From: an uncultured Bacteroidia bacterium
GTDB taxonomy: Bacteria; Bacteroidota; Bacteroidia; Bacteroidales; Prolixibacteraceae
NCBI GenBank assembly: GCA_963810555.1
Contig: CAWENX010000022.1
Span: 54,929 to 118,928 of the forward strand
DNA: 64,000 nt
Direction of reading: 5' to 3'
Part shown: piece after piece, positions 1 through 64,000 of the stretch
How the letters are laid out: every line of letters begins with the position of its first letter
Numbering within the stretch: the first letter of the stretch is position 1
Translations under genes and position numbers: made by a program
Notes under the pieces: generated by a model
The model's input: only the letters and a program-made list of their open reading frames with translations
Database searches by the model: none
What the model was told of the DNA's origin: nothing

Positions 1-279
1 AATTAAATTTACATGTGATTGATTGTCAATTGTTAATGATCAATTCTCAATTTTCTCTCGCGCTTGCAAAACTTGCAAAACTTGCAAAACTTGTTTTTTC
101 TTGTTAACAAGATTAACAAGTGAATCGCAAGTAAATTCAAATACAATTAAATTTACATGTGATTGATTGTCAATTGTTAATGATCAATTCTCAATTTTCT
201 CTCGCGCTTGCAAAACTTGCAAAACTTGTTTGTTCTTGTATACAAGATTAAACAAGCGAATTGCAAGTAAATTCAAAAT
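1..279. repeat. Tandem direct duplication of about 140 bp (copy A 1-144, copy B 145-279)
   Basis: Both copies begin AATTAAATTTACATGTGATTGATTGTCAATTGTTAATGATCAATTCTCAATTTTCTCTCGCGCTTGCAAAACTTGCAAAA. Copy A has 3 CTTGCAAAA units (63-89) and copy B has 2 (207-224). A 12-bp palindrome is CTTGTTAACAAG at 100-111 and CTTGTATACAAG at 235-246. Confidence 0.9.
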
Positions 280-325
280 TTTTGCCTATACTATTGCAGC
301 ATGTTTAATTTTTAAATATGCTGTT

Positions 326-877
326 ATGAAAAATTCTTTAAATGAATCGGTTTTAAACGGGGCTGTTGCCCTGAACGGTGTCCTTGGCAAATTTATCTGC
401 CGCATGTCTTCTCTTGTCTCTTCATCAAAGCCGGTATCGGCTGAGTTGAACGAAAACGAATGGTTTACTCATCACCAGGCCCTGGCTGATTATCTTCACT
501 GCAGTGTCCGTACAGTGAAAATCTACAAAAAACGGGGCGACATTCCCTTTATCATGGTCAACGGCCGTTCCTGGTCTAAAAAATCCGACGTCGAAAGGGC
601 GATTGAATTGAATCCGTCGCTTAACGCTCTTTTCAACGCGAAAGCCAGACCCCTGCGCGACCCGATGATGACGATCCGCAAAATTGTGAAAGTTAACCGG
701 AACTGGTCGTTCCTCTTTGTCTGGTTCCAGGGATTCCGCTTCCAGATCTACATCCCCAACTCCCTTCTTGAAAACGAGCTTATTGTGGATGACTGCATCA
801 AAAGCGCTGTCGCTTATCAGCACAGTATCAAACCCTTCAGGTATACGCCCGATTTCATCACCAAAATCCTGAATTAA
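326..877 (+). CDS. Helix-turn-helix DNA-binding protein (excisionase/AlpA/MerR-like HTH_17 type)
   Basis: The segment FTHHQALADYLHCSVRTVKIYKKRGDIPFIMVNGRSWSKKSDVERAIE fits the HTH_17 pattern common on Bacteroidota mobile elements. The listed ORF start at 167 is a TTG inside the tandem repeat, so the ATG at 326 is preferred. Confidence 0.6.
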   Translation: MKNSLNESVLNGAVALNGVLGKFICRMSSLVSSSKPVSAELNENEWFTHHQALADYLHCSVRTVKIYKKRGDIPFIMVNGRSWSKKSDVERAIELNPSLNALFNAKARPLRDPMMTIRKIVKVNRNWSFLFVWFQGFRFQIYIPNSLLENELIVDDCIKSAVAYQHSIKPFRYTPDFITKILN

Positions 878-884
878 CCATTCC

Positions 885-962
885 CGTAGGGGCGACCCTT
901 GCGGTCGCCCTATAACGGTCATCCCGACCTGAAATAGGGCGACCGCAAGGGTCGCCCGTACA
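885..962. repeat. Two inverted copies of a GC-rich palindromic unit
   Basis: CGTAGGGGCGACCCTTGCGGTCGCCCTATA (885-914) and AATAGGGCGACCGCAAGGGTCGCCCGTACA (933-962) are reverse complements of each other, and each folds into a hairpin. They lie between a stop codon and the next start. Confidence 0.85.
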
Positions 963-997
963 AATTGTCAATTGTCAATTATCAATTATCAATTGTT
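962..997. repeat. Low-complexity CAATTGTCAATT/ATCAATT stutter repeat abutting the start codon
   Basis: AAATTGTCAATTGTCAATTATCAATTATCAATTGTT lies directly before the ATG at 998. The same word family occurs at 20-50, 165-195, 3826-3840, 4513-4544 and 4641-4666. Confidence 0.85.
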
Positions 998-2896
998 ATG
1001 AATTACATCGAAATCATCCCCGAAGAATGCTCTTATTTTCATTCTCCGATATCTAATACCATCCCTTATTCCGTTCTGACTCTTTCGGAAATAGCAGACA
1101 AAATACGTTCCGGTACGCTAAAATCAGTGACCGACAAAATCCGCTCCGGTCAGTCGGATAAAAAAGAGGCTTTGCCTTACTTTACCCCTTCAGGTGTCTT
1201 TACCTCCCGCAACGATAATGATATTGTTTCTTATTCAGCCATCGTTGGCGTTGACCTTGACGATGTGGATATTAACCTGTCATCATTATTATTTAATGAC
1301 AAATTTCTTAAACCCTGTTTTGTCTTTATCAGTCCTTCCGGCAACGGCATCAAGCTGTTTGTCCGGGTTAAAAATGCGGATGCCTCTTTTCACAAAGATT
1401 ATTTTAACGCGGTGTCACTCTGGCTTTTTAAACAGTATAAGCTTCCCTGCGATCCTTCTTGCGTCAATATTTCCCGTGCCTGTTTTCTTTGTCATGACCC
1501 GAAAGCCTTTTATTCAGATTCAAAGTTCATTGATTCGGAAAGCCTTTTAAGCGTTATTCCGCCTAAACCGCCCGAACAGCCCGAATTCCTTTCCTACTTC
1601 AAAAAGCTCTACAGCTACTTTAATTATGAGCCGGAATTCAAAAAACATGAAGCCAATAAGCTTAATTATTGCCGGGCAATTCATGATCATGCGGTTAATG
1701 CCCTTCTAACCGCCGGATGGACGCAAACCGGTATCTTTTTTACAAGGCCGGGAACAGGCCACCCCAACAGCAAACATGCCACTTTCTCCGTACCACCGAA
1801 TTGCAAAATATGGGTCTTTTACAACTTCTCAACCAAAGCGGCTCCTTTTCTTCCAAATAAAGGCTACACCGATGTCCAGGTTATCTCCTTGCTCGAATTT
1901 GACGGTGATTATTCAAAATGTGCCGAATACCTCTCCTTCAAATACGATTCTCAGATACTGACCGATTGGGGCCGAGACGCGTCACGCAACGAGAGAGACG
2001 CGTCACACAAAGAGAGAGACGCGATAAATCGCGTCTCTACAGATCCCTTGGACAACTATTTTAACCGCCGTGATTTCAAAACAGTTATTTCCGAAGGCAT
2101 TCAATGCGAAGAGCGCCGCCGCATTGTCGGTTCATTCCTTTACGAGGATACCATCGCTCTTCTTTTTTCACGCACGAATTACGGCAAATCCATGCTGGCC
2201 CTGCAGTTTGGCTGCGCCGCTGCTACCGGTACCGACTTCGATTCCTGTGAAGCATTTAAAAATGAGTGTGAACCGATGAAAACGTTAATGATCGACCTGG
2301 AGCTTGATCACAAAACAATCGCGAAACGTCACAGGCTTTTTTTGGATCACCCTCATCCTTATGCTTCCAATTTCATCTTTCTTCATGAAAAACTGGAAAA
2401 CAAAGTCCTGATTGGTTTCGATCTGCTTGAAAAAATAGAGTCTCTGGCCTCGCGCGAGAAACCAAAGCTGCTGATCATCGACAACATTTCAAAACTCCTG
2501 CCCGACGCTGTCCGTCCTGAAGTGGCCACAATGGTGATCACCATTTTAAACCGCATCCGGTACAACACCGGCTGTTCTATCCTTGTCATCGGCCATACCA
2601 CCAAAGGTAATCCCAAATGTGCCATCCAGCCCAACGATTATTTCGGCTCTTCGATGATCCAGAACTTTTTCAGCGAACTGTTCTACCTGGATAAAACAAA
2701 GGATGACAACTTTTTCCTTTGCAATGTCAAGTCAAAAGACAAAGAGAGCTATGAAACCACCGTTCCTGTCCTTTCGCGTGGTGATCATTCCAGACTGGGT
2801 GTCGGATTTTCATTCTGTTATCTCTCTTCGATTGCAGATATCCAGCTCCCTTATTTCTTGAACAACCTAAAGTCCCACGGGCGAGGAATCTTTTAG
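998..2896 (+). CDS. Fused primase-helicase: N-terminal AEP-type primase (BT4734/VirE_N-like) plus C-terminal RecA/DnaB-like (AAA_25-type) NTPase
   Basis: N-terminal motifs: VGVDLDDVD (acidic motif I) and FISPSGNGIKLFVRV (motif II-like). C-terminal motifs: Walker A SRTNYGKS, Walker B LLIIDNISKL, and VIGHTTKG. The ATG at 998 is preferred over the TTG at 965, which lies inside the repeat. Confidence 0.8.
   Translation: MNYIEIIPEECSYFHSPISNTIPYSVLTLSEIADKIRSGTLKSVTDKIRSGQSDKKEALPYFTPSGVFTSRNDNDIVSYSAIVGVDLDDVDINLSSLLFNDKFLKPCFVFISPSGNGIKLFVRVKNADASFHKDYFNAVSLWLFKQYKLPCDPSCVNISRACFLCHDPKAFYSDSKFIDSESLLSVIPPKPPEQPEFLSYFKKLYSYFNYEPEFKKHEANKLNYCRAIHDHAVNALLTAGWTQTGIFFTRPGTGHPNSKHATFSVPPNCKIWVFYNFSTKAAPFLPNKGYTDVQVISLLEFDGDYSKCAEYLSFKYDSQILTDWGRDASRNERDASHKERDAINRVSTDPLDNYFNRRDFKTVISEGIQCEERRRIVGSFLYEDTIALLFSRTNYGKSMLALQFGCAAATGTDFDSCEAFKNECEPMKTLMIDLELDHKTIAKRHRLFLDHPHPYASNFIFLHEKLENKVLIGFDLLEKIESLASREKPKLLIIDNISKLLPDAVRPEVATMVITILNRIRYNTGCSILVIGHTTKGNPKCAIQPNDYFGSSMIQNFFSELFYLDKTKDDNFFLCNVKSKDKESYETTVPVLSRGDHSRLGVGFSFCYLSSIADIQLPYFLNNLKSHGRGIF
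1974..2045. repeat. Three in-frame 21-nt units ending in a complete GC hairpin (hairpin family copy H1)
   Basis: GAGACGCG starts at 1974, 1995 and 2016, a 21-nt period. These encode RDASRNE / RDASHKE / RDAINRV. The third unit forms AGAGACGCGAT-AAA-TCGCGTCTCT (2013-2040). The repeat sits in the linker between the primase and helicase domains. Confidence 0.85.
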
Positions 2897-3120
2897 AATA
2901 CAAAGATGGTATTGATTTACTGCTCTCTCATGGTTGGTCTCAGCGCCGTTGTGCTGATTTAATCGGTGTTCATCATTCGGCCATTTCACGTCTCTATAAA
3001 TCATAATGTATCTAAACATAACACAATATGAGCTCATACCTGTATACGTCACTTAAATCAACATTATATTATCTTTATAATTATATTAATATTAATTAAT
3101 TACACCTTAATAAATAAATA

Positions 3121-3213
3121 TTTTGCGCCACGTAACTCGCCACTTTTGCGCCACCTCATTTTACATATTATGTTTTTTATGTTTTATATAGTGGTGCGTT
3201 ATTGGCGCATTTT
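3121..3213. promoter_or_regulatory. Putative replication-origin iterons in an AT-rich gap
   Basis: TTTTGCGCCAC occurs at 3121-3131 and 3144-3154, and CGCCAC at 3138-3143. Inverted partial copies are GTGGTGCG (3191-3198) and TGGCGCA (3203-3209). They are embedded in the 460-bp AT-rich non-coding region 2897-3359, directly downstream of the primase-helicase. A (CG)6 run lies at 3290-3301. Confidence 0.35.
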
Positions 3214-3359
3214 ACGCCTTATTTTTATCTTAATTGCATGTGTTTTATTGTTTTACTTCATATATGTTGCGTTGCACCTCACAGTCCTTCGCGCGCGCGC
3301 GTGAACGTTATGTTAATACTTTTTTTAACCTTATTTTCAATTAATAAACCTTAGTAACC

Positions 3360-3683
3360 ATGGACGAAATATTTGATGTTATCCGTGCTTTCAATCACTT
3401 AAAAGATCAGGTTGAAACCCTTAATATCCGCCTGGACCGGCTTATAAAAAATCCCTCTGTTTTATTGACTAAGCGCATTGTTGATGAACAGGCCGCAGCC
3501 TCCTTGCTTAATCTCTCTGTTCGTGAACTTCAGCGAATCCGTAAAGAAGGCAAAATTCAATATATTGTTCATAAACGTCGGATTAATTACTCATTAAAAG
3601 CTATCAATCAATATATTGAGAAACATACTTGTTCTCCTTCTGAACCCTTCGACACGACAAAACACGCCAATACACGACAATAG
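3360..3683 (+). CDS. Helix-turn-helix DNA-binding protein (HTH_17/excisionase-like)
   Basis: AAASLLNLSVRELQRIRKEGKIQYIVHKRRINYSLKAINQYIEKH fits the same HTH pattern as 326-877. Confidence 0.6.
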   Translation: MDEIFDVIRAFNHLKDQVETLNIRLDRLIKNPSVLLTKRIVDEQAAASLLNLSVRELQRIRKEGKIQYIVHKRRINYSLKAINQYIEKHTCSPSEPFDTTKHANTRQ

Positions 3684-3825
3684 CTTCATATTTAATCAGA
3701 TAGCTCTTTTTTGATCTATCTTTACTATTGACAAAAGCGCCTCATGTTCTGATTTATGATTCATTTATGATTCATTGCCTCCGTTCCTGACCGCTAAAAG
3801 ACAATTGATCCTGAAGCATCGGGAA

Positions 3826-3860
3826 CAATTGACAATTCGTAATTCGTAATTCGTAATTAA
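3826..3860. repeat. AATTCGT stutter repeat abutting the start codon
   Basis: CAATTGACAATTCGTAATTCGTAATTCGTAATTAA lies just before the ATG at 3863. Confidence 0.85.
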
Positions 3861-3862
3861 CT

Positions 3863-4510
3863 ATGGGTACAATTAAACAAGGTATTCTTGGCGGGTTTTC
3901 CGGTAAAGTAGGTTCCGTGATCGGCGGTGTCTGGAAAGGCATCTCCTACATGCGCGGGATTGCTTTAAGCTATACCGATGCCAAATCGGATGCTCAGCTT
4001 GCTCACCGTCAGAAATTTGCCGTTGTTGGTCATTTCCTTCAGCCGCTCTCTGAATTTCTTCAGGAAAGCTTCAGGAATTATGCCGTCCGTATGACCGGTA
4101 TAAACGCCGCGTTCAAATACAATTTCGCCAATGCCGTTACCGGCACTTATCCGAACCAGGCCATTGATTATCCCAATGCCCGCGTGGCCCAGGGTAATCT
4201 GCCGGCTCCTTTGAATGCGGTCGCTTCATCTACCGTTGCCGGGACCGTTAAATTCGACTGGGACGACAACTCCGGGGAACTGGGCGCCGATGCTGCCGAT
4301 GAAACGATGATTGTTATTTACAATCCGGTTCAGAACCAGGCAGTAAACATCTCCGGTCTGGCGGAACGTGCGGACGGAACGCAAACGGTAACCGTTCCCG
4401 CTTCATTCAGCGGCGATCTGGTTCAGTGTTATCTTGCTTTTAAGCAAAATCCTGACAACGGAACCGAAATTTCCAACAGCGCCTTCGCCGGTGCCGTTAC
4501 CGTGGCGTAG
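3863..4510 (+). CDS. Hypothetical protein. The N-terminus resembles the Bacteroidota DUF6266 family from memory; function unknown.
   Basis: A clean 215-aa ORF. The N-terminal GILGGFSGKVGSVIGGVWKGISYMRG is glycine-rich and the C-terminal half looks beta-rich. The DUF6266 assignment is recalled, not searched. Confidence 0.55.
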   Translation: MGTIKQGILGGFSGKVGSVIGGVWKGISYMRGIALSYTDAKSDAQLAHRQKFAVVGHFLQPLSEFLQESFRNYAVRMTGINAAFKYNFANAVTGTYPNQAIDYPNARVAQGNLPAPLNAVASSTVAGTVKFDWDDNSGELGADAADETMIVIYNPVQNQAVNISGLAERADGTQTVTVPASFSGDLVQCYLAFKQNPDNGTEISNSAFAGAVTVA

Positions 4511-4512
4511 TA

Positions 4513-4666
4513 AATTGACAATTGACAATTGACAATTGACAATGAAGGGATGATATTTTTTTAATTATCAATCCCCAAGTTTCCAGAATATCAATTACCA
4601 ACTTATCAAAAGTCTTATTTACGATCAAGATTAGAAACGGTTAATTGTCAATTGTCAATTATCAAG
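4513..4666. repeat. Long stutter palindrome: (TTGACAA)n arm and (TTGTCAA)n arm
   Basis: AATTGACAATTGACAATTGACAATTGACAATG (4513-4544) is complementary to TTAATTGTCAATTGTCAATTATCAAG (4641-4666). The spacer is about 96 nt. Confidence 0.85.
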
Positions 4667-4674
4667 ATTTTTAA

Positions 4675-4732
4675 AAACAGCCGGGCTGATTTGCCGAGGG
4701 ACAACAGTCACAGAGACTTCAGCCCGCTGTTT
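4675..4732. other. Stem-loop with a 14-bp stem and a loop of about 29 nt
   Basis: AAACAGCCGGGCTGA (4675-4689) pairs with TCAGCCCGCTGTTT (4719-4732). Confidence 0.7.
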
Positions 4733-4740
4733 AATCAAGA

Positions 4741-4810
4741 CTAAAGGCTGTAGGCTAAAGCCTAAAGTTAAAAATCGGTTTCTTCCTTTAGTCTTTAGCC
4801 TTAAGCCTTC
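4741..4810. repeat. GGCTAAAG-type hairpin with a conserved loop (copy 1)
   Basis: CTAAAGGCTGTAGGCTAAAGCCTAAAG-TTAAAAATCGGTTTCTTCC-TTTAGTCTTTAGCCTTAAGCC. The loop and proximal stem recur at 15475-15535. Confidence 0.8.
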
Positions 4811-4825
4811 TTTAATTCGTTAATT

Positions 4826-5110
4826 ATGAAAACTTTAAAACTCATTCTTATTCTGACTGCGATTTTCCTTTTGTTTTTTGCAGGTTGTGTGGTCAACATC
4901 ATTGGCGATCAATCAGCCGCATGTGCAGACGCGATGAATCGCGTCTCTACAGATCAGCCTTCAACCTTAAAACTGATCGCTCTGGCAGCGCTTGCCGTCT
5001 ACGAAGCTGTCGTCAGGATTGTTCCTTCCGTCGGCGACTACTCCGCCGTCTCCTGGATCATCAAATTCCTGAAAAAGGTCTCCGATACCCTCAATATCAA
5101 ATCAAGCTAA
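4826..5110 (+). CDS. Small lipoprotein/membrane protein (possible lysis accessory protein)
   Basis: A 94-aa ORF with an N-terminal signal/TM segment and lipobox-like FFAGC, plus a second hydrophobic segment LKLIALAALAVYEAVVRIV. It carries hairpin repeat H2 in frame between the two segments. Confidence 0.5.
   Translation: MKTLKLILILTAIFLLFFAGCVVNIIGDQSAACADAMNRVSTDQPSTLKLIALAALAVYEAVVRIVPSVGDYSAVSWIIKFLKKVSDTLNIKSS
4925..4955. repeat. GC hairpin family copy H2, in frame inside a CDS
   Basis: GCAGACGCGATGAATCGCGTCTCTACAGATC. This is 29 nt nearly identical to 2017-2045 and encodes ADAMNRVSTD (compare RDAINRVSTD). Confidence 0.9.
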
Positions 5111-5134
5111 AGGCTGTAGGCTAAAGGCTGTAGG

Positions 5135-5291
5135 GTAAGAAAACATTATTCATTTTGTCTCAACCTTAGTAACATGAGAATACCCATACAAACAGAACCT
5201 TATTCGCTTATTAATAAGGTAATAAGGTTAGATTTTTGGGGGAATGCAATTTTCTCTACTGAGGTTTAAAAAATGAAAATAAGGTTTTTTT
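5135..5291. repeat. Imperfect-palindromic intergenic repeat of about 160 nt (copy 1)
   Basis: About 85% identical to 20007-20160. Shared blocks are CCTTATTCATTTTGTCTCAACCTTAGTAACA, GAACCTTATTCGCTTATTAAT.AGGTAATAAG and GATAAGGTTTT. AACCTTA words on the left mirror TAAGGTT words on the right. Confidence 0.85.
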
Positions 5292-5292
5292 A

Positions 5293-5336
5293 ATCAGCAC
5301 ATCAGCACATCAGCACATCAGCACATCAGCACATCA
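5293..5336. repeat. (ATCAGCAC) x about 5.5 perfect tandem repeat
   Basis: Read directly from the sequence. It is followed by an ATTCTTA stutter (5346-5374) that abuts the ATG at 5375. Confidence 0.95.
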
Positions 5337-5374
5337 TTATTCTTTCATTCTTAATTCTTAATTCTTAATTAATT

Positions 5375-6061
5375 ATGCGCTCAATCTGGAATCCCTCATT
5401 TTTAATCGCCGGTATTGAAATACCGGTTCAACTTATTCCGGCCGTTACGAAATCGAAAATCTCTTTTGAAACGGTCGACTCCCGTGACATGGCTAAAATC
5501 AAATATATCAAAACCAACGAATTGACCAATAAGCCTGTCCCTCTTCAATATATCGGCAAAGCCTATAATCATGACGGCTTTATTCAGCTCATTTCCCAGG
5601 AGCTTTACGACTCCTGTCTGCCGCCTGTCTCTAACCAGGTTATCTTTGATTATTTTATCCAGGCCTCTGATCTTCCCTTTGCCCATGTCGACTCTTTTTA
5701 TAACGTCTTGCCTCAGTTTGGCGAGGAGTTAAATTATGCTTATGCACTCAAAATGCTCAAAGATCTGGATGTGATTGGCATTGGTCAGGCCACTTTTATG
5801 AACTGCTCAAATGTATTTGCCCTTCATCAGAAAGACAATCATCTGGTGGTTTACAAGCTTCGTTTTTGTGAACAGCTGCTCTCTCCCGATCCGGTGGCTC
5901 TGCCGTCTTTGCCGCCTGAGGACGACGTTGTCATGCTGGCTTTAAAAGACTTTGTCCTGGATAATCTGCTTCCGTTTGACCTTTCGGGGTTTAAGGACAC
6001 TTTTAATGAAAATTTCATCGAAGCGATCTCCGACACCCTCAATATCACCAAAAGCGGATGA
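5375..6061 (+). CDS. ku: Ku-like DNA end-binding protein (divergent)
   Basis: It is colinear with bacterial Ku. MRSIWNPSFLIAGIEIPVQLIPAV..ISF......IKY matches the Ku N-terminus MRAIW.GSI.FGLV.IPV.L..A...I.F......I.Y. The mid region Y.VLP....L.YAYALKML......IG.ATF and a C-terminal helical tail are also consistent. Length is 228 aa. Confidence 0.7.
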   Translation: MRSIWNPSFLIAGIEIPVQLIPAVTKSKISFETVDSRDMAKIKYIKTNELTNKPVPLQYIGKAYNHDGFIQLISQELYDSCLPPVSNQVIFDYFIQASDLPFAHVDSFYNVLPQFGEELNYAYALKMLKDLDVIGIGQATFMNCSNVFALHQKDNHLVVYKLRFCEQLLSPDPVALPSLPPEDDVVMLALKDFVLDNLLPFDLSGFKDTFNENFIEAISDTLNITKSG

Positions 6062-6093
6062 TCAACGGCAAGGATTACCGCGCAGCGGTTCAA

Positions 6094-6230
6094 CTATTGT
6101 AGATAATAACGCACCCATTTTTCAATTCCCCGTAGGGGATACACAATAACGGTCATTAAATTGTTTAACACCTACGGTGTAACAAATGGATTGGAAATCA
6201 TTTATCTACAATAGTTTATGCCCTACGGGC
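6094..6230. other. Two interleaved inverted-repeat pairs (pseudoknot-like order)
   Basis: CTATTGTAGATAA (6094-6106) pairs with TTATCTACAATAG (6202-6214). CCCGTAGGGG (6129-6138) pairs with CCCTACGGG (6221-6229). The order is A, B, A', B'. Confidence 0.6.
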
Positions 6231-6385
6231 AAAAAAACTTCAAATTCATACCATAAGACAAAGAATGCTCACCCAAAAAACCTATCAATGACGTAAAGTT
6301 AAATTTTGGAATGCTACTCCACAGGCAAATGAGCTTTTTTTAATCATCAATCGGCAATCATCAATTATATTCTTAATTCTTAATT

Positions 6386-6832
6386 ATGCTGTTCTTATCC
6401 ATTCATCGAGGTTCTCAAAAACTCCTTTCGCCTCATTTTAAAGAGTACGAATTCTTCAGCAGGTGTCCTGACTATAAAAAAAATGAACATCCTCTGGCTC
6501 AGCCTTTGGTCAGGGCCGCTGAAATAATCCGGGAATTTATGAATGAACCGGTTTACATTACAAGCACCTGGCGAACGGCAGAATGTAATAAAATCTCCGG
6601 CGGCGCTCCCGATTCGTATCATCTGTCCGGCAAAGCGGTTGACATGGTCTGTCCGTTGAAAATGAAAATATTAAATGATGCGGTGGCACAAAGAGGCTAT
6701 CTCTATCACCTGTTACGGGTCGCCGGTATCAATGGATTTGGCTTAAATGACCGTTTTCTGCATATCGACTGCCGTTCGTACGGCTATATCTCCGATAAGG
6801 ACTACGGCTCATATACCTTGTGGTACTATTGA
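6386..6832 (+). CDS. Peptidase M15 family (zinc D-Ala-D-Ala carboxypeptidase-like) cell-wall hydrolase, probable endolysin
   Basis: Motifs SYHLSGKAVDM (the SxHxxGxAxD zinc/active-site motif) and FLHIDCR (distal His-Asp). The 148-aa size is typical of phage M15_3 lysins. Confidence 0.75.
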   Translation: MLFLSIHRGSQKLLSPHFKEYEFFSRCPDYKKNEHPLAQPLVRAAEIIREFMNEPVYITSTWRTAECNKISGGAPDSYHLSGKAVDMVCPLKMKILNDAVAQRGYLYHLLRVAGINGFGLNDRFLHIDCRSYGYISDKDYGSYTLWYY

Positions 6833-6919
6833 AGGCTGAAGACTGAAGGCTAAAGGAAGAATTCTTTGGTGTTTTGGTGGCATAATTGACTTCGTCACGG
6901 TTATTGGGGATTCATGACA

Positions 6920-7000
6920 TATAAATAAGGTAATAAGGTTGATATGTGCTGCGGAAAATTTTCTACTAAGGTTATAATATTGAAAATGAGGTTTATAAAG
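6920..7000. repeat. Partial, diverged copy of the 160-nt repeat (3' half only)
   Basis: ATAAATAAGGTAATAAGGTTGATATGTGCTGCGGAAAATTTTCTACTAAGGTT...GAAAATGAGGTTT aligns to 5208-5288. Confidence 0.7.
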
Positions 7001-7085
7001 GCAACTTTGTACAATTATTAATTCATTCATCTTTTAATCCTTAAATCTTCCCGATAGCTATCGGGATACTAATTCAGACAATACA

Positions 7086-7292
7086 ATGAAAAAATTAAAT
7101 CAAATTCAGTTTCAATCTTACATTCAAGACTTTAATGTTAAAGATTTAGCTAAATGCTGCGGCCTTATCATTCTGAAAATCCTGCAGAAAGATGATTCTC
7201 CTGATTCTCTGGCATATTTAAAATATTGGCTTTGCAGGGTCGCTGGTCAGGCAAAACGTTTTATCAACAAAGAAAAACGTAAATTGACGTAG
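7086..7292 (+). CDS. Hypothetical small protein
   Basis: A 68-aa ORF bracketed by matching hairpins CCCGATAGCTATCGGG (7050-7065) and CCCGATATCTATCGG (7299-7313). No recognisable motif. Confidence 0.35.
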   Translation: MKKLNQIQFQSYIQDFNVKDLAKCCGLIILKILQKDDSPDSLAYLKYWLCRVAGQAKRFINKEKRKLT

Positions 7293-7451
7293 ATACGTCC
7301 CGATATCTATCGGTATTGTGTCTTCATAGTCTATTCTATAAATAGGTTAAATCCCGAGCCGATTTTGTATCTTTATTTAGAAAATAAAAACAATTAGCAT
7401 TCTTCAAACGTTTTAGAAGATCGAAGTCTAACCTTTAAAGAGGAATAAGTA

Positions 7452-9521
7452 ATGAATACAAATTCTGCCAGTTCCGGGAAATTAGATCAGCTCTGTATAA
7501 ATACAATCCGGTTTCTTTCAGTCGATGCGGTACAGAAAGCCAACAGCGGGCATCCCGGCCTGCCGTTAGGGGCTGCCCCAATGGCCTATGTTCTGTGGAC
7601 GCGTTTCCTGCGGCATAATCCTGAAAATCCTAAATGGTTTAACAGAGACCGGTTTATTTTGTCGGCAGGCCATGGTTCGATGCTGTTGTACAGTCTGCTT
7701 CACTTAACCGGATATGATCTTTCGCTGGATCAGATTAAAGAATTCAGACAGTGGGGAAGTTTGACGCCAGGCCATCCCGAACGGGGACTCACCCCAGGGG
7801 TTGAAACAACTACCGGCCCCCTGGGCCAGGGATTCGGGAACGGAGTAGGGATGGCAATTGCCGAGGCCTACCTTTCAGCCCGTTACAACAGACCAAATTT
7901 TGATATCATTAGCCATTTCACATATGGTTTGGTAAGTGACGGCGATCTGATGGAAGGGGTGGGAAGCGAAGCTGCATCGCTTGCCGGACACCTGAAGCTT
8001 GGCAAACTGATTTATTTGTACGACAACAATCACATCACCCTTTCAGCTTCCACACAATTAGCCTTCACAGAAGATGTTGCGGAACGTTTTGAAGCCTACG
8101 GATGGCATACGCAATCGGTTAAGGATGGGAATGATATTAAAGCCATTGAAAATGCGATCCACCATGCACAAAAAGAAACGGACCGCCCCTCCCTTATCAT
8201 AATCAGGACACATATCGGATACGGATCTCCCAACAAACAGGATACTTTTGAAGCACATGGTTCCCCCCTTGGGATTGAAGAGGTAAAACTGACGAAACAA
8301 AATCTGGGCTGGCCTGAAGAACCTCCCTTTTACATCCCGGAGGAAGCAGAATCTCATTTTCGGAAAGCTGTTGAAACGGGACGTCGTGAAGAGAATGAAT
8401 GGAATTCGCTTTTCAGTGATTATGAGAAGGAATATCCCCTTCAGGCTAACGAGTTGAAAATGCTTATAAAAGATGAACTGCTTCCTGATCTTAGATCCAT
8501 TTTACCACATTTCCCGGCTGATACGAAAGGAATAGCCACCCGTAAAGCATCATTTAAAACATTAGAAGCTGTCAACCAGCATCTTCCCGGATTGATTGGC
8601 GGATCTGCCGATTTAAATCCCTCCACCTACACTGAACTGAAAGGAGAAGGGGATTTCGATAATCCTTCAAGGGCGACAGGTGATATGCAGGGTTCAGCCG
8701 GCGGGGGATGGAGTTACAGGGGCCGAAATATTCAGTTTGGTGTCAGGGAACATGCTATGGGCGCAATCCTAAACGGATTAGCGGCACATGGCGGCATCAC
8801 GCCTTATGGGGCTACTTTTCTGACTTTCTCGGATTATATGCGGCCAACGATCCGTCTTGCTTCATTGATGAGGCTGCATGTTATTTATGTTTTTACCCAT
8901 GACAGTGTGGCTATGGGAGAGGATGGACCCACTCATCAGCCAATCGAACATCTTGCCAGTTTGAGGGCAATACCGGGATTAACAGTTATCAGACCCTGCG
9001 ATGCCAATGAGACGGCCATTTCATGGCTTTATGCTTTGGAAAAGAAGACGGGACCGGTAGCTCTTATTTTTAGCCGTCAAAATATTCCGGTTCTCGATCG
9101 AACGGAATTTGCCCCTGAAGACGGACTTCTTCGCGGAGCCTATATTTTGGACAAAGAACCCGAAGAAAAACCCGAGTTAGTTCTTATCGCGAGCGGATCT
9201 GAAGTCTCGTTGATCGTATCAGCAAAACAAAAACTCCAGGAGAAAAAAATCTCTGTTCAGCTTGTTTCTATGCCGAGCTGGGAATTATTTGACGATCAGC
9301 CACGGGCTTACAGGGATCTTGTATTGCCGCCGGGGGTTCCGCGGCTTGCTGTTGAAGCAGGTTCAACGCAAGGGTGGAAGAAATATGTAAGTGACGTGGG
9401 AGATGTAATCGGAATTGATCATTTTGGCGCTTCAGCTCCCGGACCGATTCTTCTTCGTGAATTTGGCTTTACAGTAGAAGAGATTTGTTCAACTGCCACA
9501 ACTTTATTGGAAAAGATTTAA
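7452..9521 (+). CDS. tkt: Transketolase
   Basis: Classic N-terminus SGHPG.PLG.A......LW..FL..NP.NP.W.NRDRF.LS.GHGS.LLY..LHL.GY, and a full-length 689-aa protein. Confidence 0.95.
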
Positions 9522-9536
9522 AACTGAGAACTGAGA

Positions 9537-10043
9537 ATGGAGAACGAAGAGCGGAGAATGGATGATTATAATAAATTATCACCCAATTCTTCTAAAAAGA
9601 TTGGAATTGCTGCAGATCATGGCGGATTCGGATTAAAAGAAGAGCTGGTAAAAGAGCTAAGAGAATCAGGTTACGAAGTCATTGATTTTGGCAATGCAAT
9701 TCTGAAAGAGGATGATGATTATCCTGATTATGTTATTCCTTTGGCACAGGCAGTAGCAAAAGGTGAAGTTGAAAGGGGTATTGCTGTCTGCGGGAGCGGT
9801 GTCGGGGCCTGTGTTGCATCGAATAAAGTCAGGGGAGTTCGTGCCTGTTTGATCAATGACACCTTTTCAGCTCACCAGGGAGTTGAAGACGACAATATGA
9901 ACCTGATCTGCCTTGGGGGGCGAATAACCGGATTTTCTCTTGCAAAAGAACTTGTGAAAACGTTTCTGGAAGCCCGATTCAGCGGCCTTGAACGACATGT
10001 CAGGCGAACCGGGAAAGTAGCCGGACTTGAAAATCAGCCCTAA
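9537..10043 (+). CDS. rpiB: Ribose-5-phosphate isomerase B (RpiB/LacA/LacB family)
   Basis: IGIAADHGGF.LKE....L...G.EV.DFG and CGSGVGACVASNKVRGVRA match the family. The first 7 codons lie in a GAGAAC stutter repeat, so the ATG at 9558 is an alternative start. Confidence 0.9.
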   Translation: MENEERRMDDYNKLSPNSSKKIGIAADHGGFGLKEELVKELRESGYEVIDFGNAILKEDDDYPDYVIPLAQAVAKGEVERGIAVCGSGVGACVASNKVRGVRACLINDTFSAHQGVEDDNMNLICLGGRITGFSLAKELVKTFLEARFSGLERHVRRTGKVAGLENQP

Positions 10044-10232
10044 GGCAGGAGAGCAAAGACCAGAGAGTATCAGAGTTTAAATTTGACTTTACAATAATTT
10101 TTCCTAACTTATATGAAGCTTTAGACTATAGGCCTTTGTCTGCAGTAATCAGTGAATGGTAATGAGTACTTTATTTTATATAGAGAATTATTCGTTCAAG
10201 GAACATCCAATTGATTTTATAAAGCGAAAACT

Positions 10233-12524
10233 ATGAATGAAAGAAACACACACAATCAATTTCTGTCTCCCTGGTGGAGACGAGGCGTACTTCTGATCAT
10301 GATCGTGGAATTTGCAGTCCTTTTATGGGTCACTATGGGGAGCTTATACAGGAATTCGATGCCTCCTGTTCCCAAAGAGGTGATTGATTCTTCCGGTTCG
10401 GTTCTGTTCACACAAGAAGATATCCAATCGGGTCAGCAGGTATTTTTAAAAAGGGGATTGATGAATAATGGTACCATATGGGGACATGGCGCCTATCTTG
10501 GTCCGGATTTTTCGGCACAGTATCTTCACAATCTTGCGTTGACTGTAAGTGACTATCTGTCAAAAGAAGGTCATAGCGCCCCATATATGATAACAGATAA
10601 GCAATACCTTGCCGCATTAACGCATGATTTCTTATCTCAAAACAGATACGATACCGACACACACACTCTTCTTTTCACAGATTCCGAAAAGAAATCCTTT
10701 AAGGAACAAATCGGATACTGGAAAGACTATTTTCAGAATCCTGCATCCAACAGGGGTCTTTCGGGAACAGTGATCCCAGATGAGGAGGAGTTTGAACAGC
10801 TTACCGCATTTTTCGCCTGGTCAGCCTGGGCAAGTACAGCAAATATCCCCGGTAAAAATCACTCCTATACCAACAACTTTCCATATGAACCGTTGATTGG
10901 AAACGGGCCTTCGATTACAACAATCCTTTGGAGCGCTTTAAGCCTGATCACCCTCTTGGGAGGTATAGCTGTTATCCTGCTGTTCTTTGGCAGATTCGAG
11001 TACCTCGGATGGAAGCGTGAGGAATTTCTGGTTCCTCCTCAGCTAATACCAGGTGAGCCGACTGCCATTGAGCGGGCTTCACTTAAATTCTTTGTGGTTG
11101 CCATCGTTATCCTTCTGATACAGACACTTGCAGGGGGAGCCTTAGCCCATTATTTTGCTGATCCCAAAGGATTCCACGTATTCGACCTGTCAAAAATACT
11201 TCCAACCAACATCCTGAGATCATGGCATTTACAGACAGGAATACTTTGGATCGCAACGGCTTACATTGCAGGCGGGCTGTTTATCTCCTCATTGCTCTCA
11301 AAGAAAGTACCGAAACTTCAGGTTCCCCTGATTAATTTCCTGTTCATTGCCCTTGCCTTATTGGTATTTGGGAGCCTTTTCGGCGAGTATGCAGGAGTAG
11401 AAAACATCATTAAGAAGGTATGGTTTTGGTTTGGTAACCAGGGATGGGAATATCTTGAGATTGGCCGTGCATGGCAGATTCTGATGGCAGTTGGTCTTGT
11501 TATCTGGGTTTTCCTGTTGTTCAGGACGATCCGGCCTTCGCCTCAGGAGCACGAAGACCGTGAATTGAAAACCTTGTTCCTGCTTGGAGCATTTGCCATT
11601 CCATTTTTCTATCTCCCTGCATTTTTCTTTGGATCGACAACCAACTATTCAACAGTGGATACATGGCGGTTTTGGATCATACATCTCTGGGTTGAAGGAT
11701 TCTTTGAAGTATTTGCCACAATTATGGTAGCCGTCATGTTTTATAAGCTGGGTCTGGTAACAAGGAAAACAGCAACCCGTCTTATCTATCTTGATGCCAT
11801 TTTGTTTCTCGGCGCCGGGATACTGGGAACGGGGCATCACTGGTACTGGACGGGACAATCAACCGTATCAATGGCAATTTCAGCCTCTTTCTCTGCCATG
11901 GAGGTGGTTCCGCTTGTTCTCCTTACTCTTGAAGCTTCTGATTTTTCAAGGTTGATGAGATCGGGTAATGATAAAGATGGCAAAAGCCTTCCCTTCCCTC
12001 ATAAATGGTCCTTTTATTTTCTTATAGCTGTTGGTGTATGGAATTTTATCGGTGCAGGAGTTTTCGGTTTTCTGATCAATCTTCCGGTTATCAGCTATTT
12101 CGAAGTGGGAACCAATTTAACACCCAACCACGGTCATGCCGCTTTAATGGGTGTCTTCGGAATGCTCGGTCTTGCAATGCTCGTTTTTGCCTTACGGCAA
12201 GTTTCATCTGAAGAACACTGGAAAAGGATCGAAAAATTCATCAGAATTTCATTTTGGGGACTTAATATAGGACTTGCCGGAATGGTAGTATTTCAATTGT
12301 TTCCCAGCGGAGTGCTTCAATTTATTGATGTAATCAAGCATGGATACTGGCATGCACGAAGTCTTGAATTTACGGGGCAGAATTATATGAGAAGCCTCGC
12401 CTGGCTTCGTTTTCCGGCTGATTTATTTTTTATCGTGGCAGGAGTTTTGCCTCTTCTGTATGCCACAATATTGACTTATTTTCATATGCTTCGGGCAGGA
12501 AACGTTTCTATGAAAATCGGATAA
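10233..12524 (+). CDS. norZ: Quinol-dependent nitric oxide reductase (qNOR, fused NorB-type heme-copper oxidase)
   Basis: A 763-aa protein. The N-terminal extension carries GTIWGHGAYLGPDFSAQYLH. Twelve or more TM helices carry His ligand motifs GHHWYWTG and NHGHAALMGVFG. Confidence 0.9.
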   Translation: MNERNTHNQFLSPWWRRGVLLIMIVEFAVLLWVTMGSLYRNSMPPVPKEVIDSSGSVLFTQEDIQSGQQVFLKRGLMNNGTIWGHGAYLGPDFSAQYLHNLALTVSDYLSKEGHSAPYMITDKQYLAALTHDFLSQNRYDTDTHTLLFTDSEKKSFKEQIGYWKDYFQNPASNRGLSGTVIPDEEEFEQLTAFFAWSAWASTANIPGKNHSYTNNFPYEPLIGNGPSITTILWSALSLITLLGGIAVILLFFGRFEYLGWKREEFLVPPQLIPGEPTAIERASLKFFVVAIVILLIQTLAGGALAHYFADPKGFHVFDLSKILPTNILRSWHLQTGILWIATAYIAGGLFISSLLSKKVPKLQVPLINFLFIALALLVFGSLFGEYAGVENIIKKVWFWFGNQGWEYLEIGRAWQILMAVGLVIWVFLLFRTIRPSPQEHEDRELKTLFLLGAFAIPFFYLPAFFFGSTTNYSTVDTWRFWIIHLWVEGFFEVFATIMVAVMFYKLGLVTRKTATRLIYLDAILFLGAGILGTGHHWYWTGQSTVSMAISASFSAMEVVPLVLLTLEASDFSRLMRSGNDKDGKSLPFPHKWSFYFLIAVGVWNFIGAGVFGFLINLPVISYFEVGTNLTPNHGHAALMGVFGMLGLAMLVFALRQVSSEEHWKRIEKFIRISFWGLNIGLAGMVVFQLFPSGVLQFIDVIKHGYWHARSLEFTGQNYMRSLAWLRFPADLFFIVAGVLPLLYATILTYFHMLRAGNVSMKIG

Positions 12525-12764
12525 TCCCATTTTATTTTCAGTGTATTTCTACTTAAAATGATATTTATTCCGACATATCGATTTAGATTCCCTTTACAAA
12601 TCTATTTACAGTTATTTTAAGAAGAATAGAAAATTTACTTAAGATGACTTTTGTTGTCAGACCGGAAATAATTGATTATTTGAAAGTATGATCATCGGTT
12701 CCATCCTGTTTTTCGTTTCAAACATAAATATGAATTCTTTGTTTAATCTGAAAAAACCAAAATT

Positions 12765-13433
12765 ATGGAAGAGCACATAGTAAGAATTTTGAATCTCGAA
12801 CAGGTTACTCATGATGTAAGAAGATTCAGGGTTGAGAAACCCGATGGTTATTCGTTCATTCCAGGCCAGGCTACTGAGATTTCGGTCAATAAGCCGGAAT
12901 TAAGGGATAAAAAAGGGCCATGGACATTTACTTGCCTGAACAGCGACCCATATCTTGAATTTACGATCAAAATTTATCCCGAGCGACACGGAAAAACCAA
13001 TGAACTCGGTAAACTTAAGGTTGGGGATGAACTCATTATCAGGGACGTCTGGGGCACGATAGCTTACAAAGGAAAAGGAGTTTTTATTGCCGGAGGTGCA
13101 GGAGTTACACCCTTTATAGCCATTTTCAGGGATCTGGCATCCAGAAATGAAGTGAAAGGGAATAAGCTGCTTTTCGCCAACAGGACCAAAGAGGATATTA
13201 TTAATGAAACAGAATTTCGCAGATTACTTGGCGCTGACTTTATTAACATCCTTTCAGATGAGAGAGCCGAAGGTTTTGATTTTGGGTTTGTAGATGAAAA
13301 GTTTCTGACCACTTACATCAGTGATTTTAATCAGAAATTCTATGTCTGCGGGCCTCCGCCAATGGTGAAAATTGTCCTTAATCACCTGAGTAATCTTGGA
13401 GTCTCTCCGGATTCAATCATTAAGGAAGATTAA
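12765..13433 (+). CDS. FNR-family flavoprotein oxidoreductase (FAD-binding plus NAD(P)-binding domains)
   Basis: RRFRV..P.....PGQ (FAD-binding beta-barrel), GGAGVTPF (NAD(P) binding) and YVCGPPPM (C-terminal motif). Confidence 0.75.
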   Translation: MEEHIVRILNLEQVTHDVRRFRVEKPDGYSFIPGQATEISVNKPELRDKKGPWTFTCLNSDPYLEFTIKIYPERHGKTNELGKLKVGDELIIRDVWGTIAYKGKGVFIAGGAGVTPFIAIFRDLASRNEVKGNKLLFANRTKEDIINETEFRRLLGADFINILSDERAEGFDFGFVDEKFLTTYISDFNQKFYVCGPPPMVKIVLNHLSNLGVSPDSIIKED

Positions 13434-13437
13434 TGAA

Positions 13438-13965
13438 ATGGCTGACCGCATAATCTGGACCATCGGACATTCGACACACAGTATCGATGAGTTTATCAGG
13501 ATTCTTGAATCCTTTGATATAGATATAGTTGCTGATATTCAGAAGCTATCCCGGTTCAGGACATTATCCCACATTTTAATAAAGAATCATTGAATACATC
13601 TCTTGCTGAAAAGGGCATTGAGTATATCCATCTTGAAGGGCTTGGAGGACGAAGAAAAGTCAGAAAGGATTCTATAAATGACGGATGGGAGCATCCGGCC
13701 TTCAGAGGTTATGCGGACTATATGGAAACTGAACTCTTTCAGAAAATCGGCTGAAGAACTTGAAGGAATTGCCTCAGAAAAGAAGACTGTTTATATGTGT
13801 GCTGAAGCTTTGTGGTGGCGCTGTCACCGTTCCATGGTTTCTGACTGGCTAAAACTTAAGGGATGGAAAGTATTTCATATCATGGGTGCCGGGAAAAGCG
13901 AAGAACACCGGTATACACAACCGGCAAGAATAGTAAATGGGAATCTGCTGTACAGTAAAGAATAA
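13438..13965 (+). pseudogene. DUF488-family gene disrupted by three +1 frameshifts
   Basis: The family-like sequence is split over three frames. Frame 1 gives MADRIIWTIGHSTHSIDEFIRILESFDIDIVADI, frame 2 gives RSYPGS.HYP, frame 3 gives HFNKESLNTSLAEKGIEYIHLEGLGGRRK...GWEHPAFRGYADYMETELFQK, and frame 1 resumes with AEELEGIASEKKTVYMCAEALWWRCHRSMVSDWL. The apparent extra bases are near 13540, 13571 and 13745-13748. Confidence 0.75.
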
Positions 13966-14340
13966 AGACCAGAGAAAGGAGACAGGAGACAGGAGAACGG
14001 AAAAGGGAGAAAGCAGAACAAAAGATGAGAAAATAAAATAAGATTAATCATTCATCTATTCCGGAAATATTATTTCCGGATTTGTGATTAAACTGATTAC
14101 ATTAAAAACAAGCAAGAAATTGCATATTTATACAGTTAATATGTATATTTATTCAGTTGATCCGATTGGTTCAATACTAAATCAAACATAACTCAAACAT
14201 AAATCAAACACGAGTGAGGTACTGACCTGTCTGGAATGCTTTTTTGCATAAATATTCATTTTAGATTAACATTTTAAATGTCATCTTTTCATAAATTAGC
14301 ATGTTTTACTGTAACACCAGAATGCTGAAGTAAAAATACC

Positions 14341-14850
14341 ATGATTGATTATCATTACGAAAACTGCCGCTTACTGTTTGTCGGCATTAATCCTCATGAA
14401 GGATCTGACAGCCGGGGAATCCCCTTCTCGAACAATAAAATGTTCTGGTATCTGCTTTCCAGGGCAGGGATAATCCATGAAAGTATTGACGATTTGAGGG
14501 ATGACAAAAAGCTTAAGGAAATATATGACAAAAAATTCAATCCGATTTATCACCTTGGAATGGCGAACATTGTTGACAGACCTTCCAGGGATGTAAGTTT
14601 GTTAAAAAAGGGGGAGGAAGTGCCTGGTGTAATTCGATTGAACTCAATTATTCAGAACGTTAAACCCAGGGTTGTTTGTTTTGTCGGAAAGGTAACTTAC
14701 CAGAAATTCAGCGGACTGAAAGATGTTGAATTTGGATGGCAGCCCGATCTTTATAATTCCAAAATATTTGTGATGCATTTTCCCCTAAGGGGAGAGGCCA
14801 TCGTAAGGATCAATGAATTAAAGGAAATTGCAGGTTATGCTTTAACATAG
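14341..14850 (+). CDS. Uracil-DNA glycosylase superfamily protein, Mug/TDG-like (family 2)
   Basis: Colinear with E. coli Mug. LLFVGINPHEGS....IPFSNN.NMFWYLL matches VVFCGINPG......FPFAHPANRFW. The C-terminal FVMHFPLRG matches the PNPSG-type loop. Confidence 0.7.
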   Translation: MIDYHYENCRLLFVGINPHEGSDSRGIPFSNNKMFWYLLSRAGIIHESIDDLRDDKKLKEIYDKKFNPIYHLGMANIVDRPSRDVSLLKKGEEVPGVIRLNSIIQNVKPRVVCFVGKVTYQKFSGLKDVEFGWQPDLYNSKIFVMHFPLRGEAIVRINELKEIAGYALT

Positions 14851-14964
14851 CCAATTACGAATTACGAATTATGGAACAAAAGCAGAGAGCAAAGGACGAA
14901 AAAAACTCTTAGCTCTTTGCTTTTTGAGCCTCATTCATCATTCGTCCTTCGTAATTCTTAATTG
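14851..14964. repeat. Stutter palindrome (AATTACGA / TCGTAATT arms) with an inner hairpin
   Basis: CCAATTACGAATTACGAATTATGG (14851-14874) is complementary to CATTCATCATTCGTCCTTCGTAATTCTTAATTG (14932-14964). The inner pair is AGCAGAGAGCAAAG / CTCTTAGCTCTTTGCT. Confidence 0.8.
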
Positions 14965-14996
14965 TTTGCTATCTTAGCGGTCAGAAAATTGCTTTG

Positions 14997-15431
14997 ATGG
15001 AAATAAAAATTGTAAATCATTCATCTAATTCCCTGCCTTCATACAGTACCGATCTGTCTGCAGGAATGGATTTGCGTGCCAATCTTGAAGAAGAGATTGT
15101 TCTTAAACCTTTTGAAAGGAAGCTTATCCCTACAGGATTATTTATTGAGCTTCCTGAAGGATTCGAAGCTCAGGTGCGTCCCAGAAGCGGCCTTGCCATA
15201 AAAAAAGGGATCACTGTTCTTAATTCGCCGGGAACAATAGATGCTGATTACCGTGGTGAAATAATGGTGATTTTAATTAACCTTTCGCAGGAAGATTTTA
15301 TTATACGGCATGGCGAAAGAATTGCCCAGATGGTTATCGCATCACACGAAAAGGTTGAATGGAAAGCTGTAGTCGAACTGGAAGAAACTCTAAGGGGTGA
15401 AGGAGGATTTGGGCATACAGGCAAGCATTGA
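14997..15431 (+). CDS. dut: dUTP diphosphatase
   Basis: Motifs [34 protein letters not shown] and GGFGHTG. Trimeric dUTPase motifs I-V are all present. Confidence 0.95.
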
Positions 15432-15474
15432 CCTTGATTTACTTGATTTACTTGATTAAAGAATTAAGGCTAAC

Positions 15475-15535
15475 GCTAAAGGTTAAAATCAGTTTCTTCC
15501 TTCAGCATTTAACCTCCAGCCTTTAGCCCATTTAC
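15475..15535. repeat. GGCTAAAG-type hairpin with a conserved loop (copy 2)
   Basis: AAGGCTAACGCTAAAGGTTAAAATCAGTTTCTTCCTTCAGCATTTAACCTCCAGCCTTTAGCC shares CTAAAG.TTAAAA.TC.GTTTCTTCCTT with 4759-4790. Confidence 0.75.
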
Positions 15536-15560
15536 ATAAAATAGAATGATAATAACTCAT

Positions 15561-15604
15561 CCGTTAGCTAATCCCGCATATGCGGGAGACGGCAAAGGAT
15601 AAAC
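15561..15604. repeat. Repeat module X (contains the perfect 14-bp palindrome CCCGCATATGCGGG)
   Basis: CCGTTAGCTAATCCCGCATATGCGGGAGACGGCAAAGGATAAAC is the reverse complement of 21615-21648. It produces the spurious 'MRETAKDK' ORF starts at both loci. Confidence 0.85.
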
Positions 15605-15625
15605 AGAAATTTGCTAATAAATATA

Positions 15626-17431
15626 ATGACAATAACTTACATACGATTCTCCGGTCTCCGTTCTTCGGTCTCCGTTTTACCTATCCTGATAATTTTTGTT
15701 TTAGGATCCGGTTTATTCAGTTCATGCAAGGTTTCCAGAAATATTTCTCCAAAAGTCGCTGTATCTCCGCCGGATACCACTCAAGAAATAAAGAATAATG
15801 ATAAAAGTAACGAATTTGAATATTTATTCGTGGAAGGAATCAAACAGCGAACTTTAGGTAATCCGGACCAAGCTCTTAAAATTTTCTCCCACTGTCTCGA
15901 ATTGGAGCCTAACTCTTCAGCAGCGTTATTTGAAATGGCCAATATACATGTTTCGAAAGGTGATTTTCAAAGCTCAATGCTGATGTGTGAGAAAGCTGTG
16001 TCAATAAGTCCTGACAATAAGTATTATCATGAACTGTTATTAAAAATATATATGCAGAATAAGCTTTTTGTTAAGGCTGCAAATGAATACGGCTCACTGA
16101 TAAGATTGTATCCCGATAATCAGGAATATAAATTTCAGCAGGCTGTAACTCTTACAATGGGAGGTAAACTTACAGAGGCCCTTGATATTTACAATAAACT
16201 TGAGCAGAAATATGGCGTCACCGAAGCTATATCAGTAGGCAAACAGCAATTGTATCTTAAACAGGGGAATAAGCAAGCTGCTTATAACGAAATTGAAAAA
16301 CTCATTAAACTTTATCCTGAAGAACCAAAATATTATGGTTTGATGGCAGATATGTACCTTGCGGATAAAAACAGGGAGAAAGCACTTGAATATTACAATA
16401 AAATACTGAAGATAGATCCTGATGAAGGATTTGTACATCTTTCACTGGCCAATTTTTATATGGAAAGCAAAGATTTCCCAAAAGCATATGAACATATAAA
16501 ACTGGCTTTTAAAAATTCACAACTCGACTTTGAAACAAAGGCTCAAATGTTTCTTTTAATCTCCCAATCCGACGAATTAAAAATTACAGATGAGCAGGAA
16601 CTCGAACTTATTAAAATACTCATCAACACCCATCCTGATGATGAAAGACCAAGAACATTGCTGGTGGATTATCTGATTAATCATAAAAAGACCGAAGAAG
16701 CAAGAAATCAAATGAATCTCGTTTTGGATATGAGGAAAGACAATTATCCATATTGGGAGAAACTGTTACTTATCGACAACGAGCTACAAGATTGGAAGAC
16801 AATATGTCAGGATAGCAAAACTGCTCTGACTTATTTCCCCAATGAACCGGTAATTTATATTTTTAATGCTTTGGGACTTCTTCAATTAAAAAAATATGAT
16901 GAAATACTCACCCTTCTTGATTCAGGGGAAGTCAAGGCAAAAAAAGATCCAAAAGTACTTTCCCAATTGTATACTTACAGGGCAGAAGCCTATTATAACC
17001 TGAAAAAATTTAAAGAAGCTTTTCAGACTTTTGACAAAATAGTCCATATTGATCCCCAAAATTATATGGCAATGAATAATTATGCCTACTATCTTTCATT
17101 ACGAAATGAAAATCTTGATGAAGCAGAGAAATTAAGCGGCAAGGTCATCCAGGCTAATCCGGAAAATTCCACTTATCTTGATACATATGCCTGGGTACTT
17201 TTCAAGATGAAGGATTATAAAATGGCAAGATTTTACATGGAATCAGCAATTTCTAAAAATACAGAACAAAATCCTGTTCTTGTTGAGCATTACGGGGACA
17301 TTCTCTTTTTTCTTGACGAAAAACAAAATGCAATGGGTCAATGGGAAAAATCGCTGAAAATGGGAAATGACTCAAAAGTACTGAAGCAAAAAATTGCAAA
17401 GGGGGTCTATATCGAAACCGAAGAATATTGA
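15626..17431 (+). CDS. Tetratricopeptide-repeat lipoprotein
   Basis: Signal peptide plus lipobox (LFSSC), followed by many TPR-like 34-aa repeats. It occupies the conserved Bacteroidota position between dut and DUF4292. Confidence 0.8.
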   Translation: MTITYIRFSGLRSSVSVLPILIIFVLGSGLFSSCKVSRNISPKVAVSPPDTTQEIKNNDKSNEFEYLFVEGIKQRTLGNPDQALKIFSHCLELEPNSSAALFEMANIHVSKGDFQSSMLMCEKAVSISPDNKYYHELLLKIYMQNKLFVKAANEYGSLIRLYPDNQEYKFQQAVTLTMGGKLTEALDIYNKLEQKYGVTEAISVGKQQLYLKQGNKQAAYNEIEKLIKLYPEEPKYYGLMADMYLADKNREKALEYYNKILKIDPDEGFVHLSLANFYMESKDFPKAYEHIKLAFKNSQLDFETKAQMFLLISQSDELKITDEQELELIKILINTHPDDERPRTLLVDYLINHKKTEEARNQMNLVLDMRKDNYPYWEKLLLIDNELQDWKTICQDSKTALTYFPNEPVIYIFNALGLLQLKKYDEILTLLDSGEVKAKKDPKVLSQLYTYRAEAYYNLKKFKEAFQTFDKIVHIDPQNYMAMNNYAYYLSLRNENLDEAEKLSGKVIQANPENSTYLDTYAWVLFKMKDYKMARFYMESAISKNTEQNPVLVEHYGDILFFLDEKQNAMGQWEKSLKMGNDSKVLKQKIAKGVYIETEEY

Positions 17432-17436
17432 AGAAA

Positions 17437-17600
17437 GTGATCAGTAAACAGTAATCAGTGAAAGTGAACAGTGCTTTGTGCTATAAAGAATCATGAATCA
17501 CGAATCACGAATTATGAGTTATGAATTAGACTATTAGCTAATCAGGCTTTAATTTTTACTGTTTACCATTTACTGTTCACTGATTACTGATTACTGAATT
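17437..17600. repeat. Stutter palindrome (CAGTAAAC/CAGTGAA arms)
   Basis: GTGATCAGTAAACAGTAATCAGTGAAAGTGAACAGTG (17437-17473) is complementary to TACTGTTTACCATTTACTGTTCACTGATTACTGATTACTG (17556-17600). The centre holds a GAATCACGAATCACGAATTATGAGTTATGAATT stutter. Confidence 0.85.
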
Positions 17601-17615
17601 TATGATTACTGATTT

Positions 17616-18491
17616 ATGAAGCGGTTCATTATTTTTATTTCCTGGATAATCCTTACAGTATTATTTATTGAAAGCTGTAAACAAGCCCAGATGGTTGTTG
17701 CTCCAAAAAAAATCAGACATCTAAGTGTAGGAAGAGTAACCCGTTTAGTCAGGGAAAATGCATTGAGATTTGAGACTTTAACCATCAGAAAGGCAAGCAT
17801 TGAACTAAATAATAATGGAAAGGCCTCTTCTTTCAGAGCTGCCCTTAAAATTCGCCGTGACAGTATTATCCAGGTTTCTGCCCAAAAGATATCGATCCCT
17901 GTTGGAAAAATTGAACTTAATACTGATTCTTTCAGGATGGTCGATTATATGAATAAAGAAAATATCTATGGTTCATTGGATTACATCAGTAATCTGATCG
18001 GCATGGATATTGATTATAACATTCTTCAGTCAATTCTGACCGATCAGATTTTTTCACTGCATCAGGATACTAAAGAGAATGATTTTAAGGATTTTATTTG
18101 TCAAATAGAAGATGATCTTTACAAAATAACTACAATACGCGACCGCAAATTGAGAAAACTTACAAGAAATGAAAGCCGGTTCGAACGCTATCGAAACAGG
18201 AAAGAAGATGAAACTCTTATAAAACAGGATATTTATATAGATCCGGATAGCTTTGTTGTACGCAAATTAGTTTTGGATGATATGGCTTCCAATCGCTTAG
18301 CTCAATTTGAATATTCAAAATTCGAGAAAGTTGATAACCAATGGTTTCCCGGAATGATCACTATGCATTTCCAGGGTGATAAGAATATGTATCTTTCAAT
18401 GGAATTTTCCAGAATAAGTCTGAACGATGAAAACAATTTCGGATTCTCCATTGCTCCAAAATACAAAAAAATAGTACTCAGTGATGAGTGA
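17616..18491 (+). CDS. DUF4292-like lipoprotein
   Basis: Lipobox FIESC and a 291-aa protein, in the conserved position between the TPR protein and the M23 peptidase. The family name is recalled from synteny, not searched. Confidence 0.6.
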   Translation: MKRFIIFISWIILTVLFIESCKQAQMVVAPKKIRHLSVGRVTRLVRENALRFETLTIRKASIELNNNGKASSFRAALKIRRDSIIQVSAQKISIPVGKIELNTDSFRMVDYMNKENIYGSLDYISNLIGMDIDYNILQSILTDQIFSLHQDTKENDFKDFICQIEDDLYKITTIRDRKLRKLTRNESRFERYRNRKEDETLIKQDIYIDPDSFVVRKLVLDDMASNRLAQFEYSKFEKVDNQWFPGMITMHFQGDKNMYLSMEFSRISLNDENNFGFSIAPKYKKIVLSDE

Positions 18492-18498
18492 ATACTTA

Positions 18499-18533
18499 TT
18501 TATCCTTTGCAATCAGCTTTAGCTGACGGAACA
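18499..18533. repeat. Repeat module Y (hairpin GTCAGCT-TT-AGCTGAC)
   Basis: TTTATCCTTTGCAATCAGCTTTAGCTGACGGAACA is near-identical to 21649-21683. It begins 8 nt after the stop codon. Confidence 0.85.
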
Positions 18534-18693
18534 AAAATGCAGGATAAATAAACATCCGGGTGATTGAAGATTAAAATATGAAAGAACAAAAAAATAAAGT
18601 TCAATATTGAAATTTAAATTTATGAGAAACTTTTAAACAAATTTTTTCATCTTATTACAGATTATTGATTACTTTTCACTGATTACTGTTGTA

Positions 18694-18716
18694 CAGACGT
18701 GGCCCGCCGCGTCTCT
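18694..18716. repeat. GC hairpin family copy H3 (intergenic)
   Basis: CAGACGTGGCCCGCCGCGTCTCT, embedded in a GATTACTG stutter tract (18650-18755). Confidence 0.7.
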
Positions 18717-18758
18717 ATTGATTGCTGATTACTGATAACAGACTACTGATAACTTGTC

Positions 18759-19961
18759 ATGTCCAAAATTTTTTATATTATAATAATTCTGTCACTCACT
18801 TCTTTGGAATTATCAGGTCAATCACTGAGTGAATTACGCAAACAAAAGGATAATACTACAGCTGAAATTGAATATATCGACAAACTTCTTAAAGAAACAA
18901 ATGCAAGTGCCAAATCATCATTTAGCACATTGGCTATATTAGAAAATAAAATCAGACTTCAAACTCAGCTAATTGAAAATATCAACGTTGAAATCGATTT
19001 ACTGGATGAAGCCGCTTATTTAAGCTCCCAAAAGGTTGATTCACTCAAGGCAGAACTGCAATCCGTTAAAGATAAATATGCTGGCATGATCCGTTACGCA
19101 CAAAGAAACCAGGATATCAATAATCAATTGTTCTTTCTTCTTTCTTCCGATAATTTTAACCAGGCATATAAACGTTTTGCTTATTTAAGACAATATGCGT
19201 ATTACAGGAGAAAGAAGGCAGAACAAATTGCCGAATTGAAGGATTCTCTTAGCAAACAGATCAGAGATTTAAATAATCGTAAAGCAGAAAAACAGAATCT
19301 GCTGTCTTCTAAAATAAAACAATCACAAGAGATAGAACAACAAAAGGTTAAACAAAAAGAATTTTATGCAGAACTTCAGCAAAAGGAGAAAGACCTTAAA
19401 AGGAAACTTGAAATTCAGCGTAAACAGGAAGCCCGCCTTCAAAGAGAAATAGAACGTGTCATTGCCGAAGAAGCCAAAAAAGCTGCAAAAAAATCCGCCG
19501 CAGGACCCGGAATGCCTTTGAGCAATGAAGAAAAAGCCCTTTCAGCAGATTTTTCAGATAATAAAGGAAGATTTCCATGGCCGGTCCAGCGTGGAGTGAT
19601 AACCGATCACTTTGGAGAACATCCGCATCCTGTATTAAAGCACGTAATGATGCGAAATTCCGGAATTGATATTTCAACCCAAAGCAGTGAAAAAGCAAGA
19701 GCTATATTTAAAGGAGAAGTCAGTAAAGTAATTGCTATTCCGGGAGGTAACCTTGCTGTGATTATCCGACATGGCAATTATCTGACTGTTTATTCAAATC
19801 TCAGCGAGGTCTATGTAAAAGCAGGCCAAAAAGTTGATACAAATGAAAACATCGGGAAGATTTTTACTGACAAGGATGAGAACAATAAAACCGTCCTGAA
19901 ATTCCAACTGTGGCACGAAAGTACCAAACTCAATCCTGAAGATTGGATTCAAAGTCAATAA
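18759..19961 (+). CDS. M23 family metallopeptidase with N-terminal coiled coil (EnvC-like murein hydrolase activator)
   Basis: A long coiled-coil Q/K/E-rich N-terminal half. The C-terminal LytM-type domain carries GIDI, HGNYLTVYSNL and LWHE. Confidence 0.85.
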   Translation: MSKIFYIIIILSLTSLELSGQSLSELRKQKDNTTAEIEYIDKLLKETNASAKSSFSTLAILENKIRLQTQLIENINVEIDLLDEAAYLSSQKVDSLKAELQSVKDKYAGMIRYAQRNQDINNQLFFLLSSDNFNQAYKRFAYLRQYAYYRRKKAEQIAELKDSLSKQIRDLNNRKAEKQNLLSSKIKQSQEIEQQKVKQKEFYAELQQKEKDLKRKLEIQRKQEARLQREIERVIAEEAKKAAKKSAAGPGMPLSNEEKALSADFSDNKGRFPWPVQRGVITDHFGEHPHPVLKHVMMRNSGIDISTQSSEKARAIFKGEVSKVIAIPGGNLAVIIRHGNYLTVYSNLSEVYVKAGQKVDTNENIGKIFTDKDENNKTVLKFQLWHESTKLNPEDWIQSQ

Positions 19962-20006
19962 GGTTATCAGTAAGAGGCTAAAGACTAAAGGCTATAGACT
20001 GTAGAA

Positions 20007-20160
20007 TAAGAAAACCTTATTCATTTTGTCTCAACCTTAGTAACACGGAAATACCCACACAAACCGAACCTTATTCGCTTATTAATGAGGTAATAAGAAT
20101 AATATTTTCGGGGATAACATTTTTTCTGCTTAAATTAAAAATCAAGATAAGGTTTTAAAA
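20007..20160. repeat. Imperfect-palindromic intergenic repeat of about 160 nt (copy 2)
   Basis: Aligns end to end with 5135-5291 at about 85% identity. It is flanked by GGCTAAAG / CTGCAGCC / TTCTTTAATTC stutter tracts (19975-20006 and 20185-20300). Confidence 0.85.
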
Positions 20161-20362
20161 CCGTGCCTTTCGAACCCTTTTTGCTACAATCTGCAGCCTG
20201 CAGCCTTATTTCTTCATTCTTTAATTCTTTAATTCTTCAATTTCCTCCAGCCTGCAGCCATTAGCCTTTAGCCTTTTTTCACTGATTACCTGATTACTTA
20301 TCACATATTTTGTTGCCAAACGAAATTTTTTTCGTAAATTAATATATTAAAATCTTAAAAAG

Positions 20363-21590
20363 ATGAGTATGACTTTAAATGATAAAATTCATGAATTTAT
20401 CCTGAAAGGAATAAATGAAACCCCCTTCGAACCCAAACCAGACCCTTTCTGGCAAAACCTGAAAGAAACAGGTACTGAGCTGTGGCTGGACACGGGAGAT
20501 ATTGAAGAAGCAAAAAAAATCTGGTCTGCCGAGATGACGGCTCTTACAACAAATAACACTTTGCTTAACAAGGAAATACAAAAAGGTATTTATGATTTTT
20601 TTATCAGGGAGGCTCACAAAATTGTAAAACAACTCCCACTTAATGAGCAGGTAATCGAAATAGCTTTTATTCTCAATGCACGGCACGGCCTTAGATTGGC
20701 AAAAATATTCGGCGGATCTGTGAGCGTAGAACTTCATACTGACACCGCAAATGACTTTGATGCCATTGTTGATTATGGTAAACGTTATTTTAACATCTCT
20801 CCGGAACACTTTTTGGTAAAAGTCCCTTATACGGCAACCGGTTTGCTGGGTGCAAGGAAATTACGTCAGCTTGGAGTCAGGATCAACCTTACCCTCGAAT
20901 TCAGTGCAAGGCAGAATGTTATGGTCTGCTGCAATTTCTCAGCCTAACTATTTAAATGTTTTCCTTGGGCGTCTGGGTGCCTATGTTAAAGACAATAAGC
21001 TCGGTGAACCCGAAGGTGTGGGTGAAAGAGCCGTTCTCTCTTCTCAAAAATGGGTCAGGGAATTAACATCTGAAAATAAGGAACCTTCGAAACTCATCGC
21101 AGCCAGTTTAAGAAATGCTCAACAATTGGAAAATCTGGCCGGAGTCAACGTATTTACCATGCCCGTTAAGGTCGCAGAGGAAGGAAAATCTAAATTAAGC
21201 GGAAAATTCAAATCAGCACTTAATAACATTTATCCGGTAAACTTTAATGATTCTGCCAAAGGAATAAATCTTGAAAAATTATGGGAAGTAACTCCCGGAG
21301 AAGTGTCTCTTGCAAAAAATCTTGCGGCGAATCTGCCCAAAAACGGTGATGAACTGATCAGACAAGCCCGCGATGCCGGATATGGAGATATGTTCCCCGC
21401 TTTAAGCCAACAGGACTATCAAACCATTTGGGATGATGGCAAGATCCCGAAGCATGAAAAATGGGATGAACGTATAAGAAAAGGTGAACTGGCAGTCGAT
21501 ACACTTCTGAATCTTGCAGGACTTGCAAGTTTTGCAGCCGATCAGGCCCAATTGGACGAAAGAATAAAAAAAGTAATCAGTAATCAGTGA
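20363..21590 (+). pseudogene. Transaldolase-family gene (long form) with a single +1 frameshift
   Basis: ELWLDTGD...TTNNTL...LVKVPYT..GL.....L...G..INLTLEFSARQNVMV in frame 2 continues as AAISQPNYLNVFLGRLGAYV in frame 3. An apparent extra T lies at about 20927 (ATG GTC T GCT GCA). Confidence 0.75.
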
Positions 21591-21614
21591 ATAGCAGAAA
21601 GTAATTGGCGATTT

Positions 21615-21683
21615 GTCCTTTGCCGTCTCCCTCATATGCGGGATTAGCTTTATCCTTTGCCGTCAGCTTTAGCTGACGGAACA
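21615..21683. repeat. Repeat modules X (reverse orientation) and Y in tandem
   Basis: GTCCTTTGCCGTCTCCCTCATATGCGGGATTAGC is followed by TTTATCCTTTGCCGTCAGCTTTAGCTGACGGAACA. The pair begins about 25 nt after the stop codon. Confidence 0.85.
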
Positions 21684-21803
21684 CTAATCACTCTTCATTG
21701 GCTACAGCTTATAGCCTATCGTCTATAACCTGTTCTCACTGTTCACTTTTTTCATCTCTCCGGTTAAATATAAATTGATTCTGTACAAATGCACATATTT
21801 AAA

Positions 21804-21811
21804 TATATTTG
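21804..21811 (+). promoter_or_regulatory. Candidate Bacteroidota -7 promoter box (TAnnTTTG)
   Basis: TATATTTG lies 69 nt upstream of the ATG at 21880. No clean -33 TTTG was seen. Confidence 0.3.
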
Positions 21812-21879
21812 CAAAGAGAAAACAGTCTGTAATCTAAAAAACCGTTTATTATTTACTGATTACTGGCTTTCGAATAAAT

Positions 21880-22965
21880 ATGGCTTTACAGAAAATATTT
21901 TCAAGTGAAATCAATCCTGCACGAGAAGGTATAAACAAATTTTCGGGTCTTGTCTGGTTTAAACCTGTCGCATTTATCATTGCAGCCGGATTATGGAGCT
22001 TTCTTTACTATTATAAGGAACAAGCATCGAATTTTATCATTTACAACTGGCTTCTCCTGCCCTATGAATCGAAATTTTCTGATTCGGTATGGTTCTTTTT
22101 TGATGTTGCGCAAAAGATATTTCTCCTTCTTATTCTTGTTATTTTTCTTGCCGGAATTGCCAGATCCTTTTTCTCTCCTGAAAAGACGCGCAAAAAACTG
22201 GAAGGAAAACCCCTTTTGGCAGGGAATGTACTTGCCGGATTACTGGGCATTGCAACCCCTTTTTGCTCCTGTTCAGCTATCCCGCTGTTTATAGGTTTCG
22301 TTGAAGCAGGTATACCGGTGGGCGTCACTTTCTCCTTCCTGATAGCTTCCCCAATGATCAATGAAGTGGCCGTCGTGATGCTTTTCAGCTTGTTTGGTTG
22401 GAAAGTAGGTATGATTTACATTCTTTCCGGATTGTCTATCGCCGTATTTTCAGGGTGGATTATTGGTAAACTCAAACTTCAAAGATGGATTCAGGATTGG
22501 GTTCTTAATTCAAATTCGGGGAATAACCTGTCAGAAAAACGAAAAACCGGTTTTGATGAAAGAATTTCTGCCGGAATTAATGCAGTAAAAGATATTCTTT
22601 CAAAAATCTGGATATATGTCCTTGCCGGTATCGCTGTGGGAGCATTGATTCATGGATACGTTCCCCAGGATTACTTCGCATCTGTTCTGAGTAAATCAGA
22701 ATGGTATTCCGTTCCTTTATCTGTCCTCACAGGGATTCCCCTTTACTCCTGCTCCGCAGGAGCTGTTCCGATCGCTTACACTTTAATAGAAAAAGGTGTT
22801 CCCCTTGGCACAGCGCTTGCATTTATGATGGCAATTATTGGAGTATCTCTTCCCGAGCTCATCATCCTGAAAAAAGTTTTGAAAATCCAGTTTATCCTCA
22901 CCTTTGTAGCTATTTTAATAACCGGGATTCTGATAGTGGGATACCTTTTCAATTTTCTGCTGTAA
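21880..22965 (+). CDS. Permease of the UPF0718/ArsP-like family
   Basis: A polytopic membrane protein with the signature ATPFCSCSAIPLFIGF..AG.P.GV.FSFL.ASP.INE. Confidence 0.75.
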   Translation: MALQKIFSSEINPAREGINKFSGLVWFKPVAFIIAAGLWSFLYYYKEQASNFIIYNWLLLPYESKFSDSVWFFFDVAQKIFLLLILVIFLAGIARSFFSPEKTRKKLEGKPLLAGNVLAGLLGIATPFCSCSAIPLFIGFVEAGIPVGVTFSFLIASPMINEVAVVMLFSLFGWKVGMIYILSGLSIAVFSGWIIGKLKLQRWIQDWVLNSNSGNNLSEKRKTGFDERISAGINAVKDILSKIWIYVLAGIAVGALIHGYVPQDYFASVLSKSEWYSVPLSVLTGIPLYSCSAGAVPIAYTLIEKGVPLGTALAFMMAIIGVSLPELIILKKVLKIQFILTFVAILITGILIVGYLFNFLL

Positions 22966-23257
22966 AGAAAATCAGGAGAAGTTACAATCCCATTTAAAGT
23001 TAAGCGATATTGACTTACCAATATCTTGGAATTTAATGTGCTATGCTGATGAGAAAAAATCCTATAAGTTATAAATCTACTGAAAAATGTTGCGTTTCTT
23101 CACCATCAGGCAAGTCTTTTAATCCAGGCAGATGATTTAATTGAATTGATCCTTCAATTGATAATTCATAAAAATCGATCAGGGTTAAAATACGCAATGA
23201 ATAACCATAATACAGCTTTGTCAATTTTTTTTCTCATAGCAAGACTGTACCATGATA

Positions 23258-23378
23258 CTACCATCTCCCTATTTATTGTACACTGACTTTACAATGTCTG
23301 TATAATTGCTGTACAATTTTAGTACAGTCAGTGTACAAACAGTGTACAGACAGTGTACAGACAACCCTGAGATGGTAG
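23258..23378. repeat. Large palindromic element with a GTACA-rich stutter core
   Basis: The outer stem is CTACCATCTC (23258-23267) with GAGATGGTAG (23369-23378). Inside, TTGTACACTGAC pairs with GTCAGTGTACAA, and (CAGTGTACAGA) occurs as tandem units at 23328-23362. Confidence 0.8.
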
Positions 23379-23715
23379 GGTCCTGATACGGTTAAGGAAA
23401 CAGGAAATCATTGCCTGATCAAACCAGGCTGATGATCCGGTAAAGGGTGGAATAAAGGGGTCAACACTTCTAAGAACAAGTATGATATTTTGATTAAATG
23501 ATATTGCTTTCATGGGAAATCAATCTTTAAGAGAATAAGGGTTTCAGAGAAGCAAATTTCAATATTATATTATTGAAACCCTGTAATAACCGAACTTTTT
23601 TCTTAATTCCTATTTATGCATTAATTTTATATAATAACTATACAATTTTTTAGATTTTAATAATACTTTTATCTTAAAAATTCATGATTTTATATGGATT
23701 ATAATTTAATAAATA

Positions 23716-23723
23716 TATATTTG
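23716..23723 (+). promoter_or_regulatory. Candidate Bacteroidota -7 promoter box (TAnnTTTG)
   Basis: TATATTTG lies 23 nt upstream of the PadR ATG at 23746. Confidence 0.4.
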
Positions 23724-23745
23724 TCAAAAATTAAAACGGGTTACT

Positions 23746-24078
23746 ATGCAAAGGATTTCAAAGGATTTGGTTGGCGCTTCTGTATCTACTGTAATTCTTT
23801 CTGTATTGAACCAGGGAGACAGTTATGGTTATGAAATGATTCAGAAAGTAAAGGAATTTACCAACGGAGAGGTTGAATGGCATGAAGTAGGAATTTATCC
23901 TGTATTGAAAAAATTAGAAAACGAAGGAATGATCAGGTCGTACTGGAAAATGCTGGAGGGAGAACGTCCCAGAAAATATTATACCATACAGGAGCCTGGT
24001 AAGCAACAACTTGAGGACAATAAATATGAATGGAGCCTTGTGGAAAAGCTTTATAAAAAGCTTTGGAGCCTTTCATAA
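23746..24078 (+). CDS. PadR family transcriptional regulator
   Basis: ILSVL..GDSYGYEMIQ.V........W....IYPVLKKLE.EG.I.SYW.......RKYY.I...G fits the family. Confidence 0.9.
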   Translation: MQRISKDLVGASVSTVILSVLNQGDSYGYEMIQKVKEFTNGEVEWHEVGIYPVLKKLENEGMIRSYWKMLEGERPRKYYTIQEPGKQQLEDNKYEWSLVEKLYKKLWSLS

Positions 24079-24193
24079 AACCAGCCGGTGAACAAAAATC
24101 AGCGATCAATATCTACTGATTACTGTTTATTGGCAAATAGCCAAAAAAATTTTTATTTTTACCCAATTAAACCGATTTGGTAATCTTTGTGGC

Positions 24194-24508
24194 ATGAAAA
24201 TTTTTGCCCTGTTTTTGAGTACCTATATTTTGTTCCTGATAACTTTACCATGTAAAGATGGGGATAATTGTGCTAACGATTTACATACAGGGCCAATCAG
24301 CCAAAATCATAATTCTGATATCCCTGATCATGCTGATGGTTGTTCTCCGTTTTGTGTTTGTTCCTGTTGCAATGTGACGGTTGTTGTGAACTCCTTTCAT
24401 TTTGACAGTACCCCCTTTGAAATTCCTTATCAGGCAAATATTCCTCTTAAACAGGATTTTATTTCAAATTATATCCCTCACTTCTGGCAGCCGCCAAAAA
24501 TAGGTTAA
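24194..24508 (+). CDS. Small membrane-anchored Cys/His-rich protein (DUF6660-like from memory)
   Basis: An N-terminal TM segment ending in LPC.D, then HADGCSPFCVCSCC, and a C-terminal FWQPPK. It sits immediately upstream of czcA. Confidence 0.6.
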   Translation: MKIFALFLSTYILFLITLPCKDGDNCANDLHTGPISQNHNSDIPDHADGCSPFCVCSCCNVTVVVNSFHFDSTPFEIPYQANIPLKQDFISNYIPHFWQPPKIG

Positions 24509-24627
24509 CACCTCTTGTAATTAAAGAATGAAGGAATTAAAGAATAATATTCTTTAATTTTTAATTCCTTAATTATTTATCATTTTTTCATTTTTCTCAT
24601 TGTGTGTTAACTTAATTATCTTTCCTG

Positions 24628-27600
24628 ATGATTGAAAAAATTATTGGATTATCTCTTAAAAATAAGGTCGTTGTAGGATTTTTCATTTTGGCTTTGATAA
24701 TCTGGGGACTCTTTTCCCTTTCCTCTCTTCCGATCGATGCTGTTCCTGATATTACCAACAACCAGGTACAGGTTATTTCAATTGCGCCGACACTGGCTGT
24801 ACAGGAAGTGGAAAGATTTATAACTGCCCCGATTGAAGTATCAGTTGCCAACATCCCGGACGAAATTGAACTGCGTTCAATCTCGAGGCTGGGATTGTCA
24901 GTAGTAACGATTGTCTTTGAAGATCATGTTGATATTTATAAAGCCCGCATGCTTGTGAACGAGCGGCTTAAAGAGGCTGAGAGTCAGATTCCCAAAGGAT
25001 TGACCGATCCTGAGCTGGCGCCGGTTTCAACCGGTCTTGGCGAAATATTCCAGTATGTACTTCAGACGAAGCCAGGATATGAAAATAAATATACAGCCAT
25101 GGATCTGCGCACAGTGCAGGACTGGATCGTAAGGCGCGAAATGCTGGGAACGCCGGGTGTGGCGGATGTAAACAGTTATGGTGGTTATCTGAAACAATAC
25201 GAAGTGGCTGTGAATCCGGAAAAATTACGCAGCATGAATCTCTCACTTACAGATATTTTCGATGCACTTGAAAAGAACAACGAAAATACCGGTGGGGCAT
25301 ATATCGATAAAAATCCCAATGCCTGGTTTATCAGGGGTATTGGTCTTGCCACATCACTTGAAGACATTGAGAAGATCGTAGTTAAAAATTCTTCACAGGG
25401 AATACCAGTACTGATACGCGATGTGGCTACTGTCCAGTATGGATACGCTCCACGTTACGGTGCTTTTGTAGTTGACACGGCAGAAGCTGTGGGAGGTGTT
25501 GTAATGATGCTGAAAGGAGCAAACGCCCACCAGGTGATCGATAATGTGAAAGAAAGAATAAAAATCATTCAGCAAAGCCTTCCGGAAGGAGTGGTCATAA
25601 CACCCTACCTTGACCGTACTGATCTTGTCAACAGGGCAATAGGCACAGTATCGAAGAATCTGCTTGAAGGGGGACTGATCGTCGTGTTTGTGCTGGTTTT
25701 GCTTCTTGGCAATATAAGGGCCGGACTGGTTGTTGCCTCAGTCATTCCTCTTTCCATGCTTTTTGCCATATCCCTGATGAAAATATTCGGCGTGTCAGGA
25801 AACCTTATGAGTTTGGGGGCTATTGATTTCGGGCTGATCGTAGACGGAGCAGTGATAATTGTGGAAAGCGTAGTGCACAGGATCACAATGAGTAAACATC
25901 ATAACCCTGGAATTGCTCCCTTGTCACGAAAACAGATGGATGAGGAAGTTTTTACCTCCTCAAAGCGAATGATGAATTCTGCCACTTTCGGACAAATCAT
26001 CATTCTGATAGTTTATCTTCCCATTTTAACACTGGTTGGTATCGAAGGAAAGATGTTCAGACCGATGGCACAGGTGGTGAGTTTTGCTATTGTGGGAGCT
26101 ATAATTCTTTCCCTGACCTATGTCCCGGTAGCATCGTCATTGTTTCTGAATAAAAAAACAAATAACACCGGCAGGATATCAGACAGAATTATAACAAAAA
26201 TCCAAAATGCAATTGATCCTGTACTTAATCTTGCCTTAAAGAAAAAAATTGAGGTTATCATCTTGTCTTTCATCCTTTTCGCAGGCAGTGTCTGGGTATT
26301 TACTAATCTTGGAGGTGAATTTATACCTCAGCTCGAAGAAGGGGATCTGGCGGCAGGTGTGATGACCCTGCAGGGCGGATCATTGTCGCACACAATGGAG
26401 ATGGTTGAAAAAGCCAATAAAATACTGCTTACCAACTTCCCAGAGGTGAAGAAAGCGGTATGCAAGATTGGATCTGCTGAAATTCCGACTGATCCGACAC
26501 CAATGGAAACAGGAGATTACATTATCACCCTGAAAGATAAGAGTGAGTGGACATCAGCAAAGACCCGTGAAGAACTGATTCAAAAAATGGAAGAAAAACT
26601 CTCCGTTCTTGCGGGGGTTAAGTTTGAGTTCCAGCAGCCGATACAAATGCGGTTTAATGAATTAATGACAGGATCAAAGCAGGATGTAGCGATAAAAATA
26701 TTCGGTGACAACCTTGATATACTTGCATCAAATGGAGCTAAAATTGAAAAACTTATCAGTTCGATCCCCGGAATTGAAGATATTAATGTTGAAAAGGTCA
26801 CTGGACTTCCCCAAATCCAGATAGAATATAACCGCGACAGAATTGCACAATACGGTCTTAATATTGGCGATATCAATCGAATGGTAAAGACGGCTTTTGC
26901 CGGAAGCTCTGCAGGGGTTATTTATGAGGAAGAGAAAAGGTTCGATCTTGTTGTCCGCCTGGAAAAAGATTATCGCACAGGACTGGATAATGTCCGCAAT
27001 CTTTATGTACCTCTTCCAAATGGAGGACAAATAACACTTGACCAGTTGGCAAATGTGAATATAAAGGCGGGTCCTGCCCAGGTATCCCGTGAAAACACAA
27101 AACGACGTGTAACAGTAGGCTTCAATGTCAGGGGACGTGATGTCCAAAGCATCGTTGACGAAGTTCGGGGAAAAATCAACAGCTCGCTGAAACTGCCACC
27201 TGGATATTTTGTCACGTATGGCGGGCAGTTTGAAAATCTGGAAGCAGCAAAAAAAAGACTGGCTGTTGCAGTTCCGATTGCATTACTCTTGATTTTTGTA
27301 TTGCTTTTTCTTACATTTCATTCATTTAGGCAAACTTTGCTTATCTATTCCGCGGTCCCCCTTTCTGCAATAGGAGGAGTGTTTGCGCTTTGGATAAGGG
27401 ATATGCATTTCAGCATTTCAGCAGGAATCGGCTTTATTGCCCTATTCGGCGTTGCAGTGCTTAACGGAATTGTGCTGATTTCCGAATTCAACCATTTGGA
27501 GAAGGAAGAGGGCATTACTGATATTTATGAGCGTGTACGAAAAGGAATTAAAACAAGAGTTCGTCCGGTAATTATGACTGCTTCAGTTGCTTCACTGGGA

Positions 27601-27792
27601 TTTCTTCCTATGGCAATTTCTACTTCTGCCGGTGCAGAAGTACAAAAAGCCCTTGCCACTGTGGTTATCGGCGGGCTGATTTCAGCCACTTTGCTGACTC
27701 TGATTGTTCTTCCTGTACTATATGTTTTATTTTCACATAAACAACATGAATTAAAAAACACCGAAATTGATTTAAAAAACATACGACTATGA
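24628..27792 (+). CDS. czcA: CusA/CzcA-family heavy-metal efflux RND transporter
   Basis: A 1054-aa protein with the 12-TM RND architecture and HME-type N-terminus IIG.SL.N...V......I..G......LPIDAVPDITNNQVQV. Confidence 0.9.
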   Translation: MIEKIIGLSLKNKVVVGFFILALIIWGLFSLSSLPIDAVPDITNNQVQVISIAPTLAVQEVERFITAPIEVSVANIPDEIELRSISRLGLSVVTIVFEDHVDIYKARMLVNERLKEAESQIPKGLTDPELAPVSTGLGEIFQYVLQTKPGYENKYTAMDLRTVQDWIVRREMLGTPGVADVNSYGGYLKQYEVAVNPEKLRSMNLSLTDIFDALEKNNENTGGAYIDKNPNAWFIRGIGLATSLEDIEKIVVKNSSQGIPVLIRDVATVQYGYAPRYGAFVVDTAEAVGGVVMMLKGANAHQVIDNVKERIKIIQQSLPEGVVITPYLDRTDLVNRAIGTVSKNLLEGGLIVVFVLVLLLGNIRAGLVVASVIPLSMLFAISLMKIFGVSGNLMSLGAIDFGLIVDGAVIIVESVVHRITMSKHHNPGIAPLSRKQMDEEVFTSSKRMMNSATFGQIIILIVYLPILTLVGIEGKMFRPMAQVVSFAIVGAIILSLTYVPVASSLFLNKKTNNTGRISDRIITKIQNAIDPVLNLALKKKIEVIILSFILFAGSVWVFTNLGGEFIPQLEEGDLAAGVMTLQGGSLSHTMEMVEKANKILLTNFPEVKKAVCKIGSAEIPTDPTPMETGDYIITLKDKSEWTSAKTREELIQKMEEKLSVLAGVKFEFQQPIQMRFNELMTGSKQDVAIKIFGDNLDILASNGAKIEKLISSIPGIEDINVEKVTGLPQIQIEYNRDRIAQYGLNIGDINRMVKTAFAGSSAGVIYEEEKRFDLVVRLEKDYRTGLDNVRNLYVPLPNGGQITLDQLANVNIKAGPAQVSRENTKRRVTVGFNVRGRDVQSIVDEVRGKINSSLKLPPGYFVTYGGQFENLEAAKKRLAVAVPIALLLIFVLLFLTFHSFRQTLLIYSAVPLSAIGGVFALWIRDMHFSISAGIGFIALFGVAVLNGIVLISEFNHLEKEEGITDIYERVRKGIKTRVRPVIMTASVASLGFLPMAISTSAGAEVQKALATVVIGGLISATLLTLIVLPVLYVLFSHKQHELKNTEIDLKNIRL

Positions 27793-29048
27793 ATCCACTA
27801 TTTTTGGCAATAATTATCGGTTGTTGGGCTTTCTTTTTCCCAAATCTTCTTGTTGCAGAACAACCGGAAAAAACTGTTTTATCCCTGCAGGAGGCTATTC
27901 GTCTGGCAACGGAGAACAATCCCAACATACGCTCCTCAGTTCTTAAGTTAGATAAAGAGCGTGTCCTGAAAGGATCATCCTGGGATATCGGTAAGACGAA
28001 CCTCGATTATGAATATGGACAAATGAATTCATTTCATGAAGACAATAAAATATCGGTTTCACAAACTCTCGCATTTCCTACTGTCTATACAAGTCAACAT
28101 AAGCTGGCTAACGCCAGTGTTAAAAGCAGTGAAATTGATTTAGATGTAACACGTAATAAAATTACTAACGAGGTAAAAACCAACTGGTGGCAGCTTGTTT
28201 TTTTAAAGTCGAAATTGAGGCTGCTTCAATATCAGGATACCCTTTACATGGGATTTTCTAACGCGGCCTCGCGCAGGGCTGAAACAGGAGAAACCAATAA
28301 ACTGGAAAAAATAAGCGCTGAATCACAAAGTCTTGAAATCAAAAACAAGATTAAACAGACAAAAGCTGATATTGACATTTACCTTACACGATTGAAGACA
28401 TTGCTTAATACAAGCGAATCTCTTAACATTGCAGATTCAGTATTAATTAAGCTGGATCTTACAATTGCAACCGACACTCAGGCGATTGCTACAAATCCTT
28501 CATTAGCCTTTTCACGCAACCAGATCGTTGTCGCACAAATGGAATCAAAAGTTGAAAAGGCAAAACTTCTTCCTGATCTTACCTTTGGATATTTCAATCA
28601 ATCGATTAATGGCACTGAGAATATTAATGGAATAGAACGTCATTTTTCTTCAGCTAACCGTTTTACAGGAATTAAGGCTGGAATCACAGTCCCCTTATGG
28701 TTTAAACCAAATAGCGCAAGGATCGAAGCTCTGAAGATTAACCGTGAGATAGCACAGAACAATGCAGAGTATTATAGAACAGCGCTGAAGGGAGAGTTTG
28801 AAGTTCTGCTCCAGGAATACGGAAAATATAAAGGTAGTATTGAATATTATGAACAGTCCGCACTGCCGCAGGCCGATTTAATTATAAGCCAGTCCACAAG
28901 AAGCTATAAGTTGGGGGATATAGATTATCACAAATACATTATGAGCCTCTCACAGGCGCTGCAGATAAAAAACGATTACCTGGAAACTTTGAACCATTAC
29001 AACCAGTCAATTCTCGCCCTTGAATATTTAGTTGGAAAAACAAATTAA
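27789..29048 (+). CDS. TolC-family outer-membrane efflux protein
   Basis: Signal peptide, LSLQEAI..A..NNP, and two OEP-type repeats. Its start overlaps the czcA stop (ATGA). Confidence 0.85.
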   Translation: MNPLFLAIIIGCWAFFFPNLLVAEQPEKTVLSLQEAIRLATENNPNIRSSVLKLDKERVLKGSSWDIGKTNLDYEYGQMNSFHEDNKISVSQTLAFPTVYTSQHKLANASVKSSEIDLDVTRNKITNEVKTNWWQLVFLKSKLRLLQYQDTLYMGFSNAASRRAETGETNKLEKISAESQSLEIKNKIKQTKADIDIYLTRLKTLLNTSESLNIADSVLIKLDLTIATDTQAIATNPSLAFSRNQIVVAQMESKVEKAKLLPDLTFGYFNQSINGTENINGIERHFSSANRFTGIKAGITVPLWFKPNSARIEALKINREIAQNNAEYYRTALKGEFEVLLQEYGKYKGSIEYYEQSALPQADLIISQSTRSYKLGDIDYHKYIMSLSQALQIKNDYLETLNHYNQSILALEYLVGKTN

Positions 29049-29053
29049 AAAAA

Positions 29054-30244
29054 ATGGAAATGATTACTATAAACAAAAACTTAATTCTTGCATTTATACT
29101 TCCGGCTCTCATTTCGTGCAACATGGGCAGCGGAGCAAAAACACCGGAAGAAAAAGAAGCTGAAATATTACCCGACAATATCGTTGAACTCAACGCGGAT
29201 CAGTTCAGGGTTGCCGGTGTAGAATACGGATCAATAGAATCAAAAAATATAAGCAATACCTTGAAGGTTAACGGATTGATCACTGTTCCGCCCAAAGATT
29301 TTGCTTCAGTATGCGCCCCCTTGGGAGGATTTGTTAAAAGCACAGATTTGGTCCAGGGCAGCCCTGTCAAAAAAGGCCAGATCCTGGCAATAATGGAAAA
29401 CCCCGCTTTCATCGAACTTCAGCAAAGCTACCTCCAAAGCCGGAGCCGTCTTGAATATGCTGAAGGTGAATATAAGAGGCACAAGGAACTTTTTGATGAG
29501 GACGTTTACTCCGCTAAAAATCTTCAGGAGGTTAATGCCAATTACAAAAGCCTTAAAGCACAGGTAAAAGCTGAAGAACAAAAACTTTCCCTTATTGGCA
29601 TTAAGGCCTCGGATCTGACGGAGGATAATATATCATCGGTGGTCTCAGTTACTTCACCGATCACCGGTTATATTAAAAAAGTCAATGTTAATATCGGCAA
29701 ATTCGTTGATCCGCAGGATGTGATGTTTGAAATTATCAGTACTTCAAATCTCACTATCGAGCTCACGTTGTTTGAAAAAGATATCAGTAAGGTAGTCATT
29801 GGTCAGAATCTCACCTTTTCGCTTTCCAATGATGCTTTAAGCAAATACACAGCACAAATTACTCAGGTGGGAAAATCTGTTTCAGCAGACCGTACTGTGA
29901 AGGTCTATGCATCAGTCAGCCAACCTTCGGATAAAATTATAGCCGGGATGTTTGTAAATGCAGTAATTCAAACGGATACCAATCCGGTTGCTGCACTTCC
30001 CGAAGAATCCATTGTTCAGTTTGATGAAAAGGAATATATATTCGTTTATGAACGCGATAAACAGGAAAACGGCAAACCCTTCACCGAATTCAAAATGGTG
30101 GAAGTCAAAAAAGGTATTACCGATAACGGATTCACGCAAATCATTCTACCGGAAGGCTTCGATGTCAAAAATGCCAGAGTTGTGATAAAGGGAGCATATA
30201 ACCTCATGGCAGCTAAGAAAAATGCGGGGGAAATGGCATGTTGA
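29054..30244 (+). CDS. Efflux RND periplasmic adaptor (membrane fusion protein, CzcB-like)
   Basis: Lipobox LISC, a lipoyl/hairpin region (GQILAIMENP......Q..Y...........A.......K.LF...V) and a beta-barrel C-terminus. Confidence 0.85.
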   Translation: MEMITINKNLILAFILPALISCNMGSGAKTPEEKEAEILPDNIVELNADQFRVAGVEYGSIESKNISNTLKVNGLITVPPKDFASVCAPLGGFVKSTDLVQGSPVKKGQILAIMENPAFIELQQSYLQSRSRLEYAEGEYKRHKELFDEDVYSAKNLQEVNANYKSLKAQVKAEEQKLSLIGIKASDLTEDNISSVVSVTSPITGYIKKVNVNIGKFVDPQDVMFEIISTSNLTIELTLFEKDISKVVIGQNLTFSLSNDALSKYTAQITQVGKSVSADRTVKVYASVSQPSDKIIAGMFVNAVIQTDTNPVAALPEESIVQFDEKEYIFVYERDKQENGKPFTEFKMVEVKKGITDNGFTQIILPEGFDVKNARVVIKGAYNLMAAKKNAGEMAC

Positions 30245-30317
30245 AATAGCTGATACATAAATTAATCAGGAACGTAAAAATAAAGTTGAAGGATGCATCA
30301 TAGTGCAGGGAGAAGGA

Positions 30318-31214
30318 ATGGAGCATAATCATCCACATTATACAGACAATATCAGTACCTCACTGAAAATAGGTATTGTAATCAATATTATTTTCATTGG
30401 AATTGAAATACTCTACGGTCTTCTTGCCCATTCCATGGCTTTGCTTGCCGATGCCGGTCACAATTTCAGCGATGTAATAACTTTGTTATTTGTCTGGTTC
30501 TCTATCCTTCTGTCACCGATTAAGCCAAATTACCGTTTTACATACGGATTAAGGCGTACAACCATTTTAAGTGCCCTGCTGAATACTTTGCTTCTGCTTG
30601 CAGGAGTTTATTTTATCATCTCCGGCGCTATTGAAAGATTCAAAGGAAATGTTGAAGTGCACAGTACGACTGTAATATTTGTTGCGCTTGCAGGTATCGC
30701 CGTCAACGGATTCACTGCCTGGCTTTTCATGAAAAGGAAAGATACCGACCTGAACATCAAAAGCGCATTTGTTCATTTTATAACGGATACTTATGTTTCT
30801 TTGGGAGTTGTAGTTGGGGGAATCATCATTGCACTGACTGGATACTTTTGGGTAGATTCCCTGGTTAGCTTACTTGTGGCAGGATTTATCCTGTACAATA
30901 CCTATGATCTCCTTGTGGATTCGGTTAATCTTGCTTTGGATGCAGTCCCCCGGGACATTGATCTCTTAAAGATACAGGATTATCTTTTAAGTCATAAAGA
31001 GGTCAAATCCATCCACGACCTTCATGTTTGGGCTTTAAGCACTTCTGAAACCGCCCTGACTGTTCATCTTGTTACGGACAATGTTCCCAAAAGCAATTTT
31101 ATTCAGGAATTGAACAGGTATCTATATGAAACCTTCAAAATAGGACATTGTACAATTCAGATTGAACATGAAGAACATAATCCCTGCGAAAGTTTCTGCA
31201 ACGAGAGCGATTAA
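30318..31214 (+). CDS. czcD: Cation diffusion facilitator transporter (CzcD/ZitB-like)
   Basis: SMALLADAGHNFSDV and HFITDTYVSLGVV match the TM2/TM5 HD-HD metal-site motifs. A cytoplasmic C-terminal domain is present. The ATG at 30318 is preferred over the GTG at 30303. Confidence 0.9.
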   Translation: MEHNHPHYTDNISTSLKIGIVINIIFIGIEILYGLLAHSMALLADAGHNFSDVITLLFVWFSILLSPIKPNYRFTYGLRRTTILSALLNTLLLLAGVYFIISGAIERFKGNVEVHSTTVIFVALAGIAVNGFTAWLFMKRKDTDLNIKSAFVHFITDTYVSLGVVVGGIIIALTGYFWVDSLVSLLVAGFILYNTYDLLVDSVNLALDAVPRDIDLLKIQDYLLSHKEVKSIHDLHVWALSTSETALTVHLVTDNVPKSNFIQELNRYLYETFKIGHCTIQIEHEEHNPCESFCNESD

Positions 31215-31228
31215 TATTCTTTGAAATT

Positions 31229-31259
31229 CTGATCACTGATCACTGATCACTGTTTACTG
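31229..31259. repeat. (CACTGAT)n stutter repeat
   Basis: CTGATCACTGATCACTGATCACTGTTTACTG. The panE stop codon on the minus strand lies inside it. Confidence 0.9.
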
Positions 31260-32236
31260 CTCCTGCCGCTGCCACCTCCTGCTGACCACCTCGCTTTTAA
31301 CTCCAATGGCAGAATACAATTGTAAACAAACCTGTTAACAGGAGTTTCTATGCCATATTTTTTCCCCAGTCTGACCACAGCCCCGTTCTGGTATTCAATC
31401 TCTGAAGGTTTTCCCTCCCATATATCTCTTGTCATTGAAGAGGTCGAGTCATAAGGGAAGCCGTCAATAGCAGCTAAAGTTCTGTCCACATAATCCGGAT
31501 CAATATCAATCCCTGCCTTTTGTGACAGATTATATATCTCGGTCAGTAATTCACCCATCATAAGCCTCGTTTCCTTTAGCTCCATGACTTCACCATATGT
31601 TGAACGGGCAACAGCTATTAATCCTCCCGCACAAATGGCAATAAACTTTTTCCATAAATCAGCCTGAATATCGTCCGAAATCTTTGATCCTATTCCCGAC
31701 CGGTCAAACATCTCCTTTATTCTTAAGACCCTTTCGGTTTTCTCATTGTTCATTTCCCCGAATACAATAAATGGATCAATCCCGAAATGGTTAATTATTC
31801 CCGGTGCTTCAATCTTGCTCATAATCCTGCACAAACCACCGATTACATGTTCACTGTCAATCTCTTCCATCAGTTCTTCTGCAGCCAGTACGCCGTTTTG
31901 CAAAGGAAGTATCACAGTTTCCTTATCCAAAATCGGCTTCAGTTCTTTGGCAATCTCCTTCACCTGCCAGGCTTTGACACCAAGAATTATCAGGTCTGCA
32001 ATTCCTGCTTCCACCAAACTCTCGGTTGCTTTAGCCGGATAAACCTTAAAATTTCCCGAGATGCCTGTTATTCTTAATCCGTTTCTTTTAATCGCATTCA
32101 GGTGTTCTCCCCGCGCAATAAATGTTACATCATTTCCTCCAAGGGCAAGTTTTGCTCCAAAGTAACCTCCGACTGCCCCGGAACCAATAATAACTGCTTT
32201 CATATGATCTGGTATTACATTGTTATTTGTTCTCAA
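31247..32236 (-). CDS. panE: 2-dehydropantoate 2-reductase (ketopantoate reductase)
   Basis: An N-terminal Rossmann motif IIGSGAVGGYFGAKLA, an ApbA fold, and a C-terminal domain with STSSMTRD..GKPSEIEY.NG. Confidence 0.85.
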   Translation of the reverse strand: MRTNNNVIPDHMKAVIIGSGAVGGYFGAKLALGGNDVTFIARGEHLNAIKRNGLRITGISGNFKVYPAKATESLVEAGIADLIILGVKAWQVKEIAKELKPILDKETVILPLQNGVLAAEELMEEIDSEHVIGGLCRIMSKIEAPGIINHFGIDPFIVFGEMNNEKTERVLRIKEMFDRSGIGSKISDDIQADLWKKFIAICAGGLIAVARSTYGEVMELKETRLMMGELLTEIYNLSQKAGIDIDPDYVDRTLAAIDGFPYDSTSSMTRDIWEGKPSEIEYQNGAVVRLGKKYGIETPVNRFVYNCILPLELKARWSAGGGSGRSSKQ

Positions 32237-32567
32237 TTGATCTGATCAGTGGCCGACTTGCCGGTCCGACCGGATGAACTCCGTTCGGACGGGTTTTCAT
32301 TTTACGGACAGGTCTAAAATAATGAATTTCCTTTTATAAGTATTGATAATACTCAAATATTCCACTTCAGATATACAAACCGGAATCTTTAAATTCTCAA
32401 ATCATCTCTGCCTTTAATTTGTTGTCTGACATTTGTAGCAAAACATCCATTCCTGTTTAAATACACTTTATCTACTCAGTCAAAAGTTAAAAAATCACAA
32501 AATAATCACTTCATATCAGAACATGTTTCAATCCTTAAACGTTTACTGAAAATTAAACTTTAAGGGT

Positions 32568-32918
32568 ATGAAAAAGACAGTTTTTTATGTTCTCATTTTA
32601 ATCTTCTCACTGGGAACACCATCTGCTCTTACTGCTAAATCACGGCATAAAACGGAATCTGGAAATGTTGCCATGCAGGAAAAAAAAGAAGTCAAAATAT
32701 CTGAAGAAGAATTAAGCCAAATTGCAAAACGGGTAGAAGAAATTCGTCAAATGGACAGATCAAAACTGACGGCCGAAAAAAAGCGTGAGTTAAGACAAGA
32801 ACTGCGGGAGTACAGAGAACGCTTTCACAGGGAAGGTTACAGACAAGGAGGAACAGTTATAATATTTGGCGGAGGCGGATTAGTCCTCATAATTGTATTG
32901 ATTATACTTCTGGCATAG
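32568..32918 (+). CDS. Hypothetical secreted/membrane protein (signal peptide, charged helix, C-terminal TM)
   Basis: A 116-aa ORF with an N-terminal signal peptide, a K/E/R-rich helix, and a C-terminal GGGGLVLIIVLIILLA. Confidence 0.5.
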   Translation: MKKTVFYVLILIFSLGTPSALTAKSRHKTESGNVAMQEKKEVKISEEELSQIAKRVEEIRQMDRSKLTAEKKRELRQELREYRERFHREGYRQGGTVIIFGGGGLVLIIVLIILLA

Positions 32919-33056
32919 TTATTGAGAATGCCATCAATCCTCAAATCTCTTTATCAGGAAGTTTTATAGAATAACAATCCCGTTGAAATAGTACTGATGA
33001 ATTATTGGAAATTAGTCAATGGAATCAAATTTTTAAGACAATAAAAATCAAATAGA

Positions 33057-34235
33057 ATGAATACCATTTACAAAATAGCAGGGATACTGATTTTGAGTTT
33101 AGCTTCCTCCTGTGTAGGCCAGATGGCCGTTACAGCAGGGGACAACAGCGTCAGTTTTCAGGTGTTTTATGATGAGTTGGCTCCATACGGGGATTGGATG
33201 GATTATCCCAATTACGGGTATGTCTGGTTTCCCAATGCCGGGCTTGATTTCTTTCCTTATGAAACCGATGGTTATTGGGTAATGACCGTCTATGGCTGGA
33301 CGTGGGTCTCTGATTATCCCTGGGGATGGGCTCCTTTCCATTACGGCCGCTGGGATTATGACGATACTATGGGTTGGTTTTGGATACCGGGTAATGAATG
33401 GGGACCCGCATGGGTTGTATGGCGAAGGTCTGACAATTATCTGGGCTGGGCTCCCATGAGACCCGGTATCAGCATCAGCCATAGCTTTAGCAGAGAATAC
33501 ACCCATATTGACCGCTGGTGCTTTGTTCGCGACAGATATTTCGGAAGACGCGACATGGACCATTATTATGTTCCCAGAGGAGATGAAGAATCTATTATTC
33601 GCAACTCTACAGTTATTAATAACACATATTACAATACGAGGCGTCATGCAACTTATGTTGCAGGTCCCCGTTTGGATGAAGTTCAGCGATTGACAGGAAG
33701 AAGAATTAGTGCAGTCACAGTCAGGGATCGTGACAAACCGGGCCATTCGATTGGAAGAAACCAATTATCCATATACCGGCCAGAGTTTTCAACCCCGGGA
33801 ACAAGCACAGAAAGGCCGGCTCCTCCAAGAGTAACAAGGCCGCAGGAATTCAGGTCGTCGAGGGGAAGAGCAAATATCCCGCAAAACAGGACAGCTCCTT
33901 CACAAAGTATCCGTCGGCAGGAAATGCCTGCTCAACCCCAACGTCAATTTGAACCCGGAAGGCAACCGCAGAGTTCACAAAGAAACGAACCTCAACGGAA
34001 TTCTGAGATCCAAAGACGACAATCAGAGAATTTTCGTTCTAATCAGCCCAGGGAAATTCGCCCTCAGGAACAGCCCCGCCAGAATGAAAGGCCGCAGAAT
34101 AATCCCTATCGTCAGCAACAAATGGAACGAAGGGCTGCCCGGTCACAGCAGCATTTTGAGATACAGCAAAGAAGAGCAGGGATATCTCCTTCTGAAAATT
34201 ACAGGGGAGAAAAGGGAAGGGGCAGAAGAAGATAA
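33057..34235 (+). CDS. Trp/Tyr-rich repeat secreted protein (YXWGXW/DUF6600-like) with an R/Q/P-rich low-complexity tail
   Basis: Lipobox LASSC and repeated Y.W.P......W.W motifs (YGYVWFPN, GWTWVSDYPWGWAPFHYGRW, GWFWIPGNEWGPAWVVW). The C-terminal roughly 150 aa are Q/R/P-rich. Confidence 0.6.
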   Translation: MNTIYKIAGILILSLASSCVGQMAVTAGDNSVSFQVFYDELAPYGDWMDYPNYGYVWFPNAGLDFFPYETDGYWVMTVYGWTWVSDYPWGWAPFHYGRWDYDDTMGWFWIPGNEWGPAWVVWRRSDNYLGWAPMRPGISISHSFSREYTHIDRWCFVRDRYFGRRDMDHYYVPRGDEESIIRNSTVINNTYYNTRRHATYVAGPRLDEVQRLTGRRISAVTVRDRDKPGHSIGRNQLSIYRPEFSTPGTSTERPAPPRVTRPQEFRSSRGRANIPQNRTAPSQSIRRQEMPAQPQRQFEPGRQPQSSQRNEPQRNSEIQRRQSENFRSNQPREIRPQEQPRQNERPQNNPYRQQQMERRAARSQQHFEIQQRRAGISPSENYRGEKGRGRRR

Positions 34236-34326
34236 TATAAATAGTTCCTGTGGATAGATCTTTCTGGCGGTTAAAACATTACTCAACCTCGATTGTTAAA
34301 CTATAACACAATAAACCAGTTATAAT

Positions 34327-35068
34327 TTGACAACCTTGAGGAAAACGATAATACTCAGCTGTCTTCTCCTGATCTGTAAGTTTGCTTCGGCAGGGCCGCC
34401 TTTTCTGACCGATGATCCTGACCCTGTGCCATTCAGACATTGGGAATATTATCTTTCTTCCCAGAATACGTTCAGCCAGTCATCCGGAATTTCAACCGGT
34501 ACCCTGCCTCATGTTGAAATCAATTACGGAATCGTTCCTAATATGCAGGTTCACCTGCTTATGCCATTGAATTACACTTATTCTGATTCCCGGTTCAATG
34601 CCTGGGGTTATGCAAATACCGAAATGGGCATCAAATACCGTTTTGTGAAAGAAACCGACAAAATTCCGGAAATAGGGATGTTCCCGCTGATAGAAATTCC
34701 AACCATAAAAAACAGGCAGTTAAGCAGTGGACGGACACAGGTATATATTCCGGTTTGGATTCAGAAATCATGGAATAAACTGACTTCCTATGGCGGGGCC
34801 GGTTACTGGTTCAATCCCGGTAACGGAAATAAAAACTGGCTTTTTGCAGGTTGGCAGGCCCAATACTACTTCTCAAAATTCCTGACTCTTGGTACAGAAA
34901 TCTATTACAACACTGCTGCTTCCAACTGACAGTTCTTCCTCTGTCGGATTTAACATAGGCGGGTTTCTGAATTTCAGCGAAAAGTTCCACTTTATCTTTT
35001 CCGCCGGTCACAGCATTATCCATGAAAGTATCACCACCGCATATGCCGGATTATACTGGACAATCTGA
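34327..35068 (+). pseudogene. Outer-membrane beta-barrel 'transporter' family gene (MetA-pathway-like) with one +1 frameshift
   Basis: GPPFLTDDPDPV...HWE in frame 1 stops at 34929. The family-typical C-terminus DSSSVGFNIGGFLNFSEKFHFIFSAGHSI...AYAGLYWTI continues in frame 2 to 35068. An apparent extra T lies at about 34927. The start is TTG. Confidence 0.65.
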
Positions 35069-35184
35069 TAAGCTTATCTCAAAATTCACAGAATTTTATC
35101 CTTCCGGAAATCTTGTAAAACGCCATCTTTTCTATCCCTCATAATCCTTTATTTCCTGTTAACATGTCCGTATCATCTTCATGA

Positions 35185-35276
35185 TTTCTGTAATGTTTCT
35201 GTAATGTTTGTGTAATATTCGTGTAATAAATAATTACAAAAAGATTACATAAATCTTACACAAATATTACGTAAAC
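35185..35276. repeat. Stutter palindrome (TGTAAT arms) upstream of a CAZyme gene
   Basis: TTTCTGTAATGTTTCTGTAATGTTTGTGTAATATTCGTGTAAT is complementary to ATTACAAAAAGATTACATAAATCTTACACAAATATTACGTAAAC. The centre is near 35230, 150 nt upstream of the ATG at 35426. Confidence 0.85.
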
Positions 35277-35425
35277 AAAAGCGATGATATAAAGAAGGTA
35301 TTTTAATGAAATGATTTTGTAAGGGCATAAAAGCACCATAGAAATAACCCTTTTACAGTTTGCAAATATTCAATATTTTATAGAAGTTTGTCTTTATTAG
35401 GCTAATCTGATTAATATAGTGAAAG

Positions 35426-37559
35426 ATGATTAAAAATGTATTCACCTCGCTGATTCTGGCTTTTATTTTATCCGGGTGCAATTCAAGAGCTCCTGAGAAG
35501 TTCAATAAATATTACAGTGATCCCTATCCTAAGGAGAAGCTGAGCAAATTTGTTCAGTTGCCGGTCGGGGCGGTAAGGCCTGAGGGATGGCTGAAAAAAC
35601 AGCTTGAGGCCTGGGCAGACGGGATTACAGGCCACCTGCAGGAATACAGGAGCGATGTATTTTCCAGGGTATGGGATGATCGTAAATTCAGACAAGAACA
35701 TCCGGAACTTACCCAGGGTACGTGGTGGGCGTTTGAGCACCAGGCTTACTGGGCAGACGGGCTGTTTCAACTTGCCTACATCCTTAATGATCAGAGGCTG
35801 AAAGGAATTGCTGATGATTATGTCAATAGAGTGCTTGCAGGGCAAAGGCAGGATGGGTATTTTGGAGGATGGCCGGAAAAACCTTACAGCGATGAGGGGG
35901 ATATGTACACCACCAGCCTGATTTCACAGGCTTTAATGTCTTATTATTCAGCCACTAATGATAAAAGAATCCTGACTGCTCTTCAAAGGGCCTTCCACCA
36001 TATCTATGAGAATTGCAAACCAGTTCCTGATGAAAAGGGCAATCTTCCCAAAGCCTGGACAGGAGGATCATACGGCTGGCCCAGCGCTTCGCATATGATT
36101 TACCCGATCCTTTCGGTTTATGCCAAAACGGGAGATAAGGAATTATTCGACCTTGCTCAGCTGATCTTTAAAACAGGCCAGGAAGTTGTTTCTCATGGAA
36201 AAAGTATCAGGAGGTCCGATATCCAGGTCAGCCACCTTCTTACGAGCGGGAACACTTATTACGATCAGCACGGCGTTGATGCAACCGAAGTATCGAGAAT
36301 ACCGGCTATTAACTATCTTTTTACCGGCAATAAGGATTATCTGAATGCCAGCATTAAGGCGGTGGACAAGATTGAGCACCTGGCAGAGCAGGCACACGGA
36401 GGCCCTGTTTCGGATGAACAATTAAGAGAAACGGGCGCCGTAAACAATACGGAAATGTGTGACGAATCGACCTGGGATGCTACCAAACAAACGATGTTCG
36501 CCATCACGGGCGATGTTCATTATGCCGATGGTATTGAAAAGCTGGTCTTTAACATTGGGCCGGGCTCACGGAAACCTGACGGACGGGGAATACAGTATTA
36601 CAGCGCTCCTAATCAGGTAGTCTGTTCAAGCGAATCTTACCGGGCGCCGCTTACCCTGCCGAACCGTTATAATTTCTGTCCCGACGGCGATAAAACCACG
36701 ATGTGCTGCATAGGAGAGTCGAACAGGCTCTTTCCTAATTTCGTTAAAGACGGGCTTTGGCTGGCTTCGCAGGATAACGGACTCGCAGGTGTTTGCTATA
36801 GTCCTTGTAATGTCACTGCCAGAGTAGGTGCAAACGGTGAGACTGTAAAGATTGAGGAAAAAACGAATTATCCTTTCGAAGAAACGGTCCGTTTTAAGCT
36901 GACAACATCAAAAGAAGTAAGTTTTCCATTATACTTAAGAATCCCGGGATGGTGTGCCGGTGCAGTCATTAAGATTAACGGAAAGTCGATGACAGAACAA
37001 ATCCTGCCGGGTAAAATGGTTAAACTTGAAAGAGAATGGGCTAATGGCGACGAAATAGAGCTTTCACTTCCGATGAAAGTAAGTCTGTCGTTATGGAACA
37101 ATTCCTCTGTTGCAGTGAGCCGCGGCCCTCTTCTCTATTCTTTAAAAATCAAGCAGGATTGGCTAAAAACAGCAGAGCGTTTTCCCGGTTTCCCTGATTG
37201 GAACTGTTCTGCAGCAAGCGACTGGAATTATGCGCTCTGCTTTCCATTCGAGAGCCACAGTCCCAAAAAATTCTCCTTAATATCGGGAGGCTATGATCCC
37301 GACAGGTTTTTCACAGTCAAGTATAATGAAGTGCCTGAAGATGTCAAGGCCATGGGAATATCCCCCTGTGGAGCTGACCTGCAAGGCTAAAAAGGTGGAT
37401 GACTGGAAATTACTATCCGGTGATGTAACTCCCGATGTGCCACAAAGTCCGGTAATTAGCAATCATCCAGAAGAAAAAATTTCATTAATACCTTTTGGCT
37501 GCGCACAGGTAAGGATAACTTATTTTCCGGTGACGGAGGTAGTGAGGGAGAAGAAATAA
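35426..37559 (+). pseudogene. DUF1680/GH127-GH146-like glycosidase (beta-L-arabinofuranosidase-like) with one +1 frameshift near the C-terminus
   Basis: Lipobox LSGC, a size of about 700 aa, and a six-hairpin-like pattern. The first frame ends at 37390, while the typical C-terminus PWEYPPVELTCKAKKVDDW...LIPFGCAQVRITYFPV is in the next frame. An apparent extra G lies at about 37348. The family call is tentative. Confidence 0.5.
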
Positions 37560-37707
37560 AATCATTAAATAAAGAAGATAGGCAATTGAATTATATTATA
37601 TTGAAAAGAAGAACGGATACAACCAAGATGGTGAAGCCTGGATTGGATATATAACAAATTCAAAAAGTGGAAAATCGATCTACTTTAATAATAAAGCTTT
37701 CTACAAA

Positions 37708-38007
37708 TTGAAAAATGGAAATTATGTGGATATTGAAACTCATGAAGGTTACTGGATTTCAAGAATAAAGCGAAACGGAGAAGATAGACACTGGACAGGT
37801 CATGGGAAAATAAAGATTGACAGAAGGGCTGTAGTGGAATATATGAATTATAGAAAATTGAAGGAATTGAAAACATCTCAATACACTATAGTTGAAATTA
37901 TTGAATTAAAAGGACCAAAGGATTTCTACGAAATTGAAAACAAAAAATTAGACGAAACAATAATGCGAAATCAATATGAAGACTATTTCAAGAAGAAATT
38001 TTTGTAA
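37708..38007 (+). CDS. Hypothetical protein (possibly a 5'-truncated fragment)
   Basis: The ORF is open from 37582 with no ATG before the TTG at 37708. No motif was recognised. Confidence 0.3.
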   Translation: MKNGNYVDIETHEGYWISRIKRNGEDRHWTGHGKIKIDRRAVVEYMNYRKLKELKTSQYTIVEIIELKGPKDFYEIENKKLDETIMRNQYEDYFKKKFL

Positions 38008-38125
38008 CAACTGCAGCGTCAGGTAGTTTCTGTAATTCTTTAACTTTAAAGCTGTTGTTCCTGATCTTTCAAAAACGAAAGTCAAATTGAGAAACATTGA
38101 TTAACTTTGAAAAAAACATGGCGTT

Positions 38126-38374
38126 ATGACAGATTCTGATTTAAAACTAAAACTGTTCAGAGAGATTGATGCTTTGGATAAAGATCAGCTTGAAGAGGTT
38201 TATGGAGTGTTGATCAATTATATTAATGGGCAAAAGGATATTTCAGATTGGGATAAATTATCAGATGTGGAAAGACAGGCAATTCTTGATGCTGATGATG
38301 AAATTGAAAAAGGAGAAGGAATTGCAAATGAGGTGGTTTTTGAAAGGGTAAGAAAAAAATATTCGCATGAATAG
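38126..38374 (+). CDS. Putative antitoxin partnered with the ParE-like gene
   Basis: An 82-aa acidic protein whose stop overlaps the toxin start. This is the typical Bacteroidota arrangement of an addiction-module antitoxin upstream of RelE/ParE. Confidence 0.55.
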   Translation: MTDSDLKLKLFREIDALDKDQLEEVYGVLINYINGQKDISDWDKLSDVERQAILDADDEIEKGEGIANEVVFERVRKKYSHE

Positions 38375-38663
38375 ATTGATTGTTTGGTCTCCCAGGGCAG
38401 AAAGAGACTTTAACATCATCTTAGGGTATCTTGAAGAAAAATGGGACACAAAAACTGCAAATCATTTTATTGATTTAATCGAAATTATCATCAATCAAAT
38501 CTTGACTAATCCAAAACAATTTCCGACTATATTCGAAGGGAAAAAAATCAGAAAATGTATTATTACCAAACATAATTCACTTTTCTAAAGATTCAGCAAA
38601 AAACAGATCAGGATACTCAGAATATTTGATAACAGACAAAATCCCAAAGCTTTGAAATTATGA
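38367..38663 (+). pseudogene. RelE/ParE-family toxin gene interrupted by an in-frame TAA
   Basis: IVWSPRAERDF..I..YL...W.......F...I........NP..FP....KKIRKCIITKHNSLF-TAA(38586-38588)-RFSKKQIRILRIFDNRQNPKALKL. The family hallmark (I.I..IFD.RQNP) lies after the stop codon, in the same frame. Confidence 0.7.
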
Positions 38664-39586
38664 AAAGTATTTCACGAAGAGAATTCGTTACAACTGCCGC
38701 GGCAGGAGGAGTGGGAGCTTCCATTATGCCTGAGAGGGCAGTGTCGCAAACTAAAGCAGGTAATACAACGAGTTATATGGCTGCTTATGATACGGAGAGT
38801 CCCAAATGCCTGGCAGCGGTGCGCAAGATTGTTGAGGTTCACAAGCGTTATAAAATGCCGGCGACATTCTTTATAACTGGTAAAACGTTGGAGGCCAATA
38901 TGGAGGAATATAAGAGTTTACTCGACAATCCGCTGTTTGAAGTCGCATCCCATACCTGGTCGCACAAGATGCTGAGGGAGAATCCTTTCTGCGGTCCTGC
39001 GGTTTCCCTTGAAGAAAAAAGAATAGAGATATTCGACGGGAAAGCCCTTGTAGAGAAGGTTTTTGGTAAACCATGCATCGGATTAAGACCCGGATGCGGT
39101 TTTGAAAAAGCGCTGCATGGAGCTAATGATGTGCTTCAACTGGTCAAGGAGGCCGGATACAAATATGTAAGCAGCCTTTTATGGGGAAAAGACTATTCTC
39201 TTCCCGCTATGCTGAATCAGCCATTTAATTACCAAGAAGATGGATATCCGGAATTGTGGGAAATCCCTGCCCACGGCTGGCATGAGAACCTGCTGAAGAA
39301 CAACAACAAAATGGGTCCGGCACGTATAACGCTCTGGCCTCCCGAAATGCCTGAAGCCATTCCCCTGCATTACGTGAAAACGCCGGAGGAAGAATTTGCT
39401 GTTCACAGGATCTTCATTGATAAAGCGGCTGCCGATAAATTAACATTTGTCTCCCTTATCTGGCATCCCTGGTCCCTTGATGCCTTTGACCCGGATATGA
39501 AGATGCTGGAATTGGTATTCAGCCATGTTCAAAAAATGGGGTTAAATACCTGTCGGTATGGGGATTTGTATAAGTCACTTGTTTAA
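38660..39586 (+). CDS. Polysaccharide deacetylase-like (CE4/NodB-fold) protein with a Tat-type signal
   Basis: SRREFVTTAAAGGVGA (twin-arginine signal), ATFFITGKTLE and EVASHTWSH. The canonical TFDDG motif is replaced, so activity is uncertain. Confidence 0.55.
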   Translation: MKSISRREFVTTAAAGGVGASIMPERAVSQTKAGNTTSYMAAYDTESPKCLAAVRKIVEVHKRYKMPATFFITGKTLEANMEEYKSLLDNPLFEVASHTWSHKMLRENPFCGPAVSLEEKRIEIFDGKALVEKVFGKPCIGLRPGCGFEKALHGANDVLQLVKEAGYKYVSSLLWGKDYSLPAMLNQPFNYQEDGYPELWEIPAHGWHENLLKNNNKMGPARITLWPPEMPEAIPLHYVKTPEEEFAVHRIFIDKAAADKLTFVSLIWHPWSLDAFDPDMKMLELVFSHVQKMGLNTCRYGDLYKSLV

Positions 39587-39645
39587 TTATCTCCTGTTAT
39601 GAAGTAGTTGAAGATTATTATTAAGGAGACACAACAGAATATTAA

Positions 39646-39672
39646 GGAGATGCACGCCGTGCGTCTCTACAG
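39646..39672. repeat. GC hairpin family copy H4 (subfamily ACGCAC..GTGCGT)
   Basis: GGAGATGCACGCCGTGCGTCTCTACAG lies 30 nt upstream of the GH2 start and is preceded by 2 ATTAAGGAGA units. Confidence 0.8.
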
Positions 39673-39701
39673 GGTAATTGATTATACTTAAACCAGGATT
39701 T

Positions 39702-41534
39702 ATGAAAAATATTACATTTCTTTCCCTCGTGGTGATTTGTGTATTATGTTGGTGTAGAGACGCACGGTGTGCGTCTTTTAATCCATCAGAGAATGCTCCC
39801 AGAAGAACTGTTACATTGTCAAATGATTGGCGGTTTCAAATAGATATAAGCAGTATAGGAGAAAAGGAGCGTTGGTATGATAATTCATTTGACAGAAGCA
39901 ATTGGGGAAGCGTCAAAGTGCCGCAGGCATGGGACTGTTATGATATAGCATTGTGGGGATTTGAGGGAATCGGATGGTATTCAACAACGATCAAACCCGG
40001 AGATTTTGACCCGGGTAAAAGGAATGAAATTGTCTTTAACCGTGTGATGTATTACACCAAAGTCTGGCTGAATGGCGAATATATAGGTGAAAACATAGGC
40101 GGGTATCTTCCTTTCAGTTTCGATATTACAAAATACCTCAAACCCGGAAAGGACAATTACCTCGTCATAAGGGTTGACAATAAACCCCGTATTGAATGGC
40201 TCCCGGCCGGAAAACAGATTGAATGGATTCAGTATGGGGGCATTTTGCAGCCTGTAAAGCTGGTAAGTACATCACATACTTATATAGACGATTTTACCGT
40301 AAGAACAGAGCCTGTAAACAGAGGGGCTGAAATTCACTGTATGGTTTCTGTTCCAAATGAAACTGCTGCTGAATCGGAAATGGAGTTAAATATTGAAATT
40401 TCCCGAGGTAAAGAAGTGGTAAGTAAAAATGTGAAATTCCATTCCACAGCAAAGGATACAGCCAAAGTAAATATTGAACTTTCGCTTGAACGAGCTGAAT
40501 TATGGTCACCTGATACTCCGGTTTTATATGATGTAAAAGCAAGTCTTAAACAGGAAAATCAAACAATAGATGCAATAACTGAACGAATTGGTATAAGAAA
40601 AGTAGGAATTGAGGGAACAGCAATTACGCTTAACGGAAAACCCTTTCAAATTAAGGGAGTTAACCGATATGACGAATACGGCAGGATGGGGCCGACCGTG
40701 CCGATAGATACGCTTCGCAAAGAACTGGCGCTGATGAAGAGAGCAGGAATTAACACTATTCGGGTACATTATCCTCAATCGCCTGAATTATTGTCGCTTT
40801 ATGACGAATACGGCTTTATGATGATGGAGGAAGTGCCCCTGAACTGGTGGGGACGCACAGTCTGGGGTGAAGTAAATATGAGCCTTGATATCCTCAATTT
40901 CGCCAAACCGGCATTACGAAAAATGGTCAGAAGGGATAAAAATCATCCTTGCGTGATAATCTGGAGCATGGGAAACGAAAACGAAACGGACAGGGAACCG
41001 GGAATAACAGTGATGAGGGAAATGATCAGGCTGGCCAAGAAGCTCGATCCAACGCGCCTAATCACTTATACAGTCAGCTATGATCCGAGGAAACACCTGG
41101 CTTTTGATGAAGCGGACATTGTTTGTTTCAACAAATACAATGGATTGGATAAAGCGCGTCATATTTCGCAGATCGATTCGCTCGGCTATCAGAGAACAGT
41201 CAGGGAACTGGCTGAACTGAGAAGCTTTTATGGCACAAAGCCTCTACTTTTCACTGAATTCGGATGTCAGGCCATTAAAGGTATACACGGAGATGTTTAC
41301 TATTCAGAAGAATTCCAGGCTGCTTATATCACAAAAATATGGAAGGCGATTGCAGAAAATAAAGGTATTGCAGGGGGCATTCTTTGGAGCTGGGCAGATT
41401 ATTTTCACCGGAAAGATTTTGTCCTTCGCTCTCATTACGGTTGTTACGGAGTGGTTACAGTTGACCGCAAACCGAAAAAGGGACTTGAAGCCTTATCAAA
41501 AATGTATAACGGATCGCTGGGGCAAGTAAAGTAA
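39702..41534 (+). CDS. Glycoside hydrolase family 2
   Basis: NHPCVIIWSMGNEN (acid/base region), a sugar-binding N-terminal domain (W.F......W......W..V.VP..W) and a TIM barrel. The ATG at 39702 is preferred. Confidence 0.9.
   Translation: MKNITFLSLVVICVLCWCRDARCASFNPSENAPRRTVTLSNDWRFQIDISSIGEKERWYDNSFDRSNWGSVKVPQAWDCYDIALWGFEGIGWYSTTIKPGDFDPGKRNEIVFNRVMYYTKVWLNGEYIGENIGGYLPFSFDITKYLKPGKDNYLVIRVDNKPRIEWLPAGKQIEWIQYGGILQPVKLVSTSHTYIDDFTVRTEPVNRGAEIHCMVSVPNETAAESEMELNIEISRGKEVVSKNVKFHSTAKDTAKVNIELSLERAELWSPDTPVLYDVKASLKQENQTIDAITERIGIRKVGIEGTAITLNGKPFQIKGVNRYDEYGRMGPTVPIDTLRKELALMKRAGINTIRVHYPQSPELLSLYDEYGFMMMEEVPLNWWGRTVWGEVNMSLDILNFAKPALRKMVRRDKNHPCVIIWSMGNENETDREPGITVMREMIRLAKKLDPTRLITYTVSYDPRKHLAFDEADIVCFNKYNGLDKARHISQIDSLGYQRTVRELAELRSFYGTKPLLFTEFGCQAIKGIHGDVYYSEEFQAAYITKIWKAIAENKGIAGGILWSWADYFHRKDFVLRSHYGCYGVVTVDRKPKKGLEALSKMYNGSLGQVK
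39755..39776. repeat. GC hairpin family copy H5, inverted relative to H4, inside the GH2 signal-peptide coding region
   Basis: GTAGAGACGCACGGTGTGCGTCT encodes CRDARCAS directly after the hydrophobic core LSLVVICVLCW. Confidence 0.8.
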
Positions 41535-41569
41535 AGGTATTATTCTGACCAATTAAAGCTTGATATTAA

Positions 41570-42724
41570 ATGAAAAAAATCTTATTACTGCTCATTACTA
41601 ATCTGATATTGATTGGATGGGCATCGGCACAGGAAAACATATATTCAAAGACCTTTATCAAATCCATAATCGATAAGGTAAATACATATCAGTACACTCA
41701 TCCGTGGATAGAATTTGATGACAACTGGATCAGGGGAACTTATTATACAGGAGTGATGGCCGTTTACCAGGCAACAGGAGATAAAAAATATTTACAGCAA
41801 TGCAATGAATGGGGAGAAAAGCTGGGATGGAAAGTACCGGAGGTTAAAAGATCCAATGAAAGCGGCGCCAACCTTCTCACGTGCAGCCAGACGTGGCTTG
41901 AAAGTTATATGATCTCGAAAAAGAAGTACAAGATAGAATCAACTATTGAACATTTTGAAAAACAGGGATCGAGGAATCCTCTATGTGAACCTTTAACCTG
42001 GTATTACGAAGCCGGCAGACGGTATTGTGATGCACTATATGTTTGTCCTCCTGTCCTTGCAATGTTAAGCGGGATTACCAAAGACCCCAAATACCTTGCC
42101 TGGATGAATTCTTTCTACTGGGACGTTTACGGCGAATTGTATGATCAGGATGATCACCTTTTTTATCGTGACAAGCGATTCATTTACCAGGATGTAGCGC
42201 CGAAATCAAAAGATATACAAGACGAGCGTGACTCTTCAAAACCCTACCGTGTAAGTCCGAACGGAAAGAAGGTTTTCTGGTCAAGGGGAAACGGCTGGGT
42301 CTTTGCTGGCCTGGCAAGAATCTTAAAATATCTTCCCTCCGATTACGCGAATTATTCCAGGTACAAAGAGCTCTATCTCAGGATGGCTGTTGAGCTTAAA
42401 AAACGCCAACAGCCTGATGGCTTCTGGTATCCCAATCTTGATGATCCTTTGGATTACGGTTCGAAGGAATCCAGCGGAACAGGTTTCTTTACTTACGGCA
42501 TTGCATGGGGAATCAACAACGGTATCCTCTCCCGTGAAGAGTATCTGCCCGTTGTAGAGAAATCCTGGGCTGCGCTTGTTTCTGTTGTCAGTGAGGAAGG
42601 CAAAGTTCAATGGGGACAAATGGTTGGCGGTTCACCCTATAAAATATTGCAGGAAGATTCGCATGAATATGTATCAGGGATGTTTTTGCTCGCTGCGAGC
42701 GAAATGTACAAGATTAAAAGATAA
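41570..42724 (+). CDS. Glycoside hydrolase family 105 (unsaturated rhamnogalacturonyl hydrolase, YteR-like)
   Basis: W.RGTYYTG.MA.Y.ATGD.KYL, FWSRGNGWVFAGL and GTGFF.YG fit the family. Confidence 0.8.
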   Translation: MKKILLLLITNLILIGWASAQENIYSKTFIKSIIDKVNTYQYTHPWIEFDDNWIRGTYYTGVMAVYQATGDKKYLQQCNEWGEKLGWKVPEVKRSNESGANLLTCSQTWLESYMISKKKYKIESTIEHFEKQGSRNPLCEPLTWYYEAGRRYCDALYVCPPVLAMLSGITKDPKYLAWMNSFYWDVYGELYDQDDHLFYRDKRFIYQDVAPKSKDIQDERDSSKPYRVSPNGKKVFWSRGNGWVFAGLARILKYLPSDYANYSRYKELYLRMAVELKKRQQPDGFWYPNLDDPLDYGSKESSGTGFFTYGIAWGINNGILSREEYLPVVEKSWAALVSVVSEEGKVQWGQMVGGSPYKILQEDSHEYVSGMFLLAASEMYKIKR

Positions 42725-42744
42725 TTGCAACACCTTACATTACC

Positions 42745-44322
42745 ATGAAGAAATTCTTACTCCTTTTTATCCTTTTTAGTGGACTGGCAAAATCAGGAAT
42801 CGGTATTAATTATTACATATCACCCAATGGATCAGACACAAATAACGGTCTGTCGCCTGCTGCTTCTTTTAAAACAATTTCTGCAGCGACAATTAAAGCC
42901 GTCGCAGGAGATACTGTTTTTATTTCCGGAGGAACCTATACTGAGAGAGTCACTCCGAATTCTTCGGGCACATCCAATGTTCCGATAGTTTTCAAGAAAT
43001 ATAAAAACACAGGTAATGTTATTTTAACCACTCCTCAGCCTGATATTGCCAATGAACCCCAATTATATGCCTTCATCCTGACCGGCAGGGAATATATAGT
43101 TATCGATGGGATAGATTTCAAGGACTGTAATGGCTGGATTTATATGGATAAAGCCAACCATAACACCGTCAGGAACTGCTCCTTTAATGGTTCAAGGGTT
43201 TATTCATCATTGAAAATCAATAACGGGAGCTGGAATAAAATCATCAACTGTAAATTCATCAAGGCGGTCGATATTACCTGGAAAGGTTGGGAACCGGCGA
43301 GAGGGGCTGATTTTATTACCATCTGGCGCGACAGTCACTACAACATTATTGAAGGCTGCCACTTTGGGCATATTCCGCATGACTGCATCGGAATTCACGG
43401 AAGAGAACCTTCTCTAACAGCGACTCACAATATTATCCGAAACTGTGTATTCGATAATCCCACCTGGAAAGCAATCGGATTGCATAAAACAGAATACACT
43501 CTCGTAGAGAATAATGTCTGCTTCGGCGATGCAGCCAACTTTATTCAGTTTGAGTCCCAAAAAGTAATCATGAGAAGGAATCTTTTTTACAGGTATCATG
43601 ACACTACAAAAGGATTGCCTGAGATTGGATTCAGGGGTGTAATGCGTATTCAGTCTGTTAAAGACGAATATTCGTGTCCCAATCTTGCTCAGCACAACAG
43701 GATTTACAACAACCTCTTTTATGGCAATGAAAGAACAATCACCAATTTCAGCATAAAACTTCCTGTGTTCGATAATATTTTTAAGAACAATATCTTTTAC
43801 AAAAATCAGCAGACGGTTTTAATCTCAAATGCAGACTATAGAGGAGAAAGCAGAAATCTCTTTTTCAATAATATTTTAATTGGCACAAAGGCAGGAGAAC
43901 AGCTGATCGTGCTTCAGAATGATAAATTCTCACTTAAAGAGGCAGAGAGGGATCTGCCTGATCTCTACTCGAAAAATATGGAAACAGATCCCAAATTCAT
44001 TGACGAGAAAACTGACAACTTCCATCTTTCAAAAGGATCACCCTGCATTGATAAAGGAGAAGCACTGACGAAAGCTGTCGGAAGCGGCAAAGGGGATGTG
44101 CTGACGGTTGCTGATCCTCTTTATTTCTGCGACGGATTCGGATTAATAGAGGGAGACACAATCAGGATAGGGAAAAACCCACCTTTAAGTATTCAAAAAA
44201 TAGATTACAACTCAGGAAAGATCACTCTTTCCGGAACAGCAAAATGGAAAGACGGAGATCCTGTGAATCTTGACTTTAAGGGATCCGGTCCTGATATAGG
44301 ACCTTTTGAATACGGGAAATAA
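42745..44322 (+). CDS. Right-handed parallel beta-helix (pectate-lyase-fold) protein
   Basis: YYISPNGSDTNNGLS...FKTI..A......GDTV.I.GGTY, followed by repeated N.....N.F / I.NN beta-helix rungs. Confidence 0.65.
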   Translation: MKKFLLLFILFSGLAKSGIGINYYISPNGSDTNNGLSPAASFKTISAATIKAVAGDTVFISGGTYTERVTPNSSGTSNVPIVFKKYKNTGNVILTTPQPDIANEPQLYAFILTGREYIVIDGIDFKDCNGWIYMDKANHNTVRNCSFNGSRVYSSLKINNGSWNKIINCKFIKAVDITWKGWEPARGADFITIWRDSHYNIIEGCHFGHIPHDCIGIHGREPSLTATHNIIRNCVFDNPTWKAIGLHKTEYTLVENNVCFGDAANFIQFESQKVIMRRNLFYRYHDTTKGLPEIGFRGVMRIQSVKDEYSCPNLAQHNRIYNNLFYGNERTITNFSIKLPVFDNIFKNNIFYKNQQTVLISNADYRGESRNLFFNNILIGTKAGEQLIVLQNDKFSLKEAERDLPDLYSKNMETDPKFIDEKTDNFHLSKGSPCIDKGEALTKAVGSGKGDVLTVADPLYFCDGFGLIEGDTIRIGKNPPLSIQKIDYNSGKITLSGTAKWKDGDPVNLDFKGSGPDIGPFEYGK

Positions 44323-44384
44323 TCTTTTTTTGCTTCCTGATAATTTATTTACCGTACAATATTATATTTCTGAACCATCGGAAT

Positions 44385-44502
44385 AAATTAACCGCAAATG
44401 GGCACCGAGTTTTTGCGCAATGTTCGCAAAGAATTCTGTGAATTTGGGATTATTTATCTTAGCGAACTTTATGCCTGCTTTGTGAACTTTGCGGTTAAAT
44501 TT
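44385..44502. repeat. Inverted-repeat element between convergent genes (CGCAAAG-type)
   Basis: AAATTAACCGCAAA (44385-44398) pairs with TTTGCGGTTAAATTT (44488-44502). The inner pair is GTTCGCAAAG / CTTTGTGAAC. Confidence 0.8.
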
Positions 44503-44524
44503 AAAGTAGTTTATTGATTGATAT

Positions 44525-45781
44525 CTATCTCGTTATGTACTTATCATAGGTTCCGTCCATCACTTTTTTTACTGCTTCAAGGTACCCGTATCCCCATTGC
44601 ATGTCAGGTTCGAGGTAACTGCCTTCGACCCATTCGTTCCAGGCATTGACGATGATCAGTTTCGGCTGATTGGGATGATTTCTCAGAAATTCCTTTGCCC
44701 TTATCATATAGGCGGCGAAACTGTCAGGAGTTTTATTGTAGTGGACGACCTGATCTTTTCCAAATTGCGGATATCTGGGTGTATTGTCCCAGCCCACTGA
44801 AACCGTTGGGATATAAGGAATTGATAATAACGAGGCCCATTTATCCTGCACACTCATCGCCTTTTCAGCCCATTTGATATAATCCTCATTAATCCCTGAT
44901 CCTGTCCAGTTGTAAGTAGTGATGCTGTTAATGCCCAGGTAGGAAACAAGCTCATTGATACTTTTCCCTTCGGACATTTTTTCATTGAGTAAAAAAGGAT
45001 TCCCGTTTTGCCCCCAGCCTACAAATTGAAGGTGTACTCCCGGAAAGCCTGCTTTTTTGGCTTCCTGGCGAAAATAATCGAGCGCCTTTTTCGTTCCTTC
45101 CAGTCCGTTAAAGCTTTTAATAAGATCACCGATACTGAAGATGGAGTATACCGGTTCGTTGTTGATCTTATAATAGTTCGGCTTTTTAAAATAGTAATTT
45201 ACCGCCCTGTCAACCACAACCTTATAGTTTTCCCAGTCCACGGCGCCTTTCCAGATCAGTGAATCGGTTTTGTAACGGAAATGGTTCCACATATTGCCGG
45301 GAACATTATGGTTCGCCCACATGAGATAAAACTTCATCCTTCCGTTATTTTTAGCTCCGAGAAATCCCTTATCAAGCGTTTCTTCCAGGAATGGCTTTCC
45401 GTCGTACCTGTACCAGTCGAAAATAAATACATTCACGCCGTGATCCGCTGCTGCATTGATCATCTTCTCCATTACACGCGGATCGTTGTCCATTTCATAA
45501 CCCCACAGGGGAACTTTTGGCTGGTAATGTCCTTCAAATTTGGGTTCGCCCTTTTTGATTATTTCCCATTCGCCAATGCCTTCGCTCCATAGTTTTTCAC
45601 GGCTCATTGGCTCATCGTGGCAGGAGGGCCATATATAGGCGGCGACGGAAATGGGTTGATCTGCATTTGTTTTGCCGGCTGTTTGTGCGAAGGATTTAAA
45701 TCCGCTGATAGGCACTACACCAAACAGGAACAATAATGTTATGACGGGAGTTTTTAATTTGGATTGATATGATTTCATCAT
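44525..45781 (-). CDS. GH99-like / WbsX-like domain protein
   Basis: Signal peptide, then AAYIWPS.H.........W..G.GEW, PLWGY...DP.VMEK.I..A..HGV.VFIFDWY, and C-terminal NAWNEW.EGSYLEP. The family call is from memory. Confidence 0.55.
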   Translation of the reverse strand: MMKSYQSKLKTPVITLLFLFGVVPISGFKSFAQTAGKTNADQPISVAAYIWPSCHDEPMSREKLWSEGIGEWEIIKKGEPKFEGHYQPKVPLWGYEMDNDPRVMEKMINAAADHGVNVFIFDWYRYDGKPFLEETLDKGFLGAKNNGRMKFYLMWANHNVPGNMWNHFRYKTDSLIWKGAVDWENYKVVVDRAVNYYFKKPNYYKINNEPVYSIFSIGDLIKSFNGLEGTKKALDYFRQEAKKAGFPGVHLQFVGWGQNGNPFLLNEKMSEGKSINELVSYLGINSITTYNWTGSGINEDYIKWAEKAMSVQDKWASLLSIPYIPTVSVGWDNTPRYPQFGKDQVVHYNKTPDSFAAYMIRAKEFLRNHPNQPKLIIVNAWNEWVEGSYLEPDMQWGYGYLEAVKKVMDGTYDKYITR

Positions 45782-45926
45782 TGATTAATTTAGAAAAGTT
45801 TATACCGATTTAAAGATACAATAATAGGGAGAATTATCAAGATTCTGATTCCTTCTAAAATTAAGGCTCAAAAATGACAGATTCAATGTTTAACAAAAGA
45901 AACATTACGAAGAAATGTATATTGAA

Positions 45927-45961
45927 TCGAATACGAACCAATCACGAACCAATCACGAAGG
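45927..45961. repeat. (CGAACCAATCA) stutter repeat
   Basis: CGAATACGAACCAATCACGAACCAATCACGAAGG. Confidence 0.85.
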
Positions 45962-46005
45962 AATTATAGGCCTGGTATTTTGAATTTATCGTTAAACAGA
46001 AGATT

Positions 46006-47800
46006 TTACCAGACTCTTGAAGATTCTGTCAATGGATCATTTTTATCCTTCAGAAGGTAAATGCTGATGGTATTCCGATCCTTGCCGCGTTTGACGATAA
46101 GCCTTTGTTTGCCGATCTGATAACTTATATCATCGGGTTTGCCGAGAAAGGGCAATACTGCTGATTTTACCTCATCCGAAAGGAAGTCTTTAACGAATAA
46201 CCATTGCCCCTTACCGTCTGAAACCGTTCCCTTCTTTCCTTTAAACTCCCCAGGCGCCAATGAATCAAGGCTTACGCATAATCCGCCTTTGCGCACAAAT
46301 GATTGCACTGCTTTTAGGGTCTGAGGGCTGATCATCACTCCGGTCAGAAAAACAAGTTTCAATCCATCCAGTTCTTTTTCACCTGCAAGGTGGTCATAAA
46401 CTACCACACCGTTTAACGGCCAGAAGAATTCGTGGGGAATTTGCCTGTAACCCATGCTATTGTAATTGATGGATTCAATACTGGACTGTCCGTGTGTTAA
46501 GAGGTTCCATATTTTAAACCAGGCTTCTGTTGCAGGCGTCGTATGCAGGTTCTCAGCGCCATAGAGATTATCAGTAAACCGTGATTTCTTCTGTCCCCAA
46601 TCCGAATCATCGAAGCGCAGGATAGCTACTTCGGGACGGATATCTTTGAAGGTATAGGGTCTGGGATGTGCAGGAACATACTCTTTTACAAACCACTTGG
46701 TAAATCTTACCGTATTCCGTAAGCTCGTATTTCGTCTGCCCGTTTTCAGTTTTCCTTTCCATCAGGCCGCGGGTATTTTCCACAAAAATCCTGACAGCCC
46801 CGATCCAATAGGCATAAAGCAGCGAAGCCCTCAATTCTTCAGGTGGATGGCCCGGGAAATGATCGCCCTTATCCCAATCGGGGCCTCCGAATCCCCATAA
46901 ATCGGGAGTGGCGCAGAACTGAGTTCCCCATTCTTTTGCAGCCCCTATGGCGATCGCGGCACAGATCGGGTCGAGACTCTCCTTCAGAAATTTAGGAGCG
47001 ATATCGAAACCCGCCCTTGCGAATAAAGAGAACATCGCTGGAAAAACATCCTCCATCATGGGAACTACCCCGTGCCGGCGATAATTCTCCGCTACTGCCT
47101 TGGCGCTGTGATAGGAGGCTTCATAAGCCTCCTCAAGAGTCATCCCGTCGGCGGCCGCAAAATAGGGATAGACTTTAGGAGAACTTTTATCGTTGTCGCC
47201 CCCGTTTGTATTCGCAAAACGGCGCATCTGCCCATGTTCCGGTTCATCGTATAAAACACCAAGGAACTGTTTGTTTTCCGTGGCCTCGTCCAGCGCCTTT
47301 CCGGTAAGGTCCCAACGGTGCGTTTTATCAGGATGAGCCATAATATCGTTTCCTTTTTCGTCAAGAAAGTCCCCATCCTTTGAATAGTTGGTTACCTCCT
47401 GGTTAACGAAATAGCTCATATTGTAGTTCTTACAGGCCTGAGCGAGGTCGTTGAAATCCTTTGCCGAGGCAACCCAACCGTAGCTTTTACGGTCAGGTCC
47501 ATAGTTTTCAGGAATAAAGTGGCATACTACAAAATCAGCGCCAAGGTCATTACGGGTCGCTTTCAGTAATTCATCAAGGGCTGCAGCGTCACGAGGTATT
47601 CCAGCCTCAATTCCGAATTGGCAGGAGTTTTTGGATATCTTGTCTGATGAATCAGGATCGGATGCAAAAACCCGTGGAACTAAATTGAAGCTGCCTCCAA
47701 TTGAAGAAAGCATTGTGGCGCCGGCAATCCCTTTTGATGTCTTAATTATGAACCTGCGGCGGTTGAAATTATTTTTCATATCTTTTTTATGAATGATCAA
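46006..47800 (-). pseudogene. Uncharacterised Tat-signal protein of about 597 aa, split by one frameshift
   Basis: The N-terminus has NRRRFIIKTSKGIAGATMLS (twin-arginine signal). The reading frame changes at about 46696 (..GKIYQ / WFVKEYVPAHPRPYTFKDIRPEVAILRFDDSDWGQ...). The downstream frame runs continuously into ORF 46006-46455. Confidence 0.6.
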
Positions 47801-47969
47801 TTCAAAGATATTGAATTATCGGAATTGAAATTCAGAATTTTGTGTCTTAACCACAATCTGATTAATATCAACAGAATTTTTGTATTTTTATTCTTAATAA
47901 TTATTTCTCAATCAGATAATTTCTGAGCTATGAAATAATTAATTCAATAATCATATAAGTCAATGATTT

Positions 47970-49397
47970 ATGAAAAATAATCTTAGTTTTCTATTCCTTA
48001 TTCTACTGACAGGAATTCTGCCGATTCAGGTTGTATCCCAGGTTGTATTTCCGGTAAAAACAAGCGCAAATGGACATTACCTTATTGATAATAAAGGTAT
48101 TCCGTTCCCTATTCTCGGACGGACTTCATGGTGTGTAATCTCGCAGCCTGTCAAGGATTATAAGGCCTACCTTGAAAATACCCTATCGCATGGGTTCAAT
48201 GCCATGGAAATGGCTATGATCTGCCACTGGCCCCAAAGCAATTATCCTCCGCATAACGGACGGGGAGATCTACCTTTTCTGAAACGTTTGGATGGTTCGA
48301 CATGGAATGGTTACCTGGTCTATGAAAATAAGGAAAAAGAAGCTCCTGATCTGACGACTCCCGATGAAAAATATTGGGAGTTTGCGGACAACTTTCTGAA
48401 TTACTGTGAATCAAAAGGTATCCTGGTTTTTATGTTTCCTGCCTATTTGGGATATCCCGGAACCAAAGAGGGATGGATGACGGAACTTCTTGCTAATGGT
48501 CCTGAGAGAACGAAGGCTTACGGAGAGTGGATTGCCAACCGTTATAAAAATCAGAAGAACCTGGTATGGATGCTGATCGGTGATGTAGGTGAATTCAAAC
48601 CGGAAGAGAAAATTGTCGAGAGTGCCCTGATCAGCGGGCTTAAGAGCGTAAAAGGCCAGCAATCCGTTCATTATTCTTCTGAACCGGGAGGCGGAACAAA
48701 CAGCGCCGATCAGAAAGATTTTGGCGATCAGGTGAACCTCAACGGCGTTTATACGTGGGGAACAGTTCCTGTTCAAAAGCTTGGCCGTCAGGCTTATACA
48801 CGTCAGCCGGTTTTGCCTGCCTTCCTGCTCGAAGAGCCCTACGATGAGGAAGGTCCCGACGGCAACAGGTTTAATCCCCATGCCATTCAACCTGTCAGGC
48901 GCTTCCAGTGGTGGGGATGGCTGACTTCAATTGGTGGTTATATGGCAGGAAACGGCTACATCTGGCCCTTTATTGATCAGTGGTGGCAAAGGCATCTGAA
49001 TACTCCTGCGACACTTGATAATGAAAGGCTTAATGCATTCGTCCGATCCATAAAATGGTGGGATCTTGTCCCTTCGGGATTAAGTGGTATGAAGTCCCTG
49101 ATCCTCTCAGGAGGAAGCACCGATGATAAGAGTGATTTTGTTGCTGCTTCTGCAAATAAGGATGGAAGTCTTTTGATTGCTTACATTCCGCCTGACCATT
49201 CAGGAAGTATAACTGTAGACCTTACCGTTTTAAAGAAAAAGGTCAATGCATGGTGGTTTGATCCAACAAACGGAAAATCATTTGAGATAAACGGATTCCC
49301 TGTCACTGGTGAAAAAAGCCACCGGTTTGATCCTCCCGTTAAAAACAGCAGCGGACAAAATGATTGGGCACTAAAGCTTGTGGCTTCGGATATGTAA
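47970..49397 (+). CDS. DUF4038 / GH140-like glycosidase with a C-terminal collagen-binding-like domain
   Basis: Signal peptide, PFPILGRTSWCVIS (compare the DUF4038 F..GDTAW motif), a TIM-barrel-like core, and C-terminal AWWFDPTNGKS. The family call is from memory. Confidence 0.55.
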   Translation: MKNNLSFLFLILLTGILPIQVVSQVVFPVKTSANGHYLIDNKGIPFPILGRTSWCVISQPVKDYKAYLENTLSHGFNAMEMAMICHWPQSNYPPHNGRGDLPFLKRLDGSTWNGYLVYENKEKEAPDLTTPDEKYWEFADNFLNYCESKGILVFMFPAYLGYPGTKEGWMTELLANGPERTKAYGEWIANRYKNQKNLVWMLIGDVGEFKPEEKIVESALISGLKSVKGQQSVHYSSEPGGGTNSADQKDFGDQVNLNGVYTWGTVPVQKLGRQAYTRQPVLPAFLLEEPYDEEGPDGNRFNPHAIQPVRRFQWWGWLTSIGGYMAGNGYIWPFIDQWWQRHLNTPATLDNERLNAFVRSIKWWDLVPSGLSGMKSLILSGGSTDDKSDFVAASANKDGSLLIAYIPPDHSGSITVDLTVLKKKVNAWWFDPTNGKSFEINGFPVTGEKSHRFDPPVKNSSGQNDWALKLVASDM

Positions 49398-49435
49398 TAC
49401 TTTTAAAAATCAGCTTATTCCGTTTATTCCTATTC

Positions 49436-50920
49436 TCAAACTACCTCTGCCTTAAAATTATATAATTGACAAAAATCCATCAATTCCTTTTTGAATTCCC
49501 CGTAAAAGAAAAGCTGATGAAACCCCGGAAAGGTAAGCACATTACGATTGCCGTCCATTTTCACTTTCACCGAAACGACACATCCCCCTGAAGGCGGAAC
49601 ACTCATATTCTTTACCACCGTGCCGGTTGAAATAAGAAATTTTGACAAACAGGATTCGCCCGGATCGGCTGGCATGATATCAAGGCAGGTGATCCTCTGT
49701 CCTTCCCGCCAGTGAGTCCTGGGAACTGCATCACGGTTGCCATGATGATGGACAAGATCGAACGGTTCGGGATGATTGCCGAATCCGTTAAGCCTGGTAG
49801 GACTGGAACAATGAGCCCCTATAATTGTATCGTCAAAAGTATCAGCCACCGGATCCACCTGAAAGCCGGGCCTGCCAAAAAGATAGTGAACGACAACATG
49901 GGTTGCGATAGCGCCGGTATCGGCCTCGCAGGCTGCCGGAATATTATCGTCATTCATTCTTGACCATGCAATGCAAGGCAGGCTCACTTCTGTTTGTCCC
50001 AGCGCGCCAAGACAATCCATCGAAATGGCATCGGCTTTTTCCTTTTCAAGAAACCGGCCTGCCACCCAGTAACTCTTGATCCCGTTGATGACATCCTGCC
50101 TTGTTGCCTTGATCAGCTTGCCGGCCTTGTGGATATAATCATCTGCCATGGCCTCGATCTCCTTTGTAACAGGTAAGGCTCTGTATTCTTCGAGAAACGT
50201 TTGCGCAGGCACGTACTGAAGGGTAATTCCCGTATCGGCAAGTGATCTTTCCATACGTTTATCACCTTTAATCACAACACACCGCGCCTTTTTTATCCTC
50301 GCTCCCGCCTCCAGCATCTTCATTCCAAAAGCAGCCTGGCTGAACTCATTGGTGGCATAAATAACACATCCCGGCTTTTCAGCCAATTCTGCTGTATTGG
50401 ATGTAAACGATGTTCCGAGAGGTGAAAACAGGATCATGGGAATACCGGCCCCTGCGACTTTTTTTGCAGTCTGCCAGGCAAAGGTTTGTTTGTCAAGCAT
50501 AACCAGCATTAATCCGTCAGCGCCTGCCTGTTTTGCCTCACCGATCCAGTTATCGGCATCTTCAGGAGTGTAAAGCGGAACCGGCTTCAGATTAAAACGT
50601 ATCTTCAGCTTTGCAGATGTTTCATTCAACTGCTCTGTATACTTATTCAGTGCCGCTTCACCATCATAAACCGCTCCCGGCCAAAGCATCCCGTAATCTT
50701 CTTTACGCCGGACAAAAGCCGCTTTAATAAGCGGTTTGTAATCAGATGCCGGTCCGCAGGCCTTGATCAGAGGAACAGCTCCCTTTAATTCTGATGCGAA
50801 CAGGTCCATTTCGCTTAAAGACATTGCGCCCAAGGCGGATACGGATGTATTCCTTACAAAATGACGTCTTGTCAAATGATTTTCTCCCGAACAGTGTGCG
50901 GGACATTTTCCTTTTTCCAT
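49436..50920 (-). CDS. L-fucose/L-arabinose isomerase-like protein with a Tat-like N-terminus
   Basis: TRRHFVRNTSVSALGAMSL at the N-terminus. PCIAWSRMNDDNIPAACEADTGAIATHVVVHYLFGRPGF and GAHCS resemble the sugar-isomerase family core. Confidence 0.45.
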   Translation of the reverse strand: MEKGKCPAHCSGENHLTRRHFVRNTSVSALGAMSLSEMDLFASELKGAVPLIKACGPASDYKPLIKAAFVRRKEDYGMLWPGAVYDGEAALNKYTEQLNETSAKLKIRFNLKPVPLYTPEDADNWIGEAKQAGADGLMLVMLDKQTFAWQTAKKVAGAGIPMILFSPLGTSFTSNTAELAEKPGCVIYATNEFSQAAFGMKMLEAGARIKKARCVVIKGDKRMERSLADTGITLQYVPAQTFLEEYRALPVTKEIEAMADDYIHKAGKLIKATRQDVINGIKSYWVAGRFLEKEKADAISMDCLGALGQTEVSLPCIAWSRMNDDNIPAACEADTGAIATHVVVHYLFGRPGFQVDPVADTFDDTIIGAHCSSPTRLNGFGNHPEPFDLVHHHGNRDAVPRTHWREGQRITCLDIMPADPGESCLSKFLISTGTVVKNMSVPPSGGCVVSVKVKMDGNRNVLTFPGFHQLFFYGEFKKELMDFCQLYNFKAEVV

Positions 50921-51065
50921 AACTTAGTTTATTAAACGCACCCGAAAAACCGGTTTCTCAGGCGCTTAGGTTTAGCATAAAAGTATAAAAAATTGGCTGA
51001 ATTATCAAGTTCGCGCAGTTTTAGAATATTGTAATTGATAATTCCTATTTTTTGTATATTTGAAT

Positions 51066-51383
51066 ATGATTAAAAACAAGAAAATATTACTAAAAATCAA
51101 ACAGTTGGTTAATCAGGCAGAACCAACTGCAACTGTTATTTTGTATGGTTCACAGGCAAGAGGACAGAGTAATAAACAATCTGATATTGATATTCTCATC
51201 CTTGTTGATCAGGATAAAATTACCTATACGGAAGAACAAAGAATAAAATATCCTTTATATGATCTGGAATTTGAAACCGGCAAAGTAATCAGTCCTGTTA
51301 TTTTCAGCCGTAAAGATTGGGAAACACGGCATAATATTACACCATTCTACAAGAATATTAAAAAAGAAGGTGTTTTTTTATGA
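51066..51383 (+). CDS. Minimal nucleotidyltransferase (MNT), HEPN-partner antitoxin
   Basis: ILYGSQARGQ....SDIDILILVD is the GS-x-DxD nucleotidyltransferase motif. Its stop overlaps the HEPN start. Confidence 0.85.
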   Translation: MIKNKKILLKIKQLVNQAEPTATVILYGSQARGQSNKQSDIDILILVDQDKITYTEEQRIKYPLYDLEFETGKVISPVIFSRKDWETRHNITPFYKNIKKEGVFL

Positions 51384-51778
51384 AAGAAGGAACAAGTGAT
51401 TTAATAAAATACAGGATAAGCCGTTCACTGGAAACACTGATTGAGGCTGAAACCATGATAAAGAACGGATTCTGGAATGCAGCGGTAAACAGGATTTACT
51501 ATTCCTGCTATTATGTTGTAAGCGGCTTGTTGTTAAAAAAATCCATTGAAACAAATTCTCACAAAGGACTGAGACAGATGTTCGGTCTCCATTTTGTACA
51601 AACAGGGGCAGTGACCAAAGAAGACGGACGATTTTTCTCAGACCTTTATGACAGAAGGCAAACCGGTGATTATGAGGATTTTGTTTTATATGAAGAGGAA
51701 ACTGTGCTCATTCTTTACGACCAGGCTAAAAATTTTATTAGCAGAATTGTTGAATTGTTATACAAAAATGATATATAG
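51380..51778 (+). CDS. HEPN domain protein (toxin of the MNT/HEPN pair)
   Basis: Helical and 132 aa long, with AVNRIYYSCYY and an R-x4-6-(D/H)-like RRQTGDY motif. Confidence 0.8.
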   Translation: MKEGTSDLIKYRISRSLETLIEAETMIKNGFWNAAVNRIYYSCYYVVSGLLLKKSIETNSHKGLRQMFGLHFVQTGAVTKEDGRFFSDLYDRRQTGDYEDFVLYEEETVLILYDQAKNFISRIVELLYKNDI

Positions 51779-51928
51779 AAAAACTCTGAACTCTCTGGCC
51801 CCTTATAGTGGAAATTTTGATTATTTGCCAAGGTATTAAATAATATTGTTTACATTTACTATGAAATTGTTTTAATATTCTGGCTTCAAGGATATTCGGC
51901 ACCTATTAAATACTAAACCTCTAAAGCG

Positions 51929-53137
51929 ATGAAAATACTATTCATAACACTGATTTCTACAAATTTATTAATTATGGCTTGTCAGAATTCTCCCAAGGAA
52001 GTTACATTCAAAAAAGGCGAATACGGTTATGATCTTAATTTTCTGAAAAGCAAATTAAAGACGATTAAACTCGTGAAGGGCAATTCAGAATTAGTCATTG
52101 TCCCTCAATACCAGGGAAGGGTGATGACAAGTACCTCATCAGGTCCAAAAGGCTATTCATACGGATGGATCAACCACGAACTTATTGCCTCGTCCAAAAT
52201 CCTTGAACATTTCAATCCTTACGGGGGCGAAGAACGCCTCTGGCTGGGGCCCGAAGGCGGTCAGTTTTCAATCTATTATCCCAAAGATTCCTCTTTTACA
52301 AATAAAAACTGGTATGTCCCGAAGGCATTTGATACAGAATCCTTTGATGTCCTGCAGCAGAATTCTGACAGTGCGACCCTGTCAAAGCAATTTGAATTGA
52401 CAAACTATTCAGGTACTCATTTCAGTGTACTGGTAACCCGTAAAGTTAAAATCCTTCCTGAGAACAATATTCCGGGACTTCTTGGAACTGAATTAGGCAA
52501 ATCAATACATGCGGTGGCTTACAAGTCTGAAAATCAGCTTAAAAATGCAGGAGACAATGAATGGACAAGAGAGAGCGGCGCTTTGTCCATCTGGATGCTG
52601 AGTATGCTGAATGCCTCTCCTGAAGTGACCATAATTCTTCCTTATAAAAAAGGTGACCTGGGGAAAATTGTCAAAGATGATTATTTTGTAAAAGTCCCTG
52701 AAAACAGGCTGAAAATAACTGAAAATGCTGTCCTCTTTCTTGCAGACGGAAATTTCAGAAGCAAAATCGGAATATCTGCTTTAAGAACGATTCCACGCAT
52801 CGGAAGCTATGATGCTAAAAACAATAAGCTGAGCATACTGGAGTTTTCGTTCCCGGATAATGCCACCAACTTCGTTAATTCTGCGCTTGAAATCCAGAAA
52901 GAGCCTTTTTCGGGCGATGTGATCAATGCATACAATGATGGCCCGAAAGACGGAGGCCCCGGCATGGGACCATTTTATGAACTGGAAGCCTCCTCACCTG
53001 CCGCATTTTTAAAGCCTGGAGAAACAATTACCCATGTTCAGAAGATTTATCATTTTGAAGGGAATGAAGAAGATTTAAATAATTTAGCCAAATCACTCCT
53101 GAATATTTCATTATCAGAGATTAAAAGCGCTTTTTAA
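51929..53137 (+). CDS. Hypothetical lipoprotein
   Basis: Lipobox IMAC, a 402-aa beta-rich protein, and no confident family assignment. Confidence 0.55.
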   Translation: MKILFITLISTNLLIMACQNSPKEVTFKKGEYGYDLNFLKSKLKTIKLVKGNSELVIVPQYQGRVMTSTSSGPKGYSYGWINHELIASSKILEHFNPYGGEERLWLGPEGGQFSIYYPKDSSFTNKNWYVPKAFDTESFDVLQQNSDSATLSKQFELTNYSGTHFSVLVTRKVKILPENNIPGLLGTELGKSIHAVAYKSENQLKNAGDNEWTRESGALSIWMLSMLNASPEVTIILPYKKGDLGKIVKDDYFVKVPENRLKITENAVLFLADGNFRSKIGISALRTIPRIGSYDAKNNKLSILEFSFPDNATNFVNSALEIQKEPFSGDVINAYNDGPKDGGPGMGPFYELEASSPAAFLKPGETITHVQKIYHFEGNEEDLNNLAKSLLNISLSEIKSAF

Positions 53138-53216
53138 TTTTAATAACTTGACTTAATGTTTTCTGAAGGATGTTAAATGGCTGGATAAATTTCTTGTTTT
53201 TAAGTCATTTAACAGC

Positions 53217-53224
53217 TATTTTTG
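53217..53224 (+). promoter_or_regulatory. Candidate -7 promoter box (TAnnTTTG)
   Basis: TATTTTTG lies 42 nt upstream of the ATG at 53266. Confidence 0.3.
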
Positions 53225-53265
53225 TATGAATCTTATTGGATTCATCTATTCAATAATTTGGAGCC

Positions 53266-53463
53266 ATGGACCAGGAAAGTTTTGTTACAGATAAAGAGGG
53301 ACGTAAAATAGCAGTTCAGATTCCAATTAAAACTTACAGAAAATTGGTAGCTGATTCAGAAGAACTTGGCGAAATTAAAGAATATCGTAAGGCCAAAACC
53401 CATAAAAGCGATCCGATACCTTTTAAACAGGCTTTTAAGGAAATTGAAGACTCCATAAAATGA
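53266..53463 (+). CDS. Putative antitoxin (small acidic protein upstream of a RelE/ParE remnant)
   Basis: A 65-aa ORF whose stop overlaps the downstream ATG (ATGA). The pattern KIAVQIPIKTYRKL......L is typical of small antitoxins. Confidence 0.45.
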   Translation: MDQESFVTDKEGRKIAVQIPIKTYRKLVADSEELGEIKEYRKAKTHKSDPIPFKQAFKEIEDSIK

Positions 53464-53513
53464 CGTATATCGTTCTAATTGAGCGTTATGCCCAAAAACA
53501 GATAATGAAGTAA
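53460..53513 (+). pseudogene. 17-codon remnant of a RelE/ParE-type toxin gene
   Basis: MTYIVLIERYAQKQIMK-stop resembles the N-terminus of RelE/ParE toxins (M.Y.V.I...A.K.L.KL). The rest of the gene is absent before the next gene at 53548. Confidence 0.4.
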
Positions 53514-53547
53514 TAATGATCCACAATTCAATAGAAATAAAAAAAGT

Positions 53548-55002
53548 ATGAGAAAAACATTAACAATCAATCTCTTTTTATTAACAGCTTTATTTATCTC
53601 ACTTTCCCTGGCATCCTTTGCTGATGTTAAATTGCCGGGAGTCCTGACCAGCAATATGGTTTTGCAGAGAGAACGCCCCATTACCATCTGGGGATGGGCA
53701 GACAAAGGCGAAAAAGTGAATGTCACTTTTAATAATCTTAAAAAGAGCGCCAAAGCCGATAAATCAGGCGAATGGAAGGTAGTCTTCCCTGCGATGCAGG
53801 CAGGCGGAGGAGCTTTACAGCTTAAAGTGCAGGGCAAGAACACCATAACCCTCGATAATATTCTTATCGGCGATGTATGGGTCTGCTCAGGACAGTCCAA
53901 TATGGGTGTTGCCATGAAAGACGTGAATAATGCGGAACAGGAAATTGCGGCAGCCGATTACCCGAACATACGCCTTTTCACCTTCCCGAGAAATTTACAG
54001 CCCCAGCCTGTTGACAATACAATCGGCAACCCTGAATGGAAGGAATGTTCACCTGAGAATATCGTCAGATTCAGCGCTGTTGCCTATTTCTTCGGCAGGG
54101 ATGTTTACAAGGAAATCAATATTCCGATCGGCCTGCTTCACACAAGCTGGGGAGGAACCAATGCTGAGGCGTGGACAAGCATGGACTGGATTGTAAAGCT
54201 CCCGAAATACAAGGACTGGCCAAATGAACTGGCTGAAAGGATGAAAAAAACTGATTCTTTATCTCTTGCAAAGATGAAGCAGCCCAATGAACTCCATACT
54301 GGTCTTTTTAACGGGATGATCAATCCTCTCCTTAATCTCGCTGTCAAAGGTGTAATTTGGTACCAGGGTGAGTCAAACGCCTATGAAGGAAAGCTTTACC
54401 AGACCATGTTTCCCAATATGATTGACTGCTGGAGAGAAAAATGGCATCAGCCTGATATGCCGTTCCTCTATGTTCAGCTTGCCAACTATATGGATGAGCC
54501 TGTCGAACCCGGCAAAAGCAACTGGGCCAGCCTTCGCGAAGCACAACTGATGACCCTGAATCATCCCAATACAGGAATGGCAGTTGCCATTGACATCGGA
54601 GAAGCAAAAAATATTCATCCCAAAGACAAGCAGGATGTGGGTTACCGGCTGGCGCTGAATGCTTTCCATCTCGTTTACGGAAAGGATATCGTTTACAGCG
54701 GCCCCATCTATAAATCCATGGAAATTGAAGGGAATAAAATTGCTGTCAGTTTCACCCATCTTGGCTCAGGGCTGATGGTAAAAGACAAATACGGGTATCC
54801 CAAAACTTTTGCCATTGCCGGTGCCGATCAGAAATTCTACTGGGCAAAAGCTGACATTCAGGGCGATAAAGTCGTCGTGTGGTCTGATCAGGTTCCCAAT
54901 CCTGTCGCCGTACGTTACGCCTGGGCTGACAATCCCGGCGAAGCCAACCTCTACAACAAGGAAGGTTTGCCCGCATCTCCTTTCAGGACAGATAACTGGT
55001 AG
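53548..55002 (+). CDS. Sialate O-acetylesterase-like (SASA/SGNH) carbohydrate esterase
   Basis: GDVWVCSGQSNM and GVIWYQGESNA motifs, with a signal peptide. Confidence 0.85.
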   Translation: MRKTLTINLFLLTALFISLSLASFADVKLPGVLTSNMVLQRERPITIWGWADKGEKVNVTFNNLKKSAKADKSGEWKVVFPAMQAGGGALQLKVQGKNTITLDNILIGDVWVCSGQSNMGVAMKDVNNAEQEIAAADYPNIRLFTFPRNLQPQPVDNTIGNPEWKECSPENIVRFSAVAYFFGRDVYKEINIPIGLLHTSWGGTNAEAWTSMDWIVKLPKYKDWPNELAERMKKTDSLSLAKMKQPNELHTGLFNGMINPLLNLAVKGVIWYQGESNAYEGKLYQTMFPNMIDCWREKWHQPDMPFLYVQLANYMDEPVEPGKSNWASLREAQLMTLNHPNTGMAVAIDIGEAKNIHPKDKQDVGYRLALNAFHLVYGKDIVYSGPIYKSMEIEGNKIAVSFTHLGSGLMVKDKYGYPKTFAIAGADQKFYWAKADIQGDKVVVWSDQVPNPVAVRYAWADNPGEANLYNKEGLPASPFRTDNW

Positions 55003-55032
55003 ATAATCACTTAGGTAATATGCAACGATATA

Positions 55033-55060
55033 AATCCGGGATCAGAATCCCGGATTTTTT
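55033..55060 (+). terminator. Rho-independent terminator
   Basis: AATCCGGGA-TCAGAA-TCCCGGATT followed by a T-run. It starts 31 nt after the stop at 55002. Confidence 0.7.
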
Positions 55061-55154
55061 CATTTGTATCATACTTTTCGGAAAAAGGAAAATATCTGCC
55101 CTCTAAGCCATTTTCGATATACCAACCTGTTTTCAAAGCCTGACCATCTTAAGT

Positions 55155-55247
55155 GTTTATTCGTAGATTATTCGTAGTTTATTCGTATATCATTCGTATA
55201 ATATACGAATAAATAACGAATAACCTACGTATAATGTATGAATAAAT
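55155..55247. repeat. Stutter palindrome (TTATTCGTA / TACGAATAA arms) upstream of a CAZyme gene
   Basis: GTTTATTCGTAGATTATTCGTAGTTTATTCGTATATCATTCGTATA is complementary to ATATACGAATAAATAACGAATAACCTACGTATAATGTATGAATAAAT. The centre is near 55200. Confidence 0.85.
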
Positions 55248-55321
55248 ATTGGAGATGGTATAGGGAAAATACAGATTGTTTAGGAGATTGAAGGAATTAT
55301 GAAGGAAGTTTATGATTTTAT

Positions 55322-55329
55322 TATTTTTG
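55322..55329 (+). promoter_or_regulatory. Candidate -7 promoter box (TAnnTTTG)
   Basis: TATTTTTG lies 23 nt upstream of the ATG at 55352. Confidence 0.4.
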
Positions 55330-55351
55330 TCTGTCAACTGACCAATGTAAA

Positions 55352-57205
55352 ATGAAAATCTTTAAAACCTGTTTCTTTTATATCTCAATTATCCTGATCC
55401 TGAGTTCGTGTGTTAAAACATTATCGCTCAGTTCACCGGATAATCAGACGACTATATTCCTGGAACTGAACGAGCAGGGGAAACTGTACTATTCTGTTCA
55501 GTCACATCATATCGAGGCACTGCAAAAATCACAGATGGGGATGGATATCAGTGATTCTTCGCTTGATTTTAATTCGGGGCTGATATTTGTAAAAGAGACT
55601 AAATCATTCATTGATGAAACCTATCGTCTCCCAACCGGGAAGAGATCTGCTTATCGAAACAAAGCCAATGAGACCGTATTTACTTTTAAAAACCGGCATG
55701 ATCAGCTTCTGAAAGTTATATGCAGGGCTTATGACGATGGCATTGCATTTCGCTATGTAGTTGAACGGAAGGGGGATATTACTATAAAGAAAGAAAACAC
55801 CCGTTTCAACATTCCGCAAAATACTCTTTGCTGGATGATGAATTACATCCCGAATTATGAAAATTTCTATCCGAAACGATTGCTTGACACGATAGGTATA
55901 GGGCCTCTCTCCTTTCCTGCCCTTATGCAGATTCATAACAAGCTGTGGATGCTGATGACGGAAGCCTCGGTTTATGATCAGCCGGCCACACATATCCGGA
56001 AGACGGGAAAAGACAATGAACTGGAGATTATACTGCCTGAAGATCAATATACCGTGGACTCAAAGTGGGAATCTCCGTGGCGGACTTTTATTCTTGGCGA
56101 CAGGTTGGGAACGATTGTCGAATCTGTGATGGTCGAGAATCTGAATCCTCCCTCTAAAACAACCGATATGAGCTGGATAGAGCCGGGGCCGGCCGTTTTT
56201 CCGTGGTGGGGCAACTATATGGCCAACAGTTATATCGATACCCTGAAAAGATATGTCGACTTGGCTGCGGAGATGCATTGGAAATGGATCGAATTTGACG
56301 TATCGCTTGTCGGTTCGCCTCTGAGGACTTCAAAACTCTGGGAAACAACACCCTGGTTATCTGAATTCACAGCTTATGCCAAATCCAAGGGTATCAATGT
56401 TTACGGATGGGATGAGATCAATGTATTGAAAACTCAGGAAGGAAGGGATCATGTATTTGGCCGCTACCAGGACCTTGGAATCAAGGGGATCAAGATGGAT
56501 TACATAGATTCAGACAAACAATATGCCATGTGTTTCCGCCGCGATGCGATGAGTGATGCATTGAAAAGGAAAATGATGGTAAGCTTTCATGGTGAGACAG
56601 TTCCTCATGGTCAAAGGCATACCTATCCGAATGTCATGACGCTGGAAGGGGTAAGAGGAGCCGAGTATTACACTTTCAGGACAAAAGGTCCGACTCCTGA
56701 ACACAATTGTACTCTTCCCTTTACCCGTAATGTCGTTGGGCCTATGGATTATACTCCTGTTACCTTTACGATCAGACCTGAGAATCCAAGAAAAACGACC
56801 TATGCACATGAGCTTGCACTTTCAGTCATCTTCGAATCGGGATGGATGGTCATGGCAGACCGTCCGGATGCCTATCTTAAATCACCGGCTAAGGAATTTC
56901 TGCAAAAGATTGAAACTGCGTGGGATGAAACGCGGTTTATAGAGGGTTATCCCGGTGAATATGTATGCCTTGCAAGACGCAAAGGGAACAAGTGGTTCAT
57001 TGCAGGCATCAATGCAGGGAAAGAAAGAAGGATGGAAATTCCGCTTAATTTTATCGGCAAGGGTAATCATGATATTACGATTTATGAGGATAAGCCCGGA
57101 GATGAGATGACCGGTTTGCTTATCCGAAATGAGACGGTCAGTCCCGATAAAACTCTGACGGTAAACATGATGCCAAACGGAGGGTTCTGCACATTGATTG
57201 AATGA
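55352..57205 (+). CDS. Glycoside hydrolase family 97
   Basis: GIKGIKMDYIDSD and FHGETVPHGQRHTYPNVMTLEGVRGAEYY fit the SusB-type GH97 core, with a three-domain size of 617 aa. Confidence 0.85.
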   Translation: MKIFKTCFFYISIILILSSCVKTLSLSSPDNQTTIFLELNEQGKLYYSVQSHHIEALQKSQMGMDISDSSLDFNSGLIFVKETKSFIDETYRLPTGKRSAYRNKANETVFTFKNRHDQLLKVICRAYDDGIAFRYVVERKGDITIKKENTRFNIPQNTLCWMMNYIPNYENFYPKRLLDTIGIGPLSFPALMQIHNKLWMLMTEASVYDQPATHIRKTGKDNELEIILPEDQYTVDSKWESPWRTFILGDRLGTIVESVMVENLNPPSKTTDMSWIEPGPAVFPWWGNYMANSYIDTLKRYVDLAAEMHWKWIEFDVSLVGSPLRTSKLWETTPWLSEFTAYAKSKGINVYGWDEINVLKTQEGRDHVFGRYQDLGIKGIKMDYIDSDKQYAMCFRRDAMSDALKRKMMVSFHGETVPHGQRHTYPNVMTLEGVRGAEYYTFRTKGPTPEHNCTLPFTRNVVGPMDYTPVTFTIRPENPRKTTYAHELALSVIFESGWMVMADRPDAYLKSPAKEFLQKIETAWDETRFIEGYPGEYVCLARRKGNKWFIAGINAGKERRMEIPLNFIGKGNHDITIYEDKPGDEMTGLLIRNETVSPDKTLTVNMMPNGGFCTLIE

Positions 57206-57215
57206 TGCATAAATT

Positions 57216-57294
57216 ACAGAGTTCAGAGTTCAGGGTTTCAGAGTTTCGGAGTCTTTGGAACTGAAACACTGGAACACTGAAACATTGAAACACT
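57216..57294. repeat. Stutter tract (CAGAGTT / GAAACAC units)
   Basis: ACAGAGTTCAGAGTTCAGGGTTTCAGAGTTTCGGAGTC...GGAACTGAAACACTGGAACACTGAAACATTGAAACAC. The arms are partly complementary. Confidence 0.75.
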
Positions 57295-57303
57295 TTGATA
57301 ACA

Positions 57304-58395
57304 ATGCGTGAGGATCTGCTGAGATGCCTGAGACGACAAGGATTTGAAATGGTTCACAGGGATTTTGTTTTCTGTGAGTCACAGATAGAAAGATTCAAAA
57401 AAAGGTTCGGGCATCCGGATTATGAAACTTATTTCGGACTGTCGCACCGTAAGCTTGAGATTCCTGTCAAAAGAAACTATACTGACGGCCGAAAACAGTT
57501 CCCCCGCGAGGTTTTACCGGAGAGCACTGTTTTTGATGAATATGGCATAGGACATTCGAAAGGTTCGCCTGCAGCATTCCATATGACAAGGATGCACCAC
57601 CCGCTTAAGGGGGCAGGATTGAAGGAGATTGAGGATTATCCTTATCCGACAGTAGATGAACCGAGGCTGGAGGAATTCCAAAATGAGATAAAGGCATTAA
57701 AAGAGAGAGGATTGGCATCCCTTGGTTTTATGCAGATGACGGTATGGGAGGCCTCATGGTATCTGCGCTCAATGGAAGAGCTGATGATTGATATGATGAC
57801 GGAGAGTGAAGCGGCTACCCTCCTTATTGATAATATCACTGATTTTGCATGTTCAAAGGCAAGGCATATGCTCTTGCAGGAACAGATATCCTGTCTGTTG
57901 GAGATGACATCGGGACACAGACAACAATTATGCTCGATGTGGAGTTATGGGAGAAATGGTTACAGCCAAGATTATTAAGGTGATCAAGACCGCAAAAGAG
58001 ATATAATCCCTCAATACTCTATTCATTATCATTCATGCGGTTACATAATTCCTTTTATCGATAAGCTGATTGAATCAGGAGTCGATATTCTGAATCCCAT
58101 CCAGCCTGAATGCATGTCTTTTGAGGAGGTTCATGATCATTGGGGTGAGCGGCTTTCATTTTGGGGAACACTCGGCACCCAGCAGCTTCTGCCATATGGA
58201 ACTGCAAAAGAAGTATATGATCAGACAATAGCCAATCTAAGGAAGTGCGGCAGGAAAGGGGGTATTGTTATTGGCCCCACTCATATGGTGGAACCGGAAG
58301 TACCGTGGGAAAATATTGTTGCAGTCATTTCGGCAATTGAGGAATTTGGTAACTGGCAAATGGTAAACAATAGAAAGTTTTCATGTAATTCGTAA
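57304..58395 (+). pseudogene. Uroporphyrinogen decarboxylase (URO-D/MtaA-like) family gene with three -1 frameshifts
   Basis: Frame 1 runs to about 57861. Frame 3 then encodes AYALAGTDILSVGDDIGTQTTIMLDVELWEKWLQPRL, frame 2 encodes KVIKTAKE, and frame 1 resumes with IPQYSIHYHSCGYIIPFIDKLIESGVDILNPIQPECMSFEEVH... The shifts lie near 57861, 57976 and 58000. Confidence 0.7.
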
Positions 58396-58435
58396 TAATT
58401 CGTGAATCGAAGATCAGCGTAGCTAAATCAAAAAA

Positions 58436-60004
58436 ATGAAATTTACACTTCCCGATATCATAGTTTTTCTGATTTATTGTGCTATTGTGGTTAGTGTGGG
58501 GATTGTGATCTCGCGACAGGTCAATAAAAAGAAAGATTCAAAGAATTATTTCTTTGCGGGCAACTCTCTGCCCTGGTATCTTGTAGGAAGTTCAATTTTA
58601 GCCGCCAACATTTCGGCAGAGCAGTTTGTGGGAATGTCAGGATCGGCTTTTGCCATGGGACTGACAATAGCGACATACGAATGGCTTGGTTCTGTAATTC
58701 TGATTTTGGTGGCCATTTGGTTTTTACCGGTATTTGTCCATAAAGGTATCCTCACCATGCCCCAGTTTCTTGAGGTCAGGTATAATCACCGGATAAAAAC
58801 AGTACTGGCCATTTTCTGGCTCTTCCTGTTTGTATTCATCAATCTTACTTCAATTCTTTATCTTGGAGCACTTTCACTGAAAACAGTCTTCGGAATCAAA
58901 CTGGGCTATGCTATTACAGGCCTCGCCATCTTTTGCATTTTCATCACTGTCGGGGGAGGACTAAAAACCATCGCCAATACTGATATGATCCAGGTTGTCT
59001 TTCTGATTCTGGGCGGATTGACAACAACTTATCTTGCCCTGAAAACAATCGGAGACGGAAATGGTATAATAAGCGGATTATCAACGATGATGGTAAAAGC
59101 CCCCGATAAATTCCATATGATTTTGTCTCCCTCAGATCCCAATTACAAATATATGCCTGGAATAAGATCTATACTTGGCGGGATATGGATCGCGGGAATC
59201 TATTATTTTGGAGCCAACCAGTATATCATCCAAAAGGCACTGGGATCAAAGAATCTTCAGGAAGCACAGAGAGGGATGGTATTTGCAGGCTATTTGAAAT
59301 TAATCGTTCCGATTCTTGTGGTAATTCCCGGAATCGCAGCCTTTGTCCTGAAAGCGGATATTGCCACTCCTAACGAAGCTTATCCATGGCTGCTGGACAG
59401 ATTTGTACCCACCGGCATAAAAGGATTCGTTTTTGCGGCCCTGATAGCTGCCATTGTTTCATCACTGGCAGCAATTGTCAACAGTGCTGCAACTATTTTT
59501 TCAATAGATATTTATAAAGTACACTTCAGACCGAGGATTTCAGAAGAAAACCTTGTAACAACAGGCAGGATTGCAAGTGTAATCATTGTGGCAGCGGCAG
59601 CTTCGATTGCCTCGTTTCTGTCCGGCATTCAGCAGGTTTTTCAGTTTATCCAGGAATACACTGGATTGATAAGTCCGGGTATCAGTGCAATGTTTGTGCT
59701 TGGGCTCTTCTGGAAAAAGACCACAGCTCATGCTGCATGGATTGCTGTCTTATTGACTTTGCCGGTACCGCTGGTATTGAAGTGGATTTATCCTGAATTG
59801 CCGTTCCTGGATAATATGGTTGTTTCATTTATAGTGATCAGCCTGCAGATGATAGTTGTTTCACTTTGGGATAACCATAAAAAATTGCAGACAAGTGAAT
59901 GGGAATTGCCTGCAGGGATATTCAGAATGAAAGACCAGAAGTTTATCTGGTTTTCAATAATAATGATTTTTATTCTTTGCTTATTATATTTTGTCTTCTG
60001 GTAA
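58436..60004 (+). CDS. Sodium:solute symporter (SSS family)
   Basis: 13-14 TM helices. The N-terminal YFFAGNSLPWYLVGSSILAANISAEQFVGMSG is typical of SGLT/SSS transporters. Confidence 0.9.
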   Translation: MKFTLPDIIVFLIYCAIVVSVGIVISRQVNKKKDSKNYFFAGNSLPWYLVGSSILAANISAEQFVGMSGSAFAMGLTIATYEWLGSVILILVAIWFLPVFVHKGILTMPQFLEVRYNHRIKTVLAIFWLFLFVFINLTSILYLGALSLKTVFGIKLGYAITGLAIFCIFITVGGGLKTIANTDMIQVVFLILGGLTTTYLALKTIGDGNGIISGLSTMMVKAPDKFHMILSPSDPNYKYMPGIRSILGGIWIAGIYYFGANQYIIQKALGSKNLQEAQRGMVFAGYLKLIVPILVVIPGIAAFVLKADIATPNEAYPWLLDRFVPTGIKGFVFAALIAAIVSSLAAIVNSAATIFSIDIYKVHFRPRISEENLVTTGRIASVIIVAAAASIASFLSGIQQVFQFIQEYTGLISPGISAMFVLGLFWKKTTAHAAWIAVLLTLPVPLVLKWIYPELPFLDNMVVSFIVISLQMIVVSLWDNHKKLQTSEWELPAGIFRMKDQKFIWFSIIMIFILCLLYFVFW

Positions 60005-60038
60005 AATCAGTCTCCTCTGTAAAGAATTTCAGATATTT

Positions 60039-63017
60039 CTACCAGAAAGTTCCCTTAAACTGACCGTTGGAAGAAGACTGCAATAAATGAATTAACTGCG
60101 GAAGGTCTTCATAATGGTTAAGACGAACCCCTGATGCACCTCCGCCAGGATGAACCTCAACAAATTCCTGTACGGGCGGGGTCAGTTGAAATCGTTTGTA
60201 GAATGCTGAACGAATAAATTGTTTAACCTCTTTCGGGTCAGCTTTTGTTTTATCAATATGAACCTGAAAATAGTCCCCCTGTCCGGCAGCATTTACCCTT
60301 ACGGCTACTGCATCATTCCCAAAAGCACGTTTGAGCATGGCTTCAGCGAGATCAATCAGAGCCAGTCCTCTGAAGAAATTTGTACTTCTTAATCTATGGA
60401 ATTCAGGGAAATTCGGACTCCTGAGCGATTCATCATCCAGCCCGTAATTGAAATTAAAGGGTTTCGCATCACATCTTTCCATCCAAAGGTTCATGAGCTG
60501 TTCTCCGGCGAGTCCCCGTTCCCAATCCTGTTCTTTCATCATTTCATCTTTCGGAGGAAGCTGATCCGGAGAGATATCAAAACAACAATCTCCTTTTTGT
60601 GAAAGAGTTACATATTCAATCCATTTTTCGGGGTGATGGATCAGATAAAAATTTTTAGCCACTTCAGCGAAAAGATATGCAAGGATGGCTCTCATTGGGA
60701 TTCCTTCTTCTTCAACGACTTCACCTGAAATCTCTGTACGTTTGAGAAAAGGATCGTGCCAACCCTCAAAGAGCGATCCAAATGTCGTATCCGCTTTTAT
60801 TTCGGCAGCATTCTTATCAATGCCGTTTTGTTCAATTAACTGCTCAATATACCATTCGCGGTTTGAATATACTTTCTGTTTCAGATCTTCCTGTTTGATC
60901 AGCAAGGGTATTTGCAATAAAATCGAAGATATCAAAGAACTGTTTTCCTTATTCAGAAGACCATCTTCAACAAGGTCAGATTCGATCAGTTTAAAAAAGT
61001 CGGTCTCCAAGGGTAAACCTGTCAGAATAGCCGAAATCTCAGCAGTTTTTCCTGTCATCTTACGAATTTCCATAGTCGTAAGACGATCTGATCCTGCAGA
61101 TTCTGCATACCTTCCCCATGACCAACGCCATGCGCTTCGGTCACGTTCGACAGTATATGGGAATATGATCTGGAAACGGTTATAAGGAATCGGATAAGTA
61201 CCAATTATCTTGTAATTATCTTTAGGATTGGAAGAAATAAGTGTTCCTTTTCCTGCCTGTCCTTTTTGTTCAGTGGCCTGGTCCAACGATCCTGCCCGCA
61301 CACCGGTCCCGTATTCAGCCTGACAAGCAAGATGTACAAGAAGATCAGGGGGAATGCCAAGATTGAAAAGGGCGTTAATTGCATTTTTTGTTGCAACAGT
61401 AACAGCAGAAGAACTGGAGAATCCTCCCTGGGGAATATTGCCAGTAGAAACGAGCCATAATCCTTTAAATTTGTTCCATCCGAGACATTCCTGAACTTTC
61501 GCTCCCAGATTGCCGGTACGTAAAGTCCTGAGTGAGGCTATTGCATTACCAACCAGAGTAAATGGCCTCCTCATATTGTTTGACACTCTCAGGGATACAG
61601 GCGGTAAAGGCCGATTTTTTTTCCGCCGCTCTTCCAGTTCCTCATCACTAAAATATCCCAGTGACTGAAGAAGTCCTTCACTCATCCTTGTGCCAAACTT
61701 CTCGTATGTATTCATATCAGAAATGTCTTCACCCGGATACATTGAATTATCATCAGCCGGAATGGAGTCCAGACTTTCACGGTATTCTTTGTTTTTGGGG
61801 ATCAGGTGTATTCTGTGATCTTCTGCCTCCTGAACCAGAATGACTATTTGTTCATCTCCGTCAACATCATTTGCTCCGATTGGCATTTGCCATGCAGGTC
61901 CGTAAAAACGGGCCATGTCGGGATGCATGATCGCAATTCTTAGTCGTCCTCCGGAAATGCCGATTCCTACCGGTTTGCCCTGTTCAAACAGCAGTTTCTT
62001 TTTTCTGACCATTGTCATCAAATCATCCATCTGGCGTGCAATTGAAGCAATCTGACCTGAAGAGCGGCCACTCACAATTGCATTCGCAGCATTCTGAACT
62101 TCAACTTCCTCAGGGATAAGTAAATGTAAATTTGAAGAAAGTGTACCTTCTATTTGAGCCAAATCCAAAGGACGGGTTACATCCGAACAAAGCAAATCAT
62201 AATCAGGATCTTTTACCGTAGTCGTAATCGTTCTTACTTCACCGCCTGATGCACTTACAGATTCTACAAGGTCAGTCAGATAATACTGAGACTGCATATT
62301 GTCATTGGTAAAGTTTTGCAAATGCTGATACAATTTTAAGGCCCTTATACAGTAAAGAGGACAGTTCCCTTCTGTCAGGTTAAAGAGTTTCTGAGAAGTT
62401 GGCCTATCCTGTATTGAAAGGATATCTTTTTCTTCGATAATCTTAGTCACACGTCCATTTTCATCACGAACCACACGACCCTTGCCCTGATTTTTGGGCG
62501 GTTCGTATTCCGCTGAAAGAAAAGTGAGGTCTGCTTCGCTGTTGCCAGACTGATGCATCTTTAAAAGATTCCGAAATACTGACGGGGGCACAATCCGATC
62601 TCCCATTGTAACAATCAGCAGCGGATTCTTTTCAAGCAAGCCCGGAACGCATAAAGCCTCAAAAGCTGCGAAGGCCGTACCTCCTTTAGGATTATCCGAT
62701 AAAACATATATGTTGTCATCACCAAGAGCAGCAGATACTTCCTGATACTTGTAACCCACAATGGAAATTGACGGAGATTTAAATATCCGATGAAATGCAT
62801 CAATGGAATAGCGTGCCAAAGGAATGCCATTTACTTTCTGAATGCATTTGGGTTCCACGCCAAAACGAGTACCCATACCCGCAACAAGATTGACCAGAAC
62901 GGGCAGATCCGAAGAGATGAGGTTCGGTATGCTAAAATCTCTGTGATTGATTATCTTATTTTCAGTTAACTTTACAGCATTCTCAAGAGAAATAGTAATT
63001 GACTGTTTTTTTTTCAT
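60039..63017 (-). CDS. Bifunctional sugar-1-phosphate nucleotidylyltransferase / GHMP sugar kinase fusion (Fkp-like architecture)
   Basis: The N-terminus has VAGMGTRFG..PKC.Q.V.G.P, GGTA.A and TMGDRIVP, which fit the NTP_transferase fold. The C-terminal half has IPQGGFSSSSAVTVA (GHMP motif II) and LACQAEYGTGVRAGSLDQATEQ (galactokinase-like motif). Confidence 0.7.
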   Translation of the reverse strand: MKKKQSITISLENAVKLTENKIINHRDFSIPNLISSDLPVLVNLVAGMGTRFGVEPKCIQKVNGIPLARYSIDAFHRIFKSPSISIVGYKYQEVSAALGDDNIYVLSDNPKGGTAFAAFEALCVPGLLEKNPLLIVTMGDRIVPPSVFRNLLKMHQSGNSEADLTFLSAEYEPPKNQGKGRVVRDENGRVTKIIEEKDILSIQDRPTSQKLFNLTEGNCPLYCIRALKLYQHLQNFTNDNMQSQYYLTDLVESVSASGGEVRTITTTVKDPDYDLLCSDVTRPLDLAQIEGTLSSNLHLLIPEEVEVQNAANAIVSGRSSGQIASIARQMDDLMTMVRKKKLLFEQGKPVGIGISGGRLRIAIMHPDMARFYGPAWQMPIGANDVDGDEQIVILVQEAEDHRIHLIPKNKEYRESLDSIPADDNSMYPGEDISDMNTYEKFGTRMSEGLLQSLGYFSDEELEERRKKNRPLPPVSLRVSNNMRRPFTLVGNAIASLRTLRTGNLGAKVQECLGWNKFKGLWLVSTGNIPQGGFSSSSAVTVATKNAINALFNLGIPPDLLVHLACQAEYGTGVRAGSLDQATEQKGQAGKGTLISSNPKDNYKIIGTYPIPYNRFQIIFPYTVERDRSAWRWSWGRYAESAGSDRLTTMEIRKMTGKTAEISAILTGLPLETDFFKLIESDLVEDGLLNKENSSLISSILLQIPLLIKQEDLKQKVYSNREWYIEQLIEQNGIDKNAAEIKADTTFGSLFEGWHDPFLKRTEISGEVVEEEGIPMRAILAYLFAEVAKNFYLIHHPEKWIEYVTLSQKGDCCFDISPDQLPPKDEMMKEQDWERGLAGEQLMNLWMERCDAKPFNFNYGLDDESLRSPNFPEFHRLRSTNFFRGLALIDLAEAMLKRAFGNDAVAVRVNAAGQGDYFQVHIDKTKADPKEVKQFIRSAFYKRFQLTPPVQEFVEVHPGGGASGVRLNHYEDLPQLIHLLQSSSNGQFKGTFW

Positions 63018-63277
63018 ATAAATTAATTACAAGTTTCGGATGATTTGATTTAATATACGATTTATTTCGGACTATCCAAATTAAATTAAATTACGAATAA
63101 CGAATCAAATAATCAATGATCAGTAAGCAGTGCATCCTCAATAAAAAAACGCGCGAATCCTGCAAGTGCCGGTTTAAAGGTTGTCCCGAAAGTTTTCGGA
63201 ACAACCATGTAATTTTTAGTTACGATGAAAGAATAGAACGAAAAGAAACTTCGATTAAGCAAAATAATTAAAATCCG

Positions 63278-64000
63278 AATGAGAAAATTTGTATTGCCGA
63301 TTATACTGATAAGTATTTTACTGGCTTCCTGTTCAACAACTCCCAAAAAACCGAAAGGGAAAGTTGTATTCACAAGTATTTTGCCCATTAAATATTTTAC
63401 GGATAAGATAGTCGGTGACCGTTATGACGTTGAAGTCATGGTGCCTCCGGGATTTGGACCCGAAACTTATTCACCGTCGCCAAAACAGATAACAATGCTG
63501 AGCGAGGCCGATGCTTATTTTGCTATTGGCTTCCTTGGATTTGAACCTGACCTTCTTCGAAAGTTGCCCTCAATCAATAAGAATATTAAAATATTTCTGG
63601 TATCGAAAGGTATCGATCTCATAAGGGATTTTGAAGATGAACATGCTGGTCCTGACGAGACAAAGGGAATTGATCCCCACATCTGGGAATCTCCAAAAGA
63701 AGCAAGGATTATATCAAAAAACATTTGCGAAGGGATGAAGATTGTCGATCCTGATCACAGAGAATATTATGACAAAAATCTGCAAAGCTTATTAAGAGAA
63801 ATCAGCAAAATCGATTCAACCGTTACAGCTATTCTTTCCAAAGCGGCCGTCAGGAAGTTCGTTATCTTTCATCCCTCTTTAGGTTATTTTGCCCGTGATT
63901 ACGGGCTCGAACAGTTGCCCATTGAATATGAAGGCAAAGTTCCTTCGCCAAAACATATGCAGGAATTGATTGATAAAGCCCGTTCAGAGAATATAAAAAT
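63278..64000 (+). CDS. Metal ABC transporter substrate-binding lipoprotein (ZnuA/TroA family), 3' end outside the window
   Basis: It is absent from the ORF track because it runs off the end of the window. MRKFVLPIILISILLASC carries a lipobox. Further matches are VVFTSILP, ETYSPSPKQ, ADAYFAIG, DPHIWESP and FHPSLGYFARDYGL. Confidence 0.85.

What the first reader, a model, noticed from the sequence alone, without database searches (positions are those of the whole stretch)
5375..6061. Orphan, divergent Ku homolog next to a lysin on a mobile island, with no LigD in the window
The 228-aa protein is colinear with bacterial Ku: MRSIW...IPVQL...ISF...IKY at the N-terminus, a central beta-barrel region and a C-terminal helical tail. 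Several near-invariant Ku positions are substituted (FGLV becomes IAGI). Bacterial Ku normally operates with LigD in NHEJ. On phages, Ku-like proteins such as Mu Gam and the mycobacteriophage Ku homologs protect or recircularise linear genome ends. A Ku gene between a membrane protein and an endolysin suggests the island has a linear dsDNA stage and uses Ku for end protection or anti-nuclease defence.
Basis: partly seen in the sequence, partly recalled or inferred. Interest (0 to 1): 0.7.

Follow-up and report, generated by a model that had tools for sequence, protein, structure and literature searches.

The report
Tail-less Ku protein on mobile island
The gene encodes a genuine Ku-type DNA-end-binding ring protein, but from a rare stripped-down branch that lacks the parts ordinary bacterial Ku uses to recruit its repair ligase; it travels on a small self-replicating element of Bacteroidota-like bacteria, so it probably binds DNA ends for the element's own purposes and not for standard break repair.

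Summary
ORF 5375-6061 (228 aa) is a real Ku-domain protein: Pfam Ku scores 57 bits against a cutoff of 25, and the AF2 model matches solved bacterial Ku at TM 0.82-0.89. The window has no LigD. It is not a canonical NHEJ Ku. It scores below NCBI's Ku_bact cutoff (87 against 150) and belongs to a rare monophyletic clade of about 20-25 sequence clusters, all 218-234 aa. The clade lacks the whole C-terminal region that binds LigD. It has also lost the basic residues of the outer "arm" DNA-binding motif, while the ring contacts K43 and K62 remain. Canonical Ku in Bacteroidota loci is followed by LigD in 11 of 12 cases; the short Ku never is. Instead it follows a DUF6266 plus small-lipoprotein gene pair in 8 of 9 contexts. 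In three independent copies it lies in a conserved module: HTH, primase-helicase, HTH_17, DUF6266, lipoprotein, Ku, M15 peptidase. Its dN/dS is 0.19. The best reading is a LigD-independent ring that binds DNA ends for the element, similar in architecture to Mu Gam. A linear DNA stage is not shown. The element is absent from phage collections, and no integrase was seen. This is a new variant of a known kind, of moderate interest.

The parts
5375..6061 (+). Short (tail-less) Ku-domain protein, 228 aa
   Evidence: Pfam Ku 57.4 bits. PDB fold match TM 0.82-0.89. TIGR02772 86.6 bits, below the 150 cutoff. Member of a monophyletic short clade. dN/dS 0.19 against L001.
6062..6235 (+). Conserved structured non-coding element directly 3' of Ku; it travels with the gene into L001
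   Evidence: 97.7 % identical to L001, against 82.9 % at third codon positions of the adjacent CDS; P = 5e-10. 15-bp long-range stem 6092-6106/6202-6216 with nested hairpins, z = -3.2. No Rfam hit. Function unknown.
3863..4510 (+). DUF6266 protein (215 aa), the conserved upstream partner of the short Ku
   Evidence: Pfam DUF6266 197.5 bits. More than 1000 relatives, many 60-85 % identical. Upstream of the short Ku in the window, L002, L003, L018 and L024 and on the P0158 contig. Fold unresolved (pLDDT 56); the C-terminal half looks Fn3-like.
4826..5110 (+). 94-aa lipoprotein-like membrane protein (signal peptide with FFAGC lipobox, then one hydrophobic helix); always paired with DUF6266
   Evidence: Homologues follow DUF6266 in L002, L003, L018, L019-L023 and L024 at 53-77 % identity. 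The lipobox was read from the sequence.
6386..6832 (+). Peptidase_M15_3, an endolysin-like cell-wall hydrolase
   Evidence: Pfam 47.6 bits; PHROG 894 endolysin E 2.9e-17. Follows Ku in the window, L002 and L024.
7086..7292 (+). 68-aa ORF, probably the last gene of the element
   Evidence: 40 % identical homologue at the same position in L002. Transketolase (chromosomal) starts at 7452.
965..2896 (+). Primase-helicase (BT4734-like AEP primase N-domain plus AAA_25)
   Evidence: Pfam 86.6 and 65.5 bits. PADLOC PrimPol model E 2.4e-26. Conserved in L002 and L024.
3360..3683 (+). HTH_17 (excisionase/AlpA-like) small regulator
   Evidence: Pfam HTH_17 26.9 bits, at the cutoff. Conserved in L002 and L024.
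326..877 (+). HTH protein. The likely real start is the ATG at 326; the listed ORF begins at a TTG at 167.
   Evidence: Weak HTH_17 hit. 28 % identical to the HTH_17 protein that precedes the primase in L024.
1..288 (.). 144-nt tandem duplication at the window edge. The element runs off the left end of the window.
   Evidence: 1-84 equals 145-228 at 100 %. A comparable 136-nt x3 tandem array lies inside the L024 element.

Best explanation
The gene encodes a minimal Ku: a homodimeric ring that threads onto double-stranded DNA ends but works without LigD. It is an accessory gene of a small (about 9-10 kb) self-replicating element found in Bacteroidota-like genomes.

Shown:
- It has the Ku fold.
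- It belongs to a separate tail-less clade under purifying selection.
- It keeps the basic ring segment, including the motif-1 contacts K43 and K62.
- It has lost the C-terminal LigD-binding and basic regions, and the basic residues of the outer 'arm' DNA-binding motif.
- It is never next to LigD. It lies downstream of a DUF6266 plus lipoprotein pair, and in the full element beside a primase-helicase and an M15 peptidase.

Inferred:
- The ring still loads on DNA ends, with a smaller footprint and without end-bridging or ligase recruitment.
- Its role would then resemble Mu Gam. It would cap ends of element DNA (or of DNA the element encounters) and shield them from host exonucleases such as RecBCD/AddAB, or otherwise control how ends are processed. 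It would not rejoin them.
For: Ku identity.

Separate clade:
- The exhaustive HMMER search shows about 20 representatives of 218-234 aa at 111-271 bits, then a gap to canonical Ku of 250-340 aa at 95 bits or less.
- The clade is monophyletic in an NJ tree, with 22 % mean identity to canonical Ku against 37 % within each group.

No C-terminal region:
- Short-clade proteins end 0-5 aa beyond the core. Canonical Ku continue for a median of 48 aa with about 15 K/R and a conserved D..L..S motif.
- The TIGR02772 match stops at profile position 224 of 259 and scores 86.6 against a cutoff of 150.
- McGovern 2016 (PMC4889933) found a C-terminal region in all 689 prokaryotic Ku surveyed. [quoted passage not shown]

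DNA contacts, using B. subtilis Ku-DNA contacts from PMC12784961 mapped:
- Motif 1 (inner ring): K62 is kept in 100 % of the clade and K43 in 87 %.
- Motif 2 (arms): K6, K89, R109 and R171 columns are 0-4 % basic in the short clade, against 51-62 % in canonical Ku. The R144 column is 39 % against 77 %.
- The window protein reads N6, Q19, N87, S107, M142 and L169 at these positions.
- Segment charge: ring hairpins have 7 K/R in the short clade against 8 in canonical Ku; barrel/arm 7 against 14 (p = 2e-13); C-helices 3 against 8.

Context:
- Canonical Bacteroidota Ku is followed by a three-domain LigD in 11 of 12 loci.
- The short Ku has no LigD in the window, L001, L002, L018 or L024.
- The module is conserved in three copies.

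Selection: dN/dS 0.19 at dS 0.27.

Precedent: Mu Gam is a core-only Ku relative that protects linear DNA from nucleases (PMC1378119).
Against: - No linear DNA stage, terminal repeats, terminase or protein-primed polymerase was found for the element.
- Five of the six basic side chains of the arm motif are missing in the window protein. In B. subtilis Ku the R126A/R161A/R188A triple mutant binds DNA poorly, so DNA binding could be weak or altered. R32, the second charged motif-1 contact, is Glu here.
- Ring formation was not tested, because no dimer prediction was available.
- There is no sequence or fold match to Mu Gam itself.
- The tight linkage to DUF6266 and a lipoprotein is not explained by an end-protection role.
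- A 90 % identical copy stands alone in L001 without the element, so the function cannot strictly depend on the element.
Confidence: 0.45

Rival explanations
1. Re-purposed Ku ring. The protein keeps the fold but no longer acts mainly on DNA ends. It works together with DUF6266 and the small lipoprotein in an unknown, possibly envelope-associated or structural role of the element. It might be a scaffold, a nucleoprotein, or a binder of another ligand.
For: - DUF6266 (usually with the lipoprotein gene) lies upstream of the short Ku in 8 of 9 contexts, across the full depth of the clade at 35-90 % identity.
- Most arm DNA contacts are lost, and R32 is Glu.
- The protein is acidic (pI 4.7, only 17 K/R).
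- Ku is the fastest-evolving gene of the module, at 38 % identity against 49-68 % for the others.
Against: - The ring segment stays basic and K62 is invariant.
- DUF6266 plus the lipoprotein occur far more often without Ku: more than 1000 clusters against about 25. Ku is therefore an add-on and not an obligate partner.
- The L001 copy is conserved without either partner.
Confidence: 0.22
2. Conventional NHEJ with a LigD encoded elsewhere in the host genome, as in mycobacteriophages Omega and Corndog, whose Ku recruits host LigD to recircularise the genome.
For: - It is a true Ku homologue.
- Only 64 kb of the genome is visible, so a distant ligD cannot be excluded.
- Bacteroidota relatives do carry ku-ligD operons.
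- The use of host LigD by Ku-expressing phages Omega and Corndog is cited in PMC7719229.
Against: - The minimal C-terminal region needed for Ku-LigD interaction and ligation stimulation (PMC4889933; PMC9638933 abstract) is completely absent.
- The score is below the Ku_bact equivalog cutoff.
- There is no LigD in any of the sequenced short-Ku contexts.
- The phage Ku proteins that match structurally are 270-284 aa, so they are longer than this 228-aa protein.
Confidence: 0.12
3. Host-directed interference or defence cargo. The protein would either cap incoming phage DNA ends to block their circularisation or replication, or poison the host Ku by forming inactive heterodimers.
For: - It sits at the accessory end of a mobile element, next to the chromosomal junction.
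- NHEJ proteins can restrict phages at cos ends (PMC12848934).
- Phage end-binding proteins that antagonise RecBCD are known (PMC12407980 abstract).
Against: - It matches no PADLOC defence model.
- The published anti-phage effect needs LigD.
- There is no evidence that the host has a canonical Ku.
- The idea is purely inferential.
Confidence: 0.13
4. A decaying remnant of a Ku gene with no current function.
For: - Fragmentary or frameshifted copies exist in other genomes (P0007 at 126 aa, P0159 at 136 aa).
- DUF6266 and the lipoprotein gene are frameshifted next to an intact Ku in L018.
Against: - The ORF is intact in at least 20 diverged lineages of constant length.
- dN/dS is 0.19-0.22.
- The AF2 model is confident.
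Confidence: 0.03

Closest known systems
Bacterial NHEJ Ku (Pfam PF02735; NCBIfam TIGR02772; e.g. B. subtilis YkoV, M. tuberculosis Rv0937c)
   Same: - Same core fold, and colinear over about 220 residues (TM 0.82-0.89).
- Conserved W5, P17, V18, F94, Y109, P113 and Y121, and the ring contacts K43 and K62.
   Different: - No minimal C-terminal (LigD-binding) region and no basic extension.
- The arm DNA-binding motif has lost its basic residues.
- F-G-L-V is replaced by I-A-G-I.
- Below the equivalog cutoff, and only 22 % mean identity to canonical Ku.
- Never adjacent to LigD; located on a mobile element.
Bacteriophage Mu Gam (Pfam PF07352), a Ku-like end-binding protein
   Same: - Core-only architecture without a ligase-recruiting tail.
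- Carried by a mobile element.
- Works without LigD to bind ends and block nucleases (PMC1378119). This is the closest functional analogy.
   Different: - No detectable sequence match to the Gam family (it is not listed in the Pfam scan at E <= 1).
- No Gam-type hit in the PDB or BFVD fold searches.
- The protein is clearly derived from bacterial Ku.
- The element is not a transposable phage.
Mycobacteriophage Ku (clusters O and J: Corndog, Omega, Dylan; PHROG 4873)
   Same: A Ku homologue encoded by a mobile genetic entity. It matches the PHROG profile (E 1.4e-13) and the Dylan Ku fold (TM 0.80).
   Different: - The phage proteins are 270-284 aa and only 24-27 % identical.
- They act through host LigD.
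- The present element has no phage structural genes and is absent from the phage and IMG/VR collections.
Engineered B. subtilis Ku core (C-terminal truncations; McGovern 2016, and PDB 9vnq)
   Same: The same extent of polypeptide as the natural short clade. The truncated protein still dimerises, still threads on DNA, and no longer stimulates LigD (abstract and section headings of PMC4889933).
   Different: The laboratory truncation keeps the arm motif residues. The natural short clade has also lost those.

Membership tests
Ku domain superfamily (Pfam PF02735) | Profile HMM match above the curated gathering score | tested here: met
   57.4 bits against 25, E 2.4e-15, residues 13-170. L024 homologue: 62.4 bits.
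Ku domain superfamily (Pfam PF02735) | Ku beta-barrel plus ring-hairpin plus C-helical fold | tested here: met
   AF2 pLDDT 88. Foldseek TM 0.82-0.89 to 9vnq, 9i91 and 8v53, E down to 5e-17.
Ku domain superfamily (Pfam PF02735) | Dimer forming a closed ring around DNA | not testable with these tools
The monomer matches chains taken from DNA-bound homodimers, which is indirect support only.
Bacterial NHEJ Ku (NCBIfam TIGR02772 Ku_bact equivalog) | Score at or above the equivalog cutoff | tested here: not met
   86.6 bits against a cutoff of 150. The match ends at profile position 224 of 259.
Bacterial NHEJ Ku (NCBIfam TIGR02772 Ku_bact equivalog) | Conserved minimal C-terminal region (LigD interaction), usually followed by a basic extension | tested here: not met
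   Short clade: 0-5 aa beyond the core. Canonical Ku: median 48 aa with about 15 K/R and a D..L..S motif. Role of the region: PMC4889933.
Bacterial NHEJ Ku (NCBIfam TIGR02772 Ku_bact equivalog) | Genomic or functional partnership with LigD | tested here: not met
   No LigD domain in the window or in L001, L002, L018 or L024. Canonical Bacteroidota Ku has an adjacent LigD in 11 of 12 loci. The rest of the host genome was not visible.
Bacterial NHEJ Ku (NCBIfam TIGR02772 Ku_bact equivalog) | Both DNA-binding motifs seen in the B. subtilis Ku-DNA structure | tested here: inconclusive
   Motif 1: K43 and K62 are kept, and R32 is Glu. Motif 2: 5 of 6 basic side chains are replaced (N6, Q19, N87, S107, M142, L169), while R2, W5 and Y109 are kept. 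DNA binding itself was not measured.
Phage Mu Gam family (Pfam PF07352) | Sequence or fold match to Gam | tested here: not met
   Not among the Pfam hits at E <= 1. No Gam entry in the PDB profile search at E <= 10 or in the fold searches.
Phage-encoded Ku-like proteins (PHROG 4873) | Profile match | tested here: met
   E 1.4e-13, residues 1-222.
Phage-encoded Ku-like proteins (PHROG 4873) | Encoded in a phage genome | tested here: not met
   - No capsid, terminase, portal or tail genes in the three element copies.
- No relatives of Ku or DUF6266 in IMG/VR.
- In the phage records, the Ku matches only mycobacteriophage Ku at 24-27 % identity, and DUF6266 matches nothing.

The most novel reading that the evidence does not exclude
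The module DUF6266, small lipoprotein, tail-less Ku and M15 peptidase, together with a primase-helicase and two HTH proteins, could define an undescribed kind of small Bacteroidota element, for example a capsid-less or satellite-type virus or a vesicle-borne replicon. In it, a Ku ring would have been re-tooled as the element's own genome-end cap or DNA-handling protein. The gene with its conserved 174-nt structured 3' element would move as a discrete cassette between chromosomal sites.
Probability: 0.15. Interest if true: 0.8.

Novelty: new variant of a known kind. Interest (0 to 1): 0.55.

Why it matters
A survey of 689 prokaryotic Ku genes (PMC4889933) reported that every bacterial Ku carries a C-terminal region, and that this region recruits LigD. 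'Ku-only' genomes are rare, and about 90 % of them are in Firmicutes (PMC7719229).

This finding is a natural, selected Ku lineage that has dropped the tail and the outer DNA-binding motif, is never paired with LigD, and rides on a mobile element. That gives a test case for what a bare Ku ring does in bacteria.

It would be a second route, independent of Mu Gam, by which mobile elements reduce Ku to an end-binding core. It also gives a first functional lead for the widespread but uncharacterised DUF6266 family and its lipoprotein partner.

Tried and rejected
1. Source genome and left end of the island. Exact look-ups of the window Ku and of the 100 % identical DUF6266 (P0168) failed, as did look-ups of three other NCBI/ENA-sourced proteins. 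The integrase, att sites and the rest of the host genome could not be examined.
2. Phage origin. IMG/VR scans with Ku and DUF6266 patterns found nothing. Phage and plasmid BLAST found only distant actinophage or megaplasmid Ku, and no DUF6266.
3. Defence system. No PADLOC hit for Ku, DUF6266, the lipoprotein or M15.
4. DUF6266 fold. AF2 gave pLDDT 56; only a generic Fn3-like C-terminal half at E about 1e-3. This is not interpretable.
5. Cassette-boundary repeats. The 26-32-nt matches at gene borders and the shared leaders at first looked like cassette signatures. However, 7-11-nt micro-tandem repeats fill intergenic DNA across the whole window and in L024, so I rejected them as island-specific signals.
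6. Integrase in L024. The 355-aa ORF left of the module has no Pfam hit. There are no tRNA genes and no convincing flanking direct repeats.
7. Known RNA in the long intergenic gaps. No Rfam match at the gathering or E <= 0.1 thresholds.
8. Sigma-70 promoter and terminator scan. Not informative.
9. Integron attC reading of the 3' element. No R''/R' pairing was seen by eye, and no integron integrase is nearby. Not adopted.
Full report
1. THE OBSERVATION

An ATG-initiated ORF of 228 aa occupies exactly 5375-6061 on the + strand. It passes Pfam's curated Ku model (PF02735: 57.4 bits against a cutoff of 25, E 2.4e-15) and the PHROG 'Ku-like DNA end binding' profile (E 1.4e-13). It matches only bacterial Ku among PDB sequences (8v53/9i91 E 3e-11; 9vnq E 2.5e-7), colinear over residues 1-222. 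An AlphaFold2 model built on 19 sequences has mean pLDDT 88. It superposes on chains from the DNA-bound homodimers of B. subtilis and M. tuberculosis Ku at TM 0.82-0.89, with eukaryotic Ku70/80 further down the list. None of the 36 other ORFs of at least 120 aa in the window carries a LigD ligase, polymerase or phosphoesterase domain. tblastn with a Bacteroidota LigD and a canonical Ku finds no LigD and no second Ku.

2. NOT A CANONICAL NHEJ KU

Against NCBI's equivalog model Ku_bact (TIGR02772) the protein scores 86.6 bits where 150 is required, and the match stops at profile position 224 of 259. An exhaustive HMMER search of 1.84 billion representatives shows a bimodal picture. About 20 representatives of 218-234 aa score 111-271 bits. 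After a gap, ordinary Ku proteins of 250-340 aa score 95 bits or less. In an NJ tree of 23 short and 106 canonical sequences the short proteins form one clade with no canonical member inside. Mean identity is 37 % within each group and 22 % between them. The clade is rare: 7 and 22 clusters in two searches of 5.8 billion proteins.

3. WHAT THE CLADE HAS LOST AND KEPT

(a) C-terminus. Short-clade proteins end 0-5 residues after the last core helix. Canonical proteins continue for a median of 48 residues with about 15 Lys/Arg and a conserved D..L..S motif. McGovern et al. (PMC4889933) found a C-terminal region of 19-173 aa in all 689 prokaryotic Ku genes they surveyed. [quoted passage not shown] The M. 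tuberculosis C-terminus likewise binds LigD and stimulates ligation (PMC9638933, abstract).

(b) DNA contacts. [quoted passage not shown] Mutation of either motif markedly reduces DNA binding. The paper's numbering is the native numbering plus 17. Mapping these residues onto the alignment gives the following.
- Motif 1: K62 is kept in 100 % of the clade and K43 in 87 %. R32 is not conserved even in canonical Ku, and is Glu here.
- Motif 2: the K6, K89, R109 and R171 columns are basic in 51-62 % of canonical Ku and in 0-4 % of the short clade. The R144 column is basic in 77 % against 39 %.
- The window protein reads N6, Q19, N87, S107, M142 and L169. It keeps R2, W5 and Y109.

(c) Charge by segment. 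The ring-hairpin segment keeps its basic residues (median 7 against 8; the window protein has 8, net +4). The barrel/arm segment has half the canonical number (7 against 14; p = 2e-13). The C-helical segment has about a third (3 against 8).

So the loss is selective. The channel-forming part stays basic, while the outer DNA-binding surface and the ligase-recruiting arm are gone.

4. THE GENE IS FUNCTIONAL

dN/dS between the window gene and a 90 % identical copy (L001) is 0.19 at an unsaturated dS of 0.27, and 0.22 against L002. Length and start are constant across lineages that are only 24-59 % identical. Some genomes do carry broken copies (P0007, P0159).

5. GENOMIC CONTEXT

The window, L002 (an ENA contig) and L024 (an ENA bin) share the same gene order:
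- an HTH protein;
- a BT4734-like AEP primase fused or adjacent to an AAA_25 helicase;
- an HTH_17 protein;
- DUF6266;
- an 87-94-aa protein with a lipoprotein signal (FFAGC) and one hydrophobic helix;
- Ku;
- Peptidase_M15_3.

Amino-acid identity to the window runs from 28 % (the HTH protein in L024) to 77 %. Ku is the least conserved of the DUF6266-to-M15 genes, at 38 % between the window and L024. The DNA to the right of the module differs in each case: transketolase, a 624-aa reverse-strand gene, and a WD40 protein. The module is therefore mobile.

No integrase was seen. The window cuts the element on the left, and the 355-aa ORF at the left of the L024 copy has no Pfam match. No phage structural or packaging gene is present. 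Neither Ku nor DUF6266 has relatives in IMG/VR. DUF6266 has no match in 50,697 phage or 72,556 plasmid records. The only phage Ku matches are mycobacteriophage proteins at 24-27 % identity and 270-284 aa. No PADLOC defence model matches Ku, DUF6266 or the lipoprotein.

6. THE CONSERVED PARTNER IS DUF6266 PLUS THE LIPOPROTEIN, NOT LIGD

DUF6266 lies upstream of the short Ku in:
- the window, L002, L003 and L024;
- L018, where DUF6266 and the lipoprotein gene are frameshifted;
- the P0158 contig;
- two further contigs, judged from shared contig lengths: P0004 with P0183, and P0006 with P0209.

That is 8 of 9 contexts, spanning 35-90 % Ku identity. The exception is L001. By contrast, twelve canonical 256-258-aa Ku genes from Bacteroidota MAGs and metagenomes are followed within a few bases by a three-domain LigD in 11 cases. 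I checked representatives with Pfam; L007 has LigD split in two and L008 has Fpg instead.

DUF6266 is much more common than the short Ku. It has more than 1000 clusters, many 60-85 % identical, with dN/dS about 0.1. It also occurs with the lipoprotein alone in ordinary chromosomal settings (L019-L023). Ku is thus an accessory of that pair. The DUF6266 fold could not be resolved: pLDDT 56, with only an Fn3-like C-terminal half.

7. A SOLITARY COPY AND A CONSERVED 3' ELEMENT

In L001 only the Ku gene and its 3' flank are shared with the window, between unrelated genes (LysE and IMPDH). Homology starts about 8 nt before the ATG and ends near 6235. The 174 nt after the stop codon (6062-6235) are 97.7 % identical. 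The coding sequence is 91.3 % identical, and its third positions 82.9 % (binomial P = 5e-10). This stretch folds into a 15-bp long-range stem (6092-6106 with 6202-6216) with nested hairpins (z = -3.2). It matches no Rfam family. L001 has a partial tandem duplication at the junction of the ORF and this element.

Either the element is a selected structured RNA or DNA site that moves with the gene, or it is a more recent recombination tract. Two sequences cannot decide between these. The last ten residues of the window Ku (SDTLNITKSG) are identical to the C-terminus of the lipoprotein in L002 and L003. This points to past recombination between the 3' ends of the two genes.

8. MECHANISM

Shown: Ku fold; separate selected clade; no LigD-binding tail; arm motif lost; ring contacts and ring charge kept; element-borne; no LigD nearby.

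Inferred: the protein still forms a homodimeric ring that loads on dsDNA ends, but with a smaller footprint and without bridging or ligase recruitment. In practice that makes it an end cap. It matches the architecture of Mu Gam, which binds ends and protects linear DNA from nucleases (PMC1378119). It also matches the engineered B. subtilis Ku core, which still dimerises and threads but no longer stimulates LigD (PMC4889933). I put this reading at 0.45.

Rivals:
- A re-purposed ring working with DUF6266 and the lipoprotein: 0.22.
- Interference or defence cargo: 0.13.
- NHEJ with a distant host LigD: 0.12, disfavoured by the missing C-terminus.
- A non-functional remnant: 0.03, disfavoured by the selection analysis.

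9. COMPARISON AND NOVELTY

The protein is a member of the Ku domain superfamily: the HMM and fold tests are met, and the ring was not testable. It fails the tests for the bacterial NHEJ Ku equivalog on score, C-terminal region and LigD partnership. It is not a sequence or fold match to Mu Gam. It matches the phage Ku PHROG profile but is not phage-encoded.

I found no description of a tail-less, element-borne Ku clade in the searchable literature. Published surveys state that all prokaryotic Ku have a C-terminal region. They also state that Ku-only states are rare and about 90 % in Firmicutes, with no horizontally acquired chromosomal NHEJ detected.

I rate it a new variant of a known kind, with interest 0.55. 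It is a real and coherent deviation from textbook bacterial Ku with an unexplained gene partnership, but the Gam precedent limits the surprise, and function remains inferred.

10. LIMITS

- The host taxon is inferred (Bacteroidota-like) from the BT4734-like and DUF6266 families, the glycoside-hydrolase-rich window, and T9SS genes (PorV, Por_Secre_tail) next to one DUF6266 relative.
- The rest of the host genome, the island's left end and the dimer structure could not be examined.

Noticed in passing
window 2017-2040 and 4927-4950: A 24-nt palindrome, AGACGCGAT[A/G]AATCGCGTCTCTAC, lies in frame inside two island ORFs (the primase and the 94-aa lipoprotein) and is translated as (R)DA[I/M]NRVST. 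There are two copies in 64 kb where none is expected. The same peptide occurs in the lipoprotein of L002 and L003 but not of L024 or L019. It also occurs at two different positions in the Ku homologues P0004 and P0006. This looks like a small palindromic element that inserts in frame into coding sequence, as Rickettsia palindromic elements do.
   Followed up: partly
window 6062-6235; L001 10757-10945: The 174-nt non-coding element after the Ku stop codon is more conserved than the gene itself: 97.7 % against 82.9 % at third positions, P = 5e-10. It is predicted to be structured (z = -3.2) and has no Rfam match. L001 has a partial tandem duplication of its 5' junction.
   Followed up: partly
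whole window, e.g. 13972-14018, 17436-17619, 24519-24601, 35185-35275, 55155-55245; L024 4213-4390, 11145-11313, 12003-12670: Intergenic regions throughout this genome, and in the L024 genome, are built from tandem 7-11-nt units, often as two inverted blocks that could form long hairpins. TRF gives 78 rows for the 64 kb. This is a genome-wide trait and not an island feature. Its origin and role are unknown.
   Followed up: partly
window 6011-6061 against 5063-5110: The last ten residues of the window Ku (SDTLNITKSG) are identical to the C-terminus of the lipoprotein in L002 and L003. The DNA is 78 % similar to the 3' end of the window's own lipoprotein gene (D12). Other short Ku proteins end in ...AAVAA. 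This suggests a 3'-end exchange between neighbouring genes.
   Followed up: partly
window 3863-4510 plus 4826-5110; L019-L023: DUF6266 and the small lipoprotein form a highly conserved pair, with more than 1000 DUF6266 clusters and dN/dS about 0.1. The pair also occurs alone in chromosomal contexts, between an RND efflux operon and an acetyl-CoA hydrolase gene. The function is unknown, and there are no phage, plasmid or defence matches.
   Followed up: partly
window 1-288; L024 9278-9686: A 144-nt tandem duplication lies at the left edge of the window (1-84 equals 145-228 at 100 %), with internal CTTGCAAAA x3 repeats. A 136-nt x3 array lies inside the L024 element upstream of DUF6266. These may be iteron or origin-like regions.
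   Followed up: no
window 886-961: Two inverted copies of a GC-rich hairpin unit (GGGCGACCCTTGCGGTCGCCC) sit between the HTH gene and the primase gene; 28-nt arms, 96 % complementary (I6). The unit is REP-like.
   Followed up: no
window 1974-2023: A 21-nt tandem repeat (x2.4) inside the primase ORF lies directly upstream of the palindrome insertion. It encodes the repeated peptide RDASRNE/RDASHKE.
   Followed up: no
window 20363-20947 and 20850-21590: Transaldolase (TAL_FSA) is split into two overlapping ORFs that cover profile positions 1-148 and 150-261. This is a frameshift, a pseudogene or a sequencing error.
   Followed up: no
L002 3842-4192 (- strand); L019 2623-2988: A 23S_rRNA_IVP (four-helix-bundle) gene is inserted between the lipoprotein gene and Ku in L002. 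Another lies near the DUF6266 locus of L019.
   Followed up: no
window 51380-51778: A stand-alone HEPN-domain protein (Pfam 57.6 bits), possibly half of a HEPN/MNT toxin-antitoxin pair. The neighbouring small ORFs were not examined.
   Followed up: no
L003 (CAZSYK010000192.1): The 1,969-bp contig that carries DUF6266, the lipoprotein gene and Ku is binned to an 'uncultured Eubacteriales' MAG. All other contexts look Bacteroidota-like, so mis-binning of this short contig is likely.
   Followed up: no
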